A stretch of DNA of 58,748 nucleotides. Origin: Catajapyx aquilonaris (Eukaryota). Below the pieces are notes generated by a model that was not told where the DNA came from, ran no database searches, and was given only the letters and a program-made list of their open reading frames with translations. A program made the translations under genes and the position numbers. Where the stretch lies: NCBI GenBank assembly GCA_000934665.2, contig KZ538616.1, forward strand, positions 1-58,748, in the 5' to 3' direction. Shown in pieces: positions 1 through 58,748 of the stretch; the first letter of the stretch is position 1, and each line of letters opens with the position of its first letter.

Positions 1-223
1 AAGTTGGGCGGCAGTAGTCCAATTTCTAGTTATTATAGCCCTTTTTTGGAAATTAATTTAGGGACTTCTAGACGAGTAAAATGGTTCCAGACACATTTAT
101 AGGGTTTTCCCAGATCTCGTAAGTATAGCTGTTATTATTTGCAAAATATCTTGTCCGTATCTTCGGAGTACGCGTAAGCCAAAAACTGTGTGGTTCGGGT
201 CGATCTGGGGCCGAAGGGGTTAA
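1..223. mobile_element. Possible piggyBac-like DNA transposon end (other end outside the window)
   Basis: GGGGCCGAAGGGG-TTAA at 207-223 reads TTAA-CCCCTTCGGCCCC on the minus strand, the TTAA+CCC terminus typical of piggyBac. Clear similarity of the adjacent SINE copy to the full-length copy at 38163 stops at this TTAA. Confidence 0.35.
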
Positions 224-460
224 GGGGGGAGTTCATCCCAATTTTGCTTTGACTGGAACTCTTTGCTTGTTACTTTGCTTTTTGGGATAGGATAGGGACG
301 GAAGGAAGTGGCAATTTCAGGAAGCAATCCCGGAATTCCCCTTGGAGGACCGTGGGAAACCACAGAAAACCACGGTTAGGATTGCCGGCCCCGGGACTCG
401 AACCCAGGACCTCCCGATTAGCAGTCGGACGCCTTATCCACTCTTCCAAACTGCTTCGGT
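224..460 (-). mobile_element. tRNA-derived SINE, copy 1 (3' end interrupted)
   Basis: The minus strand reads ACCGAAGCAG...TCCGACTGCTAATCGGGAGGTCCTGGGTTCGAGTCCC (anticodon-like arm with GCT and a perfect B box), then CCGTGGTTTTCTGTGGTTTCCCA...TCCGTCCCTATCC...AAGAGTTCCAG, collinear with 38163-38425. Confidence 0.88.
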
Positions 461-3050
461 CTAATAAATCTATAATATTAAAATCGCAGCAGCTTTCGAT
501 TTCATAGACCTATCTGAAAATTCCAGCCAATTCTTATTAAACCAACTACTATAGAGTTGATGGTATTAATTTTTACTCAATTTATGCACCAGAAGTGTTA
601 AACAATCACACTTTGGAATGACAGTACGAACCATATGGAAAGCTTCATCCCTGGGTACATGTTCCTTTAGAGAAGCGCGTCTGAAGCTGTGCCTGCAAGA
701 GTAGCTGCATGGAGAAGCAGCTCCCAGCCAGGGCCACCAAATTACAATGGCGCAAAAATAATTGCAGGTGCACTATTGTTTCAGGGAAATTTACTCCGAC
801 AGTTATGAGAAGAAGTGGGGGGTAGGATGGGGCAGGCTGGAATGGGAAAAGGGCTGGGGGTCCTTCAAGAGCTGGCAATCAATAGGGAGAAAAAGAGGGG
901 GGGGGGNACAGCGGCATTGATTAGACTCCAAAATGTGTATAAAATAATTGTGTTTCACATATATACAAATGAAATGAAGAATACCCCCCCCCCTCCCCCA
1001 CTCTGGAGTAAGTAAGGGATTTTCCTCCCCCCCTTTCCCTTATGCATGGTTACGTATCTCAGTTGTGGGCAGGGGGTTTGGGTGAGGAAATAATGGACGT
1101 CAGGTGGACTTTGCCGGCGCTTAATCGCCTCCGGTCCGGCTTGGGGCCGATGCTTTTTGGATATCTCCACGCCGCCTTTCGTTTCTCCGGGAGAAATCTG
1201 GCGTGAAGGAGACGCTAAGCTTAGTATAATGTTGGGAAGGAGAGGTTTTCCCGGGGCCTGCTCGTTTTCTGCTAGGTTGCCCCGGTTGAGGAAGGGTCAG
1301 GGGAGACATTTTCCGCATGCAAGGAAAAAGTACGGGGCTGGAAAATGGTGAATCATATCGTAAGTGCAGGGTTTAGGCCTGGTGTTGGGGCTTGCTTTGC
1401 TTACAGGTCGGACAGATGTCTGGAGAACTAGGGGGTTCTAAGTGCATGTATGTGGGTTGAGATAATAATGCAGTGCAGGTTTGGTGTTGTAAGGTGAACA
1501 CTACCTTATATGTACAAGTGATGTAGGAAAGCATTTTTACAAGTAGCTGTTGACTCGAGACAACAGCAACAAAGCTTCTTCGCGCAATTTCATTGTTTGT
1601 GTTCAGTATATGGGACATTGCAAAAATTTGACTGCCCCCAGCTGTCGGAGACAAAGGCAAGACGGTTAAGATTCTGCTGAAGTTAGGTCCGATTTTGAAC
1701 ATTGTATAAGCTTCCCGCAAAAGCAAGCAAGAAGTAAAGGGGGAGCTGAGAAGAAGAGACGAGCAGGATTTAAGTCGACTTCCACGATGTCTATTGTCTT
1801 CCCGTTTGTAATACGCTTAGTTACTTATCACAGCCTGTCTCATTCTCCCTAGTTTCTTCTCCTTTGTCTTGTTATTGTCTGAAGGGCTTCTCCGGTGAGA
1901 CCGTCAGGAAGCGTAAGTTGGCGCAATGATTTCAGGATAAAATGAACCAGTGTGGTGCTCTGGTGAAGATGACAATGTCTGAATCCCAGTTGCCACTGTC
2001 CTAATTCGACCAAGATACTGCGTGCAATTGGAGGGCAGTTCCATGCATTGCGATATTGACCAGTACTTGACAGATTGTGAGAGACAATTTTGAGTAATTA
2101 CCCCCCAAAAAATCACTCTGGTGGTATTGCATTCAAATTAAAAGGGTCCTCCATTTTGGCCATGGTCAGCAAGCCGGGTATGTGATGAGGTGTGATTGGC
2201 TAGGCAAAGTAAAGGCTTTCAGCGGAACAGTGGGACATCTGGACTGACCCAAAGGTCCCCTCTGGCCCTCGTTTTTTTGGAGGGGAGTGCGAGAGGTGGA
2301 TATAGTTGAATTAGTCGGGAACAATAGTGAATCGGAACGAGTGGAAGCCGTCGGGTTTGACACCAGCGAGGTTGAGTTAAGAGCTTGCCCAGCAATCTTT
2401 TATTCGGAGCCGTTTGGTGTCCGCTGAGTGCATGGCGGTTTTCGGATTGGAATGTCAAGTGGACTCTTGTGGGATGTATTTTAGCCTATCTAACGCCCTT
2501 TACTGGGTCTGGCTTGTCGGTCTGGATCGTTCTGTTTTTGCCAACTGCGGTTTTGTGCAGGGGGGGATGCCCGAAAGACGGCCGACTAATTTTCGTTTTA
2601 TTGCACCACGCTTTGTACTCCTTACACGTTGTGCATACCACTCTATAGGACCGGTACTTCCGTTCCTATGAATCGCGATCGGTGTTTTTCGTGCATGCCA
2701 AATTGAATCCGGGGACTTACTTTTAGAGGGATTCGCCATATGCATTTTCAAAAATATTTTGTGTTAAAAAGAATTAGAATATCATATGAATTTTAGTCAA
2801 AAATTAACATTACAACTGGAACTGACTAAATTTAGTTAATTGAACTAAAAATTTGGCTACTTTATTAACTCGAACTTGAGCTGCTTCATGACATGAAACT
2901 TCTGAATGTATGAAATTGTATTGAAAAGTTGAAAATTGAAAAATTGACATTGTTTGAATTTTAAGTTTGAATTTTGTTCATAATTATGTGGGGTTAACTT
3001 GCGTCTTCCTTCATCGCTGACTACTCCTTATAGGTAAATATCGTGATGGC

Positions 3051-3068
3051 GTTGTTGTTGTTGTTGTT
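3051..3068. repeat. (GTT)n microsatellite
   Basis: About six GTT units read directly from the sequence. Confidence 0.85.
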
Positions 3069-6000
3069 TTTGTGAATTGTTTTATAATAAACAAAGCCTA
3101 TAAATATACAAATATTAGCTTACCGTATCTTACGGACAGTTTGCAAAATAATTTTTAGATCTGTGATATATCTGTGGGCAGACTTATGACCTCGTCGAAT
3201 AGTCAGTCTATAGAATGATTTTAGACACATTCGATCGCCAAAACTATAATAAAAGTTCTTGTAGAAGTCACCGCAAGATATTTTGAACTCATGTTTAAGA
3301 GTCATCAGTCACGTTTCAGGCCGCAAAAAAACAAACACGAGAGGTAAAGTTCCATGGGGCTGCTTCTGCAACTTTGGGATGAGATTTTGATAAATTTCGA
3401 CACCGGGGCAGCCCCATAAAATGACGTCAGAAGCACTAGGAAAGAAGTGACTTGAAATTGTATATCTTCCGCATGTTTTCTCCCTCACCTCCACCTTGGA
3501 CCCCCCCCCCCCCCCAAAAAAAAATTCTGATCCATCGGGACGGTTTGAATACATTAAATCATTTATAGCAGTTTCTAACGCTTGCATTACTTGGCGGGAG
3601 GAAAATACGTGTCCCTGGTTTTAATGCGGCAGAAGTGGCAGTGGCAACAAGAGATACAGGAACCTATCCCGAATGCATGCGAAACAAAAAGGGAGAAAAT
3701 AAGCCTCCTCAATTCCACCTCGGCCCCGTCCCTTCAATGAACGTCTTCACTCTTCATTTTTAATCTCTAATTTTTTCCCCTGCACGCGACTATGCATATT
3801 TTAGCCGCATCCTCATGATAAATTAAGGACGCGTTGCAATTGTATTTTTCGCTCAATTCTCAATCGGTATCGCCGGTTCCTTGCCTTAGAAACAAGGGTG
3901 GAGAAGAAGAAAAAAAATGCGGAAGGTAGAAATCTTGAGTTTGTGATAGAAGCAGTATACTTGCTTTGATTTACTGCATATTGAAACCACACTGCACCTC
4001 GGGCTTTGTAGTCGCCTTGTATTATCGGCGCGAAAGAGAAAGAAATTGTTGGCGAGGGCAGTAAATATAAATTCCACACCCTCCAGCTTGACTTGCACAC
4101 TTTTTAGATCGTTCATCCATAGTGGAAAAGTTCAATTTTCTTTATGGCTGTGTGTCAAAATTAATTTGTCTGTCACTATAACCTGCGATAACATGTGGTT
4201 GGATTTTATGTGAAACTGTTATGTCCTGCCACTCTGATGTGAAACATGTAGTTACTTTTACAGATATTAGTTATATTTTAATACGCCGTGATAGGGGAGG
4301 TAATTTTAGTCATTTCTGACTTTCTGAAATACACCAGACCTTTTCTCCTGGCCCTGGGCAGAGTAGGGAGTGCAATTCTGCCCCGGCATGTCGGGTGAAA
4401 AGCGGAAAGATATTAGTTATTTAAAATGCACCAAAATGCCATAACTCGCGTAGGATTCAAATTTTAAATTTTTGTATCCTACACGTAAACACACATTATT
4501 TGATGACCACCGTCGTTATTCTTTATCGTCCTGAAAAGAACTTGACGCTAACATTACACCCATGCGTCCTAGGCCCAATCGTCCTAAATCGAGGCGAAAA
4601 TCCGAGTGAAATGAGCATCCAAAAAAACACACAGAGAGAGAAGAGAGAAGAGAGCGGCAACTCCAATTGGGAACCTTGACATATAGCCGCCGTTAACGCG
4701 GGGTTGAAATCCCGTGATGGCGTACAAGAGTGGCAGGAATGGGCAAAGGGCATCGCAAGTGGAGCAGAAAAATAAATAAGTGTGGGTGGGGATTGGTGGG
4801 TGTGTTTCCCTCTTTTCCCCCTCATTCCTTCTCTTTTCCATCTCCTCCTCCCCCTACAGCCTCCCCTCTAGCTCCTTCCTATCCATGCCATTAAACCCAG
4901 TTCGGTAGGGGCCTGTTGGGATTGTCCGCCGGTGGCTGCCAGTCAGGGTCGATCTCCAACTTGCATCCAGCAATGTCAAGTCCGATTAGCAAGCCAGCCT
5001 TGATGGAAATGTAGGCGTTTTCTCTTCTATCCCCTCCCTTCTGGCCCTCCACCTCCCCATCCTGCACCACTGATGGCGACACTCGGAGAACTTGGCGCGA
5101 CTTGGCTTCATCAAAGATGATCCCCTCATTTGTCCTGCTGTCCCGTCGACTGATGGCCAAACCGCTTTTCGATTCGGGTTGGGTCTCTTTTTTTTTGCCA
5201 AGCCTCTTTCGGGGGAGGTGGGGAGAGGAGCAGGTCGTGCCCTACTGGACACACCATCCTTTTCATTCAAGGCTCAGGGGCCCACAACTACTCTTTTACC
5301 AGCAGGTCGATCCGGGAGTGAAGTGATTGTTCTGGGGGTGTAGGCTGGGGAAAACTGAAATTGATAGGGCGCGTTTGTTTGCTGCGGATTGTATTTGAAA
5401 TGCGTTAAGTCGGGGGAGTTGAATAATGCAGGGGAGACAGGTAAGGGATTGGTGTCAGATGGAATTGGATTGGATCGTTTCTCTGAGAGAGGAGATCATT
5501 ATGGATAATTATTGCGAGTGTGAATTTTTATAATTACTTTTTTATATGAATTGATTATTTTGTCCCGTTTATAGCCAGATATTGACAAATGGATAATTGT
5601 AATTCTGAAATGTCATGAGCGAGTGAAAAATGTCACTTGGCTGTCGTTTCATTAGATGAGTGATGACAGGACTACTTTTTAAGAGTCTCTTGCTTTTCAG
5701 TCCAGCTTGTCACTAAATGTCACTTCACATTTTCATTTATAAAGAGGCATTGTGGTGGCTCTTCTAACTACCTCAGCATATTCTTCCCAACGCAGTAAAA
5801 TTAACACTTGCTGTCATATTTTGTTATGTGACATCTAAAGATTCAGACTTGTTCACAGCAATTTCTCTTGTATACGGTTGTAAGAAGTTAATAAAACCGG
5901 AGCAATTATGTAACAACTTTCATATTGGCCATACTGCCGACTCCATGTCACTTAGCAAAGCCAATATTTGCATATTCTACCTGCATTTTAAAATCAGAAG

Positions 6001-9000
6001 TCATCTTATATCTGACTCGATGTACCCAGTACCGACAGTGATACATACAGGCCGAATCCCAAATCTCGTCATATTTCAGGCGGAAGCCAAAGATTTCAAC
6101 ATGACAACAACATAAAAAGCTGCGAGCGACAGCAACTGTAGCGTAAAAAAAAAACTCCCGAAACTGATGGAAGTCTAGAAAAATGCTAGAGGGGGTGGGG
6201 GGTGGTGGACATGAAGATGGCTATTCCATACGGATGAGGATCAACTTCTTCTCTTCTTTTTTTTCTCTTCACTTGTCACGCTCTTGAAGGCTTGTCAGAA
6301 ACGGGACAGGAGACTCACTTGTCATGTCTATCTTTTTCGGGGCTGCTCATGGAAGTTCAATGCAGGTCAGAATCATTTGTACTTCATGTCGAGGGGATGC
6401 CTTGAAAAATCGAGATCCGTCTCACTGTGAGAGACAGCTTGCCAGTATACTCGTCTCATCTCAGCGCTCGCTGCCTCCAGAGATATGGTTGCGACTCTCG
6501 GGGAATAAAAGTACCGCAGTTTTAATGACAGATATGACGCATTTTGCTCACCATACTACTGTACGATGAGACGTAAAGTAAAACGGGTACGTTTAATAAA
6601 AATTAATGTTTACACCAAGCTGGGGTAAATAAAAAAATCCTAAAATTTGGTGTCAGAACTGAATAAGTACAGGGTGATCCGATCATTTTCAGCAATTTTA
6701 AAAATGTATTTCTGCAGTATCACACCTACATATTGCACTAACCTTTCTAAATTAAGACCATGTTGTGGCCTAACTTTATATCGGGACCTGTCTGAAAATG
6801 AGCTGTTAGCTCATTTGTTACATCATGCTGACCAATGCACTCGTTTAATTATGCAGATTGCAGCTATATTCACCACTTTCTATTTTTATTATATGCAACA
6901 TCCGCACGTGCGGATACGTCACTAGATAAATAAACAATAAGCCATCCTTGCGTTTGCATACATACACAAGTGACTCATTATTTTAATTTGCATGAACAGG
7001 TTCAAATTTACTAAAATATCTCACCATCAATAAACAACGGCCATTAAAAATAATCCTTCCGTCCTAGTGACCTTCAACCAGGTGGTGCCTAACATATTCA
7101 CCACAAAGAGTGACACATTATAACCCGACCCTTAGCAAGGAAATCCATAAGACTACAGATGTTTCCGTAATGACCCCAGCAGATTCTCTCACTAGACATG
7201 TTGCATGGGTCCCTCTTAGCATAGATTTTTGGAGAGAGGGCAGAGAGAGGTGGGGGAGGGGGGAGAAAAGTTGGGGTGTGGGAGGAGGGGGGGCATATAA
7301 TTTGCCTTCGCATGCAGGTTATGATTATAGAAAAACTTTGTAAGTCTCCCCCGGAAAAGCATATCGACTTTCCCATCGCGCTAGTTGGGGGAAGTAAGAG
7401 CCAAACTGGCTTTGATAATGTGTCTTTGCTAAGGGTTGCTGCCTAAATGGGGCTCTCAAGTTGAAGTTACGCCATGCAGAACACTGAACGTTACATAGGA
7501 GGATTCAGTGTGCCGAGGAAGGAAGCGCAACTTTAGACTATAAATGTATATTTCCTTAACCCCCCCCCCCCCTCCCCACTTCCACCCTCTTCTACTTCTA
7601 CCAGTCTCCAGATGAAAAGCCAACTTGCATTGACAAGTTGTAACCTCTTTTTTGTGGGAGGGGAAAAAGTGTATATCTTGGCACGTTCTATCCGGTTCTT
7701 TTGAGAACCAAATGGCTTAAGCCGGCTCTAGGCCTGGTGACGTAAAGTCGTGTTCATAAATATTGGAGGCGGCTCTGTGTAACAACACTATAATATTAAT
7801 GAATCCTCACAGGTTTAAGCCCGCAGAAATACCTGCAATTATGTCTCCCGGCTCTCATTTTCTCGCATGGGAATAGCTTTTCTTGTCTGTTTGGGTTTTT
7901 TTGTAGTTGGGTGCAAACAAATGTATCTAAAGCACACATGTTTTTAGAAGCACGTCGAAGTACGTGTCTTTGAGTCGTGTCGTTGCAAATTTGTTTTTTT
8001 CGCTAAGTGTCGTTTTGTATTGAAAGTAATTTTTTCCAACTAAACCAAATATAATGATGACTTTGATACACAGTCGTTTCCTGACTGGAGTGAACATTGC
8101 TATTGATATACGAGGAACTGGAAATCACAGATTATAGGAACCGGAGGGTCCCCACTCTGTAGACACGAAAGTTTCGACGCTCAATTATTACGTTCAGAAT
8201 ATTGAACGCATGGACGGGGTGCAGCAGCAGGTTCCGATGCGTTCGTTGTTCTTTATGGCCACACGCATCGGCTCTCTGGGTGTGGAAATCAGTTTGCAAA
8301 AGGACTCCCATGTTCCAATGCAAACATGCTATTTCTACAGGCGCATAGTATTGATATTTGTTAGCATATCATAGTAACATCTATCATGTACTGTACGTGT
8401 CATCGGACGAATACAAGGCCCACGCACTCTAAGGACTGCGGATTTTTTTTTTTAAATAACTTACATGAAATCTAAAATTGCAGGTTGGTGTTTTGACATC
8501 CATAAGCACCTATCAGGTCCATCCATCCAGTTCCTGATTAACACCCTGGTGATATCCAATCCCCGATAGCTCCTGCTATAAGGCATCCTGAAGTAGCAAT
8601 AACATCGTCGGAGAGCCTCCAATGACGGTATATATAACTCCATTAAGTGCGAAAGGAACTTATTAAACACTAATGGTGGCGATGGAGATCTAGAGCCACA
8701 TTTTGACCAGGAGTCAATGTGCTTTGCTTGACTGTGATTCTGGTCTGATGTGAAGCCAGCCAGGTCCGGCATAAAGCAGAGGCGGTCGAGTTGACATGGC
8801 GTAGGTGAAATGCAGTCCGGTGGTAACGAGGAAGAAGATGGGGCGGAAGTTAATTCCGGGAGAGTCCAGTGGGTGTCCAGAGGCAACACATTTTCCGGGC
8901 CTCCTTAGGCCGCGCTAATCGGAGCCACAAATCGCGATAAGCGCGGAATCCACCATTTTGGGGAGCAGTTCTCACCGGCATTCGGCCCCATAACGACCCA

Positions 9001-10430
9001 AACCAAATGAGAGTGTAAAATGAAACGGGGGGCTTTTCCCAGTCTCGCCTGCATCTCTATGTGGAAAGATCATAACCGGACTTCAAACTTTGTCCCTCCC
9101 ACAGTTTTCCATCTGACTGATTGTCCCGGACTGTTTGATCCAACCTATTTTTTTGGAATCGGGGGAGAAATAAAAATGGCTTGGACGAGTCACGTATTTG
9201 CACGCAATTATCGGATGGGTCACTCGCAAATATGCAAAAAATTAATGCTTGCTTTACACTAGCTGGGCAAATGCCTGCATTACGCGATGGTGTGATTGAT
9301 CACGGTTTACGCTATTTAACGCCATGTAAGCTCTATATTGTGTCATTCAGTCTGGCGCAAACGTTGATAAAATACACGGGCATTAGGCTCGTAGTAATAA
9401 GCATATGGTGCTGAAACACACTGGACAAAATAATGTGAAAGGGAACACTATGAATATTTTCATTCAGAAAGTTCCATGCGGTTCTATTCTTGCATATTCA
9501 CCGGAGTCTAATTACGTTTTTTCGGTATTTTCCCGGAAAACACATATAGGGCACCAGGAATACGTGTGTCATGTTGCATGTTTGCAAGTTACCGCCAGAA
9601 ATATCAAGGGAATGTTTATTTTTACGTGTCCCTTTTTTGGTATACACTCGGGCAAAAGCTGACATTCATTTCAGAAAAGTCGACACGGAAATGTCTTGCA
9701 CTTCCGGACGTTACCAACAGTTTAAAAATTACAAATAATAAAACATATACACTAGCAGAGCATATGTCATTGTATAATTTATTCCGACTTACCAGCAGCA
9801 GTTACAAGTATTTTTAGTTGTTAATTCATAAATTTTGTCGTTCTATCTATGCATGTATTTTTTTTTAACCGTTATGATTTTTACATAATGGCGTATACCA
9901 TCTAGCTTGTGGATACAATGCCAATCAACTGGACCCCGATACGATCAGCAACTTTACACCACCCAGAGCTGCACACGGATGACTATCCCGTGCAAATTCA
10001 ACCAGACACTACAATAGTTAGTCTCTTGGCCCCCGAGTTGGCACCTAAACGAACCCTCATCCCAACCCCCTTCCACCCCCCAACCCCAGCACCGCAGCAC
10101 AGCACAGCACCGTGCCTCGCTTAGCTAGCTCGCCTCCTCTCTCTTACAAATGTCCTTAACTTGTAATGCATCCATGAGCGGTAACCCTTTAATTACAGAC
10201 AGTAAATTAGGGAAATGTTCGATATAATGTGATAGCAGATAAAATTTACACCCCTTCACGCCGGGACCAGATAGCTCCCCGAACATTGAAAGTCAGAGGA
10301 AAACTACCCGCCGCCAAGCCAACCTCGCGTATCGCGATCTCTTTCCCTTCCTCTCCAATTAATACGGCTTATCTGCATATAGCACTGCAGCAATGAGCCG
10401 AGAGCTTCAAAGTAAGGCTTCCAACCCCGC

Positions 10431-10465
10431 CTATAAATATCCGCGCCTGACAGTTCGTATCACTC
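10431..10465 (+). promoter_or_regulatory. Candidate TATA + initiator core promoter
   Basis: CTATAAATA (fits STATAWAWR) at 10431-10439. Inr-like TCACTC has its A (10462) 30 nt from the first T of TATA. A GC-box-like CCCCGCC lies just upstream. No transcript evidence. Confidence 0.3.
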
Positions 10466-11079
10466 GGGCTTGCCGGAAAACTGCATACGGCCGGGACCTA
10501 AGTAGGCGATTTGTATGCGAGCTGAGGCCTTCCGTCTGAGCGTGGCAGGCACTGTCACTCAAAATTGCCGCCACTCTGGATTTCTCTCTCGGGAGAGTGC
10601 ACCAGAGTCAGCCCAGCAAAGCATGCTGCTGCTGGGGAGGAGGAGGATGGAGAAGTGGAGGAGGAGGAAGAGGAGAGAGAGGGGAAGAGTATAAAGGGAC
10701 AAAAGATGCAGCGGGCTTTTCCATGCGGATGAGGTGGGGTGGAGGGGGAGATCAGGAATTAAAACAGGCGCCTTGATGAGAAAGGATGATGGCTGAGCAC
10801 GGATGGAGAGAGGGAATAAGAGGGGAGGGGTATATGTGCGTTTCATTGCGGTACATGTGTAGGAGGAATTAGGGGAAAGTGGAGTTCGCAAGGTGGGGAG
10901 TAAACAACTGGATATAATTGTTTGGGAGAGATCAATGCGATTTTTAATATTTTGTATTCATGCTTGTCATTACGAGCAATTATCATAAGAACTAGTGTTA
11001 CTAGTCAAATCTCACTGATACAGGTATATCTAAGAAGGCGCAATAAACATACCTATACAGCCACATTTAGAAGAAGCTA

Positions 11080-11212
11080 CGACTTTTGGCTGCCGGTCAT
11101 TTGGCTGCCGTGACATTTGGTGGATCAATTTAATCAGCAACTAAAAGGCAGCATCCAAATGACCGGCAACCAATTGCCACGGCAGCCAGTTCACCGGCAG
11201 CCATTCAGTACG
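11080..11212. mobile_element. Small foldback element with tandem subterminal repeats (MULE/foldback-like)
   Basis: A ~15-16 bp unit TTTGGCTGCCGGTCA / TTTGGCTGCCGTGACA is repeated on the left. Three inverted copies lie on the right (CCAAATGACCGGCAACCAA, CCACGGCAGCCA, CACCGGCAGCCA). Confidence 0.65.
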
Positions 11213-11260
11213 TTAATATATTATTTTTTATACATGTTCTATTTATGTGCATTTTATATA

Positions 11261-11602
11261 CAGGGTGTTTCAACTTTTTTGTCTGAACAGTTATCGGAAA
11301 ATTGCACGTAGCTGCTACTTTGTAAGCAGTGACTTGCAAACTGTGATTTTTCGGAGGAACGAGGGATATTCCCTGCGAATCGTGGGTTGAAGTGGCATAC
11401 GTGCTGCCCGCTGAAAATTGGGGGCCAAGCCTGGAAAAAAGAGGGTCACACATAGCCATGGGAATGATGGGATGTGTGACCCTCGTTTTCCCCATTCCCC
11501 ATTCCTCCGACAAATCACCGGTTGCAAGTCACTGCTTACAAAGTAGTTCAGCTACGTGCAATTTTCCGATAATTGTTCGGAGAAAAAAGTTTAAACACCC
11601 TG
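11261..11602. mobile_element. Tc1/mariner-type MITE, 342 bp
   Basis: TA|CAGGGTGTTT...AAACACCCTG|TA with ~100-bp imperfect terminal inverted repeats (TIRs), e.g. TTATCGGAAAATTGCACGTAGCTG vs CAGCTACGTGCAATTTTCCGATAA and CTACTTTGTAAGCAGTGACTTGCAA vs TTGCAAGTCACTGCTTACAAAGTAG. Confidence 0.92.
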
Positions 11603-13216
11603 TATAAGATATGAAAGTCACATTTAAATGATTTCGAGGTATTGGGGTTTGAAGCAAGGTTGGAAGACTGCATAGTTGTACAGTATGAATTATATTGAAA
11701 AATTTTTAGGCTGTAATTTTTCTTCTCAGCTATCTGGCAAGGCTATCAGCAGGTGCCTTTGAGGACTAAGTTATTTATAATGAACTATGCTTCACTCAAT
11801 TTTGACAAAAATATGGATAGTTCTGCATTTTGGGCTACTTTTTGTGATTATTTATTCTGATTAAATTAAGCAGGCTGTGATTGAAAGAAAAATATTTTCC
11901 AATCACGGCTTTCTTTCAATCTGTCACGTCCTTCACGTTGGGTGTAAGATCGATATAGATGACTATTAATAATACGCTTACGAGTTGTAACGTAGAACCT
12001 GTCTATTAATATTAATATTCTCTGGATAAAGTAGGGCCCTTTTTGGGAAAAATTGTTCATGCAGTTGGTGCTTATTTTCTGGGGCTATTTTTGCAATGTA
12101 TGAACGCAAATTTCCCATAATTTCATAAAGTTATATGGGTCCTGTGCACAACCATGCACAAGCACGAAAATGTTCTATGCGACCACATTTTATCAAATAT
12201 TAACTGAAATCTAACCTGCATTCAATTGCCACGAATTCTACCAATGTCCTGATTTTAAAAAACAACATTACAATTTTATTTTCCAAACTACCGCATTCCA
12301 ACTAACAACTTGTTTTATGACCGTGTTTCCGCGGGGATTGACCAGCACCGCCCTGCAAACTGTGTGCGAGAATTTTTGGATATCTTCAGTTATTTTTTTT
12401 CGGTGTTTAATTATTTTGAGTTCATCCAACCGGCCTTAAATATTTTTTGATATATAGGAAGCCTATAACATGTATTTGCCTATCAACTTTTCCTATCAAT
12501 TTGCTGTTGGGAAAGGTGGTCAGTATACCGTAATTAGTTTCTGGTAGGGAAATTCTTTGGCCTATGATAAAGCCAAACTACTCTATATGTATCATATTTG
12601 GCTACGAGGCTTGTAATTACGGTGTGCGTAGGCAATTAAATTTCGAGTTTGTTATAGCAATGGATGCACATGGAGTATCCTAGCTCTGGTTGACATGTGG
12701 TGATATGCCCTGCAGTAATATACTATAAAATACACCAAGTTACATTTATAATTATTTTATATCCTTAAAAGGGTAGTTAGTGGTATCCGGATACCTCCAA
12801 ATGTAAAGATTCTAATTAGTAGAGAAATTGGAATTTAATTTTTCCGATCACACTGAGCGTTTTTGTGTGCGTATAAGTGATAACAGACGTTGCTAATACT
12901 TTTGAACCCCAGCCTGACGCATTCTTAATGCCGCTTCTTTGTTGTCCTATATTTACGGCATTTTGTGCCAAGGTGATATATAAATCCCGACCCCTCCAGC
13001 GACTTCCTGTTGGAGATAGTTAGCGCCCTTGAGCGTCAGGAATATCATATCTGGGAAAATCCGGAGATCTCCGTGTAATCCTATTCGGGCTTCAAATGTC
13101 CTGCATATAAATTTAATGGGGCGCTTTACGGCCAATTGGGATTAGTCTGGAATCTTGGGTGGGCTGCCTTGGTGAAAAGGTCGTCCCCTGACGAGCCTCC
13201 TCTTGTAGCACGTGTA

Positions 13217-13450
13217 CAGGGTGTACATTCAGGAACCTCACATTTGGAATGGCCCCCTGGGATAAACTGTGACATATTTACTACAGTATAGTGCTGACGT
13301 CACAATTTTTAGTCACACTGTTGATATTATTTTTTGATAGTCAATGATGTCTATCTCACTGTAAGACTTACTGTTAGTGGATTGTACAGTAGAGCTCAAT
13401 GGTGAGGACTTATTTTCGGGGCCTCAAGATGGCAACACATTCATCCCGTG
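13217..13450. mobile_element. Degenerate mariner-type MITE
   Basis: The left end is TA|CAGGGTGTAC...CATTTGGAATGGCCCC. The reverse complement of the right end is CACGGGATGAA...CATCTTGAGGCCCC. TIR similarity is only patchy. Confidence 0.35.
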
Positions 13451-13594
13451 TTTAAGAAATCGAGGAAGAGAAGTGGCCGATGGCGATCGGAATCCGATAC
13501 ATTGATTGGTTGGCAGGCCAGCGTAAAAACAACAACCTTAAGTTATAACTCCCGACGAAACCGATCCTTCTGCCAATCAACCCGTAGCAATGTT

Positions 13595-13645
13595 CACTAG
13601 ATGGCAGCACCGTGGAATGGGCGCTGCGGTGCCTCCATCTATCAG
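13595..13645. promoter_or_regulatory. Inverted pair of CTCF-like motifs
   Basis: CACTAGATGGCAGCAC (+, 13595-13610) fits the CTCF core CCASYAGRKGGCRS apart from the first base. The minus strand at 13627-13645 reads CTGATAGATGGAGGCACCG, a weaker copy. Confidence 0.45.
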
Positions 13646-14991
13646 CGAAATGGTCGGTTTGGTAACCGGTACGTCTCTTCGCACAGTATTTTTGCGAGCA
13701 TCGACTTTGGTGAGCCTTCTCATCTCGTCTGTTGGAGGGGGAGGCAGGGAGGTGTGTGTGGAGGGAAGGAGAGAAAAGGTGGCCGTTCGCAGTCGGAGCA
13801 GCTCCGGGCGTCATCCAGCATCACGGCAACGACTGCGATTGCGGGAAGGGCCGGGTCCCCCTGAAATATGGGTCCGGGCCGGTGTGGCGCGCCCGCCCTT
13901 GCCTTCCATTTGTATTCCGGGGTCCTCGCCTTCGTTTTCTTTCCCGCACTCCATCCATTTGGAATCGGATGGTGGCGATGGTGCTGAGGGGCGAGCCGGA
14001 GGAGCCAACATGCCCGCCCAGCCCCACCCCACCCAACAGCCTTCGCCTCCGACTCCATCCGACGAGTGCACTTCCAGGGACAGACGTACCAACTCTGCTC
14101 CGGTGCAGCTTCCGGGGTGTCGAGCACCAGACCCCTGCCGATGGGGGAAGGGAAATTGAAACGGTTCAAGGGAGAGGAGGCAACTCTTCCTTTTTTTTCT
14201 TTATAAATGGGGGTTCGGCCGGTTGCTGCAAATTGCAGTTCTGGGGGGGGNGGGGGTGTATTCAATGGGATTTAAGGCGGGAAGGTTGAAAATTGCGTTA
14301 CGTATGGGTGACGGACGTATGATGCCGAGAGGGACAAGTAGCATTGGAAAAGGGTGCATGTCAAATGATTTATTTCTCATTAGAAATCATGGCATATATT
14401 ATTGCTTCGGAAAGTGCTTCACATGTCAGGTCAGGGAAGCAATATTCTGAACTAGTCGTAAGTAGTGTAGATGCACAATCCACTTAACTTTTAACTGAAT
14501 CAGTTTTATATGTAGCCTGAGTGCCCCTGAATTAGGGCAAGGTGGAGCACAAGAGAGGCACATAGGTTAGCGGACTCGCAGGATAAAAACTGTTGGTCAA
14601 CACGGAGGGCCTTTTTCTTCTCTGGAGGAAAGGATCGTGTGTGCCTATCTCGCAGGATGTGGGTTGGGATCATCGACATAACGCGGAAAATATTAACACT
14701 AGCTCAGAGGAGGTGACACGGAATTAACGATAAGGGAATGTGGCTGCTTTAATAAGACAAATCTTCTGGAAAGAACCACCTCTCTGTCATTGCCAGGGTT
14801 GTGCAAAGCCATTGAGGAGTCTAGATGAGTCACCCCAGTCAAGATATGTGCTAGGGGAAATATATTGTAGTAATTTATGTTTATGCACCCTCAGTATATG
14901 TCATAATGGTGCGGAATAATGGACAATTTGGTATAAACATTTTCTTTCAAAAGATGACAAAATGCCACACTTTTTATAGCCTGCATAATCA

Positions 14992-15080
14992 ATATTTGAT
15001 TTTGCCGCAATATTTACTGTGCGTATAGTCACATATATACAGACATGTGACTACGTAAATATTGCGGAAAAATCAAATAT
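14992..15080. repeat. 89-bp inverted repeat / hairpin (probable MITE remnant)
   Basis: ATATTTGATTTTGCCGCAATATTTAC pairs with GTAAATATTGCGGAAAAATCAAATAT (one mismatch). The inner stem is TAGTCACAT/ATGTGACTA. Confidence 0.8.
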
Positions 15081-18000
15081 GAGAGTGCGCATTACCTGGT
15101 GAACGTTGCTTATTTCCAATGGGAAAAATGAGGAGTTCTTGAGGATCTCTAATTTTGTTTATTGTGTTGAATTCGGCTATTCCGTATTCATAACTGAGAT
15201 AATTGCACATCATACTACACTCGAACATTCGGTAGCGATCCTCCTGCGTATTCGCACAGGTGTAACAGTTACACCCCACACTTTCCGACCCATCTCAAAT
15301 CTTGTAAGTTACCACAATTTAATACGAAAACAAAGCGACACTGTTTGCTCACAACTTCACCCAACTTCACCTCTGAATGGTTGAAACTCTTTTCCCTCCC
15401 CCTCCCCCCTTCCCACCTTCTAGGGTTTTTTTTCCCTTAGAAGTCTCGAATCGTTTCTCCTGGGGATGTGCGGTACAATCAGAGCTTCGGTCCGAGATTG
15501 GGCCCTTCTTTTCCCAGACTCGTCCTCCCACCATTTTTTTTTTCTTTCTTCTTCTTTTCTCCCAGCTTTTCCTATAGTTGGGGGGTAGGGATGGTGGTGA
15601 AGAGGAGGGTTTTCTCTTCGGGAGGGTTGGTAAGTGTGTCGGCGCGGCAGTTTCCCCCCGCCGCGGCGTCCCAAGCAAGCCATTTGAATGCATGCTCTCT
15701 GTCAGTCAAGGCGACATTACTGGAACACAGGCGCCCATCCATTGACATAAAACTGTCAGCCCGAAAGATCTGACAGCTGCGGGGATCCGACCCACGTAAT
15801 TAAAGGGATTTATTGTCCCCCGCTTCGAATATTTTCCGAATAGGTTCATTTGGGGAACTTTCGGATGGTGCTATCCAACCGGGACTATACCCATGCACTC
15901 TTTTTGTGTTGCTCTTCCTTTTTCGCACTTACGAGGGGAGGCCTCTACTTTTTTTTTCAACAGAACACGTTGCCTTGGGGTGAGTTGGGGACGGCCAATT
16001 TTAGGGATGGATTTCGACACGGAAAGAGCTGAAACTGGACACAACAGACGTTGGTGGCCTAAGGCTGGAAGAAGTTGGTAATATTAGAGGCTCAAAAGAG
16101 GCCTGCTGATGCTCGTTTTAAAATCTTGGGTGGTAGGTAATATGATTTGTTCATTAGGACGCTGATGTTGCAGGAGTGCAGTGGGGCAGTGTTTCTTTTT
16201 CATCCCAGGGAATGCATTGTGTCATCAAGCTGCTAATTGCATAGGTACTCGCAAAAAAAATTCTGCAGAAAAAAAGCACAGTGGTATAGCTCTATATTGC
16301 TGAAATGACATGGTTCTATTTCCGACCAAACTTGTTTTCAGGACGTCCCAGCCTAAGAGCAAAAACTCACGCGCGACATTTTTATTTTTATTTGGGAGCG
16401 GATATGATAGTACGTACACATGAGCGAGCATACACAGCCTGCAGATTTGTGAGTATGGTTCCAAGCTCGATAAATTCGACGATGCATCCTCAGAATATTG
16501 GAGCGTTGATATACAGCTGGATCATGCCCGGAGAGTTGGGGAACTCCAGTACGTGCAACTTTTAGCAGGGAGGACCAGAATGTAATTGACCATTTCGTAT
16601 CAAAGCAGATGACAACACAATGCTAGAATTATCTGCATAATTAAGAATTTACATCTGCCTGCTGATTGATCATTCATCACTTGATTTTTAATTTAATTTA
16701 GCATACAGGACAGTCGGTCTTAATTTCTAAATCGTATCGACCATTCTGTAATTGTTGCGTTCCGGCCCCAGTTTATATTGTTATCTGTTCCGTGCCTAAG
16801 CATATGTTCAGCTGATATGCTCACATGAGCAGAGTGTCTGCAAAGGGACAAGGAATGTCAACACATTTGTGTCACCCCCTACCCGGTCTAAATGGGCGTG
16901 TATCCCTCCCTACTTGGCGAGGCATTAGATTTGTCGGTGGAGCAAAGTAACGGTCTGGTGTTCATCTTAAGGTTTGGAGGGGGGAGGAAGAGGAGGGGTG
17001 GGTAGGAAGAGGAGGAGGAGAGAGAGAAGAATCGTTAGACAAGGAGAGCACGTATAACCACCTTTTCAAGTAAGGCCCAGGCCGAGGTAAGGGTATAGTA
17101 GAAGTGGGAGGGGGGTGAGATGGGAGGGAGAAGGAGGGGGTGTGAGGGGAGGTGGGAGGGGGGGGGCAAGAAAATGCAAGCGGAGTTTGGAAGCGGGGAA
17201 GTGCTATAGCAATGGAGCTAGAATTTGCATAGAAATGGTCCACGGGCTGATGGAGCCGTGTCACTGGCGGCCATGAATCAGTAGCAAATGGCTAAAAACT
17301 TGACATTTTATGGGAGATAAGTAGCATCGGAGAAGATAGCAGCAGCAACATCGCCAATCGATGCTTTCCAGACACTCGACGAAAAGACTCGAGTGTTCCA
17401 GCTTCCACCCCCTGCCTAGGACTATAGGACCTTGGGTCCATGCCGTTTTCCGGTCCCAGCATCATCGGCTAACAAACAGGGCCTATGGCGCAACAATCAG
17501 CTGGATGGTCAGGTGCAGGAGGACCGCGCTCGAAGGAGGGCAAATGCGATCAAAATACAGGGATTTTTTTGTACTACGATGCTGCTGTGGCGGAAAGGGC
17601 TTCTACTCTGCTATTAACAGTGAATTTGTAATATGTGTAGGCGCATTAAAATTTCCTACATGTTTAGGTTTTTTAAAAATCGAGGTCATTTCATTGTTCG
17701 TAAGAATCAACATGGATTTTTACGCTGAAAACTTGGTAGGCCTAAGTTTTATGTCAATTGCAAACATTCTGTCAGTATTTGTGACACTAAACTCTACACT
17801 AAACGGGGGGGAAATGCACTAAATGCGTTTAATTACACATCATATGTGTAAGAATACACGTCAAATTCATTAAGAGTAGAGTCATACTCTAATTGTTTAT
17901 TCCAAACCATGGTTATTACAGGTGTTTTTTTGTACACTAAGGTCCTGTTACACCGTCTCCAAAAAAATGGCAAGCTGAAAAGAGCCAGATAAGTTGGTTA

Positions 18001-18375
18001 ATTACTGTTGAAAACATAGTTCACAACAATAAAAACATTCTAACTTTATTCAGTTGGAAATGTTTTCAAGGTAGCTGTGCATCTGGACCTTATTGTGTTT
18101 TTTACATACATACTTCCCCGTGTGTATTTTTGCACACTTTGTAATAGATTGTAGACCTATTACGTGCATACTTTTACCTCGCGTATAGTATTGCAAAATA
18201 GTGGCAAAATGTTTGCAACAAATGTGTTACTTTACATGCGTTTAAGTTACTATGTTTTAATTACATGCATCACACAACCGTTGCAGCATTACCCCAAAAT
18301 AGCTACGCATTTAAATAACCAAGAATAAAACGTTTTATCAGGAAGATTTGAAATACCGGCATTCAACAAAAGTTA

Positions 18376-18504
18376 GGGCCGGTTTCACCGAAATCGGTAT
18401 ATGATAAAACCAGGTTTTTTCCCCCGGAAAATCCATACAAATATGTAGGGATTTTCAGAAAGAAACCTGGTTTTATCATATACCGAGCTCGGTGAAACCG
18501 GCCC
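18376..18504. mobile_element. Palindromic MITE, PIF/Harbinger (Tourist)-like, 129 bp
   Basis: TTA|GGGCCGGTTTCACCGAAATCGGTATATGATAAAACCAGGTTT...AAACCTGGTTTTATCATATACCGAGCTCGGTGAAACCGGCCC|TAA, near-palindromic to its centre. The GGGCC terminus and TWA-like flanks suggest Harbinger, although the two 3-bp flanks are not identical. Confidence 0.85.
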
Positions 18505-21500
18505 TAAGCCATACTTACCTGTCTGGCCTACACAAAACCGGCAGTACTTTTCCACCCAACTATTTGCGGCATGTTCACGACCCGATCCCATCCCGTCAGA
18601 CAATAGGGTATCAATTTGTCCCATCCATAGTCTTAGGTCAATACCAAGCATAAAACCCGTCCTTAAAAAAATGGGGGGTGTTGTCGTCGCAAAAGTGCAA
18701 TGGGCACGAATGGAGCAGCACGCCAGAAGTGGCAAAAAGAGTTTGAGATAAGCACGCCCCGTGGCCGAGTTTTATTCGGTGTTAAGAGCGCGGAAAGAAG
18801 GGGCCTGACAATCATCCCGATTACGAGGAGCGTTTGCAGGCAGCCAGGAGCATTGAAAGCTCCCTTTTACAACCCGATTCCATTTTTACACCGCCACTCG
18901 CTCCAGCTGTAAAATGGCAGCAGATAGGGAATCAATGTTGTGGGAGGGTTAGAGTACGAATTCCCTTTGCCCCCACCGACACCCAAAAAACCTTCGGTTT
19001 TTTTTTCTCACCCCCTGTCCCCTGCCCTACCTTTTTTTTATTTAGTGACACTGTAGTGACACGAGTAGTGTCAAAGTATTAGGTGTAGGTTAATAGAAAT
19101 TATTTCTGTTTAAGATAATCATGAATGAATTTTGCTCCAATTGGGGCTATTGAATTTTCCGATTTTCTGTTGGTGTAATTAGTGATGAATTCTGTACAGT
19201 GTATCACTTAGTACTGTTCCATATGCTTATTCTATGCTTTTTTTTACATGCGTTTTGTTGGTGCCTAGTTGGTGTACATTTATTTTCAAGTCAGGCAGGC
19301 GCCGACACAACAACGTCCATTGATAATCTTTAGTGTGGTGCTCAACCGAAATTTACGCCTGGCACCATAGTGGTGCTTGATCGCAATTGATACGGCCATT
19401 AGTGTATTTTTAATACCGTTGTTGGTTTAAATCTAACTCCTGCTCCCCACCACCTTACGCTTGAGGTAATCACTGCATTATTGACAACTCCATTACATCC
19501 GCCTCTGAATGTGCTTTGCCCTTTTGCGACCTGTTCTGTGAACATACGCCTTTTTTCCGACTTAATTTCATTGTCCTTAAGATTACTTAGTAACAAAGTC
19601 GATACACAGTCCACGTGTAATATTGAACCCTCTGTATGCATATGCGTGTGTCGAATATATGTGGCATCCAGTATATGTGGTATTTTGAAGTGGCACCGGA
19701 AAACGAGCACCTTGCACTGCCATCAAAACACGAAAACAAAATTCCAGCTGAGTAATTAGCTTAAGAAGAAAAAAAAAATTAAGCTGACTCAGCAGGTGTC
19801 TGGGATTCTTCTCGTTTGGCGAATAGTTCCCAACCTCTCCACCCCCCACCCTTATATCAATTTCCACCCTGGGGCAAGGGGGCTGCTAATTTGTCAAATG
19901 GACCATTCGCTTTTAATGGAGGAATTTTTACTGCCCATACTCTGGCGGGTAAAAGTGACGGAGAGGTAAGAATGAGGCATCTCAGCGGGAGGGGAAGCAC
20001 GCTGCTGCTGGTGCCTTGAGGGACTCGGGCATTTACATTTGGCTTGTAATTACTGGTGGTTAGATACTGTTTAACTCTGTCATCGCCCCTCCCTTCGTAA
20101 CATTTCCTCAGACGATGCCTCTCCACCTTTCCAACTCATTTTAAGATGAGGACTCGTGGAGCCACTTTTGGGGAAGGAGACTTTTTGCATATTGCGTGGG
20201 TGACTCAATTTCTGGCGAATAAATGAGGATTTTTTGCGGACAGTTTGGCGATGTTTTATGGCAGAGCGGTTCAGGTGCTGGCTCACAGATGGCAGGACGG
20301 GAAAGGTATGAGGGCGATTGTTTTCCAATTCGTTAATTGTTATTGTGATTTTTTTTTAAACCATTCGTTTAACAATGACAAAGATGACTATCATTTGAAA
20401 CTTACACAATTTACGCTCAACTTGGCATAATGACAACTTGTCACACTGATTCAGCAAGTAGATCGGGATTTACGCGTCTGATTGACCAGAGTGGCAGCCT
20501 CAATTGGATGGTGTCATGCCAAAGTGGACTCGATTTTTGCACAATTTGAAGTGGAAGAGCTATTATGTTGTCAGTGTGGGTGATCTAACAGGTAGAAATA
20601 TTTCGGATGACTAGGCATCAGGAGAAGCAGTCTGGCTTGACCAGAACTAGCCAGGAGCTCTAATGCCAAGTGGACCAAGTCCGCTTCCAAAAATGATATC
20701 ATGACCGCACACAGTTCGTGACATCTGAAATGTACCACTTTATAATAGAGTAATAGTGATATATTTAACGGTAAATATTACTCGTGCCATTATAGTTTGC
20801 CAAAAAGCCCGAATAGGTAATACAGTACTCGTATATTACTTTTGAAAGTTGCCACACCAAAGTGAACTAACTGCATTTTAAGGCATGTACGTTACATTTT
20901 TGCTCATGATTTAATTATGTTTATATGTAGTCTGAATGTGATTACCTTATTAGTTGAATTAAACTGATCCTCAAAAGAGCCTCGTTTTACATATAAAATT
21001 AAATAAAGTTCATACTGTATGTGAAGCAGAATTTTTTATTACACCATGTAATAAAAATTGAATTTCACGATTATAAGGTGTTTTTTTTGTCGTTAGTTCA
21101 TTTTGGCGTATCACTCATCCAATTCACGATGATACCCGATCACATATAGTACGCTCTTAACGCTTCAAATGAGATAATTGACTCTCCTTCCTGACCTGCA
21201 GCCATGTTATGCTGCGCCGGGTAACCACAAGGTAAACATGTCCCTTCAATATGGCACATGACATCGGATGCGCTCTTATTCGAACGATTTTATGGAATCA
21301 TTGCGGTCATTTTGCGAGTGTTGCGGCGAGTTTAGACAACTGCAATTAATTGAAACTATTCAATGGAACTAATTTAGGCAGCTTATGGAGGCGATTATAC
21401 GGACAGGTCAATGTGTCGGTAAAAGATTGCCCATAAAGTGTATTTTATTAACCATCTGAGGGACTGTACAGTTTTCTTTTTAAATATTTTTTTCCAGCTT

Positions 21501-24500
21501 TACAGTCAGCCAGTTGTTGAATTAAAACACCCATATTACAGCACCCTTGCTACTACATAATTGTATGGTTTTTGTTGTTCCTCTCACACAAAGCAAATAT
21601 CCATCTTGCAGTCAGAATACTAATCTAAAATTTTGGGGGTTAACAGGTAAAACCTGTTTCATCTCCCTCAGAATGGGATGCCCTCCAGTGCGCATTGCGT
21701 GCTGCAAGTTGGGGGGAAAAAATCACTTTTAATGCTTGAAAAATAGGTGGACCTAGTGTATAATTTGATTCCGGCTCCCTTCCGACGAAATGGCGCGGCA
21801 GTTAGCAAGTTGTAATTATTCCGGAAACGTGCGGGAATTAACGTTTCGTGGCGAAATTATTATAATTTGGAGATTGGTCGGTGTGTGGTACTCATTGGAG
21901 TAATAATTACGTGCTGTGGGGTCGGAATTCCTTTTGCGTCTAGAAAACGGTTAATGGGATATGTGGTGTTTTTTAAACAAAAAAACTCTTTACTCCAACA
22001 TCAGCTTTTTTTGTACTCATACTACCATGTGTGTGTAAACGAAAAGGAAAGTAGTCGAGATGAAGCCATTATTAACTTCACTACAAAATGAGTAAGCCAT
22101 TAGCTTCATATGCAAAATTTGCACTAATTTGAGACTGGCATAAATTTAGCAAAAATTAACCATTTTTCTGGACAAAATATACGAGGATTGTGTGGATATC
22201 CATAATTTATACTATTTGAGGGAAGTGCATCTGAAGCCTTCCAATACATTATAGTGACAGTGCATGACAAATCCTTTGAAGGATTTTTGGACATTAACCT
22301 CCTTTTTTTGTAATGAATGGAATCCTGCAGATGAAAAGGAAGGAAAAAGTGCAGGACAGGGAAAGAGTTTCTGAGATTTAGTGTCGAACTTCTCTCTCGA
22401 TTCAAGTTTCATCGCCACGTTCCTCACGTCACGTTGAACGGCACCGAATGAAACATTCATCCCAGCCATCGCCACCCCCTCCCCCTTTTCCCTCCCTCAC
22501 CCCACCCCTCAACCAACTCCAATCGTAGATATTTATGGTCCAATTGGTCAGCACTAATTGAAGTCATTCCCAATGGCGGCAGGGTTGAATTTGTCACCGA
22601 CTGATCGATGTGGGAGAGATTTTTCACATGTTCCCTACTGACTTCCATTCCCATCATTTTAAACTGCGTTTCTTGATTAGTAACGGAGATAAACGGCAGT
22701 TACGTGAAAGATCCTAGCCACAACACTCCAGTCTTTCTCTCCAATCCGGGCCTAGTTCAAAAAACCGAGTTAATAATCACAATTGAAACAGCAAAGCCAA
22801 TCCAATGATCGCATTTACAATAACAGCACAGACCCTATGGGGGGGGGGGGGTTTATTCCCTTCCCTCCCTATACCCCCCCTTGACGCGATTATATTAGCG
22901 CACTAATTCATGCCCCAGTCTGGACTGGGTTGCAAAATATGACATCCGCTTGTCAGAAGAGTCAGCCCTAATTGGGCAATGGCGGCAACGCGGCCTATCG
23001 ATACTCTATAGCTTCCTATTCGTCCCTGGTCCCGATAAGCCCAGATTCATTCCAGCCTGATTACTCCGCACAACCTCTTGCAGTAAATAATAAGCAGGAA
23101 GCGACGGCCTCCCAAGCCAAAAGCTGGCTTTTTGGACAACTATGATTGCGTCAGTGGGCGGGTCAGAGGGCAACCAGTTCTTGGAATATACCAACGTTTG
23201 TATACATATTTTTTTTTCGGATATAACTTACTAGAATGAGATAGGTTTGGATTGTGCAGGGGCTTGAAATACCGCGGTAATTATCATATTAATGCGTGAT
23301 GTCTGTTATCTATCCGGTGAGGATGTATACGATGCTGGAAAGAATAACAGTAAGTTACGTGGTTTTTATTCTGGGCTGGACCGTATCACATGCTGGAAGT
23401 TCGGGGTTTATGTGCAGGTTATGCGTGTTAGGCTCGAGTTACGATTTTCTAGGTGACGCTAAGAAGGAGTTATGGCAAGCAAAATTTTTTGGAGGATAGT
23501 CTATACATATGACATCCGGTCAAAAATTTAGTAACACACTAGTCGATTTTTCATCAATTTGATATTCAGACGAGCGTTTATCCTCCCACCCACCAGAGGC
23601 GCTGCCTCCTCTCATTGCGCAGGCGCAGAACAGGGGCCAATCAGAAGCCTTACACAAACAGAGCAAGGATTTTAAAATTATAGACTACAGCGTAAATAAT
23701 TGAAGGCAATTTGGCTTTTGAAAACACCACAAAAAATTGCATAGGACAGGAAATTCCATGGGTTGTTGTTGTTGCGGTGGTGGTGGTAGCTGTTGTTAGA
23801 CATACCGGTATGCCAAAACTCCTGAAAATTAACCAATTTCAGGTCATTGTTTCAAAATTGTGACGTAGAACATTGTCTTGGCAGGCGGGGAATTTTCTGG
23901 TAGTAAAGTCGGTTGTAACTTATGGCATCTGAAGTCGTAAAGCTGTGACCTTACGGGAGGCGAAGAGCCGTCTGCTCTGGATTAAACTTACGCCGAGTGG
24001 GAAGTAGGGCCGAATTTTTAAGCCGGGGGCAGGGGTAAGGTGGTGGGGAGGAGCAAAGGAGGTAGGGCCGGAAAAGAAAATCAACTGCTCCTCAATATAT
24101 CTGAGGAGGGAGGGAGGAGTGGGGGAAGGAAGGGAAAAAAAGGAAGGGGGGTGTTTCTCGCAGCATATTCCCGCACCCTGGGCAAATAATAACACGTGGA
24201 GCCCTCTTTTTACGAGGCTTTAAATCCACGTCAGGCAAAGTACTAAAGTGTCGCTCTACCTCTTTCGCTCCGTGCGTTTGAACTTTGACAGCCGTTGGCA
24301 ACGCTGCGGCGTTTTGGCAAGGGGACGTAATGAAATGGGGAGGAGGACTAAGCCCGGGTAATCCGGGCCTTGGGTCGAGAGGGGCCATCCACTTGAGACA
24401 AGGGGCTTGGGGACCCTTGTCGATGGACGTCCCAAGCTGCCGACATGGGATGAGACGTCATTCATGCCGACGTATTACGACAGAAGGGGACGTCGCTCAA

Positions 24501-25540
24501 CATTCCACACGACAATCTCATGCTGGCCGATGCGGAGGAGGAAAAAAAAATAGCTGAGGGGACTCGAAACATTTGGATAGGGTGCGGTTATTTTTGCTGC
24601 CGATGTTTACTCCAAGGCTGTCCTGTGGGAAAGAGTAGGTTTTTGTTACGTTAGGATAGTTAGGATAGGTCGGGGTCTACTAGTTGGGGTGGAAGAATTG
24701 GGCTCTTCTAACGCGAACATGGCTGCTGCAAAAATATTTGTTCGGGAGTGTATGTTTAATACCCTCTTTTGATTTTGCCGACTGCACACAAGTATTTGTG
24801 GTTGTCACTCATCTGACAACACTTTCTTTTGGCGAGTAATGTCATCCAATCAGTTTTCAGTGTAAGCAATGTATATTAGATGAATTTATTTTACTCATAC
24901 AGACTGAAATAAGTATTCACAGTTGAAAGATTTGGTGCTGCGTCAAAAATGTACAAATATAAAAAAAATTACTCAAAATATTTAGAAAATACTAACGCAG
25001 CAAATATATGGGTCCATTTTTTGGATTAATATATACCTACCATAGCTGTATATCTATGTACAGCACACCCGTCTACGTCTACCATAACATAGGAAGACCA
25101 GAAGTGGTTTCTATACGAAAGACTATTTGCATACACAGTGATTTTCCTAATCAATTTGAAAGCCACACCACCCTCATATACGGTCCATCAAGGGGACAAG
25201 TTGGCTCAGAAGGGACAAGGAAGGTCCCCCTCTTAACTTACTGGAATAGTGTGACATACAGTGGCGCAGTGAAAGAGACTAATGAATCGTTGGACGTGGG
25301 TTGGGCCGGGACGACTTGCTAAGGTTCGGGATTTATGCCCTGGGCGGCCCGTCCTGCTGACGGACATGAGCAGGGTAGGAAAGGGATATCCATCAGGAGA
25401 ATCCAGCTATCTAGGCCTGGGCGTCGCTGCCAAACCACCCATGGAAAGGCGCCAGTGATCAGAGGCAAGTGTGGATGCCACCTCCGCGGGACTATTTAGG
25501 CCACACTGCACCTTATGCGGAGTGATATCCATACAGATTC

Positions 25541-25554
25541 AGCGCCATCTACCG
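25541..25554 (-). promoter_or_regulatory. CTCF-like motif
   Basis: AGCGCCATCTACCG reads CGGTAGATGGCGCT on the minus strand, matching the insect CTCF core TAGRTGGCGC. Confidence 0.4.
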
Positions 25555-28500
25555 TCTTGCAATCCCGTTTAATCCATGTCCGGCAGTACATCGTTTTTTT
25601 CTTCCATCCCCCCCNNNNNNNNNNNNNNNCCCCCCCCCCCCCCCCCAAAAAAAAAGCACTTGATGTGGCCTCCTGTTCCTCCCCCCTTATTCCCTCCCAT
25701 CCCTCGCCATCCCCCTCCTCTTTCTCTCTCCGGCGCGCATCTCCAAATGAGCCCGATTGGCGGCAGCGCGCCCGTGTCTCGTAACTTAGCCGCCGCTTCC
25801 TTGCGCCCGCGACAGCAATAGCGCGCCCCGTTCGCACGAATGAGTCTCCTGGGCCGCGATTTATGGAAACGACGCTTTAAAATAGTTCTTTTTAATTGCT
25901 TGACTGAGAATTACTCCCTATAGGAGGAGGGGGATGCAATTCAAATAAAAATATCGGGGCCGCCTCCCCGCCTGCCTCTTTTCTTTTTTCCTTTACTTCT
26001 CTCCGAGGCGGGGAATAAGGGGGAAGGCGGGGATGTGGGAGGGATGGAAAAAAGGGGGAAGAAAAAAATATACAGAGGAGAAAAGAAAAAAAAAAAGGAA
26101 GTCTGCTCCTAGGTTTGCTATACGGGAGTCGTTTGGGGGCAGGGCTGTGCATTGCAGCCTAAGTTGAAAGTTTGTCATGGTCGGCCCCGGACAAATACAT
26201 GCGAAGGAGAGAATGGGGGTCTTGGGGGTGGGAGGGGAGGGGAGGTGATGGGGGGCAAATTTTTTGGAACGAGGGTTGCAAATCTTGTGCGCCACCTCGC
26301 TATGAACCTGTGGGAAGGGAACGCTATACCACCAGTTCCGGATTAAAAAAGATATAGGGATGATGGGGCCAAGTTTTGTGCCATGACTAGTGCTCATGCT
26401 CACAATACCCACAGCAGAGCGCTTTTGGCCCGAGTTTCACTATATGTAAGCTTAGTGATGGGGTCAAATTCATATGAGGATAGTCACAAGTCCCATATAT
26501 AAATTCGCATAATTATGCAGGAACACCTAGATTCGTATAAGCTTTTTCTATATGCACTCTGCTGAAATTGTAGCCGCCTTGCCCAATTTCACGTGACTCC
26601 GGAACGAAACCCACTTTCCTCTGAAGTAACACGTTATCATCCATGTTTCCTAATGGGTCCAGGTGATCTCAAGAAATATCCCATGTGCCTGTATGTTATT
26701 TTTTTCCCCCTTTTCCCTCCTTTTCTTATTCCTTCTCCCACGACTCGCATCTTCTCTTCACGCTTCCGGAAGGCGGTAGATCATTAGTCTACCATAACGT
26801 GAGCGTAGGAGCGTAAAAGTGCCAAACTGGAATGGGGATGAATGTCATTAAGAGCTCTCGGTGTGCCTGAGAGACCACGTTTACAGCCCTAGAACAAGCT
26901 GTTTAGCGCGGCTTAAAGACTGGTAGGCTTCCAGAAATGAGAAACAAAAAAATGGGCTTATGCGAAGGGGGCTTCCTTCATGATTGTGTGGAGACGTCTC
27001 CATTTCTTTGCCTGCACTTTTTTTTTTCCTTCTTCTTCTTCTTGAGGCTTCTTTCTCCCCACGTCTTTTTGGCGTGCGGATGCGGGAAGAAGACGGAGAG
27101 AAGGCTGAAAGGGCCTCGTAAACGGAGATGAGTCTTTCACATTATTATTACGTATGGGATTGTTGGGCTGGGGGGTTGCGAAGATGTGCTGGAGATTAGT
27201 CGCGCCCCGGATACGTTACGAGATTTTTGTTTCCAGCACGGCCGCCGTGTTATCAGGTGATGTGCACTATATAATAATTTCTGGGCCGCACTGCATTACA
27301 CTAAGTTTTGCTCTACACTGACTTTTATATCGTGAGGTTAATTCGGGGGCTAACTGCTACAGGAAGTAAGGCTTTGCTGGAGGAGTTTCGTCCGGGTGTC
27401 GATAAGACGCTCTCCAGATTATGTGTATGAAGCATATTACGTTTGTGATACACATTCTGAAGTATACTAAAATCAGTCTAAATAGGTTTCAATTTACATA
27501 TTTTTTTGTACTGCACCAAAAATAATATTGTTATTATTGCTCCTACTAAAGAGTGCAATATGTCTCCTAAAAGAGACATCCTATATGGGGTAAATTAAAT
27601 GAATGTATGAAATAAATTCTTTCTTCTTGGGAGATGTGGCCCTCCCGTACAGTGAATAATTGCGGAGGCCCGATTTCTCAACCGGGGCATGACAATAGCC
27701 GGACGGATTGTTGGATGGAGCAAGTTGTCCTGCCTGACTCGTGAAGGATAGCCGCCATTAATATTCGGTGAAATGCGCTCGTCACATGCCCACATTACGA
27801 CATCCATGGTGGATAGGGAGGGAGGGAGGGATGAGGGGGGCAGGAAGATGGAAAGTATTGGCAGCCTCGGATAGACTATGATGAAACGCGAAATATGAGT
27901 CCCATCAACATTTTGGATTGCGAATTGTGTGATTAAAATGGAATGGAAAGGTAGCCATAAAGGAGATATGAGATGTGAAACTAAAAACTAGTGACCCTTT
28001 TAAAACTCTATCAGTCAGTTGTTTGAAAGCAAATTAGGGATAATCTCTGATCATGGGCAAATATTCGCAAAATGAGAGATTTCCTCTTTAATTTGATTTC
28101 ACACAAACAGGAATGTAACATGAAATTACACCGCCTTTTCTCTCTTTTTCTCTTCCCTTTCCTCTCTTCATTTATCCATAATAACTTACTCTTGCTTCGG
28201 CTTTTTCCTCTTAGCCAAACAACTCCCAGAAAATGCCATAATTTTTCATCCATGTGCAACAATTACCGAAGTGGGGATTGGCAACACCCGTGTTTGGGGG
28301 TTGCTATGACTATTACTGATTCAGTCAGCCGCCAAATACTGTTAGAAGGTTGCTTTCGACATTTGATGGACGTATAAAGTATTTGGACCTGTCGAAGCAG
28401 CGTCGAAATTTTTAGTGTGTTGTTATACAACAAAATTCTTGGCCCCACTCTCACGATTACATCAACCTGACATCTACAGACAACTGCCGGCCAGCCAAAT

Positions 28501-28924
28501 TTTAAGCTGACCCCAAGAGAGGTAATTATTCCTAACCCGTTCCTACATGAGTCAAAATCTACATGTTTTACTTTAAGTCACTAAAAGCACATGACTCTCG
28601 TGTCAGGAATTATTATAAAGGATGTTTCACAAATTTGAGGGGCAGAAAAGAGTGTAGGTCTCAGCTTTCAGGTTTTACTCGTAGTATAGTGTATATCATA
28701 GCAACCTGTGTCAACATTGTATTTTTTAAAATGAGGACAGACTTTGTGAAATTATCCAAGGAATGGAGGAAACACACTTTTCATCAGGATAGAATATCAG
28801 TTTGCGTTACTTGGCCGAAATTTGTTATCTTAAGTAGCTACTTAGTTTTCCAAGCCACCAAGGGTGGTCCTGTAGTTCCCATCAACCCATACCATTGACA
28901 TCAATAGTACCCACGGTCGGTGTA

Positions 28925-29006
28925 TAGGTGGGTCCCTTTTACGACGTTTCATTTTACGACCCTGTCTTGCTGGAACCGTACCCCGTCGTTAAACGGGGCC
29001 TACCTG
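28925..29006. mobile_element. Short pogo/Tigger-like MITE, 82 bp
   Basis: TA|TAGGTGGGTCCCTTTTACGACG...CGTCGTTAAACGGGGCCTACCTG|TA. The right TIR reverse-complements to CAGGTAGGCCCCGTTTAACGACG. TA flanks on both sides. Confidence 0.72.
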
Positions 29007-29030
29007 TATATCCAACCGAAAGTAAACAAG

Positions 29031-29040
29031 CTATATAAAA
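29031..29040 (+). promoter_or_regulatory. Candidate TATA box upstream of the LDH-like ORF
   Basis: CTATATAAAA lies about 230 bp upstream of the ATG. There is no upstream ATG between about 29060 and 29265. The initiator match is weak. Confidence 0.25.
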
Positions 29041-29265
29041 TCCCCCTGAAAATGCATAGCTTTCGAGTTATTATTGTTGGAACTCCCATTTAAAAGTGTA
29101 TTCCCTCCGCCATTGGGTCTTAGTACTTACCTAAGCGAGAGTCATATCACTAGTACTGTAGCCTAAAGCATTATTACCCCCAACATATTGATTCCTCTAG
29201 AGAAGTCAGACAAAGCATCTTCCAGAAGTGAATCAGCTAGGGACCAATACTGCAAGTAAAAACAG

Positions 29266-30264
29266 ATGGCTCTAGCTAAGATGCTTTTGACTGAGGTGGA
29301 GAAGCCACTGATAACCAGCGGGTCAAAGGTGACCGTGGTCGGAGTTGGCCAGGTCGGAATGGCCTGCGCTTTCTCCATCTTGACTGATCCGAATATGGGA
29401 AGCGAGCTGGCCTTGGTGGACGTCAATGCAGAGAAGCTGAAAGGCGAGATGATGGACCTACAGAATGGCCTGAGCTTCCTTCGGAACCTGAAGGTGTCAG
29501 CCAGCACCGACTTCGCAGTTTCGGCCAACTCCAAGTTGGTGGTGATAACAGCAGGAGCTCGCCAGAAAGACGGGGAATCACGGCTGAACTTGATTCAGCG
29601 CAATGTGGACATCTTCAAAGGCATCGTCCCAACCCTTGTCAAGCACAGCCCCAACGCCGTCTTCTTGGTGGTCAGCACCCCAGTGGACATCCTCACCTAC
29701 GTGGCCTGGAAGCTAAGCGGACTGCCTCGAAACAAGGTCATCGGCACAGGGACCCACCTGGACAGCTCCAGGTTCCGGTTCCTCATGTCCGAGCGTTTGG
29801 GAGTGGCACCTGCCAGCGTCCAAGGATGGATCATAGGAGAGCAAGGAGACTCATGTGTGCCCGTGTGGTCCAGCGCCAATGTGGCTGGAGTTCGTCTGAG
29901 AGACCTTAACCCTGACCTGGGCACGTCCAGAGACAAGGAGAACTGGGGTGACATTCACAAGCAAATCATCCAGAGCGCCTACGACATCGTCAAGTTCAAA
30001 GGCTACACCTCCTGGGGCATCGGGGTGGCCGTGTGCAGCATCGTCAGGTCCATCATGCACAACGTCAGGAACATCGCCTGCCTTTCAGTCATGATGAAAG
30101 GCTACCACGGCGTCACTAGCGAGGTGTTCCTCTCCCTACCCTGCATCATAGGTGAGAACGGGGTCACCCATGTGATCAATCAGAACCTCACTGAAGAAGA
30201 GAGGAACTCCTTGCAGCTGTCTGCCTCGCAAATTACAGAGCTCCAAGGCCAGATCAAGTTGTAA
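29266..30264 (+). CDS. Ldh: L-lactate dehydrogenase-like protein, intronless paralogue (probable retrogene) with His193Gln and Asn138Thr active-site substitutions
   Basis: Uninterrupted 332-aa ORF, GC-rich at third codon positions relative to its flanks. Motifs: Rossmann KVTVVGVGQVG, LVDV (Asp52), GEMMDLQ, ITAGARQKDGESRLNLIQRN (Gln100, Arg106), LDSSRFRFLMSERLGVAP (Asp166, Arg169), KGYTSW (Thr248), VFLSLPC. The sequence is arthropod Ldh-like throughout. Canonical SNPVD is STPVD and canonical GEHGDS is GEQGDS. Confidence 0.97.
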   Translation: MALAKMLLTEVEKPLITSGSKVTVVGVGQVGMACAFSILTDPNMGSELALVDVNAEKLKGEMMDLQNGLSFLRNLKVSASTDFAVSANSKLVVITAGARQKDGESRLNLIQRNVDIFKGIVPTLVKHSPNAVFLVVSTPVDILTYVAWKLSGLPRNKVIGTGTHLDSSRFRFLMSERLGVAPASVQGWIIGEQGDSCVPVWSSANVAGVRLRDLNPDLGTSRDKENWGDIHKQIIQSAYDIVKFKGYTSWGIGVAVCSIVRSIMHNVRNIACLSVMMKGYHGVTSEVFLSLPCIIGENGVTHVINQNLTEEERNSLQLSASQITELQGQIKL

Positions 30265-30367
30265 GCAGCCAAATTCTGATAACCATCAGTCGCTGATGTA
30301 AATCAACTTCAAAAAATAATGTAACATTGGAGTTAAAAACTTTTCTTTACAGAGGTATACATCAGCA

Positions 30368-30373
30368 AATAAA
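30368..30373 (+). terminator. Candidate polyadenylation signal for the LDH-like gene
   Basis: AATAAA about 100 nt after the stop codon, followed ~25 nt later by a GU/U-rich tract (TGTGTGATTTTTTGGG). Confidence 0.5.
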
Positions 30374-31868
30374 TATATTGTAATAACCGCATACTGTGTG
30401 ATTTTTTGGGTACAACTACTGGCAATTCTTGGACTATTTTGTGTACCCTTAATTGTTAACATTGCTAAAATTAATAATTGTACCGAAGCACCCTTTAGGA
30501 ACATTAGAACTCGTTGGCCCATACTGTACGTTTAAATTACTTCCTCTTTTTACACACTGCACTAGAGTAGTAGTAGAATGCAGTGCAGAAGAGTCGGGGG
30601 CTTTTACACGATAAGCGCGATGAAGGATGAGAGCGCGCGCTTCAAAATCAAGTGCGAACTAGTCTGGGAGTAGCTGCAAAAAGGCCGCTGTCATTCCCGG
30701 ACATGGACAAATGGGGCCAGAGCCTGGATGAAAGGTGGGAAAGAAAAGCATCTCATTCACACTGCATTTGTCTCCTTCTCGTTGTACTCTTCCGGGAAGG
30801 ATTCCGGAAGCAGACTAGGGGAAGAACTCCCCTATTCATGTTAACAACTTGGAAGACAGATCCCAGCTTAAACGTCTCTTCATCCTGGACATCAGATAAC
30901 AAGCACTCCTTAGATAAGCTGCAGGTTGCCTTTATTTCAGGCGTAGTTATTCGATGAAACTTCCTATTTCCTTTGGGTGTCATCATTATTGGCACAAAAA
31001 AAAACCTGTTTTACCCCGGCGGAATTTTGCATGTGATACAGATCCTTACGGAAGGGTGGAGTTGTTCGTTCCGCATCTTCATAATAGGAGAATCGGGGAG
31101 TCCCCCTTTTTCTCTTGCCAGATATGCCCCATCGGGAGGGCGCAGCAATTTGAGCGGAGGTGCCTGCGTGATGCAGGCCTGATGGCCGCCCCCGACCGCA
31201 ATCTAAATGAAGATCGGAGTGGCCGGCCGGTTGGGTGTTGGTGCGCTGGGTAGGGGGAGTAGGGAGGTAGGGGGTGGAGGGGGGGGGGAGTCCCGAAAGT
31301 TGATTATATCCCGTTATGGTCTCATTAGGCCGAGCGCGTCTTGGCCCGGGCCCGCCAGCCGATGGGCCCTTTAATACAGCTGTTAGCAAAGGCCCCGGGT
31401 CCTGGATGGACGTGACCGGAGGTCGGCCACCCCCGGCCATACCCAACCCATCCCCTCCTACCAAACACATGGCGCGCGACGCACCAGCCCTGCTTTATGG
31501 TAGTTGCGGAGGGTGTCTGCGCCCGGAAAACCCTGGAGCTGGACCTACTGTAACTAACTCTTGTGCGACTCTGGCCACAAAATTTGGGGAGTGTCCGGCG
31601 CCTTCTGGCCTTACCCGATGGACATATGAAAAAGTTTATACATTATGAAGTGCGGTGCAGTCACTCTATGGTTGACCTCCCTAGCCACGTCTAAATTCAT
31701 GTCACCCACCAAATTTCTTCAGCGTATCAGTGTACATCTTGCAGATTCCCCCATCCCCCAACCTATCTAGACGCCTCTTGCCTTGCACAAAGCCGCTTCC
31801 CTTTTACAACCTTCCAATTACTAGCCATAACTTATAATTATCAAAGGAAGAGAGGTGGAGGGAGGGTG

Positions 31869-31882
31869 GGGTAGATGGCGCT
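31869..31882 (+). promoter_or_regulatory. CTCF-like motif
   Basis: GGGTAGATGGCGCT, the same core as the site at 25541. Confidence 0.35.
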
Positions 31883-34800
31883 TTTCGGAAGGTGAGTCGG
31901 AACTTGTAAACCTTACCCTCCCCATCCTCCTCTACTCCTTTGGCCCCCGCCAGCCGATATCCACTCCCCTGAAAGTGGTAAATATCGGCGGATGACACCC
32001 AGTGCAGTGCCCTTCATCAGCCGGAGCAAGATAGCGCGCTTGCTAATGTTGGAGAGGGGGAGATGGGGAGAGGAGGAGGAGGTGGAAAAGGGGGGTTTTG
32101 GCTAGAGGCGGCTCGTACAGCCAGTTTTAAGGAGAGGAATGCTGGCGGTTTAATTATCCGCGATGGCCACGCTTCGACGGGAAATATGTGATTGCGGCCT
32201 GTGATATGTGACACACGCTTCACTTTTGTTTCTAAGAGGGGGAATACCCCAACCCCAACTCAAGTAGCCCTCAGGCGGTTTTGGCGAGGATTTGCAAATA
32301 AGAACTTGGCCCAGATTTCGAGACAGAAAAACTAGGGAGGTTGTTTATGACAACAGTTATGGCGAAATTAGGATTATCAGAGCGTATTGGAAGTCGTAAT
32401 CCAGAGATGGATTGTTACCAAAACTAGTTATCTGAGACCTGGAGGAGAAGGGGTCTACCGGCAGGTCTATATGACCTATGGAGTATACTGTATATAGTAT
32501 AAAGGACAAACAAAAGTGGTCAGCTTTTTTTGTCTTTTTTGACGATGTCTTACTACAGAGCCCAGTTCAAGCCAGTATTTGGAGATGGCAGAGTTTCCTC
32601 TTCCTGGAATCCGTTTTTTAGGACTTTTATCCGTGTCTCTCTAGCCTTTGTTTCGCAGTACAAGGTAGTAGACGGACGGCATGGCAAGTCGGTTTATCCT
32701 TGTCATTTCATTTGAAACGACGGCCTTGTCAGTCCTCCCCCTCTCCACACAAAGCGTGGAATAAAAAAAGGTCCATTCCGTCCTTACTCGTACAACCGCT
32801 TGTTTATTTGTCACGGCCTGGTTCGAATCTACACCAAGTCTGCAGTTTTTTATCGGGTCTTTTTTTCCACAGATTTACGCAGCCTTTGAACCGCGTTGCG
32901 TGTCACATATTATTTTGCAAATGCACAATTGTCTACCGCAAAAAATGGGCTGACTTAAATGCGTTATGCTGGGTGGTTTTGTTATGAAATTTCCGGAGAA
33001 TTGGCGTTGTAGGTATTTTTATGGTGTATACACACTATAGTGAGTAGCCTCCCCAGGTACAGAGGAGCAAAACGTTTTAGGAATGTTGCGAGATATAGAG
33101 GTAAAAATTATGGAAAAGCTAAAATTTTGGTGTTTTATGGTAGTTTATTATTGGCATTTGGGGCTAGAAGACGCTCACAAAATATTTCATGAATATTATG
33201 TTATTAAATATCCACGAACTATTTGATGGCTCTGGAATAATTGTGACTACTTCATGAAATTTTCAACATCACAGATATCTTGACTACTGGTATCAATTTA
33301 GTGCGAAAACGTGGGGGTAAAGCAGTGTGAAGGCAGTGGTTGCGCTGGAAGAGAAATGAAATCGTCTCTGTCCTGAGTCACCGAGGCTTTGCAATCCGAG
33401 CAGATTGGCAAGAAGAGCGGGCTAAATAGCAGTAAATTGTCGGCTTGAAGCGGAGCCTCCCACGGACAATCTCCTTGCCTGTCCGTCAAGCATAAAAAGC
33501 AATCTTGGAGGAAACAGTCAGCGAGTAAAAGCGGGCAGCCTGGGATGATTAGTCATATCGTTGCTCATGTCTTTGGCCTTGTCATGTCGAGAAAGTGGAG
33601 CAAGACATCTGCCTCGCCTTCTGCTGTCCGAGTCGTCACCCAATTCAAGGGTTGCAGCAGACACAACAATAATTGTGGAAGAAAGATCAGAATTAATATT
33701 TTAAGCAAGAAATGAGGAGAGTGGTTGAGTGCCTGTATGAGTCTGAAAATAGGGAAATGCAGCAGAATTATTATTATACAAGAAATGACTGCTCAAGCTT
33801 GCAGTAAGTAGGAAGTCACCGGAAATCCTCATTTTAAATCAGTTTAAAATATTGTAATTTTAAAATGACCACTAGGAAGCTCAGATAATATTAATTTTCA
33901 GTAATGTTATGTACAGTCTGTAACACCCGATTTTCAGCTCTCCAATTGGTATTTAATAAATATATTATAGACTATTATTTTGCAAAATTGGTTAAGGCCC
34001 CTTCAAATGGAGCAAGGATTTAGGATGCATTAATTTCATTAATTTCGGTTTTTGTGAACAATTGGCTACTCTAAAGGCAGCAATTGCCAAGAAATTACAT
34101 CGATCCTGGAACACATCCCTTGTTGTGCTGAGTGTAAACTCGACAGTGTGACGTGAAAACCCTATACTAGAAGAGTACAGTGGCAATGACAGGATACAAA
34201 GAGGAAAATCACATAAGTGTAATAATACCAGAACAGTACTGCACGATACATAAGAGCACCAACCAGAAAGCAAGTGCAAAATGCAAATAATTTTTCTAAC
34301 TTTCGCACAAAAAGGCCATTTGTATATCGACTCAGTCTATCGCATCTGATCATGTAGCCTAACCCTAATGTAAATATAAAACCTAGATTTCATCACTGAT
34401 CTTACCTAATTAATATTATTACACATCCTGTCATAAGGCAAGCCGGAGGTGTCAACTTTTAAATTATCTCTATATGTACTATGTATACTATGGACCAGAA
34501 TAACAATGATGTCACGAAATTTTAGATTAGAAATAATTATCCATATTTTGTAACCCAATTAATAAATCACTAGAAGAACATACTTTAACGTGTTATTGCC
34601 AGTAACTTGATAAAATTGTCGCAATAAGTTAACTAATGCACTATTACTCCAACATTACGACTTACCAGAAATAAATTCCAATACCAATCTCTAATGCCAA
34701 ACTCCCAGCAATTAACAAATTAAATGCAACCATTCCTGGCTGGACACTTAATGGGACAGAAAGGCTGTTTAAATTGAACGATTTGATATAGGACAGCAGC

Positions 34801-35852
34801 ACACTTTCTGATAACTTCTTCAAGACTAATACACGCCTATTACTGGATAATTGGGAGATTGGGATCAGAAATATGCTTCGGGGGGCTCTCTCGACTTTTC
34901 CGACGATAACTTTTCCTTCTGTGACCATTTTCAGCCCAGCAGATTGCCACCGATACAAGTCGCTGGGCATTCATTAACCTGATTGCCAGGCTAACTGGTA
35001 AAGAAAGGGATTATGCAGCCACATTTTTTGAAAAAAAAAAACTCTTCTTTCTCCTCCCTACCTTTTCCTCCCTCCTCCTCCTCCCTCCCCCTTTTCTCCT
35101 CAACTTCGGCACCAGCTTTTGTCCGCCATCCAGCGCATCCAATGGAAGCAAGATTTCATATTAGACGTACATTGTAGACCTAATGATGAAATACAATCAC
35201 TCGAGCGAGCGGAGAAGTTTTCATCCCGAAACTTTCCCATTTGCTCAAAATTTATTTAGACATGGGGAGTCCACGGTTGGAAATAAACCGGACCCTTGCC
35301 AAAATTCACCTTAAAAATTGAATTAGAGTCGTATAGCGAAAGGGCGTAATCCTATTCGGAAAGGCTGGGGCAATTTTGCCTCTACTTGGCATTAAATTAA
35401 GTGCGCGGTTTAATCCTGAAAGGTAATAACGCGATTTTTTGATTATCCAGTTGCGCTCTTCTTCGGTGTATAAGCCCGGAATTTTTTTTTTCTATCTCCA
35501 GCTCTCATTCCCTGGTAACCAGATGCATTTTTGTGGTTTTCGCGACACGCGCCATCTGCTGCAAGAGGTTAGAAGTACTAATAAACCGCATGTCATTCAT
35601 TAGTTTATTGTTGCGGAATATGTTACATATGCGTATACAGAGAACAGAAAAAAGAGACGCAGTAGTTTTAAAAGAATTCAAAAAGCAGTTGGTACAGTTT
35701 TTTACCCCCACTCCGATATAGTAACCAGAGTTTTGTGGTTATCATACGACATGTACCATTTGTTGCTAACTATACCGGCTAACCTTGTTGGTAAGTTAAT
35801 TGTTTTGAATTTTTTTTGCATCCAGTGCTTATAATATGGAGGCTTACATATG

Positions 35853-35948
35853 GGTTTTTGTGCCCCATTAGAGGGACCAGAGCCCTTTTAGGGGGGTGGA
35901 TTACGACCATTTCTTCTTACGAAATTTCTTCGCATTGTTTTTTTTGAA
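35853..35948 (-). mobile_element. 5'-truncated non-LTR retroposon 3' end sharing the SINE tail
   Basis: Flanked by an 11-bp direct repeat GCTTACATATG (35842-35852 and 35949-35959). The minus strand AAATGGTCGTAATCCACCCCCCTAAAAGGGCTCTGGTCCCTCTAATGGGGCACA resembles the SINE 3' end ATATGGTGGTATCCCACCCCCCTAAGAGGCCCCATGGCTCTAGCACGGGGTACA (about 38401-38454). Confidence 0.65.
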
Positions 35949-38136
35949 GCTTACATATGCTTTATTGTATGAATAGGCATGCGATCGTACCAGCAAATCA
36001 ACACATAAATTTAGGCCTGATAATGACAAAAAATTTACAGTGTTTTACATTTCAAGTTGAAATAATTTACTTTCATTCCTACCCTTATCTTTTGATATCA
36101 TAATCCTTTGAACTGTAAGCCAGTATGCCATTCACTGGAGAGTGCGCTACATCTGTAATATACCCAGATCTGCAAAGAAGAAAGTTAAAAAAAAAAATCA
36201 AAAGCAGATTCATAAGAATTCAAAAGCAGTTAAAAGAGAAGGATGAACTCCGATTGATGTCAATGAAAATGGCCTTAGAGACACGCTGAAAGCGAGTGGG
36301 CGGGAAAGGATGAGCGATGAGTGTATGGATTAAGGGCTAAGAGTAAAGGAGAGAGAAGTGGTTGGGTTTTCTCAGTTTCAACCTCCCCGACACCAGACTC
36401 TGGCCAGCTCTGATAAGGCGATCCCGGGGGTTAATAAACAAACTACTCTTGCCGAGCAAGAAATGGCTCCTATAAAGCTGCCGTCTCGTGGTAGTAAAAA
36501 GACCCAATATTACTGTCACAAATTATTGCTCATTAACGATTCCGCTGCGGGATGAAATATGGAGAAAGAAAGGGGGGGAGGGAATAGGATGGAGAGGAGG
36601 GGGGGATCTAGTTTGGTGGTTAGAAACTAGGGGGGTAAAAGGGGGGTTGCGCTTCTCTGGGATTCCTTTGCCTCTGGCTTTGTCCGTCGAGATATTATGG
36701 CACTGTTGCTTGGGATTGGTTAATGTAATCTGAAAGTTCGGGGGCGTGATTTTTGGCATGGAGACACGGGGTTTTTGTCTTAGTTTTGATGAATAGTGCT
36801 GCTCAAAAATACTTGTGAATTAAATGTAGTGGATAATAATTCTCCATTACATTTAATTCACAATAATTTCCCATTTAATTCACAATGACAATAATAATTA
36901 TTGAAGAAATGATTTTCTTTTGTATAACACCTTAACATTTGGCACTCTATATGCATGTTAGGCACAGATGCCAAAATTTTTTGACATATTTAACCACATT
37001 TCCAGGCAAAATTATTCGTCAGGCGTATACAAAAGGTGTTTACCTAATGACGCACTCTTTGGATATGTCCCATTCCGGAAGAAGGTGTGATCCTCGCGCA
37101 AATTCCAGGGGCTCTTACAACGGCGGCATGTTGAACAAAGCCGATCTTAACAAATTGACGAAAAGCCCGCCCATGCAGGATTAGCCTACAGAGTACCTGT
37201 TCGAGATTGATGGAAAGAAGCGGGGTATTCCGCTGGGAGGATATCTATCCCACGGGGGAGCTTGGAAAACCTTGGGTGTAGTCCAATGGGACATGCAAAT
37301 TCAAATGAGATTGTTGGGATGGATTCCCCCCCTCTCTGTGTGCCATTTCCCCCCCTTCCTCTCCCCACTACCAGCACCACTCCTTCATCTTGGCTGGTAT
37401 TTCCAAGCGTAGGGGTGTGCTGCGCTTCATGGCTGCAATCGAGTGGCGGATCAATGGCGCTAAGCAAGTGTCTTAGCATACAGGCGGGCGCTTCTTCAAA
37501 CAAAAACTTCCGGCATTTGGTAAGCCCCGGGACCCTGCCGCCTGTCCCATCAAGCGTGATGCATTTCGCCTCCCCCCGTTTGGATGAGTTCAATAATACT
37601 CAATAATAAATTTCTTTTACGGCTGCCTCCGGAGTTGGTCTGAAAGGCAACAATCATATTCCATGCTCCGCTGCCGGCTCCAGAGTTTTGCCAGCCCCAG
37701 ACGTGGCTTAGGCCTATCCATAATAATGGGGAGGGAAAATGGTATATGGCCCTGGATGGACTGCCTGCCTGCCTGCTTTCTTTGCCATGCTCTGCCTTTG
37801 CCTTCTACGTACTTTTCCGTCTCGACTGCTACTGCATAGTGTGAGCTGCCAAGGATACTAACGCCCGCCAGCTAGGAGACTCAATTTTGGCTCCTTTTTT
37901 ACCCCTCGGTTTTTGGTGGGGAAACACCGAAATTGGGGGGTGTACATGGGAAACGAGATGTTATTGGGGTTAAGACAATGTGGGCAGGATGACAACTTTA
38001 TGGGTTGCAGATCCATATGACTTGTAGTGACGCAGGAATCAGGCGGTTACATCCTAAATTCGTGAAAGTGATTCTATGTCTGTCGATTGTGCAATTTGCT
38101 CAATCAAATTTTCGCCATTTACAATTCTGGACTGTA

Positions 38137-38678
38137 CAGGGTTTCCAAATTCGTGGGGCATTACCGAAGCAGTGGTAGCGGAGGGGTTATGGTATCCGAC
38201 TGCTAATCGGGAGGTCCTGGGTTGGAATCCCTGTGGCCGCCGACCCTGACCGTGGTTTTCTGTGGTTTCCCATGGTCTCACCAGGAAAATTCTGGGGTCG
38301 TGTCCGTAATTATAGGCCACAGCCGCTTCCCTCCGTCCCTATCCCATCCCCATATACGAGAAGTAAAAATGAAACCAAGAGTTCCAGATAAAATAAAAAA
38401 ATATGGTGGTATCCCACCCCCCTAAGAGGCCCCATGGCTCTAGCACGGGGTACACATAATTTATTATTATTATTAAATTCGTGGGGCTTTTTAAATAACT
38501 TATATCGCCTGATTGTATGCAGTTATTTTTTTGTAACTTGTTGTTGTGCTCCTAACAACTGCTATATCCGACCCCCTGGGTGTAATGGGGAACCTGGATC
38601 GGGGCGCAACAAGCTACAAAACTACTATAGGGCGATATCAGTTATTAAAAACGCTACTCACGAATTTGAAGCACCCTG
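38137..38678. mobile_element. Tc1/mariner-type foldback MITE (~214 bp) interrupted by a SINE
   Basis: With the SINE and one TSD removed, the left arm is TA|CAGGGTTTCCAAATTCGTGGGGCTTTTTAAATAACTTATATCGCC. The right arm reverse-complements to CAGGGTGCTTCAAATTCGTGAGTAGCGTTTTTAATAACTGATATCGCC. Inner arms are TTTTGTAACTTGTTG / CAACAAGCTACAAAA. Confidence 0.85.
38163..38474 (+). mobile_element. tRNA-derived SINE, full-length copy 2 (312 bp)
   Basis: A-box-like TAGCGGAGGGG, stem-loop TCCGA-CTGCTAA-TCGGG, B box GGTTGGAATCCC, central GGTTTTCTGTGGTTTCCC...CAGGAAAATTCTGGG...AGGCCACAGCCGCTTCCCTCC domain and a (TTA)n tail. The 16-bp TSD AAATTCGTGGGGC[A/T]TT is at 38147-38162 and 38475-38490. Confidence 0.93.
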
Positions 38679-41269
38679 CATAATGCTATAACACTAATTC
38701 AACTGGCCAAATATTCATGCGCAAATCCGCCATAATTTCTAACCTGTAGTATGATACTGGCATAAACTCGATTTGACGGACTGTAACGCACTTCATCCCA
38801 CATAACTGCTAATATCTATTGATATGACCAGGCACAAGTGACGCTCAAATTCCGCAAAAGTGCGGAAGAAAACGAGCCCCCCTAATTTAGGTTCCCAGGC
38901 ATGAAATCCGGCCGAAACTATTTTCCAACGGAAATGAGCGATGGATTCAAATTCAGCGGGACATCATTTAGTTCTTAGTGCCATCAGCGTTGAGCGATGT
39001 GGGAGCGATTTAACTTGAAGCGTTGATGAAATAAGCGTCCGTGAGTGCTGCTATCGGGTAGAGAGAGGGGGGGGGGGGGGNGGGGGGGGGGGGAGTGGCC
39101 CTGGGTAATGAACAGACACTGCGTAATTGCCCACCAGGAATACTCCGCAATTTAGCTTCACCACTCTACCAACCCCCCAAAAAAGTTATAAACCACTTGC
39201 AATGCGGATAAAATAGGGAAAAAAATGTGGTGACGAATGGATCTGACGTGCCGACACAGCTCCATTGCAGGGTTAAAGGATTACCCCGTCATTTGTTATA
39301 ACGCTTCGGATTACACGCATGTTTGACAATTTTGCACTGAATATCATGTGTGGGGTGGGATAAGACCGGTATTAGTGTCTTGCTGTCTTTACCCTTTCAC
39401 TTATGGGCAGCAATATTTTTGGCAATTATTTTGTTGGTGTAAACTGTTAATTTTTTAAATAATTTTTGAACCGTACATGCTTATCGTAAACCTTCCCCAT
39501 GCTTGTAAACATAAATTAGAGCACCTAAACACCAAAAGCGGAGATAACGTACGGTGCCAACGAAAATGCCCTTTCCGTCCGCTATTACTTGCGTCTTAAC
39601 TATCGTCGACTTGCTGAAAACCCCGGTTCCCAGCTGACCAATGCGAATTTGACGAGATTTAAGTGTATGTTCTCGAGCCCCCCCGAATTTCCCTCCGTAA
39701 TCTGGCCAATCTCCCCCCCCCCCCCCCCCTCTCTTCAACTCCCCAAACACCAGCAACCAATTGGCCCTCCCCTCCTCTCCCCTCCTTCCTTAGTCTTTGC
39801 CTTTTCCTCATCACATTTCCAGGCCCTTGTACCGTATATTTCACCACCGCCTGAAAGAATACCTGGGATTTATGCGACCCATCGCGAGGCTTATCGCCCG
39901 AATATTAGTGCTAACCGCGGCAGTCTATAACTTTTAGCTCTGTCCGTTTTATCGTATAGGCATGCAATAACTGATTCCATAACAATAAATTGGTGGAGGA
40001 GGAGGAGGAGGAGGTTACAAGGAAGAGAAGGGGGGATAGGAAAAGGAAAGGCGGGGCATGCCCCGGGGCTATGGACCCATCACTTCCTGCTGATGTGATG
40101 TGCACAACTCATTAAGATCGAGTTAGTTCCTTTCCCCCAGAGTTAATTAGGAAAGTTTCAATTGCAATCATCGAAGAAAGTTGGAGATTTATTACGTCCT
40201 TAGCCCTAAACCTTACTCCCTTTTGCAGACCGAATGAAGCGAACCGCACCGATTCACACTGCCTCTTTTTTTTTAAAGCCATTATTTGCACCTAATCCGC
40301 TGTTTGTTTTTTTCGTGTTTCGAGACACGCTTCTTGTGTATTGGTAAAGATGGGAAGGTTCTTTTTCGAATGAGGTGGTGGCGGGGGGTGTAATAGGATT
40401 TTACGCCCATTATGTCTCCGTGGCCGCAACATTGCCATGCTTAGCCTACTGGAAATAGAGCGTTTTGTCAGGCGGGACAGGCTGGAGTACTTGATTTTTT
40501 GCGGTGAATCTGATGCATATTGACTACCATAGTCAACCACACCATAGAGGCGGGGTTTGGTAATTCTGAAGGTGTGGAAGCAAAATGAGAGTACCACTCC
40601 CAATCGGAAATTTCGGAAAATTTATTGCTATTTATAGCTCGAGTAGATGATTCAATTAGGCAGCGAGTATTTAGAGCCACTAATAGTAATTATGCAAAAG
40701 TACATATTATTGCCCAAAACATTGCAATTGATATGTGAAAATTGCATTTATACATAATAAAATCCTAACAATAGTGTAGCCTACATATTCCCTCCTTGCT
40801 CCATCCAAAATCCGTCAATTGTGCTCCGACTTGATCCAAACTCAGGTGGGCGCCAGGGCTCTAAAGTGTTCTCGCAGTAACAAGGCTCCCCCTCCCCATT
40901 GATCACCCGAAGACAATGTGGAAGGTGTTGGGGACTTGTCACTCGTCTTTCAGCCCTCGTATTTCAACGTCCCTCCAACCACTGATAAGTCCTGAATGGC
41001 AATCAGATGTTGGCCGAAGCTATAGGGTGGAGGGAACCAACCTGTCCGCTCACCTGGTGTCACCTATCTAAATTTGGAAGCCTCGTAATTATACACTCGC
41101 CACCCACGGTTATTCAGAACGGATCATCTAGCAGCTACATCTAACAGTTTCCGCTTTAAAAAAAACTATTAGTGATGAGTTCCAAGTGTCGTAGGGTGGG
41201 ATCTGATCCCTGGTGCCTCCCAAATTGAATCAAGCTGTCCGTGACGGATGAGGCGCCGTGGACAAGCCC

Positions 41270-41281
41270 TGACAGCTGTCA
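41270..41281. promoter_or_regulatory. Palindromic TALE-homeodomain (Hth/Meis, TGIF/Achintya) dimer-type site
   Basis: Exact TGACAGCTGTCA within a non-repetitive GC-rich island. Confidence 0.4.
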
Positions 41282-42015
41282 CTTAATCCAGACAGACGTG
41301 GCGCTCTCGCGTCTATTTGGAAGCCCAGGCGCCGCTTATCTTTGACGGCTTCGACGCTGCAGATGGAAACTGGGGACACCTTTTTTTTATGGGTACGAGG
41401 TATTTTATCGGGGTTGACAGGAAGGAATCACCTGAGAGGAAAAACAGGGTGTGGGTTGCTAGAGAGAAACAACCATGAATTTTTATAAAACAATTTGTTA
41501 AAAATATTTGAAGATTGTTCCTATTGGCACGTATATGTCCAAGGTGAGTTAGGCATTGGGTTTTGGACAGCCTGACCACTGCAAACCGTTTTTCCCCAGG
41601 GGCCAGAAGTGCGGCCTCGACTTCCCAAGATGACACTTTTCCTGCCCGGAGATTTACAGGGGCGGCTCAAGATTTACTGCGAGCTCTTGCATCCGCCCTG
41701 GAAACCACCCAAAAAGGCCCATTCCACTTTTTTTCCCCCCTCCCTCCTCCAATGTATTTTTTTTTCTGGTATGTCTCAGTCTGCTTCATCTAGACCCCTG
41801 GAAACAGGACTCTCCCAAACTTTCTAAGCAGTTAACTCAAGTTTGACCGACCTGGTCCTCGCACACACTATTAAGTGCCCAACATCATTTGCAACAACGA
41901 GACCGCCAAGAAGTGCTGGCTCCACCTCAGGTGCACTTTGCCTAAATGAATCTGCAAACCTTGGTGTCCCAGTGCGTGTCCGAAATGCAGCTTTTCCACG
42001 ACTATATATACACAC

Positions 42016-42195
42016 NNNNNNNNNNNNNNNNNNNNNNNNNNNNNNNNNNNNNNNNNNNNNNNNNNNNNNNNNNNNNNNNNNNNNNNNNNNNNNNNNNNNN
42101 NNNNNNNNNNNNNNNNNNNNNNNNNNNNNNNNNNNNNNNNNNNNNNNNNNNNNNNNNNNNNNNNNNNNNNNNNNNNNNNNNNNNNNNNNNNNNNN
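42016..42195. other. Assembly gap (180 N)
   Basis: Run of N. A further gap lies at 25615-25629, with single or double N at 907, 14251, 39081, 48680-48681 and 58066, most of them in or beside G/C homopolymers. Confidence 0.99.
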
Positions 42196-43703
42196 GGGGG
42201 GTGAAGAATTTTACTAACGTGGCGAATATCTTGTATGGAAATGCTGCGGCCAATTCCGCCTGTTCATTTGCAGATACCGCGGGATGTGTGCTTTTGTGTG
42301 AACGAGGCTGCTAGAAAGTAGGGGATGGTTTTTGGGTTGGGGTGGAGGGGGGTAGGGCTAGGGGGGATTGTTACCTTCCTATCCGTGTAAGTACTTGGGA
42401 GTGCAGCCCCGGATTATATGGGAAAAGGGGGAAGGGGGTAAGTGCAGGCAATGGTTTTTGCACAGCTCGTGCAAGCTGCTGGAGAAATGCGAAAGTATAT
42501 TATAAGAGCTGGGGTTCAAAATTGGGCAAAATTTGGGCGACGAAGTCTTTTTGCTATGGAGGGGGGTTGTATGGGGGAGGTCATTTCTTTTCACTTGTTT
42601 CAGCTATGGTATTACGGGGCGCACCATATTGGAGCATTATTTGGTTATTTATTCGACTCGTGAGCATCTGCTTTCGTATTAGCGTCGCTCTTTCAAGTTT
42701 TTAAAGAGGGCCGACATTGTTGAAATGGATCAATTAACTAGTATAGGGTTAATTGTGTGAATATGTGTGAAGTTAACCAAAGGCATATATTTCCAAGCAT
42801 GATGCAGACTAGCCAAGTCGTCTTGTCCTCTCCCTTCCTCCCCCCCTTACTTGGTTCTTCTTCTTCTTTTCTCCAACCTTCCATCTCGTCCCACTCATAA
42901 CATAAATCAAAGGGTAAACCTCCCTTACAAATCTGACATTTATCATTGCTCACGTACTCTGCAGCTACACTGCTGCGGCATTCCAAAGGCAGTTGGGCGC
43001 TGCTGCTGCCTTCTCCCTTTTGCAGTTGGGGAAAGGAAAGGGGAGGGTGGGGTATAGGGGTGGGGGGCAAGAAGGGGGGGAAGAAAGTGGCGCCATAATT
43101 TTAAATAATTGCAGCTAGCGTCAAGGCTTTGTCAGCCATCAATCAGGGCTCGGCTCTGACAAGTGCCAATTTCGGGGCCGGCGGAGTCTGCGAGAAAAGG
43201 AGAAAGACTTCCACCCGACCACCCACTTTTCCCATTTCGAACCCCCCCACTCCTTCCTTCCACCCATCCCTCCCCCTCAATTTTCCTTCTGGGGGATTTT
43301 CCGAGGCCTATGGCGATTGATAATGGACAGCAGTTTCGCAGAGTCGTGACGTCGTTCTGAATGATAATGGTTGTATAATCCATGGCGTGTGATACATGCG
43401 GGGGAATTGCAGCTTTCTTGATAGATTGCGGTGCAGCAGTGCGACATTTCTGCTCATTATGGATGGGGGCGCGGGTGACTTCATGGCGACTTACTTGCTG
43501 TAATGGTTTAATGGCAGCAGTTTTTCTGGACATTACAGGATGCAGAGATAGGGAGAGTTTTGGGGTATTGTCAGCCTAAGTAAAAAAATAAGAACTGCTA
43601 ATACTGGTCCTATGGCCTGTTGATTATTAGTGCAAGTGCTGGCCTGGAAAAAAGTGAAATCTGAAATTTCGTAAACCCAATATGTACTGTATACATTCAT
43701 GTT

Positions 43704-44511
43704 ATATCCTCCTTAGACCTGGTGTCGTCATATGTCGACATCAGCAAAAAAAATCATTTTAAACTCATTTTGGCGGTGCAAATTAAATCACTTATGAAAA
43801 TGGCGGATGCCACTGCTGAAGCTAGGATAAGTTTAATTTTTTTACTCATATTTAGAGTGCAATTTTCGTCAATGCAGTGAATGTCCTGGGATTCGCAAGC
43901 TAGGAATGTGTATTAGGAAATACTAAAAGATGTGTCTGTGACAATCTTTGTTGCTGTAGAGGACTGGTAATTTTCTATTCTTCCTGAGACCAAATGCGCA
44001 TTTAAATGGACATCCGATTATTTTTTTTAGCTGAATGGGCTGAGACTTTTCTGTAAGTGCCTGTACCTATACACCCATAAGAAAGTGTGCTTTGCACTAT
44101 ACAGTTCAGTTTTAAAATCTAGAATAGCGAGGTACCATGCTAGGCGGTAAAGAAGGGAAGGAGCAAGCCTCATTACATGCCTGAAGTGGTGGCATTCAAA
44201 AATAATTTCATGTACATGTCTTCTGAGAGGAATTGCTACCACGAATTCCACAAATGAATTTTAAAAAAGTTGTTTTGAGGATAGAGCACTATATGTTAGT
44301 GATCCATTAAGTGGCATTTAAATTTTCAGCTTTCGTCAGTTCTGCTTTTGTAGTGCTAGCAATTGGGTCCTAATGTTCTCATTGGTTGTTTGTCATTATA
44401 TTTGTCAATATTTTAAAACTATAATTTTTCTCGTTTCTTGGGAAGATGTTCAGAAAATGCAATAGGAACTGACATTGCGTTAAAAATTCTTCTCAGGTCT
44501 CAGAAGGATAT
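43704..44511. mobile_element. Non-autonomous DNA transposon, ~810 bp (possibly piggyBac-related)
   Basis: TIRs ATATCCTCCTTAGACCTG (43704-43721) and CAGGTCTCAGAAGGATAT (44494-44511) match 16/18. A subterminal near-palindrome TGTCGTCATATGTCGACA follows the left TIR. A second left-end-like motif TTCCTGAGACC...CATTTAAATG is at about 43980. The interior is AT-rich with no transposase ORF. Confidence 0.6.
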
Positions 44512-47500
44512 GTAAGAATCACAGGTATGAATTCCTTCATCATGGCACTGTATATTATTAGTAACACCTGTAACTATTTCAAAGTAATTTCAAAAGTCTA
44601 TAGTCGCTAAGCACAATCTGATTGTGACACCCGCTTTCTCTCTGAATTTTATGTACACTACTATTATCGTTGTTTATTATTTTATACAGTCAAAGCAGAG
44701 ATGACATAATGCGCTCATAATTATGTTGCCTAAAAGCCTTTTAAAAAGCCTCAAAACACTCAAATTGTACAGTGCCAACAGTTGTTTATGGTAAAATGCA
44801 ATTTGAGAGATTTTGTCTTGAATATACGTAAGCTTGCAGTTTCACTGTGCTCCTTACTGCCATGTCACCATTTGCGCTACTGTACAGTTTAAACTGTAGT
44901 TACCAACAACCCTCCACTTCCACCACACCATTTGTGCTTTTCCATAATAAACTTACTGAAATGTCCAACCCAACATCGCTAGTCCCCCAAGTTACAATGT
45001 ATGTTCACAAGAAATGCTAAAATGTCTCAAATTCGCTCTCGCAATCTTGTGGACACACGTTGAACCTATATCGCAGCGGACATGCGCCACGTGTAGACAC
45101 ACCGCACTAATTCAAGGTGTCTCTTTTGTACCCAACAATGCACATCCTCCACGGACTTGAAACATCCTTCCCTCTTTCCCCTACACTCCCCGTTTTCCTC
45201 CCATCCTCCGCCCAGCCTGGAGCATTTTTGCTCCGGAGCATGAAATGAGGTCGTAGAAAAGATTGAAGGATGATGGTCATGGTGCATAGATTGCTCTCCC
45301 TTGGCTCAATGTCTCCCTTTTATGCCCGGAGCCTGTTATGAGCCCGGTGGTGACGCATGTCCGTCATACCCTGAGCGGAAAGAATGGGCCCAAGATGGCC
45401 TCTGGCTCGCCCCTGGAAGGAAGAAGCAAGGGGGAAGGAATAAATGAATAACGGGAGAGGGAGGGAGGATGAGGGAGAGCGGGGAGGGCTGCTGCTGCTG
45501 CTGGCTAAAAAGAAGAGAAAGTAGCCCATGGCGGTGGGGGCTGTTATCAGACTCAGCCACACTTTACGGTTGAAAGTTTTATGTGCCATGTATGACGGAG
45601 AGTCATAACTTTGGTCTGGATGTTGATACTACATGACACTAATTGCCCGGGCCGGGAGAAATTGTTAGGCCTATTGCGTCCAAAGTCCAAACACATCACT
45701 CTTGAGAACGGCAGCCCTTCCCCGTTTCGGGTCTGGCGCTAAATTTTCCCAGGAGGGAGGGGGGGGGGCTGCCAGACGGATACCCCCCCCCCCCCTCACC
45801 ACTAGTTCTTTGCTTAGAAGGGCGTTATAAAAGAGGTAGGCAAACTGGGAGTTGCGCTGGAGAATAAGGAAAAGGCCCTGGTTCTTGGTACGTGCTAAAA
45901 ATTAAATCGGAGGCCCCCCCTTACTGCCTGATAAGGCTGAGAAAGAATGGTTAATAAGTAGGTGCAAGATGGTTTACGGCACATTTATGCGGGGTACAAG
46001 CATCTGCACCGTGGAACGTGAAGTTTGGCCCGGACAGTTCATCATCGTCGATGTCTTTAAAAAACGGATGGTGGCTGTACCTTAAGGAATTGGGTGTGTA
46101 GAGGTTATATGGCTGTGAAATAAAGTTTAATAAATTTTAGTGCACTCGAAGTGATCGCAATTTTTTGTACCAAGTGGCCAAGAGATCAAAAATATTAGCT
46201 TCGAATATTAGGCTGATATTACAATTTGAAACATACTGTTTATCAATATGATCAGAAACATTCCTTTTGATGATGTGAGATATTGGTCCCAGGCATAACT
46301 TGTGTGTTCGTTCAAAATCCCATCCATCCTTTATCGAGCGTAGTTATTTTTATTTTTATTTCTTTTATCCGGCCCGTGAATTGTGCCGAATGGATGAAAG
46401 ATGTACCGAAAGATGCAAGAGCCAAGTTTGGATTCCTTGCGGGCAGAGTTGAAAGGTTGATGAGCAACGAAGTGACCGATTGCCTCTGCCATCTCCCTGC
46501 AGACAGGCATCAATCAATATGGTTGTGACAAGTCCCAACACCTCCCAATTCTTCAAAGTTGGGCCTTCCAAAAAAAAATGATTGGATGATAGAGTACTGG
46601 TCCAAATGCAGCAGCAGCCAACTCTAAAGCGCGAGTTTATTCCAGGCAATTCCCAAGCCCTTCTCCTAAACTCTAATATAGCCCGGGTGTTGGACTTCAT
46701 ACGTAGCGCAAATTAGAGCAATATTTCTTAGCAGAAGCACAATTGTGAAGGAGGAGCCGCGCCGTGTACAGTAGTCATCTCACGTATGCAATCTAAATTG
46801 CGGTTTCCGCTGCTGGAGGCGGGCTTAAGTCTTATTAGCGCTGGTTTGACTGGAGAACATACTGGAGTCTGATTACGCCCCTTGAACTGACCTGTGGGGA
46901 AGCTTCCCCAAAACCTGCGCTCATAATTAACCCGCGCAATTAGTGAAAACGTGCGTGTATCATTGGGCGTTATACTAACAAGTTTATCAGACCTAAATCC
47001 ATTACTTTCTTATCACTCGGGTCATTGCATCTTGGAAGCAAAAAAAAAAGAAATATTAGCACGAAAGGCAGGTGCAAAATACACCTTGATGAACTTGCGG
47101 TTCGTGTAAGTTGGTGACTATTTTTCAGGACCTATATGTAGCTCTTTTCTCTGGTATAATCAAGCTTCCTCCACGTCACATCCAACCCCTGACTAAACAA
47201 GGGCCGAGCTCCTTCCCCCATTTTATGAACGCTGATATTTATTGCTGAGGGTAATCAGGTAAAAAGCATTAATTAAACACCGTAAATGAGATTAATTAGT
47301 TCGACTTTCACATTATATCACCGGACGTGACGCAGTGGCGGCAGATATGAGACCGGACCTTGACAGCATGAGTTAGTATCCCTCCCGGAAAGCCCACCGC
47401 AATGGGAATGACGAGGGGTTGGGGATGCAAAAGGGGTAGAACACTAGGGTAAAACAAGGGGGTGAAGAAACTAACTCCTTATAGACCTTCGAAACGGATT

Positions 47501-50500
47501 GGTAATGTATTTTTTAAATATATTAGGGAGTGGGGTGGATTTGCAATTTGTAGGCCAAAATCGGAACATGATCTCGGGTCATTGAGTTTGGTTCGTAATT
47601 AATTTTGGGAGGTGGTGATAGCTCAGGCTGGGTCGTCTCCTAAATCCCGTCTGAAACCCCTACATCTCCCACGCCCAACAGCTCTTAGATAAGACGCGGG
47701 GAGATGGATGGTGAGATTGCTCCTTCCAACTCCCCAAATTAGTAGGCTGTGATCTCATCATGCACATGTTTTATTCCAGTACTCATTAAGTGCACGTAGG
47801 GCTATCATGGACGATTCATTCCCGGGTGATGTACAGTTGTGGTGAAGGGACATGTAGATAAATTTTGGTAATTTAAGGCCCAAAAGGGCGCACTATTAGT
47901 GCAGTTTGCGTCTGTTAGACTGCGATATGGTGACGTTTGTGGGTATGGGTTGAATAAGGCTGGGTTGATAAACATTAGGCGTGTAAAAATATTTCCTATG
48001 TAGTCCAGTAATATAATTTGCTAAATTTGGCCATCTCAGAAACATTTTCTGCAGCACTACCGTATTTCAATAATTTTATTTATAATGTTGCGATTACACA
48101 TTCATTTCAATACGGTCGCATAATTATCGTAAAAGTGTTTATTTTTTTAAATGTAAAAATATATTTTGCAGGTGGCTTGGTGGGAGTGCTAATGCTATCG
48201 GATTTTCTACACTTTCCAATACGTTTTGACGGATGTACCATTTTGCATTACAACAATTCGATTCCTGGATATATTCTTTTGCACAAAAAAAGAGAAGAAA
48301 GCCTATGAGTTGATATGGCAACGTCGACCTTTCCTGCCCCCGGTCCAACCACCACAACCCGTAGTCTATAGCCAGGCTCCCATTGTGATCCAGGCGACGA
48401 TCTCATTTTCCTGGCTTGACGGATAGACGAGGGGCGAAATTGTGAATTGTCCGTCATAAGTCTTCGTTTTGTTTCGGCAGAAGGAAAGGCCAGGCGAAAG
48501 GCCGGGATCCCTTCCCCCCAGCGGATTCGACCCACCTTCATAACTCAGTCAGACTCTCTTTCCTCCTAATCGCCTTTATATAGAGCCGACCAGTCCGTTT
48601 GGATTTTCTCCGGGAGATGGAAGGAATCGAGTTCCGCACACTCTTAAACGTCCGCAGCAGCAAGGGGGGGGGGGGGGGGNNGGGGGGGGGTGGGGGGGGG
48701 AAGGTCACGGGGAGACTGACATTTTGACCCGCTGGCATTGCCTTGCCGATGGAGATTGCAGCCATTTCTGAGGAAACGCAGAGGGACACGATTTGATTGG
48801 AATTTTGTTCTTCAAATTCAGTGCAGTTAAGTCAGCAGACGTGCTATCCACACCGAATGCCAATTGTTTTATGGAACAGAAAATAATAATTTTCTGCTGA
48901 TATTAGATGGAGTGCATTCCTATGCTTATTAATATTTTATGCGAAAATATCACATTCAGTGAAACAATTAGTCATCACGACATGCCCCTATATAAAATGG
49001 TAGTCAGGGACTTGTAAAAGACCCATGTAAAATAATTTAGGGTCAATAATTTACGTACATAAATATAGGTACTTCATTTAATGACATAATCATCGTGTAA
49101 ATTATTACTTGAATAATTTTGGACAGCCTTCAGCATTAAAGCAACAATACTAATCGCTTGTAAAAATAACAATTGCTACTCATACGATAAGCAATACTAA
49201 TTTACTTCAAACCAAACGCACTCAAATTATCTTCAGATCAACATCCACACACAAATTCTAAGAATAAGGGCCCTCCAATGTTTACATAATCTCCTTGAAA
49301 TAACCATGATTGACAATCTTGGCCGTCTCCACCTCCTATAAACCGATTCATGATTCCGGAGCGCATCTCAGACATTTTGGGGGTCCCCAGAAAGGACACA
49401 AAAAGTGTGTGGTGGTGGGGACCCCACGTAATTAGATGATAGTGGAATTGTGGTGCATGGCGAATCCCGGCCCCTCGCAGCGTTTTGACGCGTTAAGCAG
49501 GGCGCCTTCGGACTGAGCAAGAGTTAGTGAAGCGGGCGGCCGTCCTGGAAAAGACCCCCGATCAGAAAGTGTAGATGGCGTTGGGGAAAAAGTGAGGCCA
49601 ATGAGGAGATCGACGGCCTGAGTCACGTCAGCGGGGATTCATAAAGCAATAAGCAGATTTCAGGGAGGTAGGTTGGGGACTGGGAAAGGGAGAGATGTCA
49701 AGGCATATAGGAGGACCTTCCCTCCTCCCAATAAAGCTGACGAGGGGGCGGACCGGACCGGACAGGTGTTTAATTTGGCGTTACGAGCGGGCGGGGTAGG
49801 CGCCCCTGGCATAAGTTCCAATTTGAGGTCTCAACGGCGGCTCGGCTCATGACGGCCTCCGCGCGATTCCCCCGCCATTTGGATGGAGGAAGGGAAGGCC
49901 AATTGTCACCGAGGAGACAGACCCCGACTGATGAAGAGATGCGAGGAAACGAGCCGGCACACCAGCCCACCCAACCCTCACCATCCCCCCCTGCCTGGAT
50001 GCTACCCGTAAAAACCTGGCGAGGGCGGGTCAAAGCCAAGAGGGGTTGCCAGACTGTGAGGGGGGATTGACCTCAGGATATGGATTCATTGGATGAACAC
50101 TGATCGGTTGATATCATAATCATGGGCCATCGACACTTCTGATTTGGAAATTTGCAAACAGTGCTGAAATGTACATCAGCAAGAAAAAAAATGTTATTAC
50201 ATGCTGCCATTTCTGTTGGATTTGCTTAAATCGTTAGCCTACTGAAGCAATTACAAAGCGAAACATTTAATCATCTCAAATAGTTGCAATTCCATTCTTA
50301 AAATACGAACTCACCTCCTGCGCCTCCATTTGACAAAGTGTTCCGACAAACATTCAGATAGTAACAATGCAATATAAGTCAATTTAGGTTACGCTTAAGC
50401 AAGCCCGGCAACAATCTGTTCGCTCCTAACCTTTACGAGAGACAAATACGGGGCCATTTGTCAATGAAAGAGGGGGTTATGCATACATGGGGCTCGGGGG

Positions 50501-51554
50501 CTCCAGCCCTGAAAAAAAAACCACCCTCCCCGCCATAAAAACATTCCATTCCCGCCCCCGAAGAGCTCGTTTGGCGGTTCATGAAAGGCTGAGGGAATCA
50601 CCTGCAAGTTTCGCAGGTCGTCGCATCTTCTCTACTTGTCTCCCACCTTATATATATAGGAAGAGCACTGTACACCCCCCTTTTCCCTATCCCACCCACG
50701 TCCTCTTCCTTCTTCTTCTTCTTCTTCGTCTTCCTTCCCCCCCTTTCCTCCCCACTGCTCCTTCCTTCCTTCCTTCCCAAGTTCCAGTCTGCTCCACTCC
50801 ACGCCTCGGTTTAATTTCCAGGGATCCGCGAAGGAAAGGTGGGCAGGAATGTTAATTAAAGAGGAGAATGGAGGCGATCCAAGGCTTGTATAATTAGGCG
50901 ACGGGTCAGTCTCTTCGCTTTCTCTTGGGGGCTGCGGCTGCTGTCGTCTTTTCGCCCGTTGCCCGGGTGACGACAGACTGTCTTACCAACTTCGGATGGG
51001 GGAGGAAAATCAATGGGGGGCAATGAGGGAGGATCATCCTGGGGGCACGACTTTTGACTTCGGAGGATTGGTCTTCAGGTGTCAGGAAAGGGGGTTCGGA
51101 GCATGAACTATATGCACACAAAGGTTTGAATAATTGTGTGACTAATTTGTGATGTACGTGTTTATTAATTTCATCAGTCTGATCGCCAATTGAGGCGTTG
51201 ACATGGAAAAAGGAAGAAATGTGAATTTTAAAAAAGTAACCTACATTTAAATGTTAAACCCATAAACTGCTTTTACTTTGACTTTTCATGACTTTTTTGT
51301 AACATATCCGACAATGCGAAATATTTTGTGTGATAAAATATGCTTCACCGTTTTCTAAAAACTGTTTTTTTTTAAATTAGCCCACGTAAAAAAATTATTT
51401 ATTTTCCCCATATCAACACCCCAATTTATTATTAATACATATGTGCATGTTGTCCTATGTGTACATTTGTTAGATTTTTATTCATTATATTATTTATTCA
51501 TTTGCTCATAAAATATTAACAAATTTAACAAAAAATAATGCAGGCATATTTGTA

Positions 51555-51771
51555 CGTTGTTATCCAATAATGAGTCAACCCACATGAGACCAGTTTTGAT
51601 AAAAAGGGCTTTGAAGGTCATACTTGTGAAATTAATTCAGTGTTTTTTTCTGTCATTTATGACAGAAGTATGCAGATTTCGCCAACGTGATTTTAACTGG
51701 ATGAAGTACTGTTCCTGGGTTTAACTCAATTTTGACATTTTTGTGGGTTGACTCATTATTGCATAATACAG
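51555..51771. mobile_element. Tc1/mariner-type MITE, ~217 bp
   Basis: 30-bp TIRs: CGTTGTTATCCAATAATGAGTCAACCCACA vs TGTGGGTTGACTCATTATTGCATAATACAG, with a perfect inner 20-bp match. TA on the left flank. Confidence 0.8.
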
Positions 51772-53092
51772 TCCATTTGGTTTAAGAGAATCACCTACTT
51801 TTAGCTAGTTACATGTCATGGGGGAAAAAAGTATTATTTTATTATCGAGGATCTAAAAATCGGAGTTGATTATTTTGATATCCAGCGGCACATTACAGTG
51901 TTACACGCACCTATAACTTGATGGCACACTACATAAATGCACGTGGATGGATTTAAAACTTCACTAAGACCAAGCACAGGATTGTGACGGCTAAAAAAAA
52001 AAAACCCTGATAATGCACCCCGTGATATTCCATTACGCCGACACTTCATAACGTTGAGCCCAAACGTGGATTAAGGTGTCGACACCTGACCAGGTGCATT
52101 AATCCCGGCCCTTTTCAGTCCCCGCATCGTCAAAAATCCCGCGAGCCACAAGTGAGCCCACAGAGAGAAGGGGGGGATGGAGGAGAGGGGAATGAGGGAG
52201 GGAGGGAGGGGAATAACAGGGGCTGCTGTTTTTGCGGGACCCGAGGAGATGTACGTATTAGAGAGATCGCATTAGTGTCTTTCACCAGCATAGTGCAAGC
52301 CTCTTTTTGAGTCTGTTTTTTCGCCCTTAGCTCTCTCCGCATAATGTCAGCTCTATCTTATGGGATTCGTGTTACCGGACGTGGATTAGCAACTCCCCTC
52401 GCATAGTTAAAACGGGCGGCCATCTTTGCAAATTTGTTTCTCTTTGTAGCGTGGACGCCATTTGTCCGTTTACACGCCGGGGGGCATTATTTAGAAATTC
52501 ATTGAGAAGGGCTTGTGGTTCAGCATAGGGGTGGGGTTGGGCCTCGATGTTGTGTCAACTATTAGTGCAGGCGAGAAATACCATGGAGGGCGACAAACCA
52601 TCCGGCCCATTGGACCGCACTCTTGTTCGCGGCCCCAATCCGAGGCTGCTGGCATCATCCCGACGCCTGCCTGAAATTCAACGGCTGCACCCCCCCCGTT
52701 AATTGCTCATGTTTATTACAAACCTTCCTGCATACATGCTTTGGGCCTTTCATAGCCTTGAATGGCGCTCGTCCATATGTATCTTTCATCCGTTGTCCCC
52801 ACGACAAAAATGAGGCTGTCGCTTTTTTATATGCGCGAATCTGGCCTCAAAAAAGGTAGCGCCTGTTATTCCTGAAATTGTTTGCAACATGCCTGTAGGT
52901 AGTGTAGGCTATAGCCTATATCTTACATAATCAAGCAGTATGTACGTGAAACCTAACCCACTTTTAGACTCCTGACAGTAATAGGGCTGAAACGTGGCAC
53001 AGTGATGGTTTATGTGCCTCTGCTGATTGAGTAAAAAGTCAGAAAGCTGCACTTTTAGACTTTTTCGAAGCTGTCTGTCTGCGGACAGGTAT

Positions 53093-53331
53093 CAGACAGA
53101 CAGACAGAGCCGTGCTATAAGACTTTTTTCGAGCCCCCCTGGCTGCCCCCTCCCTCCACCACCCCCGACCCCTGACCGCCCTTTCCCCCCAGACCAGACA
53201 AACAGACAGACAGAGCCGTCCTATAAGACTTTTTTTTTTCAAATTTCGGGTTCCGGGTTCACTCTATCCGTCCCTTCCCCCTGGCTGCTCCCTCCCCATC
53301 ACCCCATCCCCCTGACCGCCCATTCTCCTCC
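53093..53331. repeat. Diverged tandem duplication of a ~100-135 bp unit with a (CAGA)n head
   Basis: CAGACAGACAGAGCCGT[G/C]CTATAAGACTTTTTT ... CCCCCTGGCTGC ... CCCCTGACCGCCC occurs twice in the same order. The second unit carries an extra ~35-40 bp. Confidence 0.8.
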
Positions 53332-56300
53332 TGAGATCACCCTTTCTCCCCTCTCAGTCCAGTGACTGACGTTGAGGACAATATAGCAGTAAACATGAAA
53401 AAGTCGACTCTAATCACTCTCACGTGATTTTCCAACCTTGTTTTTGAGTCTGAATACCCAAAATTTAGGATTTTTCTAATCAATAATATTTCTAGGGTTT
53501 GCTCCAATTGAATTTTCTATCAGCATTATGGTCATTGATCTCTCACACCGTACATTATCAAAGTACCGTACATTAAAAATGAACCAAGTACAGTACGAAG
53601 CAGTACCTTGTACTGTGGGATTCCTTATGGGAAATAGTAGCCTGCACCACAAATTGGCACTGGAGAAAGGTAGACCCTAAGGTTTCCGCTCATTCGAAAT
53701 GCGGCGGGAAGCTGGCCATGTCCCATGGTGGACAGATCCCCCACCATGTCTCTATACCTCTCTGGCTCTCTCCTGGTCCCGAATGTGAAGACCGACCGAC
53801 CATTACACACCCCCGTACTTCCCCCAAAATTTTATTGCGTCACAGTTGGCCACAGAGTGGGACTTACGACCTTCTGGTTTAGTCATCCTGACCCATAAAC
53901 GTAGGGCGCGCCTCTAATTCATCCCCCGATAAAATTCCGCAGGCGAATTCCTGTCCCGAAAGAGTTTAGAGAGTGGGGATGTACTCAGTCGAAAAAAAAA
54001 CTAGTGGGGGAAGGCAGGGTAGGGAATGGGGAGGGTTGGAAAAAAAAAAGACGAACTTCATTTTCATTTTCTCCCGTTCGCACGCGCCACCGTCATTGTC
54101 AATTTGGCGGCGTTAACACTATCATTCAGAGCCACATTCGTCCATTTACTACTGTATTTACCTCCTCATTTACTACTCTCTCCCCTCCACAGTCGCAGGC
54201 CGTTTCGAGAGGGCAAGGGTGGACATAAAGTGAGGGCCAAGGGGCAAGGGGGAAAGATAAATAAATAAATTTAACAAACAACAAAAAAAAAAGGTTCCAA
54301 GTCTTTGGAGAGCAGGAGGGAATTCCTAGGACATGATGGCCAAATTACACCCACTGGCCTTTTGGGATGACTCAAGTTAATAGGCTATCCTGCAGGCTGC
54401 CCCAATATCGCATTACTTGTCACTGACTTTATTGCATTATTAAAAGGCGAGCACCGAATGGCCCCTACTCTGCTGTATTATTATTTATTAGTTTTTTTGG
54501 GGTAACGGCTAAGTAAACGGGGAGGAGAGACGTTGCACCTGCTACAGAGGGTAGTCTTACTGTGCAGTAAAGTGGCAATCACAACTCATACAAGGGGCCA
54601 TAATCAGGATGTAAAACTTACGAAATGGCCATTACCGAGTGAAGGTACCTTTGTGCGAATTGCAGCAAGTTATAGGCTTTAAGTGGTACATTGTATCTTG
54701 TCACGCTCGATATGTAGTCATCCCCTCCAAAAAATAGTAAGGTTGTAACCAGTCTGTCGGATGGTTTACCTTGCCTCGCACGCCAATAGGCGTTAAATGG
54801 CTAATTTCATTCCGAGTGTATCCCGTGCAGCCGTCGATGGGCAGCCCAGCTTCCAACTGGAGGCATGACAGGAATAGCACCATAGAACGCAGCCTTCTCA
54901 CCCTGGCCTCACCCATGAGCTGCATGGGAGGGGCAAGTAAAATGGGGGGAAAGTGTGCAGGGTGGTGGTGGTTTTGGAGGGAGGAGGGAGGGAAAAGAGG
55001 AGGGGGGAGGGAGGGAGAATGCTGGAAAACGATGCAAATTTCATTACTTCGCACTGTCCGGTCCCAACTCCCTGCACTAAATGTTAATATCCCGGACCAA
55101 AGCCGCAGTCGTAAAGTAGGAAGCCCAGATGTTGACGAAATAAACATGTCATTGCGGGCCAGGGCCATGACAGCCTCCCAGCGCCGGTGCTGGCAGCGCA
55201 AAAGGCTCAAAACTATACTGGAGGGACCACACTGGGGTGGGGCGGTTATGATATCGCTTTTGCTACAGAGATAATCCTGCCAGAGACATCTTACTCTTGC
55301 AATTTGCGACGGAACTTCACTCAAAAAAAAAGTTCCAAGAAGAAAGGTAACGCGTGTGACTGGTGTGAGGTGTCTGAATATGGGAAATGTACTTCCTAAT
55401 GCATAAATGCTGGTCAGATGATTCAAAATGGTGCCACAAACTGCTGCAATAGTTCGCAAAATTCGAATAGTAAAATGATCAGTTATTCATTTTTTTTTTA
55501 ATCTGATAGCAACAGGGTGCCAAGTGTGGGCTTTCAGTCACCTTCAAACAATCTGAAAAATTAATGGTTGCCTTTTCCGTCGTCCACCATAAACATGGCC
55601 TATGTATTCTGAAAATTTATTTCCAGGAGGGTATGTCTCTTCCAATTAAGGGTGTTGGGTTCCACTACGCGCACAGCTCACTTTATGAACCTCGTAATAA
55701 CTAGCCTCTCCCCCCCACCGCCTCACCCAACTTTCATCTTTTTGCACCGCATTGAAATTTACAGTGGCTGTAATATGGATGCAAACAGATTCGCACAGCG
55801 TTTTGTCACGTGGCGGTGGCGTGGGTGGGGGTAAGGGGGGTGGGGTGGAACAAAAAAAAAATCCGGAGAGTGTAACCCCGGACTGGTTTATCTGGTTCTT
55901 TCCATCTGCTCATCCGGTTATGAGTTACGTCGCTTTTGTCGCTGTTTAACATCCGCGAGCCGAGTTTGTTTTTAGAGCGTCCCTGGGACTTTGTAATGTG
56001 TTTTCCTCACCAGTTGGCGCCGAGTTACGTCAGGAATGTCCACACCGGGCAATACCTGATGTGGGCTTTTTGATTTGTGATTATTGCCCGTGTCGGAGGA
56101 CCGCGAATAAAATGGCCAGGACATAACCCGGTGGTCCCTATCTCAAGTGACTACTAGAATTTAGAATACGTATTTAGTAAAAATGTATAGATCCCTGGGC
56201 TGGAGCAGTTACAACACGTGCACACAATGCAACCTAGCAATGCTATTTCTTTTTAAAGGCGAATACTGCTCAAACGGTGCAAATTGGCCGTGTGAAATGA

Positions 56301-58031
56301 AGCGGAGACAGCAGACATCCGTTTGATAAATTTGTGACGTGAATTATGCAAAGTGGGAATGAAGTGGGCCTTGTTAGGCAGAGACTTTGCGGGTTGGTAA
56401 GATGTGATGGGATGAGAGTTAGCTTTTCCATCACTCTGTCTCTACCCTCCCTCCCTCTTGGAATGTACTTGGAGAGAGGCCGTTTCTCCCTCCTCCTCCT
56501 CCTTCCCCCATCTCTTGCTCCAGTGCTGACTCTGCTAGCTGTTTACTTCACAGCTTTCCTAATTCCCTTCTTATCGTCTGAGCCCAGCTATATAGGCTGG
56601 CCGGATTCATCGTTCGACGAACTTTTCTGACTTGCTCTTATTTCGGACTTTTGAGGCTTGCAAGATCAGGAGAGAGAGAGAGAGGTCTTCCTCCCCTCCT
56701 CCTCCCTCCCCCTTTTCTCCAACGGTGCCTCTCGCGCTTTTCTCTCGTTCTCTCCCTGCCCCTATCAGTTCTTATTGCCCACAATTTATGTGCCGTAATT
56801 TGTTCCATATCGGGGGCCTAGCACTTAGCCCAGAATTAATTCCTGCTCCCTTAGATTCTCGTGTCATTTACTCCTAGTTGCTTCATGGACTTGATATGGA
56901 ATAAATATCTAAGTTGGGCAGGGTATGTAAATGAGTTCATTTCACGTCAGGACCCTGACTCATGATACTATTCAAACAATTTGTGACTCGAAATACCATT
57001 AAAATCTCTCTGGAAGATGCGTAAATCAGGCTTTGTATCTCCCTGCGCGAAACTCCCACCCTGCCCCCACTCCCCTGTTCCTCCCTCCCTCCCTCCCGTC
57101 CTGAAACTTTGCAGCCAAGCCCGGCTATCAAGTTAGGCAAGCTTTAATTGCCTCAAGATTTCAATTAACCAGTCTCACAAATCAAACAACTTAGTGGCGA
57201 CGGAGGTAAGAGGGGAAAATGTGCAGACTTTAAAGGGGCTACTAGATCATACACTGCGGATATACAGAACGGGAATAATTGCATACGGGGGAGCAAGCCA
57301 AGGGCTAATTGGAAAAGGAAAGGAGAATGAACGAGGCTCATAAAGTACGTTTCAGGAGCGAATAGGCCTCATCTAGGCCCCCGTGAAAACAATGAAGGAA
57401 TCAAGGTTCTGCATAACAGCTTCACTCCATTGCATCGTTTCGGGGGAATATATATCATGATATTACAAGTCAAGCGCCGGGTAATCTATCCTTTTCGGCT
57501 TAAAAGCAAGAGGGGGGGACCCCCGGCCCCTGGTTTCAATAGCACCGAGAGAAGGGGGGGATGGGATCTGTTGGCATTCCTGAGCTCCTCTTGCATACCC
57601 TGCTTGTGCCGGCGCGTCTTTAGCGCAGCCCCTGCGAACAAAGGGCTTTCTGCTCCCAAGCGGAGAAAAAGGTGAAGCACACCTCCCATTACAGTTTCTG
57701 CTGGCCACCAGCCCTCTCATTCATTCATTAAATATTATCGCATGCTGGGACGCAATTGGACCGCCCCCCTACGACGCTGGTCGCCGTTGAATAGGGTTGG
57801 GTCCAAGCGAGCTGCTTCTCCGTCATGTCTCGGCCATCGGTTCAGGTGCATTGTGAGAGAGGGGGGATACTCTTGCCCTCCCTTCGCCCCTGAGGGAATG
57901 GATGCGTAGGGTCACGCGACATATCAGCCCCTGGGTGCATGACCGTTCTTTATGCTGGCGGGGACTAAACGGGCTCACACTCATCACACTTCTTGGAGGG
58001 AGAGACTGGAGAGCAGGGAATGGGACCAGGC

Positions 58032-58100
58032 TTGGTGTGGTCAGCTTTGAAGTGACCCATGTGGTNTTGGTGTGGTCAGCTTTGAAGTGACCCATGTGGT
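58032..58100. repeat. Exact 34-bp tandem duplication joined by a single N (likely assembly artefact)
   Basis: TTGGTGTGGTCAGCTTTGAAGTGACCCATGTGGT at 58032-58065 and 58067-58100, with N at 58066. Confidence 0.85.
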
Positions 58101-58332
58101 CTTTAGAAGTCAGCTGCGGACGTGGGGTGGAGATGTGACATTGTAGAAAAATATTTCTTAAGGGATCTCTTCCGTACACCTTAGCGACGAAAATCGCTAA
58201 AATTACAATCATTCGCGGGGAAGAGTTGAATTGCTGCAGACGAGGATGGGCGGGCCAGTACCCAAGTAGCGGTCCAAAACAGCTGGGAGGAATACTTATT
58301 AACGAGAGAGGTGAAATTTTAAAATATTTTAG

Positions 58333-58365
<33 letters not shown>

Positions 58366-58372
58366 TCAATCA
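58333..58372. repeat. (TCAA)n microsatellite
   Basis: About nine TCAA units read directly from the sequence. Confidence 0.92.
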
Positions 58373-58748
58373 GCCCAGATACCATCTGTGAGTTAAAAGT
58401 GATCAGCAAGTCCGACACCTGCCATCAAAAGTATGTAGGCCTATATATCAAAAGTTGTTAGAGGCTAATATTTTGTAGACCCATCATTTTTGAATCATAC
58501 AGTAGGGTTTGGCCGAGGTTTGGCGGACAAAACTAGGATCTGTATTGTTGATTTTGTATGCCTGTATTATTATTGTTCTATTTGCAATCGGGAATCCATT
58601 GCGTTTTGTAGCTTGGACAGATGAGTCAATTCGGACTAATGTTATCAGCTACTACTGCAATACTGAAATGAAGTGTGCAATAGTAATTGCTTAAAATAAA
58701 CAGCTTAGTGCCGAAGAGTAGGCTCTTCTAAGGAGGGGAGGGGGGGGG

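Follow-up and report, generated by a model that had tools for sequence, protein, structure and literature searches.

Can a reading frame whose product lacks the catalytic histidine of its enzyme family be one that selection keeps, or is it a dead gene that has not yet broken? This question is raised by a locus in the window, by which we mean the whole stretch of Catajapyx aquilonaris DNA analysed here (58,748 nt, 58.7 kb). The locus is a single-exon open reading frame (ORF) on the + strand (29266..30264), which runs from one ATG to one stop over 332 codons plus the stop codon and encodes a 332-aa protein of the lactate dehydrogenase (LDH) family. Counted from stop to stop, its frame of 334 codons is the longest in the window (the runner-up has 261), and the earlier note's description of it as free of stops and frameshifts is correct, all 332 codons being uninterrupted.

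Family and active site of the encoded protein

The protein is a homologue of the LDH/MDH superfamily with both Pfam domains present at full length: Ldh_1_N (PF00056) occupies residues 21-160 (1.4e-44, 152 bits, cut-off 27) and Ldh_1_C (PF02866) residues 163-325 (3.5e-30, 105.7 bits, cut-off 22.6). Vertebrate LDH-A chains are its top solved relatives (human LDHA 4zvv_A, E 1.7e-126), and past a one-residue insertion near residues 41-45 its numbering equals that of human LDHA. Among the best 120 of 6461 matches, the named top matches come from insects, crustaceans and centipedes at 59-65% identity; judged by these nearest named relatives, it is an LDH of the arthropod type. GC3 of the ORF is 0.74, compared with a GC content of 0.446 for the window (background range 0.41-0.45). 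A TATA-like sequence, TATATAAA, lies ~230 nt 5' of the ATG (29032..29039, + strand) and may serve as core promoter, while AATAAA at 30368..30373 (+ strand), ~105 nt past the stop codon and with no A-tail after it, is a candidate polyadenylation signal; the ATG itself has a weak start context, with a C at -3. Twelve other long ORFs near the locus contain no Pfam family. Four minus-strand ORFs of identical length (147 codons) were considered as possible relatives of one another and were rejected as such, at about 46% identity.

Two replacements at the active site had been reported in the earlier note, and both are confirmed by direct reading and by alignment with human LDHA. Codon 193 (29842..29844, + strand) is CAA, which places Gln opposite the catalytic His (GEQGDS), and codon 138 (29677..29679, + strand) is ACC, which places Thr opposite the Asn that contacts substrate and cofactor (VSTPVD). 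Among 240 stored relatives, full-length proteins and fragments together, His is found in all 205 in which the motif around residue 193 could be located, and Asn in 204 of the 208 with a locatable motif around residue 138 (97 of 98 among the full-length ones). The VSTPVD motif is also found in P0235, a 138-aa fragment with 59% identity, and its occurrence in both proteins is taken as convergence. Further replacements affect residues that are the same in 98 of 98 full-length relatives: codon 164 (29755..29757, + strand) encodes His in place of Asn, two residues ahead of Asp166 (GTGTHLDS), codon 186 (29821..29823, + strand) encodes Gln in place of His (VQGWIIGE), at what we take to be His188 of classical LDH numbering in the anion / fructose-bisphosphate site, and codon 67 (29464..29466, + strand) encodes Asn in place of His (DLQNG). 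H67N, N164H and H186Q had been overlooked before, as had S197C and the absence of introns.

The residues described earlier as retained (GxGxxG, Asp52, Gln100, Arg106, Asp166, Arg169 and Thr248) are all present in the human LDHA alignment, and so is Arg99. The NAD-binding Rossmann elements VVGVGQVG and LALVDV, the latter with Asp52, align with their human LDHA equivalents. In the catalytic dyad Asp166 is present and His193 has become Gln; among the substrate residues Arg106, Arg169, Thr248 and Gln100 are kept and Asn138 has become Thr. The protein is an enzyme homologue without essential catalytic residues, which is how a pseudoenzyme is defined. As far as its sequence tells, it belongs by origin to the LDH family and lacks the family's defining enzymatic feature, the His-Asp dyad.

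We aligned the protein with 98 of the 120 listed relatives (320-345 aa), excluding the other 22 as fused or partial. It is off consensus at 21 of the 141 near-invariant columns (at least 95% conserved), whereas the other relatives have a median of 1 departure and at most 10 at the same 141 columns. The fully invariant columns altered include N138T, H193Q, H67N, V110I, N164H, H186Q, S197C, V234I and I242V. Its closest database relative among the matches listed is P0002 (77% identity, 331 aa, from a 1196-nt contig), which is off consensus at 7 of the near-invariant columns and keeps GEHGDS, VSNPVD and GTGTNLD. Nothing more than 77% identical was found among the matches listed. Two protein searches (the best 120 of 6461 matches among proteins of similar length, and the best 120 of 412 among shorter proteins) returned no orthologue with Gln193, and the exact protein is absent from a 15-billion-protein collection.

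Origin of the intronless copy

Four read sets contain the stretch with the ORF, all of them from one sample and one study, and three of these (X1, X2 and X4) were compared. When their contigs were aligned at 80% likeness, all three showed an intron-bearing paralogue (1506-1639 nt, depth 23-30), which differs from the window copy by 37 letters over 29266-29471 and by 83 letters over 29500-29951, corresponding to about 18-19% divergence (~81% identity). Between these two blocks, at 29472..29499 (+ strand), the paralogue has 142 letters in X1, X2 and X4 where the window copy has 28, which marks the position of an intron absent from the latter. At 29951 (+ strand) the match ends and the paralogue continues unlike the window copy, at what is likely to be the position of a second coding intron, and at its 5' end a ...CAG acceptor stands 5 leader letters ahead of its ATG. 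A 1548-nt contig from X5, a second sample of unrecorded library kind under the same species label, has the same differing letters as the genomic paralogue at 40 of 40 listed places, runs uninterrupted through 29266-29924 without the insertion (128 differing letters) and has another 5' leader joined at the same point. This contig therefore represents that paralogue after splicing. X5 has next to none of the window copy's own words, and it counts neither way on expression of that copy.

The window copy has none of the interruptions of the paralogue, as a retrocopy should, and it lies apart from its source gene, the paralogues being on other contigs; a tblastn search of the 58.7-kb window found no second LDH-like sequence in it (next best E 0.17). 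An additional contig of 3748 nt matches the window copy piecewise only, and one loose end starts with M-A-L-V codons, which are the beginning of P0002, so that at least one further LDH-like locus is present in the sample. No poly(A) remnant was found 3' of the ORF, where the sole A run is the A6 at 30311-30316 and the AATAAA is not followed by an A tract, and no target-site duplication was found around it, the sole exact 10-mer pair lying within the CDS and 3' flank. The lack of a tail and of a repeat is unsurprising at about 19% divergence, as a tail may have decayed; since these end marks are absent, the case for a processed copy is carried by the intron argument. Judged from these comparisons, the locus arose long ago as a processed copy of an Ldh mRNA, with the intron-bearing paralogue type as its source. 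The gaps between the two (2 out, 2 out and 1 in, over 659+ nt aligned) amount to a net 3 nt, and the only net length difference is one extra codon in the window copy at 29373..29390 (+ strand), where it reads TDPNMGSE and P0002 reads TQHVASE; the two remaining gaps offset each other. The letters GAATCAG, 29 nt 5' of the ATG, are the same as the last 7 letters of the spliced paralogue's leader, a match that was rejected as too short for homology.

Rate and manner of change

Differences were sorted against P0002, taken as the sister, and against the consensus of 97 outgroup sequences, which gave 35 changes specific to the window copy, 16 specific to P0002, 26 that are ambiguous and 254 identical positions. 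With the outgroups taken one at a time, unique changes were more numerous in the window copy than in P0002 in every case (97 of 97, p<0.05 in 83). A FastTree phylogeny (LG+gamma) pairs the two proteins with a support of 1.0, the branches being 0.215 for the window copy and 0.084 for P0002 on a stem of 0.239, and the protein rate of the former is 2.2-2.6x that of the latter. The fold had previously been called otherwise conserved, a description that fits neither this rate nor the departures at 21 of 141 near-invariant columns. Changes specific to the window copy fall in columns that are at least 95% conserved in 16 of 35 cases (46%), against a background of 142 of 331 (43%), and those specific to P0002 do so in 1 of 16. 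As the window copy changes in background proportion while P0002 avoids conserved columns, the positional rule has been relaxed in the window copy; by its background proportion alone, it would look no different from a neutrally evolving sequence.

The replacements themselves are mild. BLOSUM62 scores are at least 0 in 34 of the 35 replacements specific to the window copy (mean +1.37, a tally that may include changes older than retroposition), compared with 52.7% of random non-synonymous changes (mean -0.40), giving P(>=34/35) = 5.9e-9. The 16 changes at near-invariant columns, among them His to Gln or Asn, Asn to Thr or His, Val to Ile and Leu to Phe, follow the same pattern, 15 of them scoring at least 0 and one scoring -1. 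In simulations, 3.2% of random substitutions make a stop in this ORF, and after 100 changes 5.8% of the simulated frames are still open, after 170 changes 1.1%.

Comparison with the paralogue at the nucleotide level points in the same direction. For 40 of the 143 differences the codon position was read, with 25 at third, 11 at first and 4 at second positions, and by codon these comprise 21 synonymous and 13 non-synonymous differences. By the Nei-Gojobori method, dS is 0.96 and dN 0.14 over 58 codons (ratio 0.14), and without the gapped codons 36-46 (leaving 47 codons) dS is 1.06 and dN 0.12 (ratio 0.11). In the earlier note a dN/dS near 1, together with lack of expression and disrupted orthologues, had been named as a sign of decay; the ratio of 0.11-0.14 is well away from that value, as a figure for both branches jointly, taken from 47-58 of the 332 codons, which all lie in the NAD-binding half, the most conserved one. 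Even with zero replacements in the paralogue, the ratio on the branch of the window copy is at most about 0.3 in the sampled part.

Positions that have been freed, replacements that are mild only and a frame that is open near synonymous saturation together suggest that the fold matters and that the old catalytic job does not. The explanation we favour, with a probability of about 0.58, is that the locus is an old LDH retrogene that is kept by selection and would be unable to perform acid/base catalysis, i.e., a candidate pseudoenzyme. Purifying selection would act on the fold and the reading frame, with the constraints of LDH catalysis lifted. The proposal of a maintained non-catalytic protein, rather than an error or a decaying gene, had already been made in the earlier note; it agrees with all of the selection tests run here, namely the open frame, the single in-frame indel, the third-position bias with its low partial dN/dS and the mild replacements, and had missed the origin as a retrocopy. 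The selection signals could for the most part date from an earlier period in which the gene encoded an active enzyme.

This last point leads to the competing explanation that deserves most attention, although we consider it unlikely: the locus may be a dead or dying processed pseudogene, never functional or recently inactivated, whose open frame and low dN/dS are a legacy. Most retrocopies are non-functional, and this one has lost the catalytic His together with four or more other invariant residues, evolves 2.2-2.6x faster than its nearest relative at the protein level and distributes its changes in background proportion (16/35 vs 142/331); the absence of the exact protein from the 15-billion-protein collection and of an orthologue among the protein matches listed would also be expected. 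The version in which the copy was never functional is hard to sustain, as a dS near 1 implies a neutral branch with well over 170 substitutions, where 1.1% of frames are open, and as neutrality predicts far more non-synonymous change than a dN of 0.12-0.14. The version in which it died recently must account for 16 near-invariant changes of which 15 have a BLOSUM62 score of at least 0 and the other -1 (52.7% at random), and for zero stops or frameshifts beside those 16 changes. Both have to contend with a GC3 that is still 0.74 in a background of 0.41-0.45 GC.

Possible working modes and known parallels

If the locus is a retrogene kept by selection, how might its product work? Without His193, proton transfer to or from the substrate oxygen would have no carrier. 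The cofactor site and the carboxylate clamp are kept, and for this reason binding without useful turnover is thought most likely: the product would be a folded LDH-like subunit, predicted still to bind NAD(H) and probably pyruvate or lactate too, with turnover that is very slow or nil. Its fold and assembly would be as expected from its likeness to solved structures, those of a 63%-identical LDH. The effect of such a subunit would come from binding or assembly, and mixed tetramers with the putatively competent paralogue(s) are the most plausible setting. This mode is favoured because the protein is 77% identical to a canonical relative, a relationship like that between LDH A and B chains; in vertebrates these two chains, which are similarly related to each other, mix freely. 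Loss of activity, retained ligand binding, oligomerisation, any physiological role and expression itself are inferred, whereas the sequence state, the lack of introns, the intron-bearing paralogue, the fast but conservative protein evolution and the low partial dN/dS were observed directly. A fuller picture, which we offer tentatively and as possible rather than probable, is that of a maintained stand-alone pseudoenzyme that binds NAD(H) and pyruvate but does not convert them and, as part of an active LDH tetramer, adjusts lactate metabolism or redox sensing.

It is also conceivable, but improbable, that the protein still works as a 2-hydroxyacid/NAD(H) oxidoreductase, by another mechanism or on another substrate, with His164 or water, for example, serving as proton carrier. 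All cofactor- and carboxylate-binding residues are kept, N164H provides a new His two residues from Asp166, and the conservative pattern of change indicates that the protein matters. In LDH, residue 165 turns its side chain towards the nicotinamide, and by this geometry that of residue 164 should be directed away from the substrate. Moreover, all 205 relatives with a locatable motif have His193, and Asn138 is gone as well. Some apparent pseudoenzymes are described as having 'migrated' catalytic residues (PMC10211241); for LDHA itself, H193A is presented as a catalytically dead mutant that gave no lactate-derived labelling (bioRxiv 10.1101/2023.08.02.551712).

That a normal LDH gene was misread at both codons, through faulty assembly or sequencing, has a negligible probability: contigs built separately from the three read sets span 28900-30600 with 0 differing letters (word depth 19.9-29.9) and 21 distinct near-invariant departures cannot be point errors. 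Nothing was found in favour of such errors; the read sets are a single sample, possibly the source of the assembly, so that their agreement is not independent confirmation. A base-calling slip at codon 138 or 193 is excluded for the read sample. The earlier argument against a base error is upheld by these 21 departures and by the zero differences, at both codons as elsewhere, in three read sets of one sample.

As a candidate pseudoenzyme, the protein can be set beside several known systems. Canonical arthropod LDHs (e.g., P0009 of Schistocerca americana and P0019 of Chionoecetes opilio) are like it in length (331-335 aa) and in their two Pfam domains, are 59-65% identical to it (77% for P0002) and have the NAD-binding and substrate-Arg residues in common with it; it differs from them by His193Gln, Asn138Thr, His67Asn, Asn164His, His186Gln and Ser197Cys and by having no introns. 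In the open-access literature we found no description of a stand-alone LDH paralogue without the catalytic His. LDH is among the most studied enzymes, and if the fuller picture of a tetramer-tuning subunit is true, this would be, as far as our literature search shows, the first dead-subunit regulator described for it. If expressed, the copy would provide a natural case of an LDH fold able to bind and not convert, of dead subunits regulating LDH tetramers as prozymes do elsewhere, and of how a retrocopy can cease to be an enzyme; a copy without expression would instead serve as a warning that an open frame and conservative changes can outlive function.

LDHAL6B is, like the window copy, a retrocopy of the LDH family, but it is mammalian, and with its catalytic residues intact it counts as an enzyme. 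This human gene is described as a retrogene of LDHAL6A that was transcribed once it had gained a promoter (PMC2386082). The working mode thought most likely for the window copy is that of the prozymes, of which trypanosomatid deoxyhypusine synthase and TbPRMT1 are described as cases where a dead paralogue works in hetero-oligomers (PMC3663545, bioRxiv 10.1101/776112). These belong to other enzyme families and organisms, and in them the dead subunit activates the enzyme, whereas for the window copy assembly is a proposal and any effect could go either way. Recruitment of LDH to a non-catalytic, structural role is represented by duck epsilon-crystallin, which is LDH-B4 (PMC10211241); there, however, one gene is shared between the two roles and its product is still active, while the window copy is distinct from the gene of the enzyme and lacks the catalytic His. 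Finally, the LDH-like domain of UEVLD / UEV3 (PDB 2i6t), which matches the protein encoded in the window at E 2e-59, is an LDH fold outside classical lactate metabolism. UEVLD is a vertebrate protein in which this domain is C-terminal (PMC12513931) and fused to a UEV domain, unlike the stand-alone, full-length LDH-like subunit encoded here.

A small family of LDH-like loci

Contigs of X1, X2 and X4, read sets of one sample, were aligned to window positions 29266-30225. Besides the intronless LDH copy (29266-30264, plus strand), at least two LDH-like loci are present in this sample. The first bears introns and is ~81% identical to the intronless copy, and its spliced form is present in X5, a run from a second sample. 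The second, on a contig of 3748 nt, matches the intronless copy only piecemeal, and a loose end opens with codons for M-A-L-V, as does P0002, the nearest database relative. We conclude that the LDH copy and these further loci are a small lineage-specific LDH family.

The threonine that the LDH copy carries at the position of the substrate- and cofactor-contacting Asn138 also occurs elsewhere. A residue other than Asn is found at this motif in 4 of 208 relatives, among them P0235, a 138-aa LDH fragment (59% identical to the LDH copy) that likewise reads VSTPVD.

A short repeat upstream of the LDH copy

When read-derived contigs were aligned to the window, many additional ones piled up over ~75 nt (28937-29011) located 255 nt 5' of the LDH ATG, where summed word depth is 94-329, compared with 20-30 in the flanks. 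The contig copies are 84-88% alike over this stretch, beyond which their sequence diverges from that of the window. A short interspersed repeat of the genome occupies this stretch and stops ~20 nt short of a TATA-like motif (29032-29039).

Other open frames and repeats in the window

None of the 12 other long ORFs checked (130-261 codons; for example, 54701-55486 on the minus strand and 13542-14159 on the plus strand) matched a Pfam family, and by this measure the window holds no recognisable protein-coding gene beyond the LDH copy. A tRNA-Ser(GCT) was called by ARAGORN at 38169-38241 (plus strand), scoring 30 bits against the Rfam tRNA family (gathering score 29). Its inverted partner lies at 320-443, where a second, inverted copy of the sequence (384-443, 82% complementary) is adjoined by a second pair of inverted arms (320-395 and 38230-38305). 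The call and its partner look like tRNA-derived SINE copies rather than a functioning tRNA gene. A further inverted repeat, with arms of 65 nt each at 11250-11314 and 11549-11613 (89% complementary) and a 234-nt spacer, resembles a MITE-like element or a foldback in shape.
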